Origin: a virus
IMG/VR virus record: IMGVR_UViG_3300027432_000003
Coordinates: 1-39,237 of that record
Reading direction: 5' to 3' (one strand)
Length of the DNA stretch: 39,237 nt
A program made the position numbers and the translations under genes. This document shows positions 1 through 39,237 of the stretch, piece after piece. The notes beneath the pieces are model-generated. The model made no database searches and was not told the DNA's origin. It saw only the letters and a list, made by a program, of their open reading frames with translations. Position 1 is the first letter of the stretch, and each line of letters starts with the position of its first letter.

Positions 1-127
1 GCGGGGAAGAAACCAGACTGCTTGGATTTGCAATGCAAAATGGTGTGCCGAACTGGAACGGAACTACACTCGCCCTACTCTGCGAGGATGGCCCGCGACG
101 TGCCTCCGCTGAATCCGGCGCATTCCC
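1..127. repeat. Terminal direct repeat, copy 1. Identical to 39111-39237, which indicates a circular or circularly permuted assembly of 39,110 bp.
   Basis: Direct comparison of the first and last 127 nt of the window shows they are identical. Confidence 0.95.
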
Positions 128-251
128 GGTGGCTCATGGGCTTCCCGCCCGCATGGGACGCCTGCGGGGTTACGGCAATGCAATCGTCCCGCAAGTCGCG
201 TGCGAATTTATAGGCGCGTGGACTGATACCGCTAACAAGCAGTTAAGGTGA
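1..251 (+). CDS. DNA (cytosine-5)-methyltransferase, 3' part. It continues the ORF that starts at 38474 across the circular junction.
   Basis: The frame of ORF 33..251 is continuous with the 38474 frame after removing the 39110-bp offset. It ends ...[33 protein letters not shown], which is motif X-like (GNAIVP). Stop is TGA at 249-251. Confidence 0.8.
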
Positions 252-266
252 ATTGAGCAGATGCAT

Positions 267-295
267 GGGGACAGATTTTATGCCCTGTCTTTTTC
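267..295 (+). terminator. Candidate intrinsic terminator after the C5-MTase gene
   Basis: GGGGACAG (267-274), a 10-nt loop, then CTGTC (285-289) followed by TTTTT. The stem is short and includes G-U pairs. Confidence 0.4.
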
Positions 296-399
296 AAACG
301 AGGACCAACCTCCAAAAACCACGCCCTCATAGATGGTGTCAATCATGCGTCACCACAAGCGCGTCGAGGGATTTGAATCCGGCCATAAAATTTTAGAAT

Positions 400-441
400 G
401 CCGCGCCGGCCAGAGGGTGGGAACTCATGCGCCGGCGCGGC
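400..441 (-). terminator. Candidate terminator hairpin at the end of the minus-strand late operon
   Basis: An 11-bp GC stem, GCCGCGCCGGC (400-410) and GCCGGCGCGGC (431-441), with a 20-nt loop. On the minus strand it is followed by ATTCTAAAATTTTAT. It lies 12 nt after the stop of gene 453..1049. Confidence 0.45.
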
Positions 442-452
442 TCGGTGGCGGG

Positions 453-1049
453 TTAAAATCTCCGGCTGATGCCAAGGTGGATTATTGCATAATTCCCGTC
501 CCAGAATCCGCTGCCGGTCCGCGTCTCATATTGAGCGCCAGCCACCAACTCAAAGTTTTTGAATGATACGATGTCGAAGTCAATTCCGGCCGTGGTAATG
601 GTTGCTATCGGATCCTTGCTTCCACCGCTGGGCTGGGCGACCAGCGCGGCCACAAAGGGCGTGCCGACGACGTTGGTTGCAAAGGTCGAGCCGATGAACG
701 CGAACGGATGAATCGGCGCGGATAGGGTGACGCCGCCCTTCACGACGTTGACCTGTTCGGCCTGACTTTGATGCGGTGCCCACAGCACGTCTTCACCAAC
801 CACGATGCCGACGTTTTGATTGAAATTATACGCGACGGCTCCAAAGGCAAGGTCGCGGTCGCCCTTGGTTGCCCGGCCAGCGCCGCCAAGAATCGTCCAG
901 TTCGTGGATGAAGAAACGGCGTTCGCCATTTCATCGAGTCCAGCGGTGAAGCTGGGAGCGGAGTTGGTTGATTGCGCGCGGCAGTTGATTGCCAGCGCGA
1001 TAAGCAGCACCGAAGCTGCCACAAGGATGATTTGAATTATTTTGTTCAT
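453..1049 (-). CDS. Secreted or outer-membrane-like protein
   Basis: 198-aa ORF with signal peptide MNKIIQIILVAASVLLIALAINCRAQ. Composition is beta-rich and the C-terminus is ...GISRRF. Its start overlaps the upstream stop as ATGA. Confidence 0.6.
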   Translation of the reverse strand: MNKIIQIILVAASVLLIALAINCRAQSTNSAPSFTAGLDEMANAVSSSTNWTILGGAGRATKGDRDLAFGAVAYNFNQNVGIVVGEDVLWAPHQSQAEQVNVVKGGVTLSAPIHPFAFIGSTFATNVVGTPFVAALVAQPSGGSKDPIATITTAGIDFDIVSFKNFELVAGAQYETRTGSGFWDGNYAIIHLGISRRF

Positions 1050-1354
1050 GGTTTTGGAGGTTGTGGCGCTGTCGCCGGTTGAGGTTGAGGCTTTGCCAGC
1101 ATTGTTGTGTCGCTGGACGGCCCCGTTTGGTTAATGGTGTCCACCGCCTTGGCGATGTTGTTTACCGTGGTTGCATCGGCGGCGAACAGCGCCGTCAGAC
1201 TTTTACCCAATGCGCTGATGATGAAGCCGACCAGGGCCACCCACCAGCACACTGCCTGATACTTTACATTGGCCCCGCCAAGAACACCAACCCCGATTAA
1301 GGTTGTTCCAAGTGTTCCGACCGCGCCGCCGAGATTTGTTTTCCAATTTGTCAT
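1046..1354 (-). CDS. Small membrane protein with two predicted TM helices and a Pro/Gln-rich tail (holin or antiholin candidate)
   Basis: 102-aa ORF with hydrophobic segments LGGAVGTLGTTLIGVGVLGG and AVCWWVALVGFIISALG. ATGA overlaps on both sides. Confidence 0.5.
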   Translation of the reverse strand: MTNWKTNLGGAVGTLGTTLIGVGVLGGANVKYQAVCWWVALVGFIISALGKSLTALFAADATTVNNIAKAVDTINQTGPSSDTTMLAKPQPQPATAPQPPKP

Positions 1355-1737
1355 AATTTGAATCCTATCATTTTCATCGGCCAGTTTGTGTTCAAGTTCA
1401 CCGCGTTGGTCGGATAGCAGATGAACTTGTAGTATGGAAGCGAAGCAACGTAGGTGGGACTGACCGTTCCATAAGCCTCACCGTGTGGGCCACCGGCGTT
1501 GAACCAATACACGCAATAATTGCTGGCCACTGAAACCGAGTGGGTCGGTGACGCGGTGTTCCAGGTGTAGTACCCGCTGAAACTTCCACCCGAGTATTCA
1601 TCCAACCCAACGCAATGATTGCCGCACAGACTGCTCTGTGAATTTGTGACGATGGTCGTTGGGAATATGACGTTCGTCTGGGCGCGCGCGATGAACGCGG
1701 CCAGAAACAGGCAGGTGATTGTGAGTAATGTTTTCAT
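1351..1737 (-). CDS. Small secreted protein
   Basis: 128-aa ORF with signal peptide MKTLLTITCLFLAAFIARAQ. ATGA-coupled to its neighbours. Confidence 0.55.
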   Translation of the reverse strand: MKTLLTITCLFLAAFIARAQTNVIFPTTIVTNSQSSLCGNHCVGLDEYSGGSFSGYYTWNTASPTHSVSVASNYCVYWFNAGGPHGEAYGTVSPTYVASLPYYKFICYPTNAVNLNTNWPMKMIGFKL

Positions 1738-2009
1738 GTGGTTGACGTTTCTTCCTTATGCAGTTTTTGTATCCGGTCGTGGTGCCGTTTTTTGGCTTCC
1801 TGAAACTCAGCTTCGATGTGACGCTCCTTATGGAGCCAAATCTTGCGCTTGTGCCACCAAGAATTTATCGTGCAGGCAAATGAAGCAGCCCCGAGGATGG
1901 CGCACACCAGAGCCGCCCACTCATTGGCGTGTTGCAGGGATATTGCCCCGACGAACCAGCCACTCCCGATTACTGAACCTACCGTGTGTTTTATTGCATC
2001 ATGGTTCAT
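1734..2009 (-). CDS. Holin-like protein with two TM helices and a highly charged C-terminus
   Basis: 91 aa. TM segments are VGSVIGSGWFVGAISL and WAALVCAILGAASFACTI, followed by KRKIWLHKERHIEAEFQEAKKRHHDRIQKLHKEE. Confidence 0.5.
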   Translation of the reverse strand: MNHDAIKHTVGSVIGSGWFVGAISLQHANEWAALVCAILGAASFACTINSWWHKRKIWLHKERHIEAEFQEAKKRHHDRIQKLHKEETSTT

Positions 2010-2010
2010 T

Positions 2011-2226
2011 CTACGCCCCTTTTAAATATGGATTTTTAATCAACCCCGTTGCCACGGCCCACAACGCCAACCGCGCAGCCGGAAAAATACCCAGCCTGGT
2101 CCGCGCGTTGAATGAATGAAACTCAACGGCGCTCCGCGTCACTCCAAGTTCGGCGGCAATCTCCTTGTTCGTCCAGCCGATGGCCTGGAGCTTCACGACT
2201 TGAGTCTGGCGCACGGTAAGTTTCAT
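2011..2226 (-). CDS. LuxR/GerE-family HTH protein (DNA-binding output domain only, 71 aa)
   Basis: MKLTVRQTQVVKLQAIGWTNKEIAAELGVTRSAVEFHSFNARTRLG matches the LuxR C-terminal HTH pattern. I moved the start to ATG 2226, which overlaps the upstream TGA as ATGA. The ORF-track N-terminal extension to 2487 overlaps the lipoprotein gene. Confidence 0.7.
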   Translation of the reverse strand: MKLTVRQTQVVKLQAIGWTNKEIAAELGVTRSAVEFHSFNARTRLGIFPAARLALWAVATGLIKNPYLKGA

Positions 2227-2753
2227 GGCAGGCAAACCGGCCTTTCCGTCACGCAAAGCATGCCACGAACGAATCGCAGCGGATCCGGCGCGTTGGTGAA
2301 CGCGGCGAAGTAGTTTATCTGAGTCGCCCAAGGACCGATGATGCTTGTCGCCGTGTAGCACAGGCCGGTCGCCTGGATCGTATGCGCCATGGCCCGGCCA
2401 CTGAACGTCCAGAGCGACAGCGGACTCTCGACGCCCGTTTTGTTCACCTGCGAAACGCCAAAGAAGAATCTCGCCGCGTCCAAGCACGGCAGGTTCGTCA
2501 GCAGCATGGCTGGCGTGGAAGAAATCAACTCATTCGTTGGCACCAATGACCCGCTTAACTCATACCAACAGTACGCGACCGCCTGCGTGCTCGCGCTGCA
2601 CGTCATCGGCATGGACCAGACGTTGGTATCCGGGCCGTCCTGCGCTGCAATGGCGGCCATGGGCATCGGCGGCAGAGACTCCTTGGTCACCGGAGCCGGG
2701 ACGGAGCAGCCAGCCAGCAACACGATCAAGAGGAATGGAAGGTGGTGGGTCAT
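2223..2753 (-). CDS. Lipoprotein
   Basis: MTHHLPFLLIVLLAGCSVP contains the lipobox L-A-G-C. I moved the start to ATG 2753, which overlaps the stop of gene 2750..4276 as ATGA. Confidence 0.65.
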   Translation of the reverse strand: MTHHLPFLLIVLLAGCSVPAPVTKESLPPMPMAAIAAQDGPDTNVWSMPMTCSASTQAVAYCWYELSGSLVPTNELISSTPAMLLTNLPCLDAARFFFGVSQVNKTGVESPLSLWTFSGRAMAHTIQATGLCYTATSIIGPWATQINYFAAFTNAPDPLRFVRGMLCVTERPVCLP

Positions 2754-4276
2754 TGCGAGTTGATAATAACTCCATTTGTGATGTGCATTGTTCCTACCCC
2801 TGTAATATTTAGATTTGTTGTACAACCAAATGATTTCAAAGTCGTAGGTGACGTGCCTACACCCTGAAAAGTTAACCCACCAGCGGATGGGTTTGAATTT
2901 GTCTCAACGATGACTTGTCCATCCGCCCGAAAACAGCCATAAAGGCTCATCAAATTTGTTGTACTGCCTGATGCGCCATTAATATCGCCACTGCCAGAAT
3001 TTGTACAATTAGCGGCGATAAACTCGAATCCATTAAAGGTTACTGGTTGAACCATGTTTACATCTTGTCTATACGCAAAAGCAGGCAACGTGCTGCCTTG
3101 GTCTGAGTACGTCGCAGAACCACCGTTTACAACACACCAGCTTCCTGGAGTGTCAAGATTTCCGATGAAACAATTTATCCCTTTCACGTTCACGCTATTG
3201 ACTCCGGTGAAATTGGTTGAAACAAGTACAAGATTATTAAATGTAATTTGTTCTGGCCCACCCGATGAACATTTAGCCTCGCAGGCTATGGTCTGCGCCT
3301 TGACTCTAAGATTATTCACGGTCATGGAAATATTGTTCGTCATTGCTTCGATGTGAAAACCTTGACCTTGTGAATCAATATCAATGTCAGATACCAGTGA
3401 ATTAGTTATAGGCAGATGGTCCCCCGTTCCATATGCTCCCAGCGGGCATGAAGTGTTGTTTGACCCATCGAGTATCTGCAATGTAAAATCTGACATTTTA
3501 CTATTTGACGCGGGTCTTAATAAACCACCACCAGATGCGACAGCGGTATAATTAGTTAACACCAAATAGCTTCTCAGTTTTCCCATGCCGCAAAAATTGA
3601 CTCCTGAAGGAACAAGCAATCTCACGTTATTAGTGAGTTGATTCACGTTCGTTCCATCCATCAAAATAATTGTCTGCCCAGCTACTGCCATGGCAATCGC
3701 TGCTGATGGAGTTGCAAGAGGGTAGTTCGGTGCATAACCAACGTTTGAATCATTTCCAAAAGGCGAAACGTAAATGTCGAAATTTGTAATCCAGTTGGCC
3801 AGGTTGGTTGACTGGGAGGAATTCCCGCTCGTGTTGTTTGTCGCCCAGCCGGTCAACTGCGCCGCCGGAAGGTTCGTGATCGTAAACTGCGCGTTCGTCT
3901 CGCCGTCAGCGGTGCTTGTGTACGTCCAATATCCATTGGTGGAAGACAGGCTCTTGAGCAGCGCGAGGTTGGTCAACGAATTCCCGTTATAGCTGACGTA
4001 TCGGTTGGTCACTCCAGCCGCCGGAGACACGGTCACGAGCAAGTGACCCGCCTGATTAGTCGCGCCATAAGTCAAGATTCCCGTCGGAATGACTCCGACC
4101 AGCGCGGTCGATTGCACGTTGGTCACGAGGCTGGCGTCGTAAACGCCGCCCGGCCCCTCGATGAGCGCGTTGGTTGCGTTGCCACCCGATCCAGAACCCG
4201 GCCCGGTGACGTTGAGTTGCACGGTTTGCCCGAAGCAGTTCGCCGCGCTCAATAAAAATATGAGTAGTTTTTTCAT
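2750..4276 (-). CDS. Beta-helix (pectate-lyase-like) protein with an N-terminal signal-like sequence. Tailspike or depolymerase candidate.
   Basis: 508 aa, starting MKKLLIFLLSAANCFGQT. The segment YVSPFGNDSNVGYAPNYPLATPSAAIAMAVAGQTIILMDGT resembles the start of right-handed beta-helix domains. The protein is rich in N, T, S and G. Confidence 0.55.
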   Translation of the reverse strand: MKKLLIFLLSAANCFGQTVQLNVTGPGSGSGGNATNALIEGPGGVYDASLVTNVQSTALVGVIPTGILTYGATNQAGHLLVTVSPAAGVTNRYVSYNGNSLTNLALLKSLSSTNGYWTYTSTADGETNAQFTITNLPAAQLTGWATNNTSGNSSQSTNLANWITNFDIYVSPFGNDSNVGYAPNYPLATPSAAIAMAVAGQTIILMDGTNVNQLTNNVRLLVPSGVNFCGMGKLRSYLVLTNYTAVASGGGLLRPASNSKMSDFTLQILDGSNNTSCPLGAYGTGDHLPITNSLVSDIDIDSQGQGFHIEAMTNNISMTVNNLRVKAQTIACEAKCSSGGPEQITFNNLVLVSTNFTGVNSVNVKGINCFIGNLDTPGSWCVVNGGSATYSDQGSTLPAFAYRQDVNMVQPVTFNGFEFIAANCTNSGSGDINGASGSTTNLMSLYGCFRADGQVIVETNSNPSAGGLTFQGVGTSPTTLKSFGCTTNLNITGVGTMHITNGVIINSQ

Positions 4277-7200
4277 GGTAATACCTCGACTTGAAAATTG
4301 AAGTTGGTGTAAGCGCCGGTCTGAACGCTGGTCGCCGTGCCACCGGCGCGCGGTGCCAAAAGGAAGGACGTTTCATTTCCGACGATCGGCAACTGAATCG
4401 ACAAATAAACGTAATTTGAATCTGAAAACGTCGTGACGTAGGTAATCCGGTCAAGCATCGGCTCCGCGATTATCCTATCGCCAGGCAGATATCCTGTGGA
4501 TGAGTCGTAATTGGTGCAGACAAGATACCACGTCGAAAGAAACGGCTGATGACCAAATCCATGGGAAGCCTGATAAAGATTGTTTGTTGAGACTGGAATA
4601 TCAATTATTTCCGGCGAGAACCTGTTGACCGAAAATATATTCAGCGTGGACGTGTTCGTCGTGATTGCGATGCTCGCACCGGAAACCGTTGAATTCGGAA
4701 ACGCCGCCGTGGGACTGCTTAACGCGTAACCCCATTTCCCAACCGGCCTGGGATTGAAATAATTGGTGTAACTGCCGGATGAATTGTACGCCGAATAAAT
4801 AACGTAGAGTGAATTCTCCGTCCAATGCCACAGGGTGTTGGTGTAGGGCCGGTAAAGCAAAATTTGATAATTCGTCGGCGAACTGTTCGTCCAGACCGCA
4901 ATTAAAAGATTCGTCGGAACGGTTGGCGTGAACGGCGTCAGCGGCGGATTTGAAAGCAGCGCCTTGCCCCAAATTGCATCCGCCGTGTTTCCGTCCGAGG
5001 TGTAAACTCCATTCACGAGGTTGCTCACTCCGGTTATGGTTATCTGGCCGTTTGGGAAATAATCGTAATTTGTCAGCGCGATCCCAATCGTCGGAGACAG
5101 TAAAAAAGTGTTTGTGCCGCTGCCGCTCAGCGTTGCAATCGCGTTCGTCGCGCCGCCTCCGGCAAACGGAACGCCGTTCAAAATAATGTTGGTCACGGAA
5201 AGATATGAAACGTTCGTCAGGCTCCAGCCCGAGGCGTTGATGTTGGTCGCCCACGGCGTCAGATTCGTGGCCGAGCCGCCAACGATCGGATTGCCATAAA
5301 TGCTAAATCCTCCAGCGTCAACGTTTCCATTGATCGCAAGCGAATTCCCGTGCGGGTTGTTGGTATTGATTCCGACCCCACCAGCGGCGCGAATCAGGAA
5401 TTGATTCGTGCCGGTATCGGTGAATGTAGTTCCTTGTGGGTCCGCCCACACCCAACTCCCTTTAAATTGCGATTGGGCCTGGTCGCCGGCGGCGAATTCA
5501 AATCCCAAACCGACTATCAAATTATTTTGGCCACCGGCTATGAATGAGAAATCCGAATTTGTCCCGGAATAAACCTGCGGCGTCGGATTGCCGATGTTGT
5601 TGTTTGCTCCACCAACGATTGCCGAACCCGTGACCCCTTCCCGAATGTTGTTTGTCGTTCCCCCCACCACCGCCGTGTATTTTTCGCCATAAACAAAACC
5701 GTTGTACGCTCCGATTGAAAATGAACCGTAATTGTTTTTGAAAGAGCTGTCTTCCTCTTCGGTCAAGATTTGAATTATTCCGGGACTGCCCGTGAATGGA
5801 TCATTGCCATGGAACGCATCAATGTTAACGAGGCTGAATAATGACGGGGTAACAAGTGACGTGTTTGTCCCAAAGCCGAAGCTGTTTATTATTGCATTTG
5901 AAATACCGCCGCCCCCGCCAGCCGGCGCGTTGCTCCATCCCCAAGACGTTCCAGTCGCCCGGGTGAATATCTGGCCGGCCGTCCCATTGGTGAATTGCAG
6001 GTTCGCTGACAGGGTCGTGCCCGAGGCAAGGTTGCTGCTCGTCACTGAAATTGCCACGGCTCCAACCACGTTGCTGCCGTAAACCGGCGCGTTGAACACG
6101 TTCGTTGAAAGGTAGTTGCTGAACGAGTTGATGTCCCGCTGCCATTGCCACGTCGCGTTCGTGTTGTCAAAATAGCCGATACCGTGCCGGCCGCTCCACT
6201 GCTCAACGCAACCCCACCAACTGACCGGGGATGCGCCCGAGCTTTGGGCGACGGTCCAAACGTTCGTGGACGGTCCCGCCGGACTGGTCCATATGCTGAC
6301 GCCGTTGCTGCGCTCCAGCGCGGTGCCACCGGATAGCTGAACCGTCCAGCCCGGCTGCGTCAGGTTTGTCCACAGGCCGGCTGAAATTCTCAGGTAGCCT
6401 CCCCACCCTTCACCAAGCACGCCGATGAAATTCGTTCCCGAGGCAAACAAAAGGGCGGTGCCGTTGGTCAAGTTTCCGGCGAGAGTTAATGATTGGGCGG
6501 TCCCATTGGTTATCGGAAGGAACGTCGCGGCGAAATTATTGCTCAGGTTGACGGACAGTTGAGCCGCGTTCGTGTTCGCGTAATTCGTGGCAATTACAAA
6601 TTGCAATCCGCCGGAATTTGTCGCCGAATTAAAAAGATTGGTTGTAATTATAAGACCCGCCAGATTGGTAGCGGCAATATCGGCAAGCAGCGCGGAATTC
6701 GTTGCATCCAGTTTTGATTGGGTTGCGAAAAAAGACGGATTACTTGTCGGATAAAAAAATGAGATCGCATTGGTCCAGATTTGATTTGTGCCTGAAACAT
6801 GCTGGCCAATGGTCGCAAACAGGCCGTTGGCCCACGTCGCAACAACGTTCGTTCCGTTCACAAAGATGGCGGCAAGGCCATTGCTGGTTGTCGCCGTCAG
6901 ATTTGTTGCGTTTGTTCCGATTGAATAAATCAGGGCCGAAAGATTCGTATAAACTGAATTTGTGCCGGCGGAAAGTTGAGCCGAAACGGCGGCGACCAGA
7001 GCGGCGGCGTTCGTGTTCGCGTAATTCGTTGAAAGATTAAACACGATCACGGAATAATTTGTTGCATTCTGGCCAATTAAAAAGGACTGGTTGGTCCCGT
7101 TGATTCCATTGGTGCCGACAATTGCGGCCAGTGCGTTCACGGAAACGGTGCTGGCCAGCGGATTCGTGACCGAGTTCCCGACGAGTCCATTTGTGATTGA

Positions 7201-7968
7201 AGGCCCGGCCAGTCCATTGGTGAGGTTTTGGAAATTCACGACGTTGGACCCTTGCAGGTTGGTTAAGCCCCTTCCGTCACCGCTTAGGGTGGCTATGATT
7301 GTGCCGGTTATATTGGTGGCCGGCAGCGCGGAATTTTGGACGATGTTTGTCACCTGAAATAGAGCGTGGCCGAACAGGTTCGTTGACGTGGATTGAGCCG
7401 CCAGCATTAAAGAAAAGAGATTCGTGTAAATTGTGTTCGTCCCGTTTTGAATGGCGAAATAAAGACCGTTGCTCGTCGCAATGAGATTTGTTGAAGAATA
7501 GACGTTCGCCTGTACGTTCGCGTTGCTCGCCGCAAGATTGACTTGTTGCAACGTCACCAGATTTGATATTGAATATGGATAAACGGATACTGGCCCGAGG
7601 CTGACGAAGTAATACCAAACCCACGATGAACCATTCACCGTGTTTGTCCCGGCCAAAGAAATTGGGAAGGCGTTTGTAAAGCTGCTGACGGTGTTGTTCA
7701 GCCCGCGAATATCCACCTCGTAAGTGTACCCCATCAAAACATTTGAGAACGTCACAATCGAATTTGTGCCGGTGACGAGCGTTCGCGCCGCCGGAACGGC
7801 AATGGTTGATCCATTGAGTCCATAGGGCGCGAGCGGCGTCAGCGTGATCTGCCGGTAAATCTGTGGGGTCGAAACAAAATCCTGAATCGTATATTGAACG
7901 TTTGCGGTTTGGCCGAAAACATTCAACATTCCGAGGATTGTAAGCAATAAAAAAACGCGCGAACGCAT
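4273..7968 (-). CDS. Large fibre or adhesin-like protein (tail-fibre candidate)
   Basis: 1231 aa, starting MRSRVFLLLTILGMLNVFGQT. It contains long N/T/S/G-rich repeats, an internally duplicated TNYANTNAA segment, and head-repeat-like GGTTNNI/GGANNNIG/AGGQNNLI followed by NQFLIRAAGGVGINTNNP. Confidence 0.65.
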   Translation of the reverse strand: MRSRVFLLLTILGMLNVFGQTANVQYTIQDFVSTPQIYRQITLTPLAPYGLNGSTIAVPAARTLVTGTNSIVTFSNVLMGYTYEVDIRGLNNTVSSFTNAFPISLAGTNTVNGSSWVWYYFVSLGPVSVYPYSISNLVTLQQVNLAASNANVQANVYSSTNLIATSNGLYFAIQNGTNTIYTNLFSLMLAAQSTSTNLFGHALFQVTNIVQNSALPATNITGTIIATLSGDGRGLTNLQGSNVVNFQNLTNGLAGPSITNGLVGNSVTNPLASTVSVNALAAIVGTNGINGTNQSFLIGQNATNYSVIVFNLSTNYANTNAAALVAAVSAQLSAGTNSVYTNLSALIYSIGTNATNLTATTSNGLAAIFVNGTNVVATWANGLFATIGQHVSGTNQIWTNAISFFYPTSNPSFFATQSKLDATNSALLADIAATNLAGLIITTNLFNSATNSGGLQFVIATNYANTNAAQLSVNLSNNFAATFLPITNGTAQSLTLAGNLTNGTALLFASGTNFIGVLGEGWGGYLRISAGLWTNLTQPGWTVQLSGGTALERSNGVSIWTSPAGPSTNVWTVAQSSGASPVSWWGCVEQWSGRHGIGYFDNTNATWQWQRDINSFSNYLSTNVFNAPVYGSNVVGAVAISVTSSNLASGTTLSANLQFTNGTAGQIFTRATGTSWGWSNAPAGGGGGISNAIINSFGFGTNTSLVTPSLFSLVNIDAFHGNDPFTGSPGIIQILTEEEDSSFKNNYGSFSIGAYNGFVYGEKYTAVVGGTTNNIREGVTGSAIVGGANNNIGNPTPQVYSGTNSDFSFIAGGQNNLIVGLGFEFAAGDQAQSQFKGSWVWADPQGTTFTDTGTNQFLIRAAGGVGINTNNPHGNSLAINGNVDAGGFSIYGNPIVGGSATNLTPWATNINASGWSLTNVSYLSVTNIILNGVPFAGGGATNAIATLSGSGTNTFLLSPTIGIALTNYDYFPNGQITITGVSNLVNGVYTSDGNTADAIWGKALLSNPPLTPFTPTVPTNLLIAVWTNSSPTNYQILLYRPYTNTLWHWTENSLYVIYSAYNSSGSYTNYFNPRPVGKWGYALSSPTAAFPNSTVSGASIAITTNTSTLNIFSVNRFSPEIIDIPVSTNNLYQASHGFGHQPFLSTWYLVCTNYDSSTGYLPGDRIIAEPMLDRITYVTTFSDSNYVYLSIQLPIVGNETSFLLAPRAGGTATSVQTGAYTNFNFQVEVLP

Positions 7969-7970
7969 GT

Positions 7971-7992
7971 CAATAGTGGCGAAAAGTTAACG
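7971..7992 (-). promoter_or_regulatory. Late junction motif, copy e. Gene sense: CGTTAACTTTTCGCCACTATTG.
   Basis: It lies between the stop of 7996..9081 and ATG 7968. It matches the consensus TTAACTTT-N4-CACTNTTG found at five sites. Confidence 0.5.
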
Positions 7993-7995
7993 GTT

Positions 7996-9081
7996 TCATG
8001 GCGGCGTGGGATTTATGGAAAACATAATCCGCGCCCATTTGGCCAGGTCTGGAGGATTAATCAGAGAACCCCACAAAGATGGACCAGCCGTGTACATGAA
8101 CATCTGATTTTGATAACCTACCGTGAAGGAGCTAATCCCGGATTGATAGGTCACGACATCGCCCGGATAAATCACCTGGCTGGCAAGGTCCGCCGGATCG
8201 GTCAATCCCGTGTCCGCATAATAATTTCCGCGCCAGTTCAAAACCGATGCCCGGGAAAATCTGTTGTTGACGTGGTCGAACACCTCCTGAATCACCGTCG
8301 TCTGGCCGTTTTCAACGTTTATGCACCCGATGCAAATTCTGTTCTCACTGCTCAACGGGTAGGGGCCGTTCCCTTGAACGTCGCCAATGGCTATCCGCCT
8401 GGCCTCGATTGATGCCACTGGCAAACCCCCAACGGTTGAATCTTGAATTTGTATCCAAATTCCAAACACCAATTGGCCGGGCGTGGCGTCAGAGGAAATT
8501 ATCAAAGGCGGATTTAACGTCGCTTCAGTTGGGTCGTCAAAACCAAGTCCGCTGTACCATGGCGTCACCCCATCCGTCCCCTGCTGAATATTGTATCGGT
8601 ATCCGTAGTTCGTCGCGTTGTAAATGAGATCAAAGTCCGGTCCCGAATAATAAAACCCGTCATTCAACACTTTGTATTTTGGGCGGACCTCGACCTGGCC
8701 GCAACGGACTGACCAGAATCGCCAGGCATCCGTCACGGGGTTGACCGTGGGTGGGGTGGCTGAAAAATCCGTCGGCTGGGTAGCGTCGATGTTGCAAACC
8801 GTCGGCGCACCGCTTTCCTCGTCAAGGAACGTGATGCCGGTCGCAAACGAAGCGAAGTTAGACGGCTGATAAATTTTGAACGGGTGCGACAACTGCGGCG
8901 TGGATTGGCCTTTTCCGCCTCGCTGCCGCGCATGAAACCGCACTCCGCGAGTCGTCTGTTCCACGCGAACCGTTGGCGAATCGAAAAATTGAATCTCGGA
9001 TTTAATCTTCCGCGCCATCGCCTGGGCGAAATTCGCCGCGTTTGAATTGCCGGTCGGGGCGGGGAAATTCGTTGATCTCAT
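7996..9081 (-). CDS. Hypothetical virion (distal tail or baseplate) protein
   Basis: ORF track 7996..9192. I moved the start to ATG 9081 (MRSTNFPAPTG), which overlaps the upstream TGA as ATGA. It sits between the tape-measure-like gene and the fibre gene. Confidence 0.6.
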   Translation of the reverse strand: MRSTNFPAPTGNSNAANFAQAMARKIKSEIQFFDSPTVRVEQTTRGVRFHARQRGGKGQSTPQLSHPFKIYQPSNFASFATGITFLDEESGAPTVCNIDATQPTDFSATPPTVNPVTDAWRFWSVRCGQVEVRPKYKVLNDGFYYSGPDFDLIYNATNYGYRYNIQQGTDGVTPWYSGLGFDDPTEATLNPPLIISSDATPGQLVFGIWIQIQDSTVGGLPVASIEARRIAIGDVQGNGPYPLSSENRICIGCINVENGQTTVIQEVFDHVNNRFSRASVLNWRGNYYADTGLTDPADLASQVIYPGDVVTYQSGISSFTVGYQNQMFMYTAGPSLWGSLINPPDLAKWARIMFSINPTPP

Positions 9082-9944
9082 ATCGGCGCGTAACGAATGG
9101 TTGACCAGAGAGCCAGAACGTATTCCGTCACGATGTCCACCCGGAATTGGGAATTTATCTGCTCGCGGCTGGCGCTTTTTTTCCACGACCAAAGATAATA
9201 TGCGGCTTCATTCGGGTCCGGCGATTGGGCCGGTATGTTGTTTATTTTCGTGATGAGCCGCGATGGAATTGGGTAGGTCCATAAAAAACCATTGTTGACC
9301 TCGCTGAAAAGCTGCGCCGTCGTGTAAAGTTTATTGACGTTCAAATCCGCAACGTTGTAAGTGCTTTGCTGGTTAACGTTTGAAGTGTGACGTAAAACAT
9401 AAAAGAACGGACCCCATGAATCCTGCGATTTTTGCAGTTCATTGTAAAGTTGAAGCGATTCGCCGCTGGTCGGAACGGAGAACGTTGTCACCGGGACCGG
9501 CCACGTCGCCCCGATGCCGTCCTCGGAGCAGGCTTCTGCCGCGTCCTCAAGGGTTGACGCTTCAGCTATCGCGCGCGCGATCACGGCGCGGTCATTGGTG
9601 CTTATGCCGGCCTGGACGAGCGGGTCGGAAAATACCGACTCGGAGGATTCATTGGTTTCAACCTCCCATTGGTCGAAGACATAATCTGGAATCGTGACGC
9701 CATTGATTGTTATTCCTTGAATCGGTGTTTGAGTTGAAAGCTCCGACAAAACCGGACTGACAAAAAGTTCTCCGCTTGCGCCCTGCGATTCGGCCAGCGC
9801 GGCCAGCGCAAGAAGTAAATTTATGTCGCCGGTGTTTTTCAATCCGAGCGTCTGGCCGGAACGCGGGTCGAATCGAACCGTGAAAGGTTTCGGGATTGGA
9901 CCGAGTGTGCCGGTTTTTTTTGGAATCGTCGGATTGATTGGCAT
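9078..9944 (-). CDS. Hypothetical virion (distal tail) protein
   Basis: 288-aa ORF directly downstream of the tape-measure-like gene. Confidence 0.6.
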   Translation of the reverse strand: MPINPTIPKKTGTLGPIPKPFTVRFDPRSGQTLGLKNTGDINLLLALAALAESQGASGELFVSPVLSELSTQTPIQGITINGVTIPDYVFDQWEVETNESSESVFSDPLVQAGISTNDRAVIARAIAEASTLEDAAEACSEDGIGATWPVPVTTFSVPTSGESLQLYNELQKSQDSWGPFFYVLRHTSNVNQQSTYNVADLNVNKLYTTAQLFSEVNNGFLWTYPIPSRLITKINNIPAQSPDPNEAAYYLWSWKKSASREQINSQFRVDIVTEYVLALWSTIRYAPI

Positions 9945-9956
9945 TATAATGGCATT

Positions 9957-11090
9957 TTAATATTTCACCGGCATGGCGTGCGCGGGTGTTTTTTTATCAA
10001 TGCTTCGCAATAATTTTTCAGCCTCAATCGAGGCTTTGACCATTTGCTCATAGCCCGGCGGCGTGGCCGCGTAAGCGCCTATTTTCTGCATCGAATTCAA
10101 GTCCAGCATTTTATTTATCTGGTGCACTTCGCCGGGAGATTCTTTTTTTGGTTCCGGCTTGATAATCGCCGCCGCGATTGCGGCCCAAATTGAGCCTCCC
10201 ATTATTCCGCCGCTGATCAAGTTGGACGGTTTTGGATTGAGCCAGGCACCCCCAAATGAAGTGGCCGTTCCGCGAAATTTTGGACCTCCCGCCCTCCGCT
10301 GTGCCGCGTCAATGGCGGCGCGCTCTTGCGGCGTAATGGCGAGGCCAGACGCGGAATTTGCCGACGTGAACGCGTCCGCCGCTTCAGCTCCGCCGCCCAA
10401 CGCGGCCAAACCTTTTAAAGCGTACATCCAACCCGAAACGGCGCGCGAACCAATCACGATTAATCTGTCTTTCAAAGAATCCAAACCGCGCTTGGCCTCA
10501 TCAATGTTTTTTATGTCCTGACTCGAAATAATCGGGGCATGATCGGCCATCTTGTCCAATTCCTCGCGGCTGGCGGTGAGATAGGGCAGCAACTCGCGTC
10601 CACCGCGCCCGAAAATTTCCATGGCCATGGCCACGCGCTGCGCCGGGTCGCTGGTCGCGGATATGGATTGCCTGATTTCCTCGAATATTTCAGAATTATT
10701 TTTGCCGGTGGTTGAAATTCCCCAACGCGCAAAAGTCTTGACCGCCTTTTCTTCGCCTTCAGCGGCCTGCCCGATTAACTCATTCATTTTCCCAAGCCCG
10801 GTCTGGCCGGATTTGATCTCGATGTTCATCTGACCCAACGCAAAATTGAATTTCTGGATTTGATCGGTATCAAATCCGGTTTGAATCGCCTCGCTTTTTA
10901 TATCGGCGACTTTTTGCAGAATCGAATTGAAGGCCATGCTGATTCCGGCCACGGACAGGGCCGCGCCGATGCGTGACGCAAGAGCGCCGCCGATTTGGCT
11001 CCCCATCGTTTCCGCTTCACCCTTCGCGCCGCGCAAGCCGGACGAGAATTGGCTCTTATCAAGCCCGAGTGATGCCATCAGGCTGGGCAT
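9957..11090 (-). CDS. Tape-measure-like protein (short, 377 aa)
   Basis: I moved the start to ATG 11090, which is preceded by GGGGAGGAATC. The protein is Ala/Gly-rich with a helical N-terminal half. The motif MEIFGRGGRELLPYL resembles tape-measure proteins, and there is a hydrophobic GGIMGGSIWAAIAAAII segment. Confidence 0.55.
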   Translation of the reverse strand: MPSLMASLGLDKSQFSSGLRGAKGEAETMGSQIGGALASRIGAALSVAGISMAFNSILQKVADIKSEAIQTGFDTDQIQKFNFALGQMNIEIKSGQTGLGKMNELIGQAAEGEEKAVKTFARWGISTTGKNNSEIFEEIRQSISATSDPAQRVAMAMEIFGRGGRELLPYLTASREELDKMADHAPIISSQDIKNIDEAKRGLDSLKDRLIVIGSRAVSGWMYALKGLAALGGGAEAADAFTSANSASGLAITPQERAAIDAAQRRAGGPKFRGTATSFGGAWLNPKPSNLISGGIMGGSIWAAIAAAIIKPEPKKESPGEVHQINKMLDLNSMQKIGAYAATPPGYEQMVKASIEAEKLLRSIDKKTPAHAMPVKY

Positions 11091-11722
11091 GATTCCTCCC
11101 CTTCGTTTGAAATTATTTCCAGCCCGGATTCCGGGTGCTCCCTTTCCCATTGCGCGCGGGCCTCGTCCACTTTCACGTCCTGCTCGTTTTTAATTTCAAG
11201 CCGCCGGTTTTCTTCCAGCCACGCGGCGTGCCTGATTTTTGCGAATCCGAATGGCGAGTCCCAGGCTTCGGAATCGTTCATGCGGCATTGCGTGGTCAAA
11301 AATAAATGCAGCCGCAAAAGAAACGGCGCGCCCAAAAAGCGGGACGGTCCCGAATCGGAAGATTGAGCCGGAAGCTGGCAGGGCAATTCCAGCGAACCGG
11401 CGTCCCGGTATGCCTGGAATTTTTTAAGCTCCGTGAAGGCGTTGAATTTTACCGCCGCGCGCTTCGACCACCTTTTGATTTTATAAAGTTCATACAGGCT
11501 GGAATTGAGCCGAAGATTTTGCTCCTGGGTATGCTCGCAAATTAAAGCGGCCTCGAACAAATGCGCGGCGGTGACGGTTCCGCGTCCAGCGGAAAATGTC
11601 GCCAGCGGATTGTCCTGCCGGATCAGCCACAATTCATGCCCAACCGAGTATGGCCGCATGGCCAACCCAAGCACCTGCACCGGAGCCGGCAGGACGGCTT
11701 GAGCCAGAAGTTTTTCGTACAA
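11078..11722 (-). CDS. Hypothetical protein in the position of a tail assembly chaperone
   Basis: 214-aa ORF. Its TTG start directly follows the TAA of the tube-like gene (GGTTAACTTG). No slippery site was identified. Confidence 0.45.
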   Translation of the reverse strand: MYEKLLAQAVLPAPVQVLGLAMRPYSVGHELWLIRQDNPLATFSAGRGTVTAAHLFEAALICEHTQEQNLRLNSSLYELYKIKRWSKRAAVKFNAFTELKKFQAYRDAGSLELPCQLPAQSSDSGPSRFLGAPFLLRLHLFLTTQCRMNDSEAWDSPFGFAKIRHAAWLEENRRLEIKNEQDVKVDEARAQWEREHPESGLEIISNEGEESCPA

Positions 11723-11723
11723 G

Positions 11724-12167
11724 TTAACCGGAAACCGTGGTTGAAAGCGCCTGCGCTTGGGTCGCGTTTGCGTAAAGCCGGACGGGCAGTTCTATTTTTG
11801 CCGAGTCCTGAAAATTCAACATGATGCGCTGTTTTCCCATGTAAATCCAATAATTTGAATTCAGCGCGGCAAGTTTGAAATTTGAAAGCTGGATGGCGGA
11901 AAGCGGCGTCAAAAAAATAGCCACGGCTGCTGCGGCGGAACGGGTTGCGCCGGCCGGCTCGATGGTCAGGCGGCCTTCAATGTTTTGATTCGTTGCAATC
12001 ATGGTGACATCGTAATCGGTCTCGTCCTGTTCCTCTTTGACGCGCGTGTTGTCCGCCAGGTCGATTGATTGGGCGACAAATGACGCAAACGCGGAGATTG
12101 AAATCTGCGAACCGTTGTTGGTGATGCCGAACAGTTTTGCGGTGCCGGTCTGGATTTCTGGAATCAT
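11724..12167 (-). CDS. Tail tube-like protein (candidate major tail protein)
   Basis: 147-aa ORF. The call rests on its position upstream of the chaperone-like and tape-measure-like genes and on its size and composition only. Confidence 0.4.
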   Translation of the reverse strand: MIPEIQTGTAKLFGITNNGSQISISAFASFVAQSIDLADNTRVKEEQDETDYDVTMIATNQNIEGRLTIEPAGATRSAAAAVAIFLTPLSAIQLSNFKLAALNSNYWIYMGKQRIMLNFQDSAKIELPVRLYANATQAQALSTTVSG

Positions 12168-12170
12168 AAT

Positions 12171-12347
12171 TTAGGCGTGAAAATTGATTTCGCTCACGCG
12201 GCGCTGGACTGATGGGTGCGATTTCCAAAACGCCCTCCGATCGGAGTATTTCACCAATTTTTGGAATTCGGCGAACTCCTGGGCTTCTTGTTCTGGTGAA
12301 ATCACCTGCGGTTCATCCGGTTCGGTTTGTTCGTTCAAATCGGCCAT
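12171..12347 (-). CDS. Small acidic hypothetical protein
   Basis: MADLNEQTEPDEPQV... The ORF track starts at TTG 12356. ATG 12347 lies 7 nt downstream of junction motif copy a. Confidence 0.5.
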   Translation of the reverse strand: MADLNEQTEPDEPQVISPEQEAQEFAEFQKLVKYSDRRAFWKSHPSVQRRVSEINFHA

Positions 12348-12353
12348 AATCTT

Positions 12354-12375
12354 CAAGAGTGTTCAAAAGTTAACC
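12354..12375 (-). promoter_or_regulatory. Late junction motif, copy a. Gene sense: GGTTAACTTTTGAACACTCTTG.
   Basis: It lies immediately upstream of gene 12171..12347. A partial second copy, TTAACTTTTCAAAC, is at 12514-12529. Confidence 0.5.
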
Positions 12376-12695
12376 GACGGCAAGGCACGGAACTTGCGAT
12401 ACAAGCGGCATGATTACCGAATGTTATTGGTGCAACCGAACGGGCCGGAAGTTCATGGCCCAAAAAACGTATAAACACGCGCTATCGAGCGGGCTATGCA
12501 GTTTTCACGCGCGGTTTGAAAAGTTAAAATTTGAGCTGGAAATGCGAAAACTGGACATGTCCAGTGATAAATGGGCAGAAAATCAACGCTCCATTTGAGT
12601 TATAGGCTTCGAAGCCTGTTTCCGGTAAATGTTCCATGTGGAACAAAAACGAGCCACGGCGCAAGCGCAGCGCATTCTGGACGCCGATTTCTGAT

Positions 12696-13025
12696 TTATT
12701 GCGGCATTGCCGCCGAAGCCGGAACGGACGACAGTCGGATCGGTTTGATGCTGACGTGGACCGAGAATATTCCCCCCGTGATCCGGTCGGGAGCGATTTT
12801 TTTCAATTTTGCCGCCGCCAGCGATTCGGCGGCGGATGGTGGCGTCCGGTTTTGCGCGACGTGGCAATGCGCGTCAATTCGCACGCCGTTGAATTCTGGC
12901 ATAAATCCAGCGATTTCTGAAAGCAGGGCGGCTTTCCACGCCTCTGGCATTTCGGCGTTGGATTTGATTTCAGCGGCGACATTTTCGCGGCTGCCGGTCA
13001 GCTCTATAACGCTCCAGTTTGTCAT
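12696..13025 (-). CDS. Hypothetical protein (head-tail module)
   Basis: 109-aa ORF with an ATG start, tightly packed against the upstream gene. Confidence 0.55.
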   Translation of the reverse strand: MTNWSVIELTGSRENVAAEIKSNAEMPEAWKAALLSEIAGFMPEFNGVRIDAHCHVAQNRTPPSAAESLAAAKLKKIAPDRITGGIFSVHVSIKPIRLSSVPASAAMPQ

Positions 13026-13029
13026 ATAT

Positions 13030-13605
13030 TTAATTTGGTTCGATTGGCTCGGTGGCGTTTGTTGCGCGGACGTACAGCGTCAGATTTAAAACATCCTCCC
13101 AAAAAGTTCCATCGGACGAGGCATCGCCAGAGCCGCCCTCAAATACAACCTCGTCGCATTTGAATAGATTCAGGTCGCCGTTGGTGTCCGGTTCAGCGGC
13201 GGCCAGCGTTCGCGCGGCCGATGTGATGTTGTCGGCCAGTTGGGTGTTGTCGGCGTCAACGATGTCAGTGAAAATCAAATCAAACACCTGCGCCACAAAT
13301 TGTTCGCTCGCCAACCGTTCAGATTGCGGACCTGCATTCTGGGGTTGAATCGATCCTGGCGTTTTGCAAACAATCCGCGTTTCGACAAGGTATCGACCGG
13401 GGTTGGCGTCATCCCGCACCCACCGAACGCAATCGCAAATCACCAGTCCGTTGTTGACGGTTTTGTCTAAAGAAAATTTGACCGGAAACACGGTTGTTTC
13501 GTCAATAAACGGTTGCTGGCCTTGTGGCGCGTTCGCGGCGGCTGATTGAACGAGATAGGTCGCGCAGGCGCGGGCGGTCTTGGAAAGCAGATTGTGATAG
13601 CTCAT
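13030..13605 (-). CDS. Hypothetical head-tail connector or tail-terminator candidate
   Basis: 191-aa ORF. The call rests on position only. Confidence 0.5.
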   Translation of the reverse strand: MSYHNLLSKTARACATYLVQSAAANAPQGQQPFIDETTVFPVKFSLDKTVNNGLVICDCVRWVRDDANPGRYLVETRIVCKTPGSIQPQNAGPQSERLASEQFVAQVFDLIFTDIVDADNTQLADNITSAARTLAAAEPDTNGDLNLFKCDEVVFEGGSGDASSDGTFWEDVLNLTLYVRATNATEPIEPN

Positions 13606-14315
13606 CGGTTTTTCAAATTGAACGCCGCGAATGATTCCGCGTCAAGTTTTGTTTTCAGATGATCCATCATGCTGACGGTTTCCAATCGAAAGGCCGCCTC
13701 CAGCGCGGGACGGCCATATTTCATCAACGCCGCGTTATGATGCTCCGATTGCGATCCAGAAACGCCGACAAGATTTTCAATGATGGCCGTCGGGCTGTCG
13801 CTTTCAACCGCCGGCGTTACTCGCCCCTTCGCTGCGCCATATTGTTTGACTGAATAATCGACGGAGATTCCACCACCTCGATACCTCGAGGGGACAATCT
13901 GAGCCAGCAGCTTGATGGCCGGCAACCAGCCGGATTTCAAAAAGGCAACCGTCCGCTTTCGCCCGGAAATGAATTTGCGAACCGCCTCCGCCATCTCCGG
14001 GCCGTACAGACCCTTTTTACGTTGCCGGCCTCGCTGCTTATTCACCAAAAGCGCGACCAGTGGAGCGCCTGGCGCGTTGATGGCCATGATTTTTCTTTTG
14101 ACCGTTCGCCCGCTTTTTTGGCGCTCGAAATATTCCGTCATTTCCGAAAGTTCCAGGCCGATCTTCCCCGCGTCCGCCTTGGGCGTGAACTTCTGCGCGC
14201 CGAACGCGATCCGCAGCGCATGGCCGTTGATGACCGCCGCCGCAGTCCGGCTGGACGCGCGGACGCATTCCAGCAGGGCCGCGTCGAATTTCCGTTGATT
14301 CCAGGTCTCAGGCAT
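13602..14315 (-). CDS. Hypothetical head-tail connector protein
   Basis: ORF track 13602..14444. I moved the start to ATG 14315 (MPETWNQRKF), 5 nt downstream of the upstream stop codon. Confidence 0.55.
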   Translation of the reverse strand: MPETWNQRKFDAALLECVRASSRTAAAVINGHALRIAFGAQKFTPKADAGKIGLELSEMTEYFERQKSGRTVKRKIMAINAPGAPLVALLVNKQRGRQRKKGLYGPEMAEAVRKFISGRKRTVAFLKSGWLPAIKLLAQIVPSRYRGGGISVDYSVKQYGAAKGRVTPAVESDSPTAIIENLVGVSGSQSEHHNAALMKYGRPALEAAFRLETVSMMDHLKTKLDAESFAAFNLKNR

Positions 14316-14679
14316 TTTGCGATGCGTCGTTGGCGTTGATGGTGATTTGATGGCCGCCCGGCGCGGAATCAACCGACACGATTCGATATATTTTTCCGTT
14401 GTACAAAATGTTTTGTCGGGAATCCGGGAACGGGCCGGCCCCAAACTGCGCGGTCGTCAGGGTCATCCGCAGATCGCTGTCGAGGCCGAATCCTCCGGCT
14501 GCCAAATCTCGCCTAAACGTCACGCTGCCGGGCAGAGCCTTCCATGTGCCGGTGCCAGCCGGCATTGGATTTCCAGCCGGCCATTGGAACGTCGGGCAGG
14601 CCGCGCCGCAGGACGCGGCCACGGCGTCCAAGCTGGCCGCGTGGATGGCCCAAATGTCCGGTTGAAAATCTGGCGGCAT
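14308..14679 (-). CDS. Head-tail joining (adaptor or head-closure-like) protein
   Basis: 123 aa. The C-terminal ...NILYNGKIYRIVSVDSAPGGHQITINA resembles the conserved end of phage head-tail joining proteins. This match is from memory. Confidence 0.45.
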   Translation of the reverse strand: MPPDFQPDIWAIHAASLDAVAASCGAACPTFQWPAGNPMPAGTGTWKALPGSVTFRRDLAAGGFGLDSDLRMTLTTAQFGAGPFPDSRQNILYNGKIYRIVSVDSAPGGHQITINANDASQNA

Positions 14680-14688
14680 AAATCAAAA

Positions 14689-14720
14689 CCGCCGCGCCGA
14701 AACAACCAACGGCGCGGCGG
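14689..14720 (-). terminator. Intrinsic terminator downstream of the capsid block
   Basis: A 10-bp GC stem, CCGCCGCGCC (14689-14698) and GGCGCGGCGG (14711-14720), with a 12-nt loop. On the minus strand it is followed by TTTTGATTT. Confidence 0.65.
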
Positions 14721-14738
14721 GAACCAATGCGGCTGACA

Positions 14739-14999
14739 TTATTTCGCCGGAGCGGAAGGTCCGGCCAATTCGGCGGCCAATTCCGGCGGAACGGTTTCCT
14801 TTTTCTTTTTCAGTTCGGCGAGACACCGCTCCAAATTTTCCTTCGTTGGCGGCACGATCCTGGCCGCCGCCTTCAAGTTGGCCAGCAACGGCACGTCCGA
14901 CTTTTTTTCATCATCAAACGTTTCGATGGTGCCCTTGGCGTGGAATCTGCCGTTGTCGCCAATGCAATTCGAGATGAACAAAACTTTTTGGGTAGCCAT
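14739..14999 (-). CDS. Hypothetical protein
   Basis: 86-aa ORF with an ATG start, between the capsid-associated genes and the terminator. Confidence 0.55.
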   Translation of the reverse strand: MATQKVLFISNCIGDNGRFHAKGTIETFDDEKKSDVPLLANLKAAARIVPPTKENLERCLAELKKKKETVPPELAAELAGPSAPAK

Positions 15000-15016
15000 A
15001 GATTTTTTATGCGTTG

Positions 15017-15664
15017 TCAGTACAAGCCCTGTTTGGTCCGGCCCCGCATGATCGCGGCCGTGTTATAAACCGCGTTTGATCCGCTGGTGCTCCAGACGAG
15101 TTGAATATAATTGCCGGCGTTGTCGGAATCAAATCCAATCGTCCAATTTGCCGTCGGGCCGGAATTTCCGGTGGCGCTGCTGGTGAACGGGGCGGGCTGC
15201 GTCCATTGGCCCGAAAACCCGTTCAACGCGACGACCGCATTGCTGATGGTGCCAGGGACCATGAACGTATTGGTCGTGTAAATCACGGCGGAATTCGTGG
15301 TCCCGACGTAGTTGGTGGTGATGATGGTCGTTGACGTTGCGAACGCCACGTTGGTCATCTGAATCCAATTGTTCGTTCCGGTGATGGAGCTGTACAACGT
15401 GAACGTGTTCGTCGGTAGAACCGCCGCGCCGGCGGAATTTGAAATGCTGTAAATATCCATCACCGCGACGCCGAGAAACCGGCTGATGTTTGCGACGTTC
15501 GTGGTTTGCAGGGTTGTCGCCGCGGACTGGGTCAGGATTTGAGGCGGACTGATGACGATGGTTTTTGGCGCGGCAAAATAATCGAAATTGCCCTGGGCGG
15601 ACGCGGTGAAGATGGACGCCGCCAGCGCAAACAACCCGAACATGATTTGTTTTGTGAAGTTCAT
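15017..15664 (-). CDS. Signal-peptide-bearing protein in the position of a head decoration protein
   Basis: I moved the start to ATG 15664 (MNFTKQIMFGLFALAASIFTASAQG). The protein is T/N/S-rich and its gene immediately follows the capsid gene. Confidence 0.55.
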   Translation of the reverse strand: MNFTKQIMFGLFALAASIFTASAQGNFDYFAAPKTIVISPPQILTQSAATTLQTTNVANISRFLGVAVMDIYSISNSAGAAVLPTNTFTLYSSITGTNNWIQMTNVAFATSTTIITTNYVGTTNSAVIYTTNTFMVPGTISNAVVALNGFSGQWTQPAPFTSSATGNSGPTANWTIGFDSDNAGNYIQLVWSTSGSNAVYNTAAIMRGRTKQGLY

Positions 15665-15678
15665 ATTTTTTTCGTTCC

Positions 15679-15704
15679 GTTGGGTGTCAAAGTTGGGTGT
15701 CAAA
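15679..15704. repeat. Perfect 13-bp tandem duplication (GTTGGGTGTCAAA x2). Each copy reads TTGACA on the minus strand.
   Basis: 15679-15691 equals 15692-15704. It lies in the 41-nt spacer between the capsid ORF and gene 15017..15664. Confidence 0.9.
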
Positions 15705-15705
15705 A

Positions 15706-17715
15706 TTACTGGTCACCGGCGTCAACCGAATAGGCGAATGACTGCTGATGGTCAACCATCACGTCCATCCACGAATTGGTGGTCACTTCCACGATGGTCT
15801 CTTTCGACCGAGTGTACGGGTTGACCACGATGTCCAAACCGCCCCAGATGAGCTTCTTGGCGTCCTCAAAATTTCCAAACCCGACCCGGTCATTTAAGAT
15901 CTGGTTGGTGGCGGTCGCCCGCAGGCCGATGACCCGGCCATCGGCGGTTTCGTCGCCCCACGAGCCGTCTTCCCAGATGAAAATCGGGAACGTCGTGCCG
16001 ACCTTGGGAGTCGTGCGCCACTTTTCCTCGACGAGCGGGGTCGTGACAAACGCCATGTTGGCCACGGCGGCGTTGCCCAAGGCAAGCTGCGTTTTGAAAT
16101 TGACCACTTTCTGGTATGTGACCGCGCCGCCAAAATTCACCGCGCCGATGCCAGGCGTGTTGAAGATTCCGACCGGTTGATTGTTCGCGCCCGTTCCGAG
16201 CAGCGAAACCTGGTCCACAAGCACGGCGTGCGATTTGAGTTGGTCGTCGCGCAGCCAGTTTTCCACGTCGAGCACGGATTGCAAAATCAACTGCTTGTCA
16301 TATGACCCGGTGACGCCAACGCGGTGCGGCGATGCGGCGAGCTGGTCGAGCAGCGGATTGCTGACGTTGAGCAGGAACGTTTCAGGAACAAAATACGGGG
16401 TGCAGGCGGCGACGTGACGCGGCCAGGCAATCATGCCTTCGATTCCGGCGATGGTTTTCATTCCCAACCGCTCAGTCACCATGAGATTGCGGAGAAGTTG
16501 AATCAGCGGCATGTAAACGTCGGTCTGGACCAGCGCGCCGCCCTGGCCGAAAACACCAACCTGCAAATCACCGGCGGCGCGGGTGCGCCGATTCGTGGCG
16601 GCCGTTCGCAGTTTGCGGTTGTACGGCATCAAAAAGCCATGCGGCTTGAAAACGCCCTTGTTGCGTTTTGAAATTTCGGCGTGAACTTCACCTTCCAATC
16701 CTTCGGGGATTGCGCTTTCGCGGTTCTGCTCAACGCAGGAACGAAGAGCGCGGGCAAAGCTGTACTGGCTGATGTCGTCGTGCAGTTCATCCTCAGCGAT
16801 GACCTTCACGTTAGCCCGCTGGAATGTTTTGGCCTCGGTCGTAAGCACGCGGACGGAAAATTCGCCCGGCGATTCCTCGCCCGCCTCGGCGGCGGCGGCC
16901 AGTTCATCAATCTTTTTGACGGATTCCGGGTGTTGAAAATCACGCTTGAACGCGGTGGCGATTTCGCGGATGCCGGTGATGCGTTTGCGTTCGTTGCCGG
17001 CGGCGAGCTTTCGCGCCTCGGCGACGGCGGCCTGGGATTGGGCGGTGGTAATCGTGCCGTTGCCATCGGCGGGTGCGGCGTCAAGTAAGGTTCTCATGCG
17101 ATTTTTTTCTTTTGGCGTTAGCCGTTCCAAGAGTGCAATAAAGTTAACCGGTTCAGCTCCATTACCGGTGGCGGGGTGAGTTCGGCCTACGCCGACGCTG
17201 CCATCGGCGGGAATCGCCACGCTTGAAATCTCGTGCGCGCGCCAGGCAAATCGCTTCATGGGACGGCCATCCGTGTGGGTTCCGGTTGACAATGTTTTTG
17301 TCAGGTCGTAACCAAATGAAATATGTGGCCGCATCAATGAACGCATCTGGCCGCAACGCTCCAGGCCCAAGCCGTCCGAATCCATCTCAATGTCCGCGCG
17401 CCCTTTTTTGTCCGGGTCGATTTGCGCCTTCAAAATCACTCCGATGGGTGATTTGACATCGTGCTCGTCGAGCACCGCGCCGCGATTTTGCAACAGTGAC
17501 AAATCCGCGTTGGCAATTTCGTGGTCAAGAATTTCATAGAATTCGGCCCCTTCGTCGTGATCGAATCCATCCCCGACGCGCAGCACCGGCGTCTCGCTGG
17601 AAAAAGCAACCCGTAAACAAAGGTCTGAGCCGTTGTCCTGAACTTGCGACGGAAAGTCGGTGGCGGCTACGCGAACGAAGCGAAATCGGATTTTATTTTG
17701 CGGCGCCATTTCCAA
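15706..17715 (-). CDS. Prohead protease (HK97/S78-like), scaffold-like linker and HK97-fold major capsid protein in one ORF
   Basis: 669 aa. The N-terminal ~185 aa (RVAFSSETPVLR...EILDHE...VLDEHD...ISFGY...WRAHEISSVAIPADGSVGVGR) fit prohead protease motifs. Residues ~300-669 (LVQTDVYMPLIQLLR...LLGTGANNQPVGIFNTPG...) fit Phage_capsid. There is no stop between them. Possible starts are TTG 17715 or ATG 17709. Confidence 0.8.
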   Translation of the reverse strand: MEMAPQNKIRFRFVRVAATDFPSQVQDNGSDLCLRVAFSSETPVLRVGDGFDHDEGAEFYEILDHEIANADLSLLQNRGAVLDEHDVKSPIGVILKAQIDPDKKGRADIEMDSDGLGLERCGQMRSLMRPHISFGYDLTKTLSTGTHTDGRPMKRFAWRAHEISSVAIPADGSVGVGRTHPATGNGAEPVNFIALLERLTPKEKNRMRTLLDAAPADGNGTITTAQSQAAVAEARKLAAGNERKRITGIREIATAFKRDFQHPESVKKIDELAAAAEAGEESPGEFSVRVLTTEAKTFQRANVKVIAEDELHDDISQYSFARALRSCVEQNRESAIPEGLEGEVHAEISKRNKGVFKPHGFLMPYNRKLRTAATNRRTRAAGDLQVGVFGQGGALVQTDVYMPLIQLLRNLMVTERLGMKTIAGIEGMIAWPRHVAACTPYFVPETFLLNVSNPLLDQLAASPHRVGVTGSYDKQLILQSVLDVENWLRDDQLKSHAVLVDQVSLLGTGANNQPVGIFNTPGIGAVNFGGAVTYQKVVNFKTQLALGNAAVANMAFVTTPLVEEKWRTTPKVGTTFPIFIWEDGSWGDETADGRVIGLRATATNQILNDRVGFGNFEDAKKLIWGGLDIVVNPYTRSKETIVEVTTNSWMDVMVDHQQSFAYSVDAGDQ
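17128..17149 (-). promoter_or_regulatory. Late junction motif, copy b, inside the protease-capsid ORF. Gene sense: GGTTAACTTTATTGCACTCTTG.
   Basis: Its TTG is in frame (Leu196). An in-frame ATG (Met207, 17097) follows 30 nt downstream, at the protease/capsid domain boundary. Confidence 0.5.
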
Positions 17716-17734
17716 AAGTGTCGAAAAGTTAATT
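17713..17734 (-). promoter_or_regulatory. Late junction motif, copy d. Gene sense: AATTAACTTTTCGACACTTTTG.
   Basis: It lies between the portal stop (TAA 17733-17735) and the protease-capsid start. Its TTG is the in-frame ORF start at 17715. Confidence 0.5.
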
Positions 17735-19526
17735 ATTGACCGCCTTCATGCGGTTCGCCGTTGGCTCTAAATCGTCCGTGCGCTTCAATCGCCCGCAGCA
17801 TCAATTCAATCGCCCGCAGCATCAATCCGGTGGCGTCATGCCCATTGCCGTTCGTGGCGGATTTTTTCAAAGTTTGCTTGCCGCCTTTTTTGGCGGGCGG
17901 CGACGGCGGTTGCGCGCCTTCCTCCGGGTTGGGAATGCCCTCACCTGGTTCTCCTTTTTGAATCGTCGGAGTCGTAGGGTCGGAACTTGAAAAATCCAGT
18001 CGATGCGCTTCATCAACTTTTTTGTCACTGGCGATTTCCGAATCAACCTGCTCCACGTCCCCGCCACGGTCGCTCTCGGCTATGATGCGCGAGCGGGACG
18101 TGAGACCGGCCTCGATGCGGAGAATGTCCGCCTGCGCGTCCTGCAATGGGTTGATGTAGCCCCACCGCTTTCCGTGAAAATGCGCGGCGCGGATAAGCTC
18201 ATCCAGCCGGGAGATCGGCTGCTTGACCTTGCCGGACAGAATCGCGTATTTCAGCCAGACGGAAAAATGCGGGCGCACGAGATTTGTGATCAGGTGCTTT
18301 TGCAGTTTTTTGAACTGGTCGCGCTGCGCGGATTCGCCGAGTCGTCCGCTTGAAAAATTAACGCTCTCCAAATCGTTGCCCAAAAGATGATATGAAATTC
18401 CAACGCCACCAGCCACGGAACGAAGATTTTGTTTTGTAAAATTAGGATACGCCTCGACCGGATGTTTTGGGTCGTACTCTTTGAAGTCATACCCATCCGG
18501 CAGCTCATCAAAAGTTCCCGGCGAAGCCTGCATCTGTTTGCCGCCCTGTTCATCCTGCACGTCCCCGGCGTATTCGTCGCCGGTCTTTTCCTTCGTGAAA
18601 AATCCCATTTTACAAGCGGCGACAATCGCCGCCGTCATCTCGGCAATATCGTACTGGTCGAGGCGGTGAAGCCGCTGCACAATCGGCGCAAGTGACGACA
18701 TGCCGATATATTGCTCCGGGCGCGTGCGAATGTTCCAAAGCGCGATTACGTCGACGGCGTCAACTCGCTCGCGGTATCTCGGCGAATTCGACCACGCGAA
18801 CACGTCGCCCGGATGACGGGTCAACAGCCAATAAGCCACCGGCGCGTGGTATTCATCCATTTCAATCGAGAATTGAATTTCATTGCCGCTGCCGGTCGCC
18901 GGTCGATTCCAGTTGTAATCAAGGTGATCACTTTCCAAAACTTCAACCGCGTATCGAAATTCATTTTTTGGAAAATTCCGGTAATGGCGGATGATGATCC
19001 CGCCATCGCGGATGACCGCTGAAATCGCCTGCCAGTACATTTCCGACCGGCTGATGGTCCGGCGAATGGTGCAATTTTCCGGCAACGCCGCCTCTTTCCA
19101 GGCTTCCTCAATTTCCCGGTTCGTATCGGTTTCCTCAACGAACGCACCGTCCACAAGCTTTCCGACCTTCATTTCCAACCGAAACGGGTCATCACCAACC
19201 ACATTGTTTTGGTGGGCGTTGATGATGGTCGTCACATACGGGTTGTCCCGCTCCAGCCGTCGCGCGCGGCTGCGCGTTGCCATGATGGAAACCAAAATTT
19301 CAGCGTTGCTGCTGGTGATCGAAATTGGGAAATCCTCATTTAGCCGGGAAGTGACGGCGGCGTCATACATGCGGACCTTTTGCCGTGGGACATGCCGGAT
19401 GATGTCCGCGTCACCGGGCTTCACTCTTCTTGAATCGAGCAGACGCCCACCCGTCCGGGCCAGCGATGCCGGCAACGCGCGGACCTTCGGCTTCGACGCG
19501 TGGAAAAGTTCAAAATTAAATTTCAC
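17733..19526 (-). CDS. Portal protein (lambda gpB family)
   Basis: 597 aa. RSRARRLERDNPYVTTIINAHQNNVVGDDPFRLEMK and the overall pattern resemble lambda-family portals. The gene lies between the terminase and the protease. GTG start at 19526. Confidence 0.8.
   Translation of the reverse strand: MKFNFELFHASKPKVRALPASLARTGGRLLDSRRVKPGDADIIRHVPRQKVRMYDAAVTSRLNEDFPISITSSNAEILVSIMATRSRARRLERDNPYVTTIINAHQNNVVGDDPFRLEMKVGKLVDGAFVEETDTNREIEEAWKEAALPENCTIRRTISRSEMYWQAISAVIRDGGIIIRHYRNFPKNEFRYAVEVLESDHLDYNWNRPATGSGNEIQFSIEMDEYHAPVAYWLLTRHPGDVFAWSNSPRYRERVDAVDVIALWNIRTRPEQYIGMSSLAPIVQRLHRLDQYDIAEMTAAIVAACKMGFFTKEKTGDEYAGDVQDEQGGKQMQASPGTFDELPDGYDFKEYDPKHPVEAYPNFTKQNLRSVAGGVGISYHLLGNDLESVNFSSGRLGESAQRDQFKKLQKHLITNLVRPHFSVWLKYAILSGKVKQPISRLDELIRAAHFHGKRWGYINPLQDAQADILRIEAGLTSRSRIIAESDRGGDVEQVDSEIASDKKVDEAHRLDFSSSDPTTPTIQKGEPGEGIPNPEEGAQPPSPPAKKGGKQTLKKSATNGNGHDATGLMLRAIELMLRAIEAHGRFRANGEPHEGGQ
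17784..17825. repeat. Perfect 21-bp tandem duplication inside the portal 3' end (encodes LMLRAIE twice)
   Basis: 17784-17804 equals 17805-17825 (TTCAATCGCCCGCAGCATCAA). Confidence 0.95.
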
Positions 19527-20161
19527 GTTCCTGGCCCTCGAAAGATTGAACCGGCTCCAAATCCGCGCGGATTCGGAAACGCAACGTTGATCCGGGTTGT
19601 GATGTTCCGGCCCGTGGGCTGTCCGTTCCGCGCCCGTTGCGCGGCTATTTCACCCTGCCGCTGCCGACGCATCGACCAATAAAAATTTGTCAACTGGTTT
19701 ACCGGAATTCTTCGGATCATCGTTCCGTTGATTTCGGAATCCAAAACATCATTCGTCGCGCGGCCTGAAAGAACCGCTTCCAATTTTCGGACCATCGCCT
19801 GAGCGAAAGTTTCGGTTGATTGATCGCCCGGAGCGGTTTGCAAATCCGGCAGGATTTGAATTTCCGACGGATGATAAATTTCGTACCGTTCCCCGGTCGT
19901 TGCATTAGACGCATACCCGGCCATCTCGTAATCACCGGGTGGCCAACTCTCGGTCACGTTGCCGGCGACAAAAACAACCTGCCCCAGGGTTCCATCCGTC
20001 GCCGGCGCGGAAACAAATTCAATCGGAATTCCGGCCCCGCGTATTTCGTAGGTGATGACCCAGGCCGGCGCGGGATATAATCTGAAATTGCGCTGGAAAT
20101 TTATTGTGTCCCCGCAGGTAATGGTGATCGGTTCGCGCCGTTCTGGTGTGATGGTGCCCAT
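19523..20161 (-). CDS. Hypothetical head protein in the position of lambda gpW, between terminase and portal
   Basis: 212 aa from ATG 20161 (the ORF track uses TTG 20164). Junction motif copy c lies immediately upstream. Confidence 0.55.
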   Translation of the reverse strand: MGTITPERREPITITCGDTINFQRNFRLYPAPAWVITYEIRGAGIPIEFVSAPATDGTLGQVVFVAGNVTESWPPGDYEMAGYASNATTGERYEIYHPSEIQILPDLQTAPGDQSTETFAQAMVRKLEAVLSGRATNDVLDSEINGTMIRRIPVNQLTNFYWSMRRQRQGEIAAQRARNGQPTGRNITTRINVAFPNPRGFGAGSIFRGPGT

Positions 20162-20183
20162 CAAGAGTGCGATAAAGTTTATC
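20162..20183 (-). promoter_or_regulatory. Late junction motif, copy c. Gene sense: GATAAACTTTATCGCACTCTTG.
   Basis: It contains the TerL stop codon (TAA 20179-20181) and ends at the TTG-ATG start of gene 19523..20161. Confidence 0.5.
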
Positions 20184-22149
20184 CCGGAAGGCGAAATCCA
20201 AATCCACCCACTCCGCCGATGCTCATGCGCAATCTCGGCCGTTTGCGCGGCGGAATCTCCGGTTTTGGTTTTTCAACGTCCGCCGCCGGCTTGATGACGT
20301 AATCGGTTTTTTGCTGGTCGCGTTCTTCTTTTGGAATCACTGAAGCCCGGACGCGGATCATGTTTGGTTTTAAAATATCATAGGCGGCGATATTGTAAAC
20401 GCGCAGGTCCAATGCCTCGTTTCGCTCAAATTGTTTCACCCACTTCCTGCGCACGACCCCCATCTCAATGGTCTGCTGTAGTTTTTCCGAACACAGTTGT
20501 TTGAAATATTTCTCCGTGTAACCATTTCCGGTTGGAAAATGACAATAACGCGGGCCGGGATCATTTATTCGCAGACGGCTGAACAATGAATCCTTGGCCG
20601 TATCCGTTCCGACGCTGAACAGGAACATTGCGTAATGTTTATTTCTATTCGGCTGGACGAGCGGTGAATGCGGAGTCGAACTCCCTTTTACGGCGTAAAA
20701 CCGGCGGCTCTGGCGCGCTTTGCAAAATAAATAAACCGCCTTTGTTTTGTGGCCGGCGTCAACCGCGCAACAGGTTATCCCAATTTGGACTCCTGATGGA
20801 TGGTTGAATTTTTTTGATAAAACGTCATCCACGTTTTCCTGAATTGACGGCAGGTCGAAATCGCCCCAAACGACGTATTTCCCGACGCCCCAGGTTTCTT
20901 CCTCATCCCCCCATCCAAGCACTTCAATTTCAACGCGGTCGGATTGAATGTCGCAGGCGGCGGTCAGCAGACAGACATCATCGGGCATGTCCCCTCCATA
21001 ATTTTCAGCCCGGTCCATTATCGGCGCCCATTCGACCTGCTCGGTCGATTCTTCCCACGTTTCATTGAGCCAGGTGTTTGTCCACACCTGATGAGTCGCC
21101 TTCCCACCGTGCTTTGCCGCAAGGAAGTTTTCGGCGAACTGATGATGAAAGTTTTTGTAAGCGCGTTTTTTGCCGATGGTCTGATAAAGCCCGGACAACA
21201 ACCGTCCCCGGATGCCCCTGAATGGAGCGGTTGCCCGCCATTCGGCCCGCAGCTCTTTTCCGTCAACCACCACCGGCGGATTGTCGCGATGCCCGCTCGC
21301 AATGGCAGCGATGCGTTGCGGGTCCGTCCATGGCGCCGAACAGTGCTGGCAAATCAGGACCGCGTTTTCTGTGTCGCGGATTTCCTTTCCATCCCGTTCA
21401 AATGTGAATTTGAATTGCGACCATTGCAAATCCTGAAACCCTCCGCATTTCCAGCATGGCAGAAAATATTTCTGTTTGTCGCTACGTTCAATTCCTGCCT
21501 CGATGCGGGACAGTCCCTTGATCGTGCAGGTGGAGGATTTTAATTTTACCGCGTCAAAAAACGTTTCCGCGCGTTTGTCCGCAAGTGAAATCGGGTCACC
21601 CTCGGCCGTCGGCTGCATCGCGTCAATCTCATCGCAGATTACAACTTTTTTTGACCGTTGCCGCAAGCCGCTGGGAGAATTTGCGCCAACGGCCGTCAAT
21701 CCGCCGCCTGGGAATTTCCGGTTCAGAGCGGTGCTTTCGCTGTCGCGCGCCCGGGGTTCCTGAAGTTTTCCGTCCAGCGCCGGCGTTTCGCGGGTCGTCG
21801 GTAAAAATTTATCCCGCATCCAAGCCCGCGTGCTGTCCAGCGTCGGATATACCACCAGGATTGAAGATGGAGCGTGTCCAATAAAATATTCGATGATGAT
21901 GATGATGCAGAGGGTCTTTCCGATCTGGGACGCAATCATCCAGAATATTTCCGAGCTGGCCGGATCAAGCGGGTCATCCAACATTGCCTGCTGGTACGGC
22001 ATTCGAGCGAGATGGAACTTGCCGGCTTCGGCGTTCCCCTCCGACGGCAGATACGCGTTAAGCTCGGACCATTCCGAGATTGACAGGGGATCAGGCGGAT
22101 GCCACCCGGCAAGCACAAGCTCATGCAGCGTGGTCCGTGACGTTTTCAT
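20179..22149 (-). CDS. terL: Terminase large subunit (lambda GpA family)
   Basis: RMPYQQAMLDD, Walker-like SQIGKTL, VICDEIDAM, GDPISLADKRAETF and a Zn-finger (PCWKCGG...CQHCSAPW) follow the GpA pattern. I chose the start at ATG 22149 (MKTSRTTLHE). The ORF track extends to 22218. Confidence 0.85.
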   Translation of the reverse strand: MKTSRTTLHELVLAGWHPPDPLSISEWSELNAYLPSEGNAEAGKFHLARMPYQQAMLDDPLDPASSEIFWMIASQIGKTLCIIIIIEYFIGHAPSSILVVYPTLDSTRAWMRDKFLPTTRETPALDGKLQEPRARDSESTALNRKFPGGGLTAVGANSPSGLRQRSKKVVICDEIDAMQPTAEGDPISLADKRAETFFDAVKLKSSTCTIKGLSRIEAGIERSDKQKYFLPCWKCGGFQDLQWSQFKFTFERDGKEIRDTENAVLICQHCSAPWTDPQRIAAIASGHRDNPPVVVDGKELRAEWRATAPFRGIRGRLLSGLYQTIGKKRAYKNFHHQFAENFLAAKHGGKATHQVWTNTWLNETWEESTEQVEWAPIMDRAENYGGDMPDDVCLLTAACDIQSDRVEIEVLGWGDEEETWGVGKYVVWGDFDLPSIQENVDDVLSKKFNHPSGVQIGITCCAVDAGHKTKAVYLFCKARQSRRFYAVKGSSTPHSPLVQPNRNKHYAMFLFSVGTDTAKDSLFSRLRINDPGPRYCHFPTGNGYTEKYFKQLCSEKLQQTIEMGVVRRKWVKQFERNEALDLRVYNIAAYDILKPNMIRVRASVIPKEERDQQKTDYVIKPAADVEKPKPEIPPRKRPRLRMSIGGVGGFGFRLPG

Positions 22150-22612
22150 CTTCTTTTTTCGGAGAGAATTCAACCGGCTTGGAAAGCTCGACGAGAATAT
22201 CGCGCACGATCCGGTCAACGGTTTTCCGCCCCGCCTCGTCGAGATTTAAAATGCTTTGCAGGTTATTCCCGAGCGAAAGCATTTTTTGCTTCACGGATTG
22301 CTGCATGTCCTCCAGCTCGGCGTGTGCGTCGGATATTGAAATAATCTCGCCGTCCTCCATCCGGTCCTTTCGCTCTTCCCGGTTCGCTTTGGCGGTCAAC
22401 AACTTTAGGCCGGCTTTATCCTCATTGCGCCGCTTGTCGCTGATTAAAATCGCCTTGAAACAATGCGGCGCATGGTAGATTTTATCCCTGCCTTGAATTT
22501 CCGGCTTTAAATGCGCCAGCCGAATCGCCAGCGTAGCGCGGTCCAGTCCAGTCACCTTGAATAGCTGATTGATGGTCCATGCGATTTGCGGACCTTTTCC
22601 TGGCAGGCTCAT
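22121..22612 (-). CDS. terS: Terminase small subunit (Nu1-like: N-terminal HTH plus coiled coil)
   Basis: 163 aa. The N-terminal AWTINQLFKVTGLDRATLAIRL reads as an HTH and the central part is a charged helix. The gene overlaps the TerL start. Confidence 0.55.
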   Translation of the reverse strand: MSLPGKGPQIAWTINQLFKVTGLDRATLAIRLAHLKPEIQGRDKIYHAPHCFKAILISDKRRNEDKAGLKLLTAKANREERKDRMEDGEIISISDAHAELEDMQQSVKQKMLSLGNNLQSILNLDEAGRKTVDRIVRDILVELSKPVEFSPKKEDENVTDHAA

Positions 22613-23221
22613 TTATTTTTTCCCCATTGCAGTGTGCCGGTGGCTCCGGCGAAAATGCACGCCGAATTCGCGCTGAAACTTTGTCGCCAAAACACTAATC
22701 ATTGGCTTGCTGACCCCGATTGATTTGCCGATTATTTTATAACTTTGGTTATTGAAGATTTCAGGCCGTACCACGGCGCACATGGCGACGAACCTGTTAA
22801 ACGCAGCGCGCCCCCTGCGCGGGCGGCGCTCGCCAACCCAGCACCAGTTTAATATTTTGTTCAGCGCCTCGCCAAGCTCGTGAAATTTTTCGCCGTCTAA
22901 TGATCTAATCTCAGCAACCGATATTTGAGATTCGTCGAGATGGTTTTCCGCGTACGACGAATCATCATTGCTGTCAAAGTAGTCCACGGGTTTTGGTGTA
23001 AAATAAAAAAAAGTTTCTGTCCAGCTATATTTTGCGGTTTTGGTCACCTGTACTCTGAAACAGTCCAGGGAGTACCTAAACTTGTCTGGTCTGACTGCAA
23101 TATGTTTGTGTTTGAAGTGGTCGCCATTATAAAACGTTGCTAAATCTGGAATTATGAGCGAGCAAATTGGCAAACCAGGGGATAAAAACAATCCCCCCAA
23201 AGATAACGAGAACCAACCCAA
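22613..23221 (-). CDS. Hypothetical DNA-binding protein (C-terminal HTH). Start uncertain.
   Basis: The C-terminal YKIIGKSIGVSKPMISVLATKFQREFG reads as an HTH. The 5' 95 nt overlap gene 23127..23357, so a later start such as GTG 23047 is possible. Confidence 0.45.
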   Translation of the reverse strand: MGWFSLSLGGLFLSPGLPICSLIIPDLATFYNGDHFKHKHIAVRPDKFRYSLDCFRVQVTKTAKYSWTETFFYFTPKPVDYFDSNDDSSYAENHLDESQISVAEIRSLDGEKFHELGEALNKILNWCWVGERRPRRGRAAFNRFVAMCAVVRPEIFNNQSYKIIGKSIGVSKPMISVLATKFQREFGVHFRRSHRHTAMGKK

Positions 23222-23357
23222 AGAAAAAGCAATAGACCACCCATCTGTCGGTTCTCAAATCCCGCCGCAGATTAATCCAACTCCACCTAACACAAACAAT
23301 TCCAGCCAAAAGAGGGAAAGATTTTGTCAAAAATATAAGGATGAATTGGAGTTTCAT
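23127..23357 (-). CDS. Small membrane protein
   Basis: 76 aa with hydrophobic segments FILIFLTKSFPLLAGIVCV and VVYCFFFGLVLVIFGGIVFIPWF. Confidence 0.45.
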   Translation of the reverse strand: MKLQFILIFLTKSFPLLAGIVCVRWSWINLRRDLRTDRWVVYCFFFGLVLVIFGGIVFIPWFANLLAHNSRFSNVL

Positions 23358-23358
23358 G

Positions 23359-23382
23359 TGGTTGTTTGGTTGTTTGGTTGTT
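23359..23382. repeat. Perfect 8-bp x3 tandem repeat (TGGTTGTT)
   Basis: 23359-23366, 23367-23374 and 23375-23382 are identical. The repeat lies in the 41-nt intergenic spacer. Confidence 0.9.
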
Positions 23383-23398
23383 TCATTTTCATACAGCG

Positions 23399-23587
23399 TT
23401 AGGCGTATTGTTCCAATTTCTCATTAGCACATGAGGCGCATAAGACTATATCTGGTTTGTATTGGCCGCCGGTGTCCCAGACTATCACCATTCGCGATTG
23501 CTTCAACCATGCAGCATCGCCGCAGTGGAAGCATTCAGTGCCGTCGCCTGCTTCCCATTCCCAAGTTATTCGGCCAGTCAGTTTCAT
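23399..23587 (-). CDS. Small Cys-rich (Zn-binding-like) protein
   Basis: MKLTGRITWEW...CFHCGD...CASCANE. The start at ATG 23587 lies 1 nt after the upstream TGA. Confidence 0.5.
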   Translation of the reverse strand: MKLTGRITWEWEAGDGTECFHCGDAAWLKQSRMVIVWDTGGQYKPDIVLCASCANEKLEQYA

Positions 23588-23588
23588 A

Positions 23589-23786
23589 TCAACCCAATTC
23601 CGCCCGCGCCGCGTCGATCCTCTCATTTGCCAGGCGCACCAACCATCCCCCAACCAGCGTCAACTCCCCTTGGTAATACGCCCGGCTAAAATTTTTCTGG
23701 CGTCCCCTTTCCTTCATCCCACACGCCAATTCTGAAATGCCCACCGCATACCACTCCATTCGCTTGAACCGCACAGCCAATTTCAT
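23589..23786 (-). CDS. Hypothetical small protein
   Basis: 65-aa ORF with an ATGA overlap with the upstream gene. Confidence 0.5.
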   Translation of the reverse strand: MKLAVRFKRMEWYAVGISELACGMKERGRQKNFSRAYYQGELTLVGGWLVRLANERIDAARAELG

Positions 23787-24040
23787 TTGTGTGTTTTGAA
23801 TGAGTACTGATAAATTCTACGGCCATTTTTAGTGCCCAGATATTCGCAATGTATCCTGGCACGCAGCCTCGCGGATCGCAGCGCGTGATTGCATTCGCTC
23901 ACGTCGCTGGCCGGCCGCGTGGACCGGCACGCCTCGCCCAGCTTGATGGTGGTCATGGGACGTTTAAGCAGCGCGCGGAACACGCGTTGCAGTCGCGGGC
24001 TGTAAAGATCGGCGTGGTGGAATGATGGTCTTGGTTTCAT
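23783..24040 (-). CDS. Small winged-helix-like DNA-binding protein (candidate)
   Basis: 85 aa, preceded by AAGGAAAC as a ribosome-binding site. SPRLQRVFRALLKRPMTTIKLGEA...SECNHALRSA resembles small wHTH proteins. This match is weak and from memory. Confidence 0.45.
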   Translation of the reverse strand: MKPRPSFHHADLYSPRLQRVFRALLKRPMTTIKLGEACRSTRPASDVSECNHALRSARLRARIHCEYLGTKNGRRIYQYSFKTHK

Positions 24041-24060
24041 GTTTCCTTTGGTTGCGAGGT

Positions 24061-24246
24061 TTAGTTCCCGGTCTGGAAGTTAACGGGATGCTGCCATTCA
24101 GCGGTAACGCGCCGGCAACGCGGGCAACGCGCTGGCGATTCAGTCTCGTCGCCAAGGACGACAATTCGCTCGCATCGCCGGCAATACCAGTACCCCTGTT
24201 GACAGAGTGAGGCCAGCGAGTGCTTAGTCGTTTGCCTGCTAATCAT
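24061..24246 (-). CDS. Zn-ribbon protein
   Basis: Two CxxC pairs: CRRC...CPRC. ATG 24246 overlaps the end of dnaB. Confidence 0.5.
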   Translation of the reverse strand: MISRQTTKHSLASLCQQGYWYCRRCERIVVLGDETESPARCPRCRRVTAEWQHPVNFQTGN

Positions 24247-25495
24247 TTTCGTCAATCTTTCTCATGTTTTCAAAGCGGGTGTATTCCTTCATAAACGTCA
24301 AATCGATTCCCCCGGTCGCTCCGTGACGGCATTTGATGATCGCCAGCTTTATCGGCTGGACGAGCGGCTGGACCGCGCCATTGTTTTCCAGCTTCCAAAT
24401 CGTGTCCGCGTCCTGGCCTATGGCCCGCGATTCGCGCAGTTTGCCATCATCGTTCAACTGAGACAGCGCCAGGATTGGAATGTCCAGTTCCATTGCCATC
24501 GCCTTGACGCCCTTGGATATTGATGAAATCTCCTGTTCTCTGTTGTCCCCTGTTCCGCGAAGCAGTTGGATGTAGTCAATCACCGCCAGTTTGATGCCGT
24601 GCTTCTGTTTGAGCCGCCGGCCCATCGCGCATATCTGGGCAATAGAAAGCTGGTTTGCCTGTTCGATGTAAAGCGGAGCACTAGAAAGTCTTGTAACCGC
24701 TTCCATCATTTTTGGAAAATCATCCTGCCGGACCCGGTGAAAGTTGACGCGCGACTCCGAACAAATGGAACGGACCACAAGCTGCACTGGCTGCATTTCT
24801 GCGCTGAATATCGCCGTTGGCAGTCCTTCAAATGCAGCGCGAACGGCGATGTTCACGGCGAGCGCGGTCTTGCCCGTGCCGGGGAATGCCGCCACGACCA
24901 CCATTTCACCGGGATGGACGCCATCACTCATCCGGTCCAAATCATGCAAGCCCGTGGAAATCCCGGTGATGTTAGCACCATTCAGGAAGCGGGTTTCAAT
25001 CTTGCCGATGGCTTGCCGGACCAGTTCCTTTATCTCGCTGCATTGCTTTTGGTTTGGCCGTATGGACAGAATCAGAGCCTCAATACGGTCAAGGACGGCG
25101 CCGGTGTCCCCGCTGGCTTCGTAGGCGTCAGCAATCGCTCTGGCGCAGGCCGCGATAATGTCCCGGCTGATTCTCTTTTCCACCAACAATTCAAGCCACG
25201 CCGGGAGGTTGGCGGTTGATGGCACGCTGTCCTGACACTCTGACAGGTACGAATCGCCGCCGATTTTATCAAACTGGCCGGAATCTTTAAGGGTTTGCCG
25301 AAGTGAAATTATGTCAAGTTGGTCCGCCGCCATGCCGGCCGCTGTTTCCCAAAGGATTTTGTTTCGGAGATTATAAAAATGGCCGTTGTTGATGGCCTCC
25401 ATGCACGCCGGCAAACAGTCAATGGGAGAAAGGATGCAACAGCCGATTACGGCGCGTTCAGCTTCGGGTGAATGTGGAGGAAGGCGGTCCATCAT
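24239..25495 (-). CDS. dnaB: Replicative DNA helicase (DnaB family)
   Basis: 418 aa. The N-terminal PPHSPEAERAVIGCCIL is DnaB-like. GISTGLHDLD is present, Walker A is AAFPGTGKTALAVNIA, and the C-terminal part is RecA-like. Confidence 0.9.
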   Translation of the reverse strand: MMDRLPPHSPEAERAVIGCCILSPIDCLPACMEAINNGHFYNLRNKILWETAAGMAADQLDIISLRQTLKDSGQFDKIGGDSYLSECQDSVPSTANLPAWLELLVEKRISRDIIAACARAIADAYEASGDTGAVLDRIEALILSIRPNQKQCSEIKELVRQAIGKIETRFLNGANITGISTGLHDLDRMSDGVHPGEMVVVAAFPGTGKTALAVNIAVRAAFEGLPTAIFSAEMQPVQLVVRSICSESRVNFHRVRQDDFPKMMEAVTRLSSAPLYIEQANQLSIAQICAMGRRLKQKHGIKLAVIDYIQLLRGTGDNREQEISSISKGVKAMAMELDIPILALSQLNDDGKLRESRAIGQDADTIWKLENNGAVQPLVQPIKLAIIKCRHGATGGIDLTFMKEYTRFENMRKIDEND

Positions 25496-26169
25496 AGGTT
25501 CCCGTTTGAGGATTCTTGAGTCTTCCCGTTTCTGGCTGGCGGCTTTGTTGGCCTCCCGTCATTATCCCACCAACCGCGCACGCGAAGAGCATATTTGCGC
25601 CAATCTCGCTTTTTAGACCAATCGTCCACGGCCAGGAACTTGTCCTTGGCAAACCATTCCGCCGCTATGCCGCAATGAGGGGATTGGCAAAATTCCCAAA
25701 ATTCCTTCCATGATGGCGCTTCGGTAAAGTTTTCCCCCATACCCCCTTTCCCAGAAGCATATACAGAATCAGAGGCAGAGGCAGAGGGTGTTGACGCGAC
25801 CTCGCTCTCTCTTGTTGAAGCTTTGCTGCGAGACTCAGCCGATTTTTTCCCAGCATAACTCCTTAAATCGCTTATTTTACAAGCCCTTTTTCGCCTTCGG
25901 TTGCTTAGAATTATGTTGCCATTTTGTTCAACCACTTCGGCCACATTAAACTGTTTTAGCTGCTCAATTGCTAGTTGCATCTGAGGCACGCGGCAGATGC
26001 AAAGCGCCGCCAACTGCTCAATTGTCCCGCTGACTGAGTGATTTTGTTGCAGCATCATGGTGTTTACGGCTTCAAACCAAATTCCCCGAGTTGCGGCTTC
26101 ACAAAGCCTCAGCCCCGGCTCACTGGCCCAATTGGTTGGATACCACTTTTCCCAAGGAAGTTCTGGCAT
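25492..26169 (-). CDS. Replication organiser or helicase-loader candidate (DUF1376-like N-terminus)
   Basis: 225 aa. Its stop overlaps the dnaB start as ATGA. The N-terminal WEKWYPTNWASEPGLRLCEAATRGIWFEAVNTM resembles DUF1376-type phage replication proteins. This match is from memory. Confidence 0.45.
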   Translation of the reverse strand: MPELPWEKWYPTNWASEPGLRLCEAATRGIWFEAVNTMMLQQNHSVSGTIEQLAALCICRVPQMQLAIEQLKQFNVAEVVEQNGNIILSNRRRKRACKISDLRSYAGKKSAESRSKASTRESEVASTPSASASDSVYASGKGGMGENFTEAPSWKEFWEFCQSPHCGIAAEWFAKDKFLAVDDWSKKRDWRKYALRVRGWWDNDGRPTKPPARNGKTQESSNGNL

Positions 26170-26409
26170 AAAATCTAAACAGGATTGCCCGCGTGGAAAC
26201 AGGTTGACGACGACTGGCCGGAAGGCCGGAAGCTGGACCTATTGCGCGAGCAACCCAGTTTAGACTTGATGTTCATTCGTCGTCATTTCGCCGGTTTCCA
26301 ATCGGCACAAAAAATGTAATCTCCAGCCATAAATCTTTCAAGGGTTATTTTCACACCAGCGCAGGTGTGGCTTGGCGGGTCATAAGTTCCGAAGCGTATT
26401 TTGTGAGTT

Positions 26410-26754
26410 TCATATCGGTTCTATGGTTATCACTGCACCCTCATCGCCGCGCTTCACCTTTCGACAAGTAACGTGAAGTTCTGAAATCACCTTCCAGTTG
26501 TCGTCTGGCGGCAATGATGCAATCAAGGATTGTGCTTGTTCCGGCGTCAAGGTCGCGGTTCCGCTGGTCTGAAATAAGGAAATCAATTGTAACACGAAAC
26601 CTTTGACGCAACGGCGCTTCCACTCGCGGTTTTTTTTGTCCACGATGGCATACATCGAGTTTTTTATCGACGGAGTGTGTCCCATCGTAAATACCTCCAA
26701 ACAAATGCGGGTTGCGACGCTTGAAAGATTCGCTGGCGTTGGGAAAGTTTTCAT
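26410..26754 (-). CDS. rusA: RusA-family Holliday-junction resolvase whose family motifs are split between this frame and the overlapping frame 26441..26758
   Basis: This frame has the N-terminal GHTPSIKNSMY (PPSxN-like) and the C-terminal PPDDNWKVISELHVTCRKVKRGDEGAVITIEPI. The catalytic-type RNRDLDAGTSTILDCIIAA occurs only in the other frame. See the corresponding finding. Confidence 0.6.
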   Translation of the reverse strand: MKTFPTPANLSSVATRICLEVFTMGHTPSIKNSMYAIVDKKNREWKRRCVKGFVLQLISLFQTSGTATLTPEQAQSLIASLPPDDNWKVISELHVTCRKVKRGDEGAVITIEPI

Positions 26755-26765
26755 TCATTTTTTTG

Positions 26766-27080
26766 TTATGCCGTCATCCACCGGGTTACAAGTTTCTGCC
26801 TCAAATGACGGCATAACCAGTCCAAGCCGTGTCCAGCTGACGACCGGCCAAAGGTTTCCGCCACGATCTGGTTCAACCGTTTGCCCTGCCTGATTTTGAT
26901 TTCAAAACCCAAGCCGTTCACATGGGACTCGACCCGGATGGTATGAAGCAATATGCCAGGTTCCGGTCTTGGGATGTACTCAGGCTGATTGTCCATGCGC
27001 TTGCGGGCCTTGGCGGCGTGGGCCAGCATCGAAGTCCGATGGTCCCAGCTTCTACGGTTTCTCTTGCGGCTTAATCTCAT
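26766..27080 (-). CDS. Hypothetical basic protein
   Basis: 104-aa ORF with an ATG start. Confidence 0.5.
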   Translation of the reverse strand: MRLSRKRNRRSWDHRTSMLAHAAKARKRMDNQPEYIPRPEPGILLHTIRVESHVNGLGFEIKIRQGKRLNQIVAETFGRSSAGHGLDWLCRHLRQKLVTRWMTA

Positions 27081-27107
27081 GAGATTTGGATAATGCGTTG
27101 TTAGGGG

Positions 27108-27815
27108 TCATAGCAGCACGCCTTGGTTTGCCTCGCGTTCCAGACGGGAGCAGGCGGATGCAAAATATTTTGGGTCTTTTTCGATGCCTATGAAATTCCG
27201 GCCCGTGCGCAGACAGGCTACGCCGGTTGTCCCGCTTCCTGTAAATGGGTCGCAGACCAAGCTGCCTTCATCCGCAAATACCTTTACCTGCCGGATCATC
27301 AAGTCTATCGGTTTTGGTGTCGGATGGTCAGGACTTGACTGCACTCCGAACAAATGGAACTTGTTGTAGGCTTCGTAAGGCAGCCCCTTCGCTATAAAAC
27401 TTTCTCCCGGTCTGAACAGCCGCAGGCAGAGTTCGGTGTCGGACATCATCTTTCCGTTGTAGTTCGGGATGGCGTTGGGCTTGTGCCAATACATCAAATC
27501 CCAGCCGAGGCCATTTGCTTCGGCCAGCTTCAAATAGGTCGGCAGCAGCTTTTGCGAGAACCACACGATGAGATTCTTGCCGAACATTGGAAGCACGGCG
27601 TTGAAGAATGCCTCGGGTTCAAAGTCAGTCCCAAAGCTTTCGCGGATGGTGTCGAGGTGTGTGCGAGTTCGGTAGAGTCCCCCGCCTTTGCTTTCAAAAT
27701 TATATGGCGGGTCGGTTATCACGGCATCAATGCCAGCCAGCGACGGCAGGATTTCCAGACAGTCCCCGTTGTAGAGTGTCGCTGAAAAATGACCCCTAAC
27801 AAATCGCTGGAACAC
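27108..27815 (-). CDS. DNA amino-methyltransferase A (N6-adenine/N4-cytosine, beta class)
   Basis: The DPPY motif (AVITDPPYNF) precedes the AdoMet motif (VCDPFTGSGTTGVACLRTGRNFIGIEKD). GTG start at 27815. Confidence 0.85.
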   Translation of the reverse strand: MFQRFVRGHFSATLYNGDCLEILPSLAGIDAVITDPPYNFESKGGGLYRTRTHLDTIRESFGTDFEPEAFFNAVLPMFGKNLIVWFSQKLLPTYLKLAEANGLGWDLMYWHKPNAIPNYNGKMMSDTELCLRLFRPGESFIAKGLPYEAYNKFHLFGVQSSPDHPTPKPIDLMIRQVKVFADEGSLVCDPFTGSGTTGVACLRTGRNFIGIEKDPKYFASACSRLEREANQGVLL

Positions 27816-27972
27816 AACGGCGGGAGTTCCTGCCGTTCGTTCGCTGGTTGTGATTTATTGCGTCATTTTTATTCGCCGCCGTGGTTCAGCTCTGCGTTAG
27901 CTGGCTTGGCCACGTCTATGATTTTACGCTTATATCGCGGGAGCTTTTCGAGCGAGTCCACCTTGCCGCGAG

Positions 27973-28194
27973 CTATCTGCGTCGAGTTTCCTTTTTTGTC
28001 CCTTGCGTCTTGGCGTATTCCAGCCATTGATTTGCGAGATCGGTCATTTCTTCGCCAGTCAGATTCACGCACTTGTCCGGCTCGCTGGCATCTTCGAGCG
28101 CGAACAGTCGGTTGTGGACGGGCAGCGTTGAGTCAGGCTCGATTTCATAGACCTGCTGCGCGCCGTGAGTTTTGGTTGTGATTATCAGTTTCAT
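27973..28194 (-). CDS. Small hypothetical protein (73 aa)
   Basis: MKLIITTKTHGAQQVYEIEPD... ATG 28194 overlaps the stop of the Dam-type gene as ATGA. It contains the heptamer A_AAA_AAG near its 3' end. Confidence 0.55.
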   Translation of the reverse strand: MKLIITTKTHGAQQVYEIEPDSTLPVHNRLFALEDASEPDKCVNLTGEEMTDLANQWLEYAKTQGTKKETRRR

Positions 28195-28856
28195 GGTGCT
28201 GTGTTTCCGCCGCGTAAGTCCACGAAGCAGCCAGCCAGTCGGCCATGCTGCACCGCGTCCCAGAGCGCATTTGCGTTTTCGTCGTCCCACGTCACCAGCA
28301 TGGAGGGCGCACCGGCTGTCCCGCCTTTCGTGCCGTTGACGTGATAGAATGAGAGTCGGCCTTTCAGGAAGCAGACTGCCGTGGCTTTGCCCCAGATGTA
28401 GTCGAAGAATTGGCGCGTCTCCGTTCGTGCGAAGATAAGCGCGGTTACATTTTTGTGCGCGCTGCATCGCCCCATCCACTCGCCGGTTTTCGGGCCGTAA
28501 GGCGGATTGCACCACACGCGACCTGACCACGGCTTGATGAGTCCGTTGTCCTCGATGGTGTAGTGCGCCTTCGCCGTTTCCCACGGGCGTTTGATTGGAG
28601 CGCACGGGTCGAGGTCGAACGGCCACGGAACTTCCTCGCCATCTTCCCGCGTTTGTTCCAGCGCCTTGATTATCTGTGGGGGTGTCAGCCATTCCTCTTT
28701 GCCGTTTTCGAGATCACGGTCATGCGCGAACCCGATGCGTTTTTCTTCATTCGACGGGACGGCCAACAATTCCTTGCAGACAACCGCCTCATCGCTACCA
28801 GTTTTGGAGTAGCGTGTTTCGGCGGTCGCTGCGGGTTTGAGAAAGTCAGTTTGCAT
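28191..28856 (-). CDS. Phage Dam-type DNA N6-adenine methyltransferase
   Basis: EWLTPPQIIKAL, FDLDPCAP, WSGRVWCNPPYG, FARTETRQF and LKGRLSF follow the pattern of the phage N-6-adenine-methyltransferase family. Confidence 0.85.
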   Translation of the reverse strand: MQTDFLKPAATAETRYSKTGSDEAVVCKELLAVPSNEEKRIGFAHDRDLENGKEEWLTPPQIIKALEQTREDGEEVPWPFDLDPCAPIKRPWETAKAHYTIEDNGLIKPWSGRVWCNPPYGPKTGEWMGRCSAHKNVTALIFARTETRQFFDYIWGKATAVCFLKGRLSFYHVNGTKGGTAGAPSMLVTWDDENANALWDAVQHGRLAGCFVDLRGGNTAP

Positions 28857-28890
28857 ATTGTCGGCGGTGTCTGAAGTCAGTCGTTAGGGG

Positions 28891-29592
28891 TCACAAGAGC
28901 ACCCCATCTAGTTCGTGTGCGAAGCGGTCACACGCCAGTTTGTAGTATTCAGCATCCCGCTCGATGCCGATAAAGTTCCGCCCCGTTCTCATGCAGGCGA
29001 TGCCGGTGGTTGCGCTGCCCATATACGGGTCGAGCACTGTCGCGCCTTCTGGGATTCGCGCCTTTTCCATACACCACGCCATCAGCGGCACTGGCTTTTG
29101 GGTCGGGTGGCATTTGTCGGTCTGGTTGTGCTTGTGGATTGCGTAGGGATACACTTTCGCCGTCACGCCTTCCGCATCGCACCATGCCAGTTCAGCATCC
29201 GCGAAGTTGTCCACCGTCTGCATTTTATACCACACGAAGAAGCATTGCGACGGCGGCAGCACCATGTTGTTTGCGCCCCATATCACGCGCACAGTTCCGA
29301 GAGTGAGCAGCAGTTCCATCATTTCTTGCGGCGGTTTCTTGTCCCATTGCAGCCCGTTGGTTTCCGCTCCGTAGCCCTTGAATCTGGTCGTGAAGAAGCC
29401 TTTCTCGAAGCGTTTGATTCCATACGGCGGATCAGTGACCACGGCATCGCACTGCATTGGCAGCACCTCAGAGCAGTCGCTATGTATAAGAGTCGCAGAC
29501 AAGTGACCCCTAACAAATCGCTGGAGCACAACACCGCCCCCGCTCTTGGCTTCGGCGGGCGTCTCTGGTGGTAGTGTGTCGGTCGTGCTCAT
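28891..29592 (-). CDS. DNA amino-methyltransferase B (paralogue of A with a different central region)
   Basis: AVVTDPPYGI ... LDPYMGSATTGIACMRTGRNFIGIERD. It shares LQRFVRGHxSATL and the C-terminal ...GVLL with MTase A. Confidence 0.85.
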   Translation of the reverse strand: MSTTDTLPPETPAEAKSGGGVVLQRFVRGHLSATLIHSDCSEVLPMQCDAVVTDPPYGIKRFEKGFFTTRFKGYGAETNGLQWDKKPPQEMMELLLTLGTVRVIWGANNMVLPPSQCFFVWYKMQTVDNFADAELAWCDAEGVTAKVYPYAIHKHNQTDKCHPTQKPVPLMAWCMEKARIPEGATVLDPYMGSATTGIACMRTGRNFIGIERDAEYYKLACDRFAHELDGVLL

Positions 29593-29630
29593 TACGTCGT
29601 GGTCGGGGCGGTGTGGCTCAGCTTTTTGCG

Positions 29631-30221
29631 TTAGGACACTTGGCCTTCACATTGTTGCCACGCCTCATTGACTCGCCGGAATAATTCAGCATCGCCGCCA
29701 AGGTCGGGGTGGTGTTTCTTTGCAAGTATCCTGTATGCCTCTTTGGCCTGATCTTTGGTAGCGTTGATTGGCACGCCGAGGGTTTCCCACCAGCTTGATC
29801 CGCCAGCGCGTTCTGGCAGCGCGACGTAGCCTCGGAAGGCCGATTCCATCATGTCGCCAGTTCCCCAGCGGGCGATGCCACGCAGGGCTTGGACGGTGAG
29901 CGCGATGGCGTGCATGTTATCATCCACCGTCAGGTAGCGGTCGCACGCGAAGCACAGTTGCTTGCCCTTGCGGTTGAAGTAGGCGGCTATGCCAGGATCA
30001 CCCGACTTCGGTTTCGCATCGGCATACGGCAGCCCGTCTTGGCGGCGCGGAATGTCAGACGAGAAGATGCAGTTGTCGCCGCCGATCAGTTTAATTTCGC
30101 GGAGAAGATTCGTGCGCGCCGCCGCAAATGAGGTTTTGAAGCGGGCGTGGCATCGGTTCATCGGCGCGGTGCGCGGACGACCGTCAGGCCAGCAGAGCGG
30201 GAAGGCTGTTTTTTCATTCAT
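29631..30221 (-). CDS. J-domain (DnaJ-like) protein with an unknown N-terminal domain
   Basis: The C-terminal WWETLGVPINATKDQAKEAYRILAKKHHPDLGGDAELFRRVNEAWQ carries the HPD tripeptide. Confidence 0.8.
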   Translation of the reverse strand: MNEKTAFPLCWPDGRPRTAPMNRCHARFKTSFAAARTNLLREIKLIGGDNCIFSSDIPRRQDGLPYADAKPKSGDPGIAAYFNRKGKQLCFACDRYLTVDDNMHAIALTVQALRGIARWGTGDMMESAFRGYVALPERAGGSSWWETLGVPINATKDQAKEAYRILAKKHHPDLGGDAELFRRVNEAWQQCEGQVS

Positions 30222-30272
30222 AGATTTTTGTTTATTCGACGTGTCCTAACCACTCACTCCAGCCAACCGGCG

Positions 30273-30599
30273 TTACGCCTTGCCGTCCGCATTCGCGGGC
30301 GATGCGCCCCGGTCGCCGGTGGCTGAGTTCGAGGCGTTCGGCGGAAATTCGATACCCGTATCGGCATAGGCCAGTTCCATCGCTATGATGTCCTTGCCCT
30401 TCGCGCACAAGTCGCCTTCGCCCCAGTAGATGTATTCCGCGCAGTCATCGCATGTGAGCCAGTGGCGGCGCAGAGCATCTAGCGCATTGCAGAAGCGGAT
30501 TTTAGTGTCATTTGGCAGTCGGACATTTTCCGCCGAACCAGTCGCTGCACCCGCAACTGCCGCTGGCGTTTCCGATTCGATGCTTTCAGGTTTTGTCAT
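30273..30599 (-). CDS. Hypothetical protein, first gene of the early-left operon
   Basis: I moved the start to ATG 30599 (MTKPESIES...). The ORF-track extension to 30797 runs through the intergenic control region. Confidence 0.5.
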   Translation of the reverse strand: MTKPESIESETPAAVAGAATGSAENVRLPNDTKIRFCNALDALRRHWLTCDDCAEYIYWGEGDLCAKGKDIIAMELAYADTGIEFPPNASNSATGDRGASPANADGKA

Positions 30600-30818
30600 A
30601 GAGTTTTTGTGCCGCCCTGCGCCACGGGGCCGCACAGGTCTTTCACGGTCACTGGCTCTGGCGTTGACCACGGAGGCGGCATAACACCGCGCTGCTGCCA
30701 ACGTGCGGTGTTCCTTCAGATTTCGATTGGTTATTTGGCATTTGAATCCTTTGGTTGTCGTGCCCCCAACGTTACACCCCCCAAAAAAAATATGCAAGAA
30801 AAATGTTTAACAATTTGT

Positions 30819-30846
30819 TTGACAATTTTCCGTTCCCGTGTATTTT
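30819..30846 (+). promoter_or_regulatory. Sigma70-like promoter of the early-right operon
   Basis: TTGACA (30819-30824), a 16-nt spacer, then TATTTT (30841-30846). ATG 30857 follows 10 nt later, so the leader would be very short. Confidence 0.5.
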
Positions 30847-30856
30847 CAGACCAGAC

Positions 30857-31054
30857 ATGGCAAAACAAAAAGACAAATACACTCAGTTAGCCGATGACCT
30901 GGGCGCGCTTAAAATTGGAGATTATTTATCTCGCGCGATCAATCTCGAAATGCGGCTGGCCGCTTACACGGCGTCGAAATTCCTCGGCATCAAGCTGCGC
31001 ATCCGAGAGATTCCGCTCCAAAAAGGCCGTTTCCAAGTTATGAGGATCGCATGA
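30857..31054 (+). CDS. Hypothetical small protein (65 aa)
   Basis: MAKQKDKYTQLADDLG... It is the first ORF after the promoter. Confidence 0.5.
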   Translation: MAKQKDKYTQLADDLGALKIGDYLSRAINLEMRLAAYTASKFLGIKLRIREIPLQKGRFQVMRIA

Positions 31055-31137
31055 AACAATTCGCGTTCGATATGCTCGGTTGTTTGTTCATGGCCGTCGC
31101 GCTCTACGTTTTAACCGTCGTTTTTTTCGTTTTATAA
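31051..31137 (+). CDS. Tiny hydrophobic peptide (28 aa, single TM)
   Basis: MKQFAFDMLGCLFMAVALYVLTVVFFVL. Its ATG overlaps the upstream TGA as ATGA. It is below the ORF-track length cut-off, so I translated it by hand. Confidence 0.35.
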   Translation: MKQFAFDMLGCLFMAVALYVLTVVFFVL

Positions 31138-31146
31138 AATAAAAAT

Positions 31147-32085
31147 ATGTGTCAATTCAAATCAGCAGTTGTCGTTCGTGACGAAAGAGAAAAAGGTGGC
31201 TTCCGACTTTTGTTATCGCCTTGGACGGAATCGCATTCCGTTTTGGAAACAATCTTCAAGATAAATGAGCGCGTGCGTCTAATCTGCGCCAAGGTCGAGT
31301 TCTCGCCGGATGACATCACTAATGCTCACCTGATTGAGAAATACAAACTCAAAATCGATGAGGAACGGACCCCGGAATGGTTTGACGACGATATGAAGTT
31401 GAATGTTTCCGAAAAACTTTCCGATTACATAAAAAACATAATTGTGACGGGGGACGTGGACATTCTGATTGGCGGCCAGTTCATAGTTGCTCCCGGCTGT
31501 AAAGTGTCGTGCGTGCGGACGTGTGTAATCTCTGCCGTACTCGGCAACGCGAGCATCACCGACGTGCGGGACAACGCGAGCATCACCAACGTGCGGGACA
31601 ACGCGAGCATCACCAACGTGCGGGACAACGCGAGCATCACCAACGTGTGGGACAACGCGAGCATCACCGGCGTGCGGGGCAACGCGAGCATCACCGGCGT
31701 GCGGGACAACGCGAGCATCACCGGCGTGCGGGGCAACGCGAGCATCACCAACGTGCGGGACAACGCGAGCATCACCGGCGTGTGGGGCAACGCGAGCATC
31801 ACCGACGTGCGGGGCAACGCGAGCATCACCAACGTGCGGGACAACGCGAGCATCACCGGCGTGCGGGACAACGCGAGCATCACCGGCGTGTGGGGCAACG
31901 CGAGCATCACCGACGTGCGGGACAACGCGAGCATCACCAACGTGTCGGACAACGCGAGCATCACCGGCGTGTGGGGCAACGCGAGCATCACCGACGTGCG
32001 GGACAACGCGAGCATCACCGGCGTGTGGGACAACGCGAGCATCACCGGCGACAAACGCGCCAAAAAAATAAAATTTAAACTATGA
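31147..32085 (+). CDS. Nonapeptide tandem-repeat protein: a ~130-aa N-terminal domain followed by 18.8 copies of [D/G]NASIT[N/D/G]V[R/W/S]
   Basis: 312-aa ORF. The repeat is in frame, and the protein ends in a basic tail, DKRAKKIKFKL. Confidence 0.75.
   Translation: MCQFKSAVVVRDEREKGGFRLLLSPWTESHSVLETIFKINERVRLICAKVEFSPDDITNAHLIEKYKLKIDEERTPEWFDDDMKLNVSEKLSDYIKNIIVTGDVDILIGGQFIVAPGCKVSCVRTCVISAVLGNASITDVRDNASITNVRDNASITNVRDNASITNVWDNASITGVRGNASITGVRDNASITGVRGNASITNVRDNASITGVWGNASITDVRGNASITNVRDNASITGVRDNASITGVWGNASITDVRDNASITNVSDNASITGVWGNASITDVRDNASITGVWDNASITGDKRAKKIKFKL
31543..32049 (+). repeat. 27-nt tandem repeat, 18 full copies plus one 21-nt partial copy
   Basis: I counted the units by hand (31543, 31570, ... 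32002, partial 32029-32049). In every copy 22 of the 27 positions are invariant. Confidence 0.95.
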
Positions 32086-32267
32086 AATCCATTTCGTTCG
32101 CCTCGCACAAACCGCCTGCATCGGCTGAAATCAGACTGATAGGCAGCGCGGAGCGGACGTTTCGCCGGTGCCGCCGTCTGCCGAGACTCTTGGGGTCAAA
32201 GCGATCCTCGCGGGGCCGGCGATAATTTTATGAACAAACAAATTATGATCAAAACGAAGTAGAGTTT

Positions 32268-33104
32268 ATGAACACGTTGAAGACGGCCAAACAGCATAAT
32301 GCCGTGTTGACCGGCGAATCGGAGTTGCTTCCAATGATAAGCGGCCCGCGTGAGATTGCAAAGCCGGTTGACGCCGCATTCAACTTTGAATCGGCGTTTC
32401 GTTACGCCGTGGACAAGGGCGGTGGTAGCGAGGTTATGAACACGCTGATGAACATCCGGCGTGAGCTTAACGCCGAGGCCAGCAAGAAGGCGTTCGACCA
32501 GGCTCTTTCGGCATTTCAAGCCGAGTGCCCGATTGTGCTGAAGGAAAAGGCCGTGCCGACAGAGACGGGCAAAACCGCCTACAAGTACGCGCCGATTGAG
32601 GCCATCGAAATCCAGATTCGCCCTTTGCTTCGCAAGCACGGATTCAGTCACACGTTTGACACTGACACCACATCCGCGCAGGGATGGGTCATCGCCAAGT
32701 GCATTGTGACGCACCCCGAGGGGCACAGCCGAACCTCAACGGCCAAGTTGCCATTGGGGACCAAGACCAAGATCATGTCCGACACCCAGGTTTACGCTTC
32801 CGCGCTCACCTTCGCCAACCGCCGCGCTCTTTGCAACGCCTACGGTTTGGTATTGGCCGGTGAGGACATGGACGGTCAGACCGGAAAGCTGAAGGGTTCG
32901 ACAACGGGAAAAGTCGCCACGGCGGAAACGTTGCGGTGGTTTCTTGACCAAACCGCCGACATCAGGGAGAAGCAATTTGCCTTTGCCATTGACCACGGCC
33001 TGATTGAACCAAATGACACTCTGGACAAATGGCCGCTCGCCAGAGTGCCGACTTCAAAGGCGGAACTGGCCGCAATCAGGAAGGAGATTGAAGCCCATGT
33101 TTAA
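32268..33104 (+). CDS. erf: Single-strand annealing protein (Erf family)
   Basis: FDQALSAFQAE...GKTAYKYAPIEAIEIQIRPLLRKHGF...TQVYASALTFANRRALCNAYGLVLAGEDMDG follows the Erf pattern. Confidence 0.7.
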   Translation: MNTLKTAKQHNAVLTGESELLPMISGPREIAKPVDAAFNFESAFRYAVDKGGGSEVMNTLMNIRRELNAEASKKAFDQALSAFQAECPIVLKEKAVPTETGKTAYKYAPIEAIEIQIRPLLRKHGFSHTFDTDTTSAQGWVIAKCIVTHPEGHSRTSTAKLPLGTKTKIMSDTQVYASALTFANRRALCNAYGLVLAGEDMDGQTGKLKGSTTGKVATAETLRWFLDQTADIREKQFAFAIDHGLIEPNDTLDKWPLARVPTSKAELAAIRKEIEAHV

Positions 33105-34050
33105 AAACTGCTCCATCAAAGCCGTGCGGGTCAACAGCGATGCCTACCACGGCCAAAAGGCTGAACGCGGCTCGCCGGAATACACCATGTCGCCGTCATC
33201 CATCCGCGCCTTTATCGGATGCCCGTCTCGATGGCGCGCTGGATACGAACCGCCAGATTCCGAAGCCAAGGACTTTGGAAACCTGCTGGACTGCCTTGTT
33301 TTAACCCCGGAACAGTTCGACAAGCGGTATGCGATCAAACCTTCGACCTACAAAGACGCCAAAACCGGCGAAGATAAGCCCTGGAATGGCAACGGCAACG
33401 TCTGCAAGGCTTGGATTGAAGAACATGCCGAATTTGAGGTCGTGAGCCGTGACGGGCTTGCTAATGCCCAAAGCGCGGCGAATAGGCTGTCCAAAGATGA
33501 GACAATAGCGTCATTCCTGAAGGCCAGCGAGCGGCAAGTGCATGTGATCGGGCAATGGCACGACAAGGCAACGGGTTTGATTATTCCGGTTCAATGCCTG
33601 ATTGATTGCGTGCCAAGCGCGAAAAGCGAGTTCCAAAAGTGCCTTGGCGACCTGAAGACCACGCGCAACGCCGCGCAACGTCCATTTGGCCGCTGGTGCT
33701 ATACGGCTGGTTATCACGTCCAAGCCGCGTTTGACATCGCACTTTACACCGCCGCGACCGGCGAAGATCGAACGGATTGGATATTCCTGTTGTGCGAGAA
33801 TTACGCGCCTTGGGAAACCGGACGCCGGATGCTTGGGCAAGACCTGCTCCAAATCGGAACGCAAACATTTGAACATGCCTTGTCGCTCTACGCCCAATGC
33901 CTGGCGACTGGAAACTGGATTGGATATGATGCGCCGGAAGAATTTTCCGTCATCAATGCGGAGCCCTGGCAGGAATTTTCCGCTCTTGAAGAAAAATTGG
34001 AACATGACCAATCCACCCCGCCAGCCAATGCCGACGACCTAATCCCATGA
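33097..34050 (+). CDS. PD-(D/E)XK recombination exonuclease (RecE / DUF3799-like)
   Basis: I moved the start to ATG 33097, which has AAGGAG 10 nt upstream. It has the motif GDLKTT and a downstream YHVQAAF. It is paired with erf. Confidence 0.65.
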   Translation: MFKNCSIKAVRVNSDAYHGQKAERGSPEYTMSPSSIRAFIGCPSRWRAGYEPPDSEAKDFGNLLDCLVLTPEQFDKRYAIKPSTYKDAKTGEDKPWNGNGNVCKAWIEEHAEFEVVSRDGLANAQSAANRLSKDETIASFLKASERQVHVIGQWHDKATGLIIPVQCLIDCVPSAKSEFQKCLGDLKTTRNAAQRPFGRWCYTAGYHVQAAFDIALYTAATGEDRTDWIFLLCENYAPWETGRRMLGQDLLQIGTQTFEHALSLYAQCLATGNWIGYDAPEEFSVINAEPWQEFSALEEKLEHDQSTPPANADDLIP

Positions 34051-34118
34051 GAATGACCAAGCGAGGGCGTTGGAAGAATCAGCCGATGTAATTCCTTGAT
34101 GAGCCACGCGCAAATTTT

Positions 34119-34367
34119 ATGAACAACCAACAACTCGAAGCGAATAAACAGGACGCGCCAACCGGCGCGTCTTCAGCAACTTGTTGGGCGGACCTCGCCG
34201 CAAAAGCGTATCAACACGGCTGCGACGAGGTTCACAAGACTGAACCGTTATATGCCATCGAGAAGTTCCACGAACGTCCAAAATCGGTACAACGCGGATT
34301 TATAGCGGCCATGAAATACGCGGTTAAACATGCTCCGCCCAACGCTGGTCGGAAAGGAAAAACATGA
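34119..34367 (+). CDS. Hypothetical protein
   Basis: 82-aa ORF. Confidence 0.5.
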   Translation: MNNQQLEANKQDAPTGASSATCWADLAAKAYQHGCDEVHKTEPLYAIEKFHERPKSVQRGFIAAMKYAVKHAPPNAGRKGKT

Positions 34368-34473
34368 ATAACTGCGAAGAATGTGGATGGCCTGAACCGT
34401 TGGTATTATTGCTGGCGTGCTCTACTGCGAGGAATGGTATAGAAATAAATATCCTAGAATCGGAGGTGGCGCG

Positions 34474-35145
34474 GTGACTGCTGAACTTTCAAAATCACCA
34501 ATTCGTAGAAGGCTAAAATCAGCTGCGATGCTATTGGTAACAATATCCGTTCTCGGGGTTACAATTTCTGGCACTTTTTGGATGAATAGCTTTGAGCGGA
34601 AGATTATAGCCACAGAAAAGCAATCAAGTGAACTAGCCCAGTCTATAAAACAGATTGATGATCGAACTTTTAACATCGAAAAACAGTTTTCTGATTTTTC
34701 GAGTCCCAGCCTTCATTGCTCTGTAGTTCAGGGGGCAATTTTGCAATCCTATCAGGGCAGCGTTCCCAGGATTATTTACAAACTAAAGGTTGTTAACAGT
34801 GGAAGCCCCTCAATTGCCTGGAGATGGCACCTTGTGGTTACTCTCACCACTGGTCAAAATATAGATGTTGACGCAAGTGAGAATCCAGCCTCTGAAACAG
34901 TCGTAAATCCGCCACCAAATGGGCCAAGTATTTTTGACAACAGTAATTATTTACCAAACACATTACTTGAAAATCCAATCGCAACAGGCGCAGGAAAGGC
35001 TGGATGGGTAGGATTTGAGATGAACACAGCGACAGCGGACGATCTGGTTCGCATCGGAAATCAATTAGTGCTTTCATTTGAAGATTGTAAGGGAAACGTA
35101 ATTTCCATCACTAACGTCCTTACAAAGGCGGGGGGGCAATTTTAA
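34474..35145 (+). CDS. Membrane-anchored protein encoded in an AT-rich segment (moron candidate)
   Basis: GTG 34474 is preceded by GGAGG. It has an N-terminal TM segment, AAMLLVTISVLGVTISGTFWM. A sampled 60-nt line gave about 38% G+C, against about 63% in a line from the capsid gene. Confidence 0.55.
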   Translation: MTAELSKSPIRRRLKSAAMLLVTISVLGVTISGTFWMNSFERKIIATEKQSSELAQSIKQIDDRTFNIEKQFSDFSSPSLHCSVVQGAILQSYQGSVPRIIYKLKVVNSGSPSIAWRWHLVVTLTTGQNIDVDASENPASETVVNPPPNGPSIFDNSNYLPNTLLENPIATGAGKAGWVGFEMNTATADDLVRIGNQLVLSFEDCKGNVISITNVLTKAGGQF

Positions 35146-35203
35146 GATGCATCTCAAAGAAGCCAGATCGAAAAACAAGATTCCCCAACTCATCAAAGAG
35201 CAT

Positions 35204-36188
35204 GGGAAGGAATATCCCCAAGCCAGCAAGCATCATTTCCACGCCGTCCTAAAATCTATGGTTTCGGGAACTGCGAAACCAAAGCGGGGAACATCGAAGA
35301 AGCGTTCCCGCGCCGATTGAAGCGGAACTCAAATTCCTTTGCGTAGTTATGAAGATATTGTTTGGAAACATGAATGTGAGTGCCACGGATGCCACCCTTG
35401 AGGTGTTTCCAAAAGTTTTCCAGATTGTTGACATGCGTATCGTTCAAAACGTATTCGTGCGCTCCGTGATTCACAGTCTTGTGGGTGAATCCTTTTTTCG
35501 CCAGACCCTTGTAGGAACGCAATTCGTCAGTGTGAACCGTAGAACCTTGTGCGACGTTTTCCTCAATGATTGGCTTCAAGGTTTTGCCCGCGACATTCGG
35601 AACAACTTTCGTCATCACTTGGCCCTTGCGTTGCAGCATTCCAAACACAATCGTTTTGTTCGCTGCTCCGCGTCCGCGAACTCCGTGCGTGCGACCGCCG
35701 ACATAGGTTTCATCAATTTCAACGTCACCAAACAGCGGGAACTCTCCGTCAACCTGCTCCATGTGTTCGCGGATTTTATGACCCATGCGAAACGCACATT
35801 TGTAAGTCACGCCAAGTTTCCGCATCAATTCCATGGCGGGAACGCCGTGGCGGGAAGTGGTGAAAAGGTAAATGGCGTAAAACCACAGTTGCATTGGCGT
35901 CCGGCTATCCTCAAACAGCGTTCCGGCTGTCGGGTGGATATGGTGACCGCACCACTGGCAGGCATAAGCGCGAACCTTGCTCATCCTCGACCAATTGGAT
36001 TTCTTGTCGCACTTCGGGCATTTGTAGCCCTGTCCAAAACGGCTGTCGAAAACATGTTGGATGCAAGTCTCGTCATCCGGGAACATTTCGTAAAATTCCT
36101 TAATCGTCAGGCTGGCTTTCTCGTTTCTGTTCTTCATGCCCCAAATATACACCCAAAGGCGTACTTACGTCAAGGGGATAATTCCGGG
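35204..36188 (-). mobile_element. IS1595-family element 1 (boundaries approximate)
   Basis: The right end, CCCGGAATTATCCCCTTGACG (inward reading, 36169-36188), is homologous to the IR of element 2. The left-end candidate GGAAGGAATATCCCCAAG (35206-35223) matches it only imperfectly. Confidence 0.4.
35256..36137 (-). CDS. IS1595-family DDE transposase (copy 1)
   Basis: Zn-ribbon CPKCDKK...CQWCGHH, HTH-like MELMRKLGVTYKCAFRMGHKIR, VEIDETYVGG, and a DDE_Tnp_IS1595-like C-terminal part. I chose ATG 36137 by analogy with copy 2. Confidence 0.85.
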   Translation of the reverse strand: MKNRNEKASLTIKEFYEMFPDDETCIQHVFDSRFGQGYKCPKCDKKSNWSRMSKVRAYACQWCGHHIHPTAGTLFEDSRTPMQLWFYAIYLFTTSRHGVPAMELMRKLGVTYKCAFRMGHKIREHMEQVDGEFPLFGDVEIDETYVGGRTHGVRGRGAANKTIVFGMLQRKGQVMTKVVPNVAGKTLKPIIEENVAQGSTVHTDELRSYKGLAKKGFTHKTVNHGAHEYVLNDTHVNNLENFWKHLKGGIRGTHIHVSKQYLHNYAKEFEFRFNRRGNASSMFPALVSQFPKP

Positions 36189-36238
36189 TTGTTATGACAA
36201 TCTTGCAAGATTATGGCATTTTTTAGACACCCATCTTT

Positions 36239-36262
36239 GGGGGATTATATACTTGACTCACC
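36239..36262. repeat. Left terminal inverted repeat of the IS1595-type element
   Basis: 24/24 complementarity with 38262-38285. Confidence 0.9.
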
Positions 36263-36370
36263 GCTTGACGCGGGGCAATGGGGTGAGGCATGATTCGCCT
36301 AGATGCAGAACTGTACGGCGAAACCTCGTTCAAAGAATGGGCCTCCCTGTTCTCTGGAAAGTATTTCGTT

Positions 36371-37141
36371 ATGATTGTCATCTATGCAGATGAATCTGGA
36401 ACGCACGACCCAAATGGAAAGCTAACCGGTTCTGCATATCCCATTATCGCCGGATTCGCCGCCAGGAAATCTGTTTGGGATAAATTCTGTGTTGGGTGGA
36501 AGGCTGTTTTGGATAAATATGACGCTCCATACTATCACGGCAGGGAATTAACAACGGCCAGAGTGGCGGTTTTGGAAAACAGAAAAGAAAATAAAGAATT
36601 ATCAAAAAATCCGTACTATATTCGGAAGTGGGATTTTAAAAAAATCGAGTCGTTCAGAAAATCTTTAGCAAAGGTCGCATCCGCAGATGGTAAAATTCCA
36701 ATCGTCGGCGGAATGCATCTAACAAATTTTAACAAAATCAAGGATGAGTTTTCGGATAAAGACCCATATAAATGGGTCATGAGTCATTTTTTCTCTGTGT
36801 ATCACAAGGAAACAGGGCTTCAGTGGGGAAATTTCAAATCGGATGTTACTTTTGTATTTGACCAAAACGAAAAACGAAAATGGGTTAATTCTGTTCATGA
36901 AGTATTCGATGCATACCAAAAAAAAGACCCAAGAATGTCCGGTCCGAATTTTGGTGATAAAAAGAAATTTCCGTTTTGGCCACTTCAAGCTGCCGATTTT
37001 CTTGCCTATCGGATGAGGCAATTGGCGGAGGACAACGATAGTGGCCAATTACAAATTGATGAAGTGGACCGTATTCTTCTTAAGAATCTATATAAAAGCG
37101 CAACAATCATAAACCCTCAACTAAAACCATTCTTAAAATGA
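36371..37141 (+). CDS. DUF3800-family protein (passenger gene)
   Basis: The N-terminal MIVIYADESGTH and the C-terminal FWPLQAADFLAYRM fit the DUF3800 pattern. A sampled line in this gene gave about 32% G+C. The ORF track starts at 36290. Confidence 0.7.
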   Translation: MIVIYADESGTHDPNGKLTGSAYPIIAGFAARKSVWDKFCVGWKAVLDKYDAPYYHGRELTTARVAVLENRKENKELSKNPYYIRKWDFKKIESFRKSLAKVASADGKIPIVGGMHLTNFNKIKDEFSDKDPYKWVMSHFFSVYHKETGLQWGNFKSDVTFVFDQNEKRKWVNSVHEVFDAYQKKDPRMSGPNFGDKKKFPFWPLQAADFLAYRMRQLAEDNDSGQLQIDEVDRILLKNLYKSATIINPQLKPFLK

Positions 37142-37275
37142 AAAACGAAACACCGTTTGAAAAATTCCGGCAGTTCACGAAGAAAATAGTCTCCGTGCCG
37201 AAATCTGAAATTGATCGGCGGGAGACTGAATACAAAAAGGCCCGTAAAGGCAGGGTGAAACAGAGCAGCCTATGA
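37138..37275 (+). CDS. Small basic protein (45 aa) coupled to the DUF3800 gene
   Basis: MKNETPFEKFRQFTKKIVSVPKSEIDRRETEYKKARKGRVKQSSL. ATGA overlap with the DUF3800 stop. Translated by hand. Confidence 0.4.
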   Translation: MKNETPFEKFRQFTKKIVSVPKSEIDRRETEYKKARKGRVKQSSL

Positions 37276-37276
37276 T

Positions 37277-38236
37277 TTACGCCGCTTGCCACGTCCCTGC
37301 TTCCGGAAGTCCGCCAATGAGTTTGGCGTACTGGAGCCGACGACCAATGATGCCGATGATGCCTTTCAGGAATCTGCCGGAATCAGTGTTCTCACGCTCA
37401 TTAAATCGGAACGCTTGCTCGTCGAGGTAACGAAACAAATGAAAAGGTTCAACGCTGATATATGTCCCGCGAATCCCGCGCTTGAGCAGGCTCCAAAAGT
37501 TTTCCAGCCCGTTGGTGTGGACATTGCCGCGAACATATTCCTTCGCATGGTCAATCGCTTGGTGAACGTAATCCTGACTCAAGCCATTGTACGAGGGAAG
37601 CGCATCGGTGAACACCTGCGAGCCGGTTTCAACTTGCTGGCGAATTTCAGTTTGAAGGATATTGCGGCGAGCTTTTGCAACGTGCTTCAGTTTAATTTTT
37701 CCACCCCGCTGCAAAAGTCCCATGACAATCTCTTTGCCGGTTCCACCCGTTCCGCGACCGCGCTTGCTGCGTTGCGCGTTGTTCATGCTGCGGGCCTTGC
37801 CGCCGATGTAAGTTTCATCCGCTTCCACTTCGCCGGACAGTTTGTCCATGCTGCCGTTCTGCATCGCCAGCCGGATACGGTGAAGCATGAACCACGCTGT
37901 CTTTTGGGTGACGCCCAAGGCGCGGCCAAGCTCGCACGAACTGATTCCGTTCTTCGCGTTCACAATCATCCAGAATGCAGGCAACCATTTGTCCAGCCCA
38001 AGGGGACTGTCCTCGAAAATGGTGCCAACCTTGACGGAGAATTGTTTCTTGGTGTCGCGGCATTTCCAGATTTTGCGCGTCTCAAGGAAGGCGACGTTGG
38101 ACTTTTGGCAGCAAGGACAAACCACCTTGCCGTCAGGCCAGCGAATCGAAACCATGAACTGCAACGCCTTGTCGGCATCCGCGAAGTATTTAATTGCGCC
38201 GCTCAGCGTCTCGGGAAACTCGTTGTTTTCTTTCAT
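37277..38236 (-). CDS. IS1595-family DDE transposase (copy 2)
   Basis: CPCCQKS...KCRDTKKQFSVKVGTIFEDS, GISSCELGRALGVTQKTAWFMLHRIR and VEADETYIGGK. By eye it is only distantly similar to copy 1 at the protein level. Confidence 0.85.
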   Translation of the reverse strand: MKENNEFPETLSGAIKYFADADKALQFMVSIRWPDGKVVCPCCQKSNVAFLETRKIWKCRDTKKQFSVKVGTIFEDSPLGLDKWLPAFWMIVNAKNGISSCELGRALGVTQKTAWFMLHRIRLAMQNGSMDKLSGEVEADETYIGGKARSMNNAQRSKRGRGTGGTGKEIVMGLLQRGGKIKLKHVAKARRNILQTEIRQQVETGSQVFTDALPSYNGLSQDYVHQAIDHAKEYVRGNVHTNGLENFWSLLKRGIRGTYISVEPFHLFRYLDEQAFRFNERENTDSGRFLKGIIGIIGRRLQYAKLIGGLPEAGTWQAA

Positions 38237-38261
38237 GCCCCAAATATCGCATAAAGCCTAT

Positions 38262-38285
38262 GGTGAGTCAAGTATATAATCCCCC
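38262..38285. repeat. Right terminal inverted repeat of the IS1595-type element
   Basis: It is the reverse complement of 36239-36262. It contains TTGACT, and a GATATT hexamer follows 17 nt downstream, so it probably carries the transposase promoter. Confidence 0.9.
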
Positions 38286-38473
38286 TTTTATCCGCCGGGA
38301 AACCTTTGTCCACAACGCGACGTGAACCGGCATCCGAACGCAAAGCTGACCGATGGCGGGTGCGTAAAATGAACTCTCTCCAACCAATGACTGCCGAGCG
38401 CAAAAACGACGCTGGAACTGAAGGCGATACTAGCCATTCGTGTCCAGCGATTTGTTAGCGGAATTTTTGATGA

Positions 38474-39237
38474 ATGAACTACTACAACGAACACGACCCG
38501 AAGGCGGCGGCTTGGCTGCGCGAACTAATCCGCGCTGGCGAAATCCCGTCCGGTGAAGTGGACGAGCGTAGCATCGTGGACGTAAAACCAAATGAACTCT
38601 CATCCTACAATCAATGCCACTTCTTCGCCGGCATCGGCGGATGGTCACTCGCTCTTAAACTCGCCGGATGGCCCGATAACAAACCCGTCTGGACTGGCTC
38701 ATGTCCGTGTCAGCCGCTTTCGTGCGCTGGACAGCGAAAAGGCCATGCCGACGAACGACACCTGTGGCCCGCTTTTTACTCGATCATCTCCAAGCGTAAA
38801 CCTCCAGTCGTCTTTGGCGAGCAGGTTGCGAGCAAGGATGGACGCGAATGGCTCGCCGGAATACGCGCTGACTTGGAAGGAGTGGGATATGCCGTCGGGG
38901 CTGCCGATCTGTGCTCTGCGGGCGTCGGAGCGCCGCACGTCAGACAACGACTTTACTGGGTGGCCGACGCCAACCTGTCCAACGAACACCGATGGACACC
39001 AGGCGGGAAACAACCGCTATGTGGACGGGTGCAAACAAATCCTGCGCGGATGGGCAACGCCGCGGGCGCGAGACTGGAAGGGGAATGGAATGAGTATAGC
39101 CCGTGCCAAAGCGGGGAAGAAACCAGACTGCTTGGATTTGCAATGCAAAATGGTGTGCCGAACTGGAACGGAACTACACTCGCCCTACTCTGCGAGGATG
39201 GCCCGCGACGTGCCTCCGCTGAATCCGGCGCATTCCC
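38474..39237 (+). CDS. DNA (cytosine-5)-methyltransferase, 5' part. It runs off the window end and continues at 1..251.
   Basis: Hand translation from ATG 38474 gives MNYYNEHDPKAAAWLRELI..., motif I HFFAGIGGWS, motif IV GSCPCQPLS, motif VI VVFGEQV and motif VIII GAPHVRQRLYWVA. The ORF is absent from the track because it has no stop inside the window. Confidence 0.85.
   Translation, partial: MNYYNEHDPKAAAWLRELIRAGEIPSGEVDERSIVDVKPNELSSYNQCHFFAGIGGWSLALKLAGWPDNKPVWTGSCPCQPLSCAGQRKGHADERHLWPAFYSIISKRKPPVVFGEQVASKDGREWLAGIRADLEGVGYAVGAADLCSAGVGAPHVRQRLYWVADANLSNEHRWTPGGKQPLCGRVQTNPARMGNAAGARLEGEWNEYSPCQSGEETRLLGFAMQNGVPNWNGTTLALLCEDGPRRASAESGAF
39111..39237. repeat. Terminal direct repeat, copy 2 (identical to 1-127)
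   Basis: Direct comparison. Confidence 0.95.

Follow-up and report, generated by a model that had tools for sequence, protein, structure and literature searches.

The DNA analyzed here, referred to as the window, is a single stretch of 39,237 nucleotides comprising positions 1 to 39,237 of the IMG/VR virus record IMGVR_UViG_3300027432_000003. It is a tailed-phage genome carrying genes for a portal protein, a capsid protein, a gpA terminase and DnaB. On its minus strand lie two open reading frames, X and Y, which overlap almost completely and are both open, Y being in the -1 frame relative to X. The pair is located in the replication/recombination module, adjoining methylases and downstream of ERF. 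Lambdoid phages carry rusA at such a position. ORF X (26410..26754) encodes 114 aa from its own ATG at 26752-26754 and consists of conserved N- and C-terminal modules separated by an unconserved linker. ORF Y (26441..26758) encodes 105 aa from its own ATG at 26756-26758, 4 nt upstream of the X ATG, and combines a conserved N-terminal motif with a catalytic strand-helix module.

Followed in the direction of the genes, all on the minus strand, the first conserved element is the N-terminal motif of Y, MNENFPNASESFKRRNPHLFG (26696..26758), which is selected in frame Y despite its overlap with the first ~17 codons of X. The N-terminal module of X, TRICLEVFTMGHTPSIKNSMYAIVDKKNREWKRRCVKGFVLQLISL (26575..26712), follows and is selected in frame X; it contains a strand, a P-S-x-K-N loop and a long helix. 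In frame Y this region includes a linker, GIYDG...PLRQR (26600..26695), which is unconserved as protein and free of stops, with a synonymous fraction in Y of 0.01-0.07. The third element is the catalytic module of Y, FRVTIDFLISDQRNRDLDAGTSTILDCIIAA (26507..26599), which corresponds to a strand of RusA, its D70/D72 motif and the next helix, with the Asp residues D69 at 26552-26554 and D71 at 26546-26548. The RusA catalytic motif (FRVTIDFLISDQRNRDLD...TILDC) is carried by the Y frame. The X linker in this region, FQTSGTATLTPEQAQ (26530..26574), is likewise stop-free and unconserved; it is rich in Thr, Ser and Gly, variable, and has a synonymous fraction in X of 0.13. Finally, the C-terminal module of X, SLIASLPPDDNWKVISELHVTCRKVKRGDEGAVITIEPI (26413..26529), brings an Asp-Asp pair at 26500-26505 and the C-terminal strands and is again selected in X. 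The Y tail, RRQLEGDFRTSRYLSKGEARR (26444..26506), is unconserved and of variable length, and ends at a chance stop, the end points differing among loci. Two short stretches belong to a conserved module in each frame. At 26575..26599, X reads FVLQLISL (the end of the long helix) and Y reads FRVTIDFL (the catalytic strand), both readings being constrained, and at 26507..26529, X reads SLIASLP and Y reads ILDCIIAA.

An earlier note on this DNA had described RusA-like elements running X-Y-X over two open, overlapping frames. That description holds, and its coordinates and quoted peptides are correct. The same is true of the positions of two sequence features at the apparent junctions, an A8 tract at 26630..26637 (T8 on the plus strand) and the sequence GCC GCC AGA CGA at about 26503-26515. 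The A8 tract falls within X codons D-K-K-N, outside the conserved architecture. Runs of A/T or G/C of comparable length number 27 in the window, including five 8-mers besides A8. The topology as given was incomplete, however, since it left out the separate start of Y and the N-terminal motif conserved there, which extend the order to Y-X-Y-X. The note had also likened the arrangement to that of a C5-methyltransferase; a scan of 20 ORFs did not turn up this enzyme.

The frame under selection was read from 27 sequences aligned by X codons, of which 19 make up the non-redundant set (<85% nucleotide identity); columns are counted from X residue T15 of the window. In columns 1-32 and 67-100, variation falls mostly at the third codon position of X, whereas in columns of about 44-66 it falls mostly at the second position of X, which is the third position of Y. 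Expressed as the synonymous fraction of pairwise codon differences, the N- and C-terminal segments of X score 0.26-0.54 in X and the middle segment scores 0.24-0.44 in Y, compared to 0.01-0.13 for the non-selected frames. Selection on X spans columns 1-45 and 62-100; for Y it covers columns 39-68 and the N terminus. At the residue level, the Arg, Asp, Arg, Asp and Asp residues of the Y motif are invariant or nearly so across the 19 sequences, even though 90-108 pairs differ synonymously at the Arg codons, whereas the X residues opposite this motif vary non-conservatively. The equivalents of RusA D70 and D72 in Y are kept in 19/19 and 18/19 sequences, respectively, and the two residues of the X Asp-Asp pair in 18/19 and 19/19. 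At the other end of Y, the N-terminal motif recurs in many Y-type proteins as M..(D/E)EL...FPNAS.SF...N, and in the soil subgroup to which the window belongs this region has a synonymous fraction of 0.30 in Y versus 0.11 in X. In other words, the selected frame alternates from Y (N-terminal motif) to X (strand-helix), back to Y (catalytic strand-helix) and again to X (Asp-Asp and C-terminal strands).

Between these blocks, short segments (columns 39-45 and 62-68) look constrained in both frames. In the first overlap, the X reading keeps Gln in 18/19 and Leu in 19/19 sequences, with 72-84 synonymous pairs, and a Ser in the dual-constrained columns is also kept (16/19). The Y reading of the same bases keeps [FY], [VLI], [ST] and [IV], and hardly any change is seen at the Y third positions in columns 42, 43 and 45. 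Selection on Y alone would not leave its third positions so uniform.

These data bear directly on the possibility that X alone encodes a protein, the conservation of Y being left over from, or incidental to, an old double frameshift in a RusA gene. X is the frame that gene callers usually give, and remodeling of genes out of frame has been documented in E. coli (PMC8788219). On this assumption, however, variation in the middle segment should not peak at the second codon position of X, nor should the Arg and Asp residues of Y be kept where X is variable. The selection on the Y N-terminal motif in its own frame, the openness of Y over about 100 codons against expectation, and the strong coevolutionary signal that AF2 finds in Y (pLDDT >90) point the same way. 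We consider X as the sole product very improbable.

The distribution of stop codons adds a further argument. As a null model, synonymous codons of the selected frame were resampled and stops were counted in the other frame for the 19 sequences. Across the X N-terminal module, the Y frame contains no stops where 23.3 are expected, and across the Y catalytic module the X frame contains none where 13.5 are expected; the 19 sequences are related, which means that products of probabilities overstate the significance of these figures. The Y tail past the conserved helix serves as an internal control, and here 27 stops were observed versus 24.9 expected. The exclusion of stops from the stretches in which a frame is not the one selected, together with their expected rate in the Y tail, indicates that both frames are kept open by selection within their own ORFs.

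Likewise, each frame tends to have its own start. The X ORF begins with its own ATG in 19/19 sequences, 4-20 codons ahead of the first strand, and in most of them an X-frame stop lies just upstream. For Y, an ATG or GTG is found 4-40 nt upstream of the X ATG in most of the 19 non-redundant loci. An upstream ATG for Y is absent in three of the 19 loci scanned (L013, L020 and L016); the first Y ATG downstream of the X ATG is at 38 nt in L013 and at 23 nt in L020, and in L016, read by eye, a GTG is the only Y start upstream of the X ATG. Shine-Dalgarno motifs are weak or absent at the starts of both X and Y.

The architecture is not peculiar to the window. A search with the hybrid query returned three independent homologues, whose alignment with frame X covers its full length and so includes the middle, and in the DNA of these three the -1 frame is likewise open and carries the same RusA-like motif in its middle. 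Scans of metagenome and IMG/VR contigs added 35 further loci from soil, peat and marine sources. Comparison with orthologues, as the earlier note had proposed, shows the two-frame layout in 27/27 distinct loci. In each of these the Y frame is open through the middle, with the consensus [FY]R[VLI][ST][IV]x[FLVI]x[VIFM]SDxRxRD[LI]D[GA]...T..DC..A, and the layout is held at only 35-60% protein identity between relatives. The X-Y-X pattern is far beyond chance. It recurs in all 27 related loci examined, and the codon-position signature switches from X to Y and back to X.

At the protein level, an exhaustive search with the Y ORF returned only Y-type proteins (134 representatives at 50% clustering), and a hybrid-profile search of 5.8 billion proteins yielded 228 clusters, which are all X-type and lack Pfam domains. 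Among 255 related proteins (119 Y-only and about 120 X-only), there is not one that joins the Y motif in-frame with the N- or C-terminal motifs of X. The arrangement extends to two very distant proteins of the Y type, each accompanied by an X-type ORF that lies in the +1 frame and starts with a Met of its own. Taken together, the two-frame architecture is seen in about 27 distinct loci and about 350 database proteins. A pattern scan of GTDB genomes and a tblastn search of isolated phage genomes with Y found no relatives.

This breadth bears on whether the locus is an artefact or a freshly decayed pseudogene, in which indels at a homopolymer and at a second site have disrupted an ordinary rusA gene. 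The homopolymer near the first apparent junction invites this suspicion, and the earlier note had allowed for it. An independent 11-kb assembly from another project (L005), however, shows no difference from the window anywhere in the gene, the A8 tract among it (100% identity), and the same layout is found in every soil, peat and marine relative at 35-60% identity. Moreover, the related proteins include no single-frame version, and purifying selection acts on both frames. A sequencing or assembly artefact is thereby ruled out, and the chance that the locus is an artefact or a recently decayed gene is negligible.

A more demanding alternative is that a single RusA-like chain is made by programmed recoding, with a -1 shift from X to Y, a +1 shift from Y to X and perhaps an initial switch from Y to X, the first of the two junctions possibly being crossed by slippage at A8. 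The earlier note had proposed both a -1 slip or transcriptional slippage at A8 and a +1 shift near 26503-26515. In the window, A_AAA_AAC at A8 is indeed a valid heptamer, and at the Y-to-X junction every member has in Y two adjacent Arg codons of a rare type (AGA/CGA CGA), from which a +1 shift would lead into the Asp-Asp pair. Furthermore, hybrids of the two frames score as RusA-like, and the protein was probably contiguous across the junctions in an ancestor.

Against recoding, the window alone has the A8 tract among the non-redundant sequences, the 18 others all lacking it, and a homopolymer of at least 6 at the first junction occurs in the window only; A8 as a conserved slip site is thus ruled out. 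A phased X_XXY_YYZ slippery heptamer is present within columns 22-47 in just 5/19 sequences, at two different positions. Nor did RNAalifold, applied to the 19 sequences across both junctions, predict any conserved structure (0 pairs). At the second junction, selection on X already covers L67/P68, upstream of the AGA/CGA site, and both junction segments are constrained in both frames. Stops are also kept out of stretches that a shifting ribosome would never read, while the dispensable Y tail gathers them as often as expected, and X and Y start at separate codons. Two or three efficient shifts would be required within 115 codons, and we know of no bacterial precedent for this in the absence of canonical signals. 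Neither of the proposed shifts is borne out by these comparisons, and we regard programmed recoding as quite unlikely to account for the family.

With regard to function, the similarity to RusA is clearest in Y. After the E. coli sequence had been confirmed, a genuine RusA profile was built, and hhalign matched the Y-type profile to it with a probability of 93.3% (E=2.7e-7), pairing Y 41-88 with RusA 42-89 and placing Y D69/D71 on RusA D70/D72. Of 104 Y-type ORFs, 47 match phrog_34, "RusA-like Holliday junction resolvase" (best E=2.4e-13), and PDB entry 1q8r was a match for the catalytic module. The Y of the window by itself matches phrog_34 weakly (E=0.059); the X-Y-X hybrid of the earlier note does so at E=3.9e-7. 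X alone behaves differently. The X of the window matched no family in Pfam or PHROGs, hhalign gave X a probability of 0.1% against RusA, 0/19 members matched in PHROGs, and no PDB sequence was matched. An end-to-end alignment of X alone with RusA, which the earlier note had named as one outcome that would overturn its proposal, is therefore excluded, and its observation that the middle of X lacks the acidic motif and that Y supplies it is borne out.

When X and Y are joined, the similarity extends further. A composite, D1, consisting of X up to column 46 followed by Y from column 33, matches the RusA profile at 94.6% (E=7e-8) and is collinear with RusA 11-85, from PSIKN~PPSNN to the helix after D72. 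Within it, the X N-terminal module is collinear with RusA 11-53, again with PSIKN~PPSNN aligned. Counted per member, phrog_34 is matched by D1 in 14/19, by a simple hybrid (S) in 10/19 and by X alone in 0/19. In a shuffle control on two divergent members, the gain from the real X C-terminal module over a shuffled one was a modest 5-8 bits. With the real module the phrog_34 match reaches profile positions 186-193, at the end of the RusA-like profile, which shuffled versions do not achieve. The X N-terminal module adds only 0-2 bits. In addition, phrog_11573 matches across the Y-to-X junction.

The relationship is a distant one. Pfam PF05866 is not matched by X, Y or the hybrid, nor by any of the 19 composites at E<=0.01, and among the 104 Y-type ORFs there is one match (E=5e-4). 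The kinship shows up only with PHROG 34, which is broader, and when profiles are compared with each other. RusA is a homodimer of 14-kDa subunits that depends critically on D70, D72, K76 and D91 and has an invariant N73 (PMC10956419). In the 19 sequences, the position of K76 holds A12/S4/T2/V1 and that of N73 holds G12/A5/N2. The X Asp-Asp pair sits after the helix, where D91 is expected, and the alignments to E. coli RusA ended before residue 91; this pair is a likely candidate for the equivalent of RusA D90/D91. Since the equivalents of K76 and N73 are not kept, catalysis may differ from that of RusA or be lost. Speculatively, the Lys-Asn of the P-[SA]-x-K-N loop in X might replace the missing lysine. 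By its profile matches the family is best described as a distant RusA-like nuclease and not as a member of PF05866, because the Pfam threshold is missed and neither K76 nor N73 is kept.

For X alone, AF2 predicts a strand (17-22), helices at 30-38 and 40-60, a further helix (71-78) and a strand (106-111), with a pLDDT of ~86 for residues 41-60. In this model the long helix ends at residue 60, which is also the end of selection on X. Foldseek with the model of X alone matched no solved fold. For Y alone, the prediction is a short N-terminal helix, a linker of pLDDT 55-67, and then an extended segment and a long helix of pLDDT 86-96. The catalytic strand of Y has no partner strands in its model. 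Structure is predicted for both readings of the shared bases. X and Y each resemble a fragment of a small alpha/beta domain, as neither of them alone forms a known fold in the models.

It could be argued that X and Y are both real, translated genes whose products act independently, or that X is unrelated to RusA, and that the alternation merely reflects the constraint of overlap. In overlapping genes in general, constraint alternates, since both proteins cannot be tight on the same bases, and the pattern at this locus could to that extent be an instance of an established property. The failure of X to show RusA similarity or a fold match by itself, the 0-2 bits contributed by its N-terminal module, and the fact that Y alone already yields most of the RusA signal would all fit such independence. 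What it does not explain is that the X C-terminal module, with its Asp-Asp pair, lies directly downstream of the Y catalytic module and extends the RusA-like profile match, that the phrog_11573 match spans the Y-to-X junction, and that the composite is collinear with RusA from the PSxN motif onward. Y also lacks conserved C-terminal strands of its own, its tail being unconstrained, and its modeled catalytic strand is left unpaired. On balance, independence of the two products seems rather unlikely to us, although less so than recoding.

The explanation that we favor, with modest confidence, is that X and Y are two overlapping, fully translated genes whose products complement each other as parts of a RusA-like nuclease. 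Two fully translated genes are favored by the absence of recoding signals, the exclusion of stops, the separate starts and the dual-constrained segments, the last because one ribosome cannot use the same segment twice in a single pass. Each product is conserved where the other is a tolerated linker. Under this explanation, X and Y would each be translated from their own start codon to their own stop. Y would supply the N-terminal motif and the RusA-type catalytic strand-helix with two metal-binding Asp residues, and X would supply the first strand, the P-S-x-K-N loop, the long helix, the Asp-Asp pair and the C-terminal strands. The two polypeptides may then assemble into a single RusA-like nuclease of the phage replication/recombination module, a step that we infer because the X-Y-X pieces follow one another along the DNA in the same order as the elements of a RusA-like resolvase. 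The resulting complex would cleave branched DNA. As to its likely origin, two compensating frameshift mutations around the catalytic segment of a once-contiguous gene would have been followed by independent expression of the second frame. Translation of both ORFs, X-Y association, cleavage of branched DNA and the double-frameshift origin are all inferred in this way from the sequences and their comparison.

A stronger version of the two-gene explanation is that, throughout a large group of uncultivated phages, the same ~315 nt encode an obligate two-chain nuclease of the Holliday-junction type, in which elements of an ancestral single-domain fold alternate Y-X-Y-X between the chains. An enzyme hit by two compensating frameshifts would then have been saved because each frame came to be translated independently, and not through reversion or recoding. 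We regard this "interleaved split gene" as a proposition that could fall either way. A search of the literature on split, overlapping or frameshifted RusA found no precedent.

Should the two-chain reading be correct, the locus would be a natural case of one small fold whose complementary fragments are encoded by two frames that overlap nearly in full, an arrangement that has persisted in hundreds of divergent phage lineages. The locus would also represent a route by which a frameshift-disrupted gene can stay functional without reversion or programmed recoding. Such a system of ~115 codons would lend itself to the study of dual-coding constraints, of start choice between codons that lie 4-40 nt apart and in different frames, and of fragment complementation. 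Were recoding to operate instead, the result would be a multi-frameshift gene without signals, which would be equally unusual. The two-chain reading would also carry a warning for annotation. Gene callers give one of the two ORFs, both are labeled hypothetical, and neither has a Pfam domain, so that a resolvase-like function would go unseen in genomes of this kind.

How, then, does the locus compare with known systems? The closest is RusA itself (E. coli rusA/ybcP and its lambdoid homologues; PF05866; PHROG 34). Shared with it are the catalytic strand, the R-x-R-D-x-D motif and the helix with a conserved Asp (RusA 56-86), the P-S-x-(K/N)-N loop near the N terminus and, as a candidate counterpart of D90/D91, the Asp-Asp ahead of the C-terminal strands, all in equal order. 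The total conserved length is likewise small, and the locus adjoins phage replication genes. In contrast to RusA, which is one chain of ~14 kDa (PMC10956419), the elements are here divided over two overlapping ORFs. Furthermore, the Pfam threshold and the residues K76 and N73 set the family apart, and the Y N-terminal motif has no counterpart in RusA.

A second comparison is with overprinted gene pairs. The lambda spanin genes Rz and Rz1 are an overlapping, embedded pair whose two products form one complex. As in Rz/Rz1 and in overprinted genes like those of phiX174, two frames of the same strand are read, apparently from their own starts, both are under selection, and the products presumably act jointly. 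In those pairs, however, one protein usually arose de novo and is unrelated to the other, whereas X and Y would be complementary fragments of one ancestral single-domain enzyme. Here, moreover, four interleaved conserved segments (Y-X-Y-X) lie within a near-total overlap of about 315 nt.

Genes expressed by frameshifting or slippage, such as dnaX, prfB, those of IS transposases and the tail chaperone G/GT, resemble the locus in that successive conserved segments lie in different frames and, in one phage here, in having an A-rich heptamer near a frame switch. They differ in that the family has no conserved slippery site or stimulator, would require two or three switches rather than one, and keeps its non-shifted frames open with a start for each. 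Finally, in out-of-frame remodeled families, part of a gene family is read in an alternative frame of the ancestral ORF (Watson, Lopez and Bapteste 2021, PMC8788219). The stretches read in the alternative frame are short and probably disordered, much like the linkers of X and Y. At the locus described here, by contrast, the original reading is still conserved and apparently still expressed, from the second ORF.

The Y and X reading frames, which share out the conserved pieces of a RusA-like nuclease, begin almost together: their start codons lie 4 nt apart in ATGAATG (26752-26758, minus strand). This double start is preceded by an A7 run, and no Shine-Dalgarno motif was found ahead of it. The X:Y ratio could be set by which of the two start codons is used.

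Among Y-type proteins (Y carries the catalytic motif), the C terminus of P0009 (related to locus L010) changes over to the X-type ending, …KVQPGDEGASIEIVSLT. Here the frames are fused late, either through a natural 1-nt indel or through an assembly error. In the distant member P0096 (locus L042, 953-1540), the catalytic motif is degenerate, reading SNQRRTDLSG instead of the usual SD.R.RD.D. Catalysis may have been lost in some lineages while both ORFs were retained. P0096 and three other distant Y-type proteins, P0030, P0124, and P0133, have in common the C-terminal ending G.LPF, encoded in the Y frame, and this conservation suggests that the Y tail is not dispensable in their subfamily.

The earlier note had likened the X-Y-X arrangement to a C5-methyltransferase with a "0/shifted/0" topology, but no such gene was found among the 20 ORFs scanned in the window. 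The methylases found in this set were two N6_N4_Mtase genes (27108-27815 and 28891-29592) and one Dam gene (28191-28856, minus strand; 221 amino acids, PF05869). The Dam gene shares approximately 500 nt with a 239-amino-acid ORF without a Pfam match (27973-28692), located on the same strand in a different frame. This pair might represent a second long same-strand overlap in the phage, or merely a chance open frame.

Close to one window end, two minus-strand IS1595-family transposase genes (35256-36152 and 37277-38236; both DDE_Tnp_IS1595 plus zinc ribbon) lie approximately 1 kb apart, with a DUF3800 gene (36290-37141) between them. Each is accompanied by a long plus-strand antisense ORF (35349-36197, 282 amino acids, and 37286-38254, 322 amino acids, respectively).

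As for sequenced phages, phrog_1532 (80 positions, function unknown) was also matched by 40 of the 104 Y-type ORFs, over the catalytic module. Hybrids joining X and Y segments matched phrog_11573 (110 positions, function unknown) across the Y-to-X junction. Both uncharacterized families may consist of RusA-like proteins that have gone unrecognized, and the nearest relative with a single frame may be phrog_11573.

Follow-up and report, generated by a model that had tools for sequence, protein, structure and literature searches.

An undescribed family of phage proteins with a Met-Cys head and a homogenised short-repeat array predicted to form a beta-solenoid

The question raised by this locus is what is encoded by a phage gene filled with near-identical 27-nt units, and whether the few differences between those units matter to the protein. 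The gene lies in the window, that is, the whole 39,237-nt stretch of viral DNA analysed here, and an earlier reading made from the letters alone (the sequence-only reading) had placed it at 31147–32085 and described its repeats as in-frame and near-identical. Both points hold, as this interval is a complete ORF with an in-frame stop three codons 5′ of its ATG, and the array is coding and in frame. The ORF and its parts are as follows.

31147–32085, plus strand: complete ORF of 312 aa (33.7 kDa, pI 5.8), starting ATG-TGT (Met-Cys)
31147–31452, plus strand: N-terminal head domain, residues 1–102, strand-strand-helix-strand-strand-helix
31453–31542, plus strand: three degenerate, non-homogenised 9-residue rungs (ILIGGQFIV, APGCKVSCV, RTCVISAVL), the N-terminal solenoid cap
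31543–32049, plus strand: homogenised array of 18 full 27-nt units and a 21-nt partial unit, encoding [D/G]NASIT[N/D/G]V[R/W/S]
32050–32085, plus strand: basic C-terminal tail DKRAKKIKFKL (pI 10.6), D-x-R then Lys/Arg, with the stop codon

Tandem Repeats Finder reports a single array at 31545–32047 with a period of 27, 18.6 copies, 92% matches and a score of 817, and splitting the DNA in the ORF frame from 31543 gives 18 full units and a nineteenth whose first 21 nt fit before it runs over into the tail. Variation among the full units is confined to nucleotides 2 (A/G), 19 (A/G), 20 (A/G), 25 (C/T) and 26 (G/C); all five fall in codons 1, 7 and 9, every change alters an amino acid and no synonymous variants occur, in agreement with the earlier claim of variation limited to five nucleotides without synonymous drift. 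Within the window the 21-nt core pattern has 19 matches, none of them outside the array, compared with 0.01 expected from shuffles. GC content reaches 67% in the array with a GC3 of 100%, compared with a GC of 46% in the upstream region 1–132 and a GC3 of 51% in the first 100 codons. The array contains eight unit types in irregular order with long runs of Arg, and its product is mildly acidic (pI 4.5). A loose higher-order pattern had also been proposed, but it holds only as the footprint of block duplication: inside the array, the longest exact repeat measures 73 nt at an offset of 81 nt, or three units. The Trp-bearing units (4, 9, 13, 16 and 18) show no periodicity.

The array turns out to be the middle of a conserved three-part protein, composed of a Met-Cys head, the array and a basic tail, and variability restricted in the same way is found across a family with thousands of members, two points that the sequence-only reading had overlooked. 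Close homologues number 99, with a head identity of 60–65% (over residues 1–133), and a head profile seeded with the window sequence collects 2,329 clusters when these are formed at 50% identity, of which 1,132 reach E <= 1e-10, with matches that begin at residue 1 almost always. Every family member whose context was examined is found in phage. Homologues lacking the repeat had been named as a possible objection; instead, most family members examined carry arrays of such repeats. Behind the same head these arrays are built from units of 5, 7, 8 or 9 residues, and [GD]NATIQ[ND]V[RW] repeats are also found joined to unrelated head domains, so that, as far as the sequences tell, the rod module is generic, with several repeat types behind one head and nine-mers behind unrelated ones.

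Conservation in the head is concentrated in a few residues. In an alignment of 32 diverse sequences (A4), M1, C2, S6, H30, E51, P76 and W78 are invariant, and F4, T27, D71 and E72 nearly so; the window protein matches the head profile and carries Cys2, S6, H30, E51, P76 and W78. Cys occupies position 2 in 125 of 141 new representatives, and the others look like miscalled starts. The Cys codon comes immediately after the start at 15 loci, 12 of which begin with ATG, 1 with GTG and 2 with ATT; a GGAAGG Shine-Dalgarno precedes both ATT starts, and an in-frame stop lies 2–12 codons upstream of the start in 9 of the 15. At the other end of the protein, many relatives close with a D-x-R motif and then Lys/Arg (NDKRxKK, DDRKK, DNRPKK), and the window protein, which ends in GDKRAKKIKFKL, likewise carries such a motif after the last unit of a short-unit tandem array that is homogenised in DNA and varies at fixed positions. 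Across the family, a D.R motif lies within the last 30 aa of 93 of 214 proteins, many of the 214 being truncated.

Database searches returned little for either the whole protein or its parts. Against Pfam (E <= 10) the whole protein retrieved only TRL at 19 bits, below its cut-off, and NCBIfam and PADLOC gave nothing meaningful; PHROGs yielded weak matches on the repeat region only, to unknown-function or tail-fibre-like families. The head has no match in Pfam or NCBIfam, and the PDB sequence search found no match for the whole-protein profile, the head profile, the relative P0101 or the window solenoid region, taken as rungs, array and tail. Among GenBank phages there was one weak, unannotated match to the head and no relative of the structural module. 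Literature searches on the family returned nothing relevant except a paper on the beta-flower (PMC10584680). Judged by its absence from Pfam and NCBIfam, the family is undescribed.

Structure prediction, which the sequence-only reading had suggested together with a beta-solenoid carrying a Trp ladder, was run with AlphaFold2. For the head alone the model reached a pLDDT of 89.5, and Foldseek found no fold match for it in the PDB (best E 0.63, TM < 0.3). The full-length model (pLDDT 94.4, pTM 0.88) places one 5-residue strand in each 9-residue unit, giving about 19 array strands in addition to the cap rungs, in which strands cover residues 103–108, 111–114, 119–124 and 127–131 and L107, G109 and G110 are near-invariant. 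Rungs of a beta-solenoid are typically spaced by about 4.8 Å. Foldseek matches to the full model are weak (TM <= 0.35), all of them beta-helix or solenoid proteins, and in BFVD the full model matched one uncharacterised Siphoviridae fragment. Hence a high-confidence model predicts the rod to be a beta-solenoid, and this part of the earlier proposal gains support. The Trp ladder does not: Trp is irregular in the window array, and in 89 arrays of the family W-W, R-R and aromatic-Arg pairs are no commoner than expected at any of lags 1–6 (|z| <= 2.3), which rules out a Trp ladder or an Arg/Trp alternation. Unit position 9 lies in a modelled turn and, going by residue chemistry only, positions 1, 7 and 9 would be solvent-exposed corners.

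The way in which units resemble one another within an array, and differ between arrays, indicates how the repeats are maintained. Thirteen arrays were scored and 10 of them printed unit by unit; in all 10, the units are identical in DNA except at equivalent codons. Homologues encode the same residues with different synonymous codons (ACG/TCA in locus L002, ACC/AGC in L004), and mean GC3 is 82.5% in arrays compared with 60.7% in the head of the same gene. These sequences indicate concerted evolution, in which unequal recombination or slippage keeps the units of one array identical in DNA. The variant codon alleles of the 13 arrays comprise 59 nonsynonymous and 1 synonymous, where 27% synonymous would be expected (P = 2e-7), and this retention of nonsynonymous variants at codons 1, 7 and 9 indicates selection for diversity there. 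Indeed, within-protein entropy of nine-mers peaks at positions 1, 7 and 9 (0.78, 0.99 and 1.17) and that of eight-mers at positions 6 and 8 (0.97 and 1.38), with values close to zero at positions 3, 5 and 8, where a small residue, Val/Ile and Val/Met/Ile, respectively, are kept even as the DNA units differ. The last unit position is Arg in 31–35% and Trp in 25–26% across the family, and acidic residues at positions 1 and 7 flank the Arg at position 9.

The surroundings of the gene place it in the early region, with the following neighbours.

30819–30846, plus strand: sigma-70-like promoter match (TTGACA, 16 nt, TATTTT) at 10 of 12 consensus positions, a consensus match only
32082–32225, plus strand: 47-aa Arg-rich ORF whose ATG overlaps the TGA of the repeat gene (ATGA)
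32268–33104, plus strand: Erf-like single-strand annealing protein (PHROG 155, E 2e-27)
33097–34050, plus strand: PD-(D/E)xK exonuclease, exonuclease VIII/DUF3799-like (PHROG 412, E 2.5e-46; Pfam DUF3799)

The promoter match sits in a divergent intergenic region upstream of the rightward operon, which the repeat gene heads, in line with the earlier placement in an early operon before an erf-exonuclease pair, with the 47-aa ORF intervening; the ATGA overlap may couple the translation of the two genes. An identical Erf gene in L020, a contig of the same phage, matches Pfam ERF, and the window also encodes a terminase, portal, major head protein, DnaB and methyltransferases. Relatives likewise occur on phage contigs, among small early genes and DNA-metabolism genes. 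Across 19 loci no gene neighbour is conserved beyond an occasional Erf or exonuclease, and therefore no partner or target can be read from context. An upstream membrane micro-ORF was considered as a conserved trait and dropped, as it does not characterise the family.

Taken together, we favour, at a probability of about 0.5, the reading that this is a cytoplasmic, early-expressed phage accessory protein consisting of a Cys head, a variable solenoid binding rod and a basic tail. The head, an alpha/beta domain of about 100 residues, would be the active part, and its N-terminal Cys, bared by removal of Met and accompanied by the invariant Ser6, His30 and Glu51, would serve as a nucleophile or covalent-attachment residue. 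Three fixed cap rungs followed by tandem 9-residue units would form a rigid rod, whose units are homogenised, and whose unit number is readily altered, by unequal recombination or slippage. The rod edge, decorated with Arg, Trp and acidic residues, may bind a host or phage macromolecule, with specificity or avidity depending on the kinds and number of variant units, thereby placing the Cys head on its target during early infection; the acidity of the array (pI 4.5) argues against simple polyanion binding. The short Lys/Arg-rich tail that follows the D-x-R motif would complete the molecule, and the protein as a whole could serve to take over the host, to counter its defences or to assist the recombination functions encoded next to it. 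A bolder version, which we consider improbable and offer as speculation, holds that the array is a beta-solenoid counterpart of TALE/PUF repeats, in which each rung would show positions 7, 9 and 1 (Arg/Trp/Tyr/Cys with Asp/Asn/Gly/Glu/Ala) and the succession of unit variants would specify which periodic ligand is recognised, for example an extended nucleic acid, a glycan or a filament; the head would thus be guided to act on the target or attach covalently to it, and thousands of phages would rewrite the code via unequal recombination.

Some of the alternatives concern the array itself. That the array, or its length of 18.6 units, is an assembly expansion, or that heterogeneity was collapsed to one arbitrary path, seems unlikely to us. 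The suspicion comes from L020, which was assembled from another sample with 3 mismatches over 11 kb and carries only 2.6 units, 16 units (432 nt) fewer with the frame kept; moreover, four IMG/VR contigs end within a homologous array, the exact 312-aa protein is absent from a 15-billion-protein collection, and no further assemblies of the locus were found in IMG/VR and JGI metagenomes. Yet every k-mer of at least 77 nt in the window array is unique and, the longest exact repeat being 73 nt, ordinary 150-nt reads could resolve it, while looping of an assembly graph would not yield an irregular order of eight unit types. The L020 array equals exactly the shortest walk through the graph of the long array, with units 2–4 merged and units 5–19 merged, for which reason it is most simply a collapse of assembly; if its 2.6 units are real, rod length would not be critical. 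Such arrays are also found in most examined members of a family of thousands, and one 16-unit array occurs as an identical protein in three IMG/VR contigs (L006, L008 and L010). The earlier expectation of copy-number change is borne out by unit numbers that range from about 2 to 19 in measured homologous arrays (up to about 30 by eye), together with the 2.6 of L020, although the short second assembly means that short-read assemblies are unreliable for unit count. A role of the repeats as DNA, as origin iterons or a recombination or packaging signal to which the coding appearance is secondary, is very improbable. Phage origins can lie within genes, as in the lambda O gene, and 19 near-identical direct repeats of high GC (67% against 46%) in a phage early region would suit such a role, but the amino-acid pattern is preserved among homologues whose DNA units are not alike, the frame runs through the array to the conserved tail in 9 of 9 complete ORFs examined, the variants sit at specific positions and nearly all of them are nonsynonymous, and a protein structure is predicted with high confidence. 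Scarcely credible is targeted hypermutation by a diversity-generating retroelement or similar system as the maker of the variable positions, for which the small number of varying nucleotides, several involving A in AAC/GAC codons as in the variable regions of such elements, might speak. There is no second (template) copy of the unit anywhere in the window and no reverse transcriptase among its scanned ORFs, the substitutions are mixed and not adenine-specific (A<->G, C<->T and G<->C in the window; C<->A, T<->G and G<->T in relatives), and the variation lies between tandem units, not between template and target; on these grounds the array was rejected as a target of this kind.

A more serious alternative, though still a minority possibility, is that the rod is a passive spacer or oligomerisation scaffold, with function residing in head and tail. 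The variability would then serve folding and solubility, since a mixture of Arg, Trp and acidic residues would prevent ladders of like charge and aggregation out of register, and would carry no binding specificity. The order of Arg and Trp, random at every lag, is as compatible with a generic surface that is sticky or soluble as with a specific surface, the repeat types of 5, 7, 8 and 9 residues interchange behind the same head with widely ranging unit number, and acidic positions 1 and 7 flank Arg 9 as local salt bridges would predict. On the other hand, if stacking of like charges were avoided, R-R pairs should be too rare and R-aromatic pairs too frequent at the stacking lag; neither is observed, and the window array has long Arg runs; a putatively exposed Trp at a quarter of last positions would be costly for solubility and is more typical of binding surfaces. 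The 59:1 nonsynonymous excess speaks of strong selection, yet does not separate the spacer from a binding surface. Decidedly unlikely, in our view, is an accessory of the recombination module, whether SSB-like, a RecBCD inhibitor like Gam/Abc or a shield for DNA lesions, in which the ligand of the Arg/aromatic stripe on the rod would be single-stranded DNA or a host nuclease, and the N-terminal Cys would react with DNA. SRAP/YedK proteins form thiazolidine links at abasic sites, and the invariant residue set of the head equals that of the SRAP catalytic residues, an N-terminal Cys with His and Glu. Downstream of the repeat gene, Erf is encoded in the window and its duplicate L020 as well as in L004 and L011, and a second neighbour cluster, taken as exonuclease-like, follows in L004, L011 and L012; relatives or same-module proteins belong to gene blocks for replication or recombination, with DnaB, DnaG, RecA, Mre11/Rad50-like proteins, DUF3799 and methyltransferases, and no SSB was identified among the window proteins scanned. 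Against this, the Pfam scan (E <= 10) retrieved no SRAP or glutamine amidotransferase family, neither YedK/HMCES nor an Ntn hydrolase appears among the best 50 of 165 weak Foldseek matches of the head, none of which is significant, and the head has about 100 aa where SRAP domains have about 220. Furthermore, the linkage to Erf or exonuclease is not conserved, early regions being generally rich in DNA-metabolism genes, and the array is acidic.

Tandem-repeat beta-solenoids under concerted evolution are a known kind of protein. What is unusual here is the combination of a head that requires its N-terminal Cys and whose fold resembles nothing known, a rod with an interchangeable repeat type of 5, 7, 8 or 9 residues, and an excess of amino-acid-changing variants at fixed positions, a pattern comparable to TAL effectors. 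Should the rod prove to be a programmable binding surface, it would represent a new recognition scaffold; should the head prove to be an enzyme, it would be a new domain for catalysis or covalent capture through an N-terminal Cys, acting in early phage infection. A practical consequence is that such arrays break or collapse in short-read assemblies, making unit numbers in databases unreliable.

Among known repeat proteins, RTX nonapeptide repeats (the GGxGxDxUx beta-roll) share the 9-residue period, and the RTX block 7rah_E is one of the better Foldseek matches (probability 0.89, TM 0.31). However, the calcium-binding consensus GGxGxD is absent from the window unit, which has no GGxG and no conserved Asp at position 6, and the window protein differs further in its 5-residue strands, lack of a secretion signal and location in a phage early operon. 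Pentapeptide repeat proteins (PF00805; MfpA, Qnr, AlbG and HetL) are likewise rods of tandem short repeats, forming a right-handed beta-helix, and four of them (6fls, 3du1, 2xty and 2xt4) are among the weak Foldseek matches of the model (TM <= 0.27). Pentapeptide-like arrays (ANLKS, ADLSG), read by eye, stand behind the Met-Cys head in five relatives (P0144, P0154, P0157, P0173 and P0202), and the A-S-I-T-x of the window unit resembles A-[DN]-L-x-x, from which the unit could be a 5 + 4 pair of faces. In contrast, the window unit has 9 residues and the protein no PF00805 match at E <= 10, and nothing points to the gyrase/DNA-mimic role of pentapeptide proteins, the array being only mildly acidic. 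The YdcK repeat (PF18836) is also a short-period beta-solenoid repeat; it is matched by P0101, a relative with GNATVSDVY units and a divergent Met-Cys head, at 46 bits against a cut-off of 30, and weakly by P0103, P0105 and P0108, and the window protein does not match it at E <= 10. Relatives with eight-residue units (GGTISDIR) match the 5-fold beta-flower (PF21785), only P0084 doing so above the cut-off (43.6 bits against 38), and the window protein has no match to this family. The beta-flower, some 100 residues long, folds into a closed antiparallel barrel (PMC10584680). With about 10 strands this closed barrel differs from the open-ended unit numbers of the present arrays, and the matches of relatives probably reflect repeat composition.

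For the head, the closest parallels are SRAP/YedK/HMCES proteins and Cys-Ntn hydrolases, which need an N-terminal Cys; the head shares with them Cys2 before the first strand and an invariant His and Glu, and differs from SRAP (PF02586) and Cys-Ntn hydrolases in having no sequence or fold similarity to them and about half their domain size. For the rod, the closest parallel in mode of evolution is provided by TAL effectors. TALE units are helical hairpins of 33–35 residues with a demonstrated code of one repeat to one base, whereas the window units are 9-residue strands whose variants follow in an order that looks random. The signature itself is the same in both: units near-identical in DNA that differ at fixed codons, with differences that are almost all nonsynonymous.

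The window represents either the genome of a tailed phage or a prophage, with genes for the large terminase, portal, major head protein, a tape-measure-like protein, DnaB helicase and DNA methyltransferases. A rightward operon starts in a divergent intergenic region, and the gene carrying the tandem repeats lies near its start, among these features:

27108-29592, minus strand, three consecutive DNA methyltransferase genes
29631-30221, minus strand, DnaJ-domain protein (PHROG 9210), next to the methyltransferase row
30819-30846, sigma-70-like promoter match in the divergent intergenic region
31051-31137, plus strand, micro-ORF of 28 aa, strongly hydrophobic (MKQFAFDMLGCLFMAVALYVLTVVFFVL), immediately before the repeat gene
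31147-32085, plus strand, repeat gene, 312 aa
32082-32225, plus strand, 47-aa Arg-rich ORF, its ATG overlapping the repeat-gene stop (ATGA)
36290-37141, plus strand, 283-aa ORF matching DUF3800 (E 9e-7)
37277-38236, minus strand, 319-aa ORF, IS1595-family transposase (DDE_Tnp_IS1595, E 1.5e-41, and a zinc ribbon)

The repeat gene genuinely codes for protein and is part of the phage early operon. The sequence-only reading had placed it just before the erf-exonuclease pair, and it does lie upstream of the pair, but the 47-aa ORF intervenes; next come the genes of an annealing protein (Erf-like) and of a nuclease resembling DUF3799/exonuclease VIII. The ATGA overlap of this small ORF with the repeat gene may reflect translational coupling. 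The ATG of the hydrophobic micro-ORF likewise overlaps the TGA of the ORF preceding it (ATGA); the micro-ORF is not a family feature, since only two of 14 other loci have a hydrophobic ORF like it upstream. Pfam matches on the identical genes of L020, a second assembly of the phage, resolve the methyltransferase row into two N6_N4_Mtase genes and one Dam-like gene, and the methyltransferase/DnaJ stretch resembles a block for anti-restriction or accessory functions that faces the repeat-gene operon. The IS1595-family ORF is an insertion sequence lying inside the phage genome or at its edge; the ORFs at 34417-35145 and 35349-36197, adjoining the DUF3800 ORF, had no family match.

Tandem Repeats Finder reported a single strong array at 31545-32047 (period 27, 18.6 copies, 92% matches), and an in-frame split from 31543 yields 18 full units and a 19th that diverges after 21 nt. 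Across the full units only nucleotides 2, 19, 20, 25 and 26 vary, all variants being nonsynonymous, and the unit reads [D/G]NASIT[N/D/G]V[R/W/S]. The core pattern has 19 matches in the window, every one within the array, against a chance expectation of 0.01, so that the earlier description of near-identical in-frame 27-nt repeats is correct. Inside the array the longest exact repeat spans 73 nt, with its copies 81 nt (three units) apart. The higher-order pattern also proposed holds as a trace of block duplications, but Trp, found in units 4, 9, 13, 16 and 18, follows no fixed period. Across 89 arrays, with within-array shuffles as the null, W-W pairs gave no lag signal, which leaves the suggested Trp ladder without support; neither enrichment nor depletion of W-W, R-R, same-residue or aromatic-Arg pairs was seen at lags 1-6 (absolute z at most 2.3), and a regular Arg/Trp zipper is unsupported by these statistics. 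Other short tandem duplications of two to three copies were reported by the same program at 17784-17826, 15679-15704, 13215-13254 and 23359-23383, with periods of 21, 13, 18 and 8, respectively.

The AlphaFold modelling suggested earlier was run with 29 homologues as input and gave a high-confidence full-length AlphaFold2 model (pLDDT 94.4, pTM 0.88). Its three-part architecture comprises a head, a rod with degenerate first rungs, and a tail:

residues 1-102, head, a compact domain built as strand-strand-helix-strand-strand-helix
residues 103-132, three degenerate 9-residue rungs
residues 133-301, array, each unit a 5-residue strand (positions 4-8) and a 4-residue turn (9, 1, 2, 3)
residues 302-312, basic tail DKRAKKIKFKL

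The isoelectric points of head, array and tail are 5.4, 4.5 and 10.6. Foldseek matches of the full model to the PDB were weak (TM at most 0.35), and every protein matched was a parallel beta-helix or solenoid, namely polysaccharide lyases, pentapeptide repeat proteins and an RTX block, and the sole good match in a viral structure library was an uncharacterised Siphoviridae fragment. Together with the modelled strand in each unit, these matches support a beta-solenoid of the kind that had been proposed, without its Trp ladder. Across the family, position 3 of the unit is Ala/Ser/Gly, position 5 Val/Ile and position 8 Val/Met/Ile, and on the basis of residue chemistry per position, 3, 5 and 8 probably point inward, and 4, 6, 7, 9 and 1 outward.

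The head by itself was modelled from 95 sequences (pLDDT 89.5), and a Foldseek search of the PDB returned no significant neighbour (best E 0.63, TM < 0.3). Its sequence had no match in PDB, Pfam or NCBIfam, nor did the full protein in PADLOC. In an alignment of 32 sequences, 24-67% identical to the window protein, M1, C2, S6, H30, E51, P76 and W78 are invariant and F4, T27, D71 and E72 nearly so. The Cys codon immediately follows the start codon in 15 loci (ATG in 12, GTG in one, ATT in two), with an in-frame stop 2-12 codons upstream of the start in nine of them, and Cys occupies position 2 in 125 of 141 further family representatives, the others looking like miscalled starts. On this evidence the Met-Cys start is genuine. 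The two ATT starts directly before the invariant Cys codon, at L003:6001 and L005:677 in homologous loci, are preceded by a strong GGAAGG Shine-Dalgarno, whereas the window and most other homologues have A-rich leaders without one. Few chemistries are known to need a Cys at the very N-terminus; the established examples are Ntn hydrolases and the formation of thiazolidine by SRAP-type proteins. For this reason we infer that the head may employ Cys2 as a nucleophile or as its point of attachment. Tests for homology of the head to Ntn hydrolases or SRAP found none.

None of the libraries searched describes the family of this protein, which is very large. A word-indexed search returned 99 homologues with the head at 60-65% identity, and an exhaustive head-profile search gave 2,329 clusters (50% identity) at E ≤ 1e-3; 1,132 of them reach E ≤ 1e-10. 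Wherever genomic context is readable, relatives sit on phage contigs, with small early genes and DNA-metabolism genes around them. Among 185,579 species genomes only three head-family matches occurred, in Chthoniobacteraceae, Paceibacterota and Elusimicrobia MAGs, and GenBank phages gave a single weak match. No conserved neighbour gene was found across head-family loci; the window (with its duplicate L020), L004 and L011 have Erf downstream, and another cluster of neighbours, probably exonuclease-like, recurs in L004, L011 and L012. Behind the head, 9-residue units are commonest, and 8-residue (GGTVSAI[C/R/W]) and 7-residue (GTVTxNY) units, 18- or 27-residue super-repeats and, in five relatives (P0144, P0154, P0157, P0173, P0202), pentapeptide-like arrays (ANLKS, ADLSG) also occur; the Met-Cys head thus tolerates several solenoid types. 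Many relatives end in a D-x-R motif and a Lys/Arg-rich tail. Conversely, [GD]NATIQ[ND]V[RW] repeats with identical variable positions are joined to unrelated flanking domains, either DUF7666 or a 'MKTFKEFK' domain (proteins P0096, P0097, P0100, P0103, P0105, P0109 and P0112). The P0105 gene (L022, 8001-8792) sits in a phage-like replication/recombination gene block and that of P0100 (L021, 8001-8810) in an apparent integrated mobile element. Because one head carries varied arrays and the repeats accompany unrelated domains, the solenoid array is a generic, interchangeable module.

At the DNA level 13 arrays were scored, and 10 of them listed unit by unit. Within each listed array the units differ only at the codons for positions 1, 7 and 9 (6 and 8 in eight-residue units), and synonymous codon choice differs between homologues for the same residues, yet is fixed across each array. 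Such homogeneity is the hallmark of concerted evolution via unequal recombination or slippage. In the window and L001-L017 arrays, mean GC of array and head of the same gene is 64.7% vs 49.0% and GC3 82.5% vs 60.7%, GC3 being higher in the array at 12 of 13 loci and 100% in the window (31543-32049); this enrichment could reflect frequent, GC-biased gene conversion in homogenised repeats. Amino-acid changes are in strong excess at the variant positions: distinct within-array codon alleles comprise 59 nonsynonymous and one synonymous, where ~27% synonymous is expected (binomial P = 2e-7). Within-protein entropy peaks at positions 1, 7 and 9 of nine-residue units (0.78, 0.99 and 1.17; 76 proteins) and at 6 and 8 of eight-residue units (0.97 and 1.38; 59 proteins), and is near zero at core positions. 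The last position is Arg in 31-35% and Trp in 25-26%, then Tyr, Cys, Gly, Ser and Leu. The 59:1 excess and the concentration of entropy indicate that diversity there is actively retained while the rest of the unit is homogenised. Variants are mostly one-nucleotide neighbours (CGG/TGG/TGT, GAC/GGC/AAC, GCG/GAG); a DGR-type mechanism was rejected because substitution types are mixed, the window holds no template copy of the unit, and no reverse transcriptase turned up among its scanned ORFs.

As for the copy-number change also anticipated earlier, L020 has 2.6 units against 18.6 in the window, but collapse during assembly accounts more simply for the short array. L020, an 11,024-nt ENA contig (MEGAHIT k141) from a different sample, has three mismatches over 11 kb and is the same phage; its repeat gene encodes 168 aa, an in-frame difference of exactly 432 nt, or 16 units. 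Its array consists of unit 1, a unit equal to unit 4, and the start of unit 5/19 fused to the tail. A shortest walk through the long array's repeat graph yields exactly this array, and the alternative would need two separate real deletions. In the window array all k-mers of at least 77 nt are unique, so ordinary reads can resolve it; the collections searched held no further assembly of this locus. Homologous arrays are breakpoints for short-read assembly: the IMG/VR contigs L003, L007, L009 and L013 end inside them. Ambiguous bases lie within the array of L013, and three IMG/VR contigs encode one identical 16-unit protein.

We infer that the variable positions would form an exposed Arg/Trp-rich, acid-flanked edge serving as a binding surface, that the N-terminal-Cys head would be the active part, and that the protein may act early, in host takeover, counter-defence or recombination support. 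The main rival holds the rod to be a passive spacer whose variability would aid folding or solubility; that variants follow one another at random along arrays is consistent with it, but it fits less well with the lack of a charge-avoidance pattern and with 25% Trp at one position. Possibly the role is tied to the Erf/exonuclease module, as ssDNA binding, nuclease inhibition or SRAP-like lesion capture, for which loose synteny and the identity of conserved head residues are the sole bases. A tandem-repeat beta-solenoid under concerted evolution is a known kind of protein, and the unrecognised part here is the head domain; what is striking is the family size, the obligatory N-terminal Cys and the selection pattern. 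In its restricted variability at fixed positions, the array resembles the pattern of TALE.

Follow-up and report, generated by a model that had tools for sequence, protein, structure and literature searches.

Two long reading frames, frame 0 and frame +1, overlap on the same strand at the end of a viral contig, which raises the question of whether this locus encodes one methyltransferase chain or two. The first-pass annotation of the window (the whole stretch of DNA analysed, 39,237 nt) had pointed out that both frames carry methyltransferase-type motifs and had listed dual coding, programmed recoding and compensated indels as possible explanations. In our reading the locus quite probably encodes a two-subunit DNA (cytosine-5) methyltransferase, with one DNA stretch being read in two frames.

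End-to-end comparison of the window revealed that its last 127 nt (39111-39237) are an exact copy of positions 1-127. This terminal identity indicates that the assembly is circular and 39110 nt long; the gene accordingly has to be read from 38474 to 39237 and then from 128 onward. Both ORFs cross the circular junction, and a naive join of 39237 to 1 breaks both frames. The corresponding features are as follows:

39111..39237, no strand: terminal redundancy, exact 127-nt overlap with window 1-127
38474..39237, plus strand: subunit A (frame 0), 5' part; ORF with ATG 38474, resuming at 128, TGA 249-251; PF00145, phrog_363
1..251, plus strand: subunit A, 3' part; 1-127 duplicates 39111-39237; delineated by frame-0 wobble pattern and AF2
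38592..39237, plus strand: subunit B (frame +1), 5' part; ATG 38592, resuming at 128, TAG 211-213; 243 aa; phrog_1008

With the overlap collapsed, frame 0 extends from ATG 38474 to TGA 249-251 and encodes 295 aa; frame +1 stays open between 38586 and TAG 211-213, comprising 245 codons (about 246 in the first-pass annotation, whose stop coordinates agree with the junction-collapsed reading). The motifs quoted there were all located in the sequence, and frame +1 reads ...FTGWPTPTCPTNTDGHQAGNNRYVDGCKQILRGWATPRARDWKGNG... exactly as given. The first ATG of frame +1, at 38592, yields a product of 243 aa. ORF B lies wholly within ORF A, and the overlap of 244 codons covers 82% of the outer gene, which has a GC content of 59%. 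In a single-gene test 3.5-4.0 stops are expected in frame +1, with a probability of finding none of 0.006-0.02; the open frame +1 in the window gene alone is thus only mildly unlikely. The double openness across homologous loci is far beyond chance.

The comparison set comprised 78 complete homologous loci with N-terminal domains 65-79% identical. Frames 0 and +1 are open in all 78, while the third frame is split into ORFs of 20-110 codons, its stops being as frequent as expected. From column 35 on, frame +1 contains no stops in 78/78 loci, although at least one stop would be expected within columns 35-108 alone in 47 of the 78. Frame 0 across the variable region carries 0.05 stops per locus versus 2.57 expected, and is free of stops in 75 of 77 loci versus 9.3 expected.

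The distribution of substitutions among codon positions points to purifying selection at the amino-acid level on each frame in its own segments and on both frames in two shared segments. The wobble signal switches from frame 0 to both frames (38801-38972), then to frame +1 (variable region), frame 0 (hairpin), frame +1 (motif IX) and finally frame 0 (motif X). The first doubly constrained stretch is the following:

38801..38972, plus strand: motifs VI-VIII in frame 0; frame +1 read up to GWPTP

Here frame 0 encodes PPVVFGEQV...APHVRQRLYWVA and frame +1 encodes LQSSLASRLRA...YALTWKEWDMPSGLPICALRASERRTS...GWPTP. At four-fold codons of this stretch (CCT, TTT, GTT, GCT, GCG, GGC, GTC) the third-position entropy of frame 0 is down to 0-0.3 bits from about 1.8, and the share of differences falling at frame-0 wobble positions decreases from 60% to 46%. 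Frame-0 position 1, which is the wobble position of frame +1, accounts for 60% of pairwise differences in the variable region; frame +1 wobble is also dominant (51%) in the motif IX segment. Frame +1 is selected from column 109, and the pattern in the module region is that of a frame 0 apparently under selection against stops only. Genuine dual coding, one of the explanations offered originally, is thereby supported, since both frames are held open by selection and each is under purifying selection in its segments.

The product of frame 0, subunit A, carries motif I of the FxGxG type (HFFAGIGG, aa 49-57), motif IV (SCPCQP, with PCQ at aa 78-80), an ENV-like motif VI (FGEQV, aa 114-118) and motif VIII of the QxRxR type (HVRQRLYWVA, aa 155-164). 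Motif X, of the GNxVP type, is located at the C terminus in frame 0 (162-212). The Pfam search matched PF00145 at aa 74-167 (E 3.2e-15) and the PHROG search matched phrog_363 over the full length (1.5e-72). The profile of A aligned to M.HhaI covers motifs I and IV-VIII, and the model of A matches the structures of M.HaeIII and M.HhaI in Foldseek. Like a single-chain C5 DNA methyltransferase of the PF00145 family, A thus has motifs I, IV, VI and VIII in one chain and motif X at its C terminus. What it lacks, in the interval from motif VIII to motif X, is a recognition domain and motif IX, as evidenced by the absence of amino-acid-level selection and pLDDT below 50 there and by the location of motif IX in frame +1.

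AF2 predicts A to be ordered at aa 1-170, 235-248 and 272-295. The pLDDT exceeds 90 at aa 1-170 and falls below 50 at aa 183-226, within a linker without sequence constraint (aa ~170-230). Downstream of the linker are W231 (at 54-56) and a beta-hairpin at aa 235-248 (66-107; pLDDT about 72), followed by aa 256-271, the frame-0 reading of the motif IX DNA, predicted to be disordered (pLDDT <50), and by the motif X helix (pLDDT 82-95). The frame-0 wobble pattern is present at C.DGK.R and motif X. Over the modules frame 0 reads as a linker (WVADA..., with GLADA-type repeats in relatives); its linker-like appearance where frame +1 reads modules had been remarked on originally. Amino-acid selection on frame 0 is missing there, and disorder is predicted.

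The ATG of subunit B at 38592 is located three codons past the in-frame stop TAA 38583-38585 and is preceded by a weak Shine-Dalgarno-like sequence (-4.0 kcal/mol). In almost every locus a frame +1 ATG falls within columns 23-40, in many cases accompanied by a Shine-Dalgarno-like sequence, and the eight loci whose frame +1 has a stop in column 34 all carry an ATG in column 37. Other candidate starts for B are ATG 38745 and two invariant TTG codons, in column 113 (about 38813) and column 117 (about 38825). We infer that B uses its own start codon.

The first ~66 aa of B show no amino-acid-level constraint in frame +1. Downstream of this tail come a helix at aa 67-86, then a hairpin at aa 91-113, and after these the GWPTP and GWATP modules. 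In the AF2 model the N-terminal ~60 residues have block-mean pLDDT of 45-55, the best confidence is reached at aa 67-113 (pLDDT 70-81) and at motif IX, and residues overlapping the hairpin of A fall below 50. Order and disorder in the models of A and B are thus largely complementary. Modelled alone, B is predicted to fold poorly (mean pLDDT 59, pTM 0.27). Foldseek with this low-confidence model returned only noise (best E 0.5), and the B profile had no match among PDB sequences at E up to 1. Profile searches, recommended in the first-pass annotation, gave a divided answer: B matched phrog_1008 (1.7e-26), so that frame +1 has PHROG families of its own, and in Pfam and NCBIfam neither frame +1 nor a hand-made hybrid yielded anything beyond the frame-0 core. 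None of the 6567 homologues of B has a Pfam domain; at 50% identity, 23,118 clusters were counted for the nested ORF, and the names of B-type proteins in source records are empty or 'hypothetical protein'.

The conserved features of the C-terminal part of B are listed below:

38958..39083, plus strand: recognition modules, frame +1; GWPTP at 38958-38972, GWATPRARDWKG at 39048-39083
109..165, plus strand: motif IX, frame +1; core 109-156, then D-A-C (to 165)

Relatives carry between 2 and at least 7 modules, and in the alignment of B the G-W-P-T-P residues reach at least 90% conservation. The L, N, P, W, L, M, G and P residues of motif IX are 89-99% conserved, while the frame-0 residues of the same DNA vary; pLDDT of this segment in B is about 80. 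The initial assignment of LNPxxSxWLMGxPxxW to motif IX is weakly supported by one hhalign alignment, in which LNP..SRWLMG.P..W of B aligns to motif IX of the single-frame enzyme L097 over 19 columns (E 6e-4, probability 28%). The segment occupies the expected place relative to motif X. The two motifs are 38 nt apart in 102/120 pattern matches and out of frame with each other.

The register of the window is the norm for the family: hundreds of metagenomic loci share it, as do the isolated phages epsilon15 and PhiXhv. In a second phage family, richer in AT (median GC 44%), the two frames are nested in an identical register, with IWFVAH over GLLPT; its motif IX-frame ORF has a median length of 261 aa and its third frame a median of 24 stops. 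Together the families span 36% to 72% GC. Among the best frame-0 homologues there were no single-frame hybrids, and partial-coverage matches proved to be frame-0 proteins with longer linkers. No restriction gene is annotated beside the methyltransferase in the three GenBank loci examined. Comparison of the homologous loci demonstrates, at the sequence level, that both frames are open, that each is selected in its segments and that the layout is conserved across two deep phage families.

These data suggest the following organization of the enzyme. Subunit A (295 aa) would be the catalytic large domain, with motifs I-VIII, a spacer of ~60 residues, the short beta-hairpin and motif X; the spacer would have no sequence constraint of its own and would stay free of stops so that motif X remains attached. 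Subunit B (243 aa) would start separately at ATG 38592, in a variable part of A, and would consist of the unconstrained N-terminal tail, the conserved helix and hairpin, a variable number of GW(P/A)TP modules and motif IX. Together, these elements would form the small DNA-recognising domain. By analogy with M.EcoHK31I, A and B probably bind each other, joining non-covalently into the active enzyme, and methylation would require both.

The most serious competing interpretation is that B is a real protein and no methyltransferase subunit, for example a DNA-binding or regulatory protein, with A being a minimal enzyme without a recognition domain. It is consistent with the lack of Pfam, NCBIfam or PDB matches for B and with the presence of all catalytic motifs and motif X in A. 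Nevertheless, it leaves A without motif IX and without any constrained region between motifs VIII and X, while a motif IX-like segment is found in B at the place expected from motif X; moreover, the only characterised enzyme of such a layout needs both chains. We therefore regard it as unlikely. Less probable still is programmed recoding, in which translation starts in frame 0 and shifts by +1 near 38960 and by -1 near 160, producing one canonical chain, alone or beside A and B. Only such shifts can bring VIII, the recognition domain, IX and X into one chain in the canonical order, and the fixed spacing of motifs IX and X is in line with them. However, frame +1 is held open from column 35 and is already under selection over the ~55 codons that precede the proposed +1 site, where the same bases encode motifs VI-VIII, and frame 0 is open through the variable region and selected at the hairpin upstream of the proposed -1 site. 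YWVA and GWPTP use the same bases and so cannot both be present in one chain. An X_XXY_YYZ heptamer occurs between motifs IX and X in 3/66 loci and hence is not conserved, no homopolymeric or known +1 site is present at columns 155-168, and a search for Rfam elements in the whole window and in the L079 insertion found none. The hybrid sequence scores no better against PF00145. The locus therefore has neither the conserved slippery site nor the second frame unselected upstream of the shift that characterise programmed frameshifting, and a single hybrid chain made by the two shifts named in the first-pass annotation does not fit the data.

It is harder still to credit that frame 0 alone is functional, the +1 ORF being a by-product of GC or codon bias or a decaying ancestral relic. 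The 59% GC of the gene and the not extreme single-gene probability of finding no +1 stop would allow it, but it is already contradicted by purifying selection on frame +1 seen in the wobble pattern, by the stop depletion over 78 loci, and by the ORF remaining open in the family with 44% GC, whose third frame contains a median of 24 stops. Two compensating indels, arising from sequencing or assembly error, or a pseudogene, have a practically negligible probability: single mid-gene indels do occur in 3/81 related loci (L052, L056, L063), where they move A and B together, unlike the situation in the window, and the occurrence of the same register in the isolated phages and metagenomic loci excludes this explanation.

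The preferred two-subunit reading has consequences for annotation. Frame 0 is routinely annotated as a complete DNA cytosine methyltransferase, and the nested ORF is omitted, called 'hypothetical' or given a second 'methyltransferase' label. Efforts to predict specificity, or to clone and express the enzyme, that rely on the annotated protein only would probably be unsuccessful or misleading. With somewhat less assurance than for the locus itself, we consider it likely that 'orphan' cytosine methyltransferases of phages include a very large group whose whole small domain, recognition modules and motif IX alike, is a separate nested +1 polypeptide; this group comprises at least 23,000 nested-ORF protein clusters and a minimum of two deep families, of which one is rich in GC and the other in AT. 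In that case, 'complete' methyltransferases in databases would be catalytic subunits only, with specificity set by 'hypothetical' nested ORFs, and M.EcoHK31I would be the one characterised member of a general class, whose recognition domain may sit in the other chain than the one assigned. The 244-codon same-strand overlap is unusually long for a double-stranded DNA phage, and its about 55 codons ordered and conserved in both frames make it a strong natural test case for shared sequence. The locus may also illustrate how a protein acquires and sheds recognition modules when all that is required of the outer frame is to remain open. Naturally split C5 methyltransferases have, according to one published account, already been applied to targeted methylation (PMC2836561), and the nested family offers thousands of natural variants as tools for this purpose.

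Of the known systems M.EcoHK31I comes closest, being a C5 methyltransferase that naturally consists of two chains (Lee, Kam & Shaw, 1995; Fung et al., 2006; described in PMC2836561 and PMC3404938). By these descriptions its beta chain is coded entirely in another frame of alpha, has motif IX and is needed for activity. N-terminal truncation of the small chain progressively weakens binding to the large chain, an effect that becomes detectable in vivo at about 37 residues; deletions of fewer than about 40-50 residues leave some activity, and alternative internal starts are usable (PMC2836561, PMC3404938). As far as the published description goes, both systems have a small ORF nested in another frame of a large ORF (here in 78 loci), with motifs I-VIII and X in the large chain and IX in the small one. 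They differ in that the recognition domain of M.EcoHK31I is published as located in alpha, not beta (PMC2836561, PMC3404938), whereas here the recognition modules appear to be in the nested chain, as suggested by +1-only selection in the variable region and the predicted disorder of the A linker. In addition, M.EcoHK31I is described as part of a restriction-modification system, whereas members of the present family come from viral contigs and phage genomes. M.AquI, also a natural heterodimeric C5 methyltransferase split in the variable region, is described as having one cut, with alpha comprising motifs I-VIII and beta the rest of the variable region, IX and X (PMC3404938). Here, by contrast, motif X stays in the frame of the catalytic chain and the nested chain comprises the small domain only. 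The single-chain enzymes M.HhaI, M.HaeIII and the actinophage-type L097 have a large domain homologous to A; in such enzymes (L097 was checked) motif VIII, the recognition domain, IX and X are in one frame, whereas here IX and X are out of frame. A search of the literature on frameshifting or dual coding in phage methyltransferases, and on the peptide strings, returned nothing specific.

Nesting is also known from the Rz/Rz1 spanin of phage lambda, where one gene lies within the other in the +1 frame and the products work as a complex. Its function is unrelated, and the overlap described here is much longer and includes stretches ordered and conserved in both frames. Among C5 methyltransferases the nested layout is apparently known from one enzyme, M.EcoHK31I, and what is new here is a very large, mostly mis-annotated phage family.

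The last 127 nt of the window (39111-39237) are identical to its first 127 (1-127) in an end-to-end comparison. This exact terminal direct repeat is the end overlap typical of a circular sequence assembled into a linear contig; the contig is therefore circular, with a true length of 39110 nt. The methyltransferase gene is thus read from 38474 to 39237 and then from 128, and any junction-crossing feature requires the repeat to be collapsed. With this done, retranslation of both frames reproduced the strings and coordinates of the first-pass annotation. The features of the region are:

38474 (ATG) to 249-251 (TGA), across the junction, plus strand: frame 0 ORF (A), candidate catalytic subunit, 295 aa
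38586 (open) to 211-213 (TAG), plus strand: frame +1 ORF (B), nested inside A, 245 codons, 243 aa from the first ATG (38592)
Frame 0: motifs I (HFFAGIGG), IV (SCPCQP), VI (FGEQV) and VIII (HVRQRLYWVA)
38801-38972, frames 0 and +1: first doubly constrained stretch, from differences counted by codon position
66-107, frame 0: hairpin
109-156, frame +1: motif IX
162-212, frame 0: motif X
37277-38236, minus strand: IS1595/ISXO2-type transposase gene (PF12762, E 1.5e-41, plus zinc-ribbon PF12760)
36290-37141, plus strand: DUF3800-domain protein, 283 aa (E 9e-7)

The transposase gene lies directly upstream of the methyltransferase gene in divergent orientation; a 322-aa ORF overlapping it on the opposite strand (37286-38254, plus strand) is probably spurious.

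Between motifs VIII and X, frame 0 encodes ~100 residues without a recognisable motif. The frame +1 translation includes YALTWKEWDMPSGLPICALRASERRTSDNDFTGWPTP, further on GWATPRARDWKG, and then a motif IX-like string. The first-pass annotation had read methyltransferase-type motifs in both frames; Pfam bears this out for frame 0, which matches PF00145 over aa 74-167 alone (E 3.2e-15), whereas the frame +1 translation has no Pfam match, and a hand-built hybrid, a single chain running from frame 0 to +1 and back to 0, scores no higher than frame 0. For the window gene taken singly, 3.5-4.0 stops would be expected in frame +1, and the probability of none, P(0), is 0.006-0.02, so that its openness is only mildly unlikely.

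A blastn search against phage genomes matched 130 records, with nucleotide similarity ending at ~38975, the end of motif VIII. GenBank annotation is inconsistent between two Xanthomonas phages: in PhiXhv-28 (related locus L001), ORFs 1502-2494 and 1584-2489, in different frames, are both annotated as DNA methyltransferase, and in PhiXhv-2 (L002) the +1 ORF alone is annotated (1584-2390, "cytosine-specific methyltransferase"), frame 0 being omitted. The annotation of Salmonella phage epsilon15 covers frame 0 alone. When translated, all three phages have motifs I-VIII and X in frame 0, separated by a low-complexity stretch, and repeated GW.TP modules plus LNP.HSRWLMG.P.AW in frame +1. PhiXhv-2 has fewer GW.TP modules and carries a homing endonuclease gene directly downstream.

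Scanning of IMG/VR yielded at least 567 confirmed relatives, and 80 loci were kept for analysis. Both frames are open across the gene in the 78 complete loci, and the third frame is broken into ORFs of 20-110 codons. The frame 0 product has more than 8000 homologues, all with PF00145 (phrog_363); the frame +1 product has 6567 homologues with no Pfam domain (phrog_1008), and 23,118 clusters at 50% identity, 7,785 of these at E ≤ 1e-30. The number of GW(P/A/Q/V)TP modules in B-type proteins (P0002-P0120; L003) ranges from two in the window to at least seven in P0118, and the length of the frame-0 linker varies in step with it, with matching "GLADA"-type repeats. In the related locus L079, a ~470-nt insertion (~3330-3800) within the motif IX/X region harbours, in frame +1, an ORF for an HNH endonuclease, with frame 0 open throughout; Rfam found no intron in it, and actinophage methylases have similar out-of-frame HNH insertions, termed "ShiLan" (PMC11855218).

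Stop codons were counted in frame +1 after per-locus resampling of synonymous frame-0 codons. Along columns 35-88 (codon columns of the frame-0 alignment across related loci) a +1 stop was expected in 25 of the 78 loci, and along columns 35-108 in 47 of 78; none was observed. Columns 0-34 contain +1 stops at about the expected rate, every +1 stop in the family falls within columns 4-34, and the third frame behaves as expected throughout. The reverse resampling, of +1 codons across the variable region, gave 2.57 expected frame-0 stops per locus versus 0.05 observed, and a stop-free frame 0 in 9.3 loci versus 75 of 77 observed, the third frame again being as expected. From the resampling in both directions it follows that frames 0 and +1 are both maintained open by selection.

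Amino-acid-level constraint changes frame along the gene. Third-position entropy of frame 0 is ~1.5-1.9 bits in columns 6-108. In columns 109-150 it is as low as 0-0.3 bits for many four-fold codons, among them CCT109, TTT113, GTT117, CTC126, GCT131 and TGC-GCT-GCG-GGC-GTC at 146-150; these positions are the second positions of frame +1. When nucleotide differences were tallied by codon position in 2750 locus pairs, the largest share fell at frame-0 position 3 in columns 0-108 (60%, implying frame 0), columns 109-163 (46%, both frames constrained), the W..C.DGK.R segment (45%, mainly frame 0) and motif X (61%, frame 0), and at frame-0 position 1, the +1 wobble position, in the variable region (60%, frame +1) and motif IX (51%, frame +1). 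Column-wise, the +1 residues L, N, P, W, L, M, G and P of motif IX are 89-99% conserved, and the frame-0 residues over the same DNA vary (V/A, D/H). Taken together, these difference positions and conservation give the order of selection as frame 0, both, +1, frame 0, +1, frame 0. Genuine dual coding, one of the explanations offered in the first-pass annotation, is thereby supported, with both frames open in 78 loci and amino-acid selection switching between them; purifying selection favours +1 in the variable region and motif IX.

The same annotation had considered programmed recoding by a +1 and then a -1 shift, producing the hybrid chain. Selection on both frames beyond the shift points contradicts it, and point shifts cannot explain four observations. 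Frame +1 is open already from column 35 and is selected for ~55 codons upstream of the proposed +1 shift; GWPTP occupies the same bases as the YWVA of motif VIII, so that one chain cannot hold both; frame 0 remains open across the variable region and is under selection in the hairpin, which precedes the proposed back-shift. Moreover, a canonical -1 slippery heptamer occurs between motifs IX and X in just 3 of 66 loci, and Rfam found no element over the whole window. Sequencing or assembly error, including the compensated indels also suggested earlier, is excluded, the layout being conserved in isolated phages and hundreds of independent loci. Three loci (L052, L056 and L063) have a single indel each in the variable region that puts both A and B into new frames; frame 0 of L056, for instance, continues past motifs I-VIII with the GW.TP modules and motif IX, leaving motif X to the third frame. 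Whether they are pseudogenes, natural rearrangements or errors of assembly, these loci differ from the window layout, since A and B shift jointly there.

A +1 ATG is present at columns 23-40 (mostly 27, 33 or 37) in nearly every locus, in many with a Shine-Dalgarno-like sequence. Eight loci, including the window (TAA 38583-38585), have a +1 stop at column 34, and in each of the eight column 37 is an ATG (38592 in the window). Between the start and column 109, frame +1 is kept open without amino-acid-level constraint, and AF2 block-mean pLDDT is 45-59. The catalytic core appears to leave no space for a ribosome-binding site, and this may be why the putative start of B lies in a variable stretch of A. 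Translation of B might instead begin at ATG 38745 or at one of two invariant TTG codons (columns 113 and 117).

The AF2 model of A (120 homologues; mean pLDDT 76, pTM 0.68) has pLDDT >90 at aa 1-170, <50 in the linker (aa 183-226), ~72 in the hairpin (aa 235-248), <50 where the motif IX DNA is read in frame 0 (aa 256-271) and 82-95 in the motif X helix (aa 272-295). Foldseek groups it with M.HaeIII, M.HhaI, DNMT2 and DNMT1 over ~170-200 columns. In profile alignments, A matches M.HhaI at motifs I and IV-VIII, and the single-frame phage methyltransferase encoded in locus L097 at motifs IV-VIII (E 1e-17). The B model (120 homologues) is poor overall (mean pLDDT 59, pTM 0.27): confidence is low over the first ~60 residues (block means of pLDDT 45-55), a helix (aa 67-86) and hairpin (aa 91-113) that overlap A motifs VI-VIII reach 70-81, and the motif IX helix ~80. 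Judging from the two models, predicted order in one frame largely coincides with predicted disorder in the other, except at 38801-38972, where both are predicted ordered. The B profile matched no PDB sequence, and a fold search with the B model gave no meaningful match. The earlier motif IX reading gains weak support from hhalign, which aligns a 19-residue stretch of B to motif IX (LAVPFVEWMMGFPEGWVDG) of the L097 enzyme (E 6e-4, 19 columns).

Viral contigs were also scanned for MGxP ... GNAxVP. The motifs are out of frame by -1 in 119 of 120 matches both at gaps of 20-50 nt (commonest spacing 38 nt, 102 matches) and of 51-80 nt (68 nt, 86 matches); in the former scan, the one in-frame match comes from the L097 enzyme. 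The second family thus sampled (L204-L323, e.g. L204 4705-5649) has a median GC of 44%, with motifs IX and X separated by 68 nt. The ORF in the frame of motif X (median 324 aa) encloses the one in the frame of motif IX (median 261 aa), and the third frame is interrupted by a median of 24 stops. The A chains are clearly homologous to those of the window family (E 4e-26); the B chains align weakly but in register, over the LTWK hairpin and xPTP modules (E 8e-4), and the overlap register is common to both families, with IWFVAH over GLLPT in the second. LLPTP modules and, at the N-terminus, a "..LF..EDS.A" motif also occur in the B-type product of this family. Such homology, nesting and register, all read from sequence, point to a nested layout that is old and widespread.

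The nested two-frame feature is real and strongly conserved, both frames being open, selected and conserved, and is probably best explained by a two-subunit enzyme. Gene anatomy and the M.EcoHK31I precedent suggest that B would start translation independently of A, inside its gene, and that the two chains would assemble, both being needed for activity. Interest lies in the scale, the implied mis-annotation and the unusually long overlap constrained in both frames.

The literature describes two natural two-chain C5 methyltransferases, M.AquI and M.EcoHK31I (PMC3404938, PMC2836561). M.AquI has motifs I-VIII in alpha and IX-X in beta (PMC3404938). In M.EcoHK31I, the beta coding sequence lies wholly within that of alpha in a different frame; beta supplies motif IX, and alpha the other motifs (I-VIII and X) together with the predicted recognition domain. 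Activity needs both chains, N-terminal truncations of beta progressively weaken association with alpha, and internal Met codons of beta can initiate translation (PMC3404938, PMC2836561). No paper extending the nested layout to phage methyltransferases was found in the literature searched. M.EcoHK31I, compared by its published description, is much the closer match, sharing gene architecture and motif split with the window locus. Unlike in M.EcoHK31I, however, the VIII-X interval of the large chain is an unconstrained, predicted-disordered spacer, and it is the nested chain, not the large one, that holds the recognition modules, conserved and variable. M.EcoHK31I is either a member of the window family or an independent case; if a member, position may have been the only basis on which its recognition domain was assigned.
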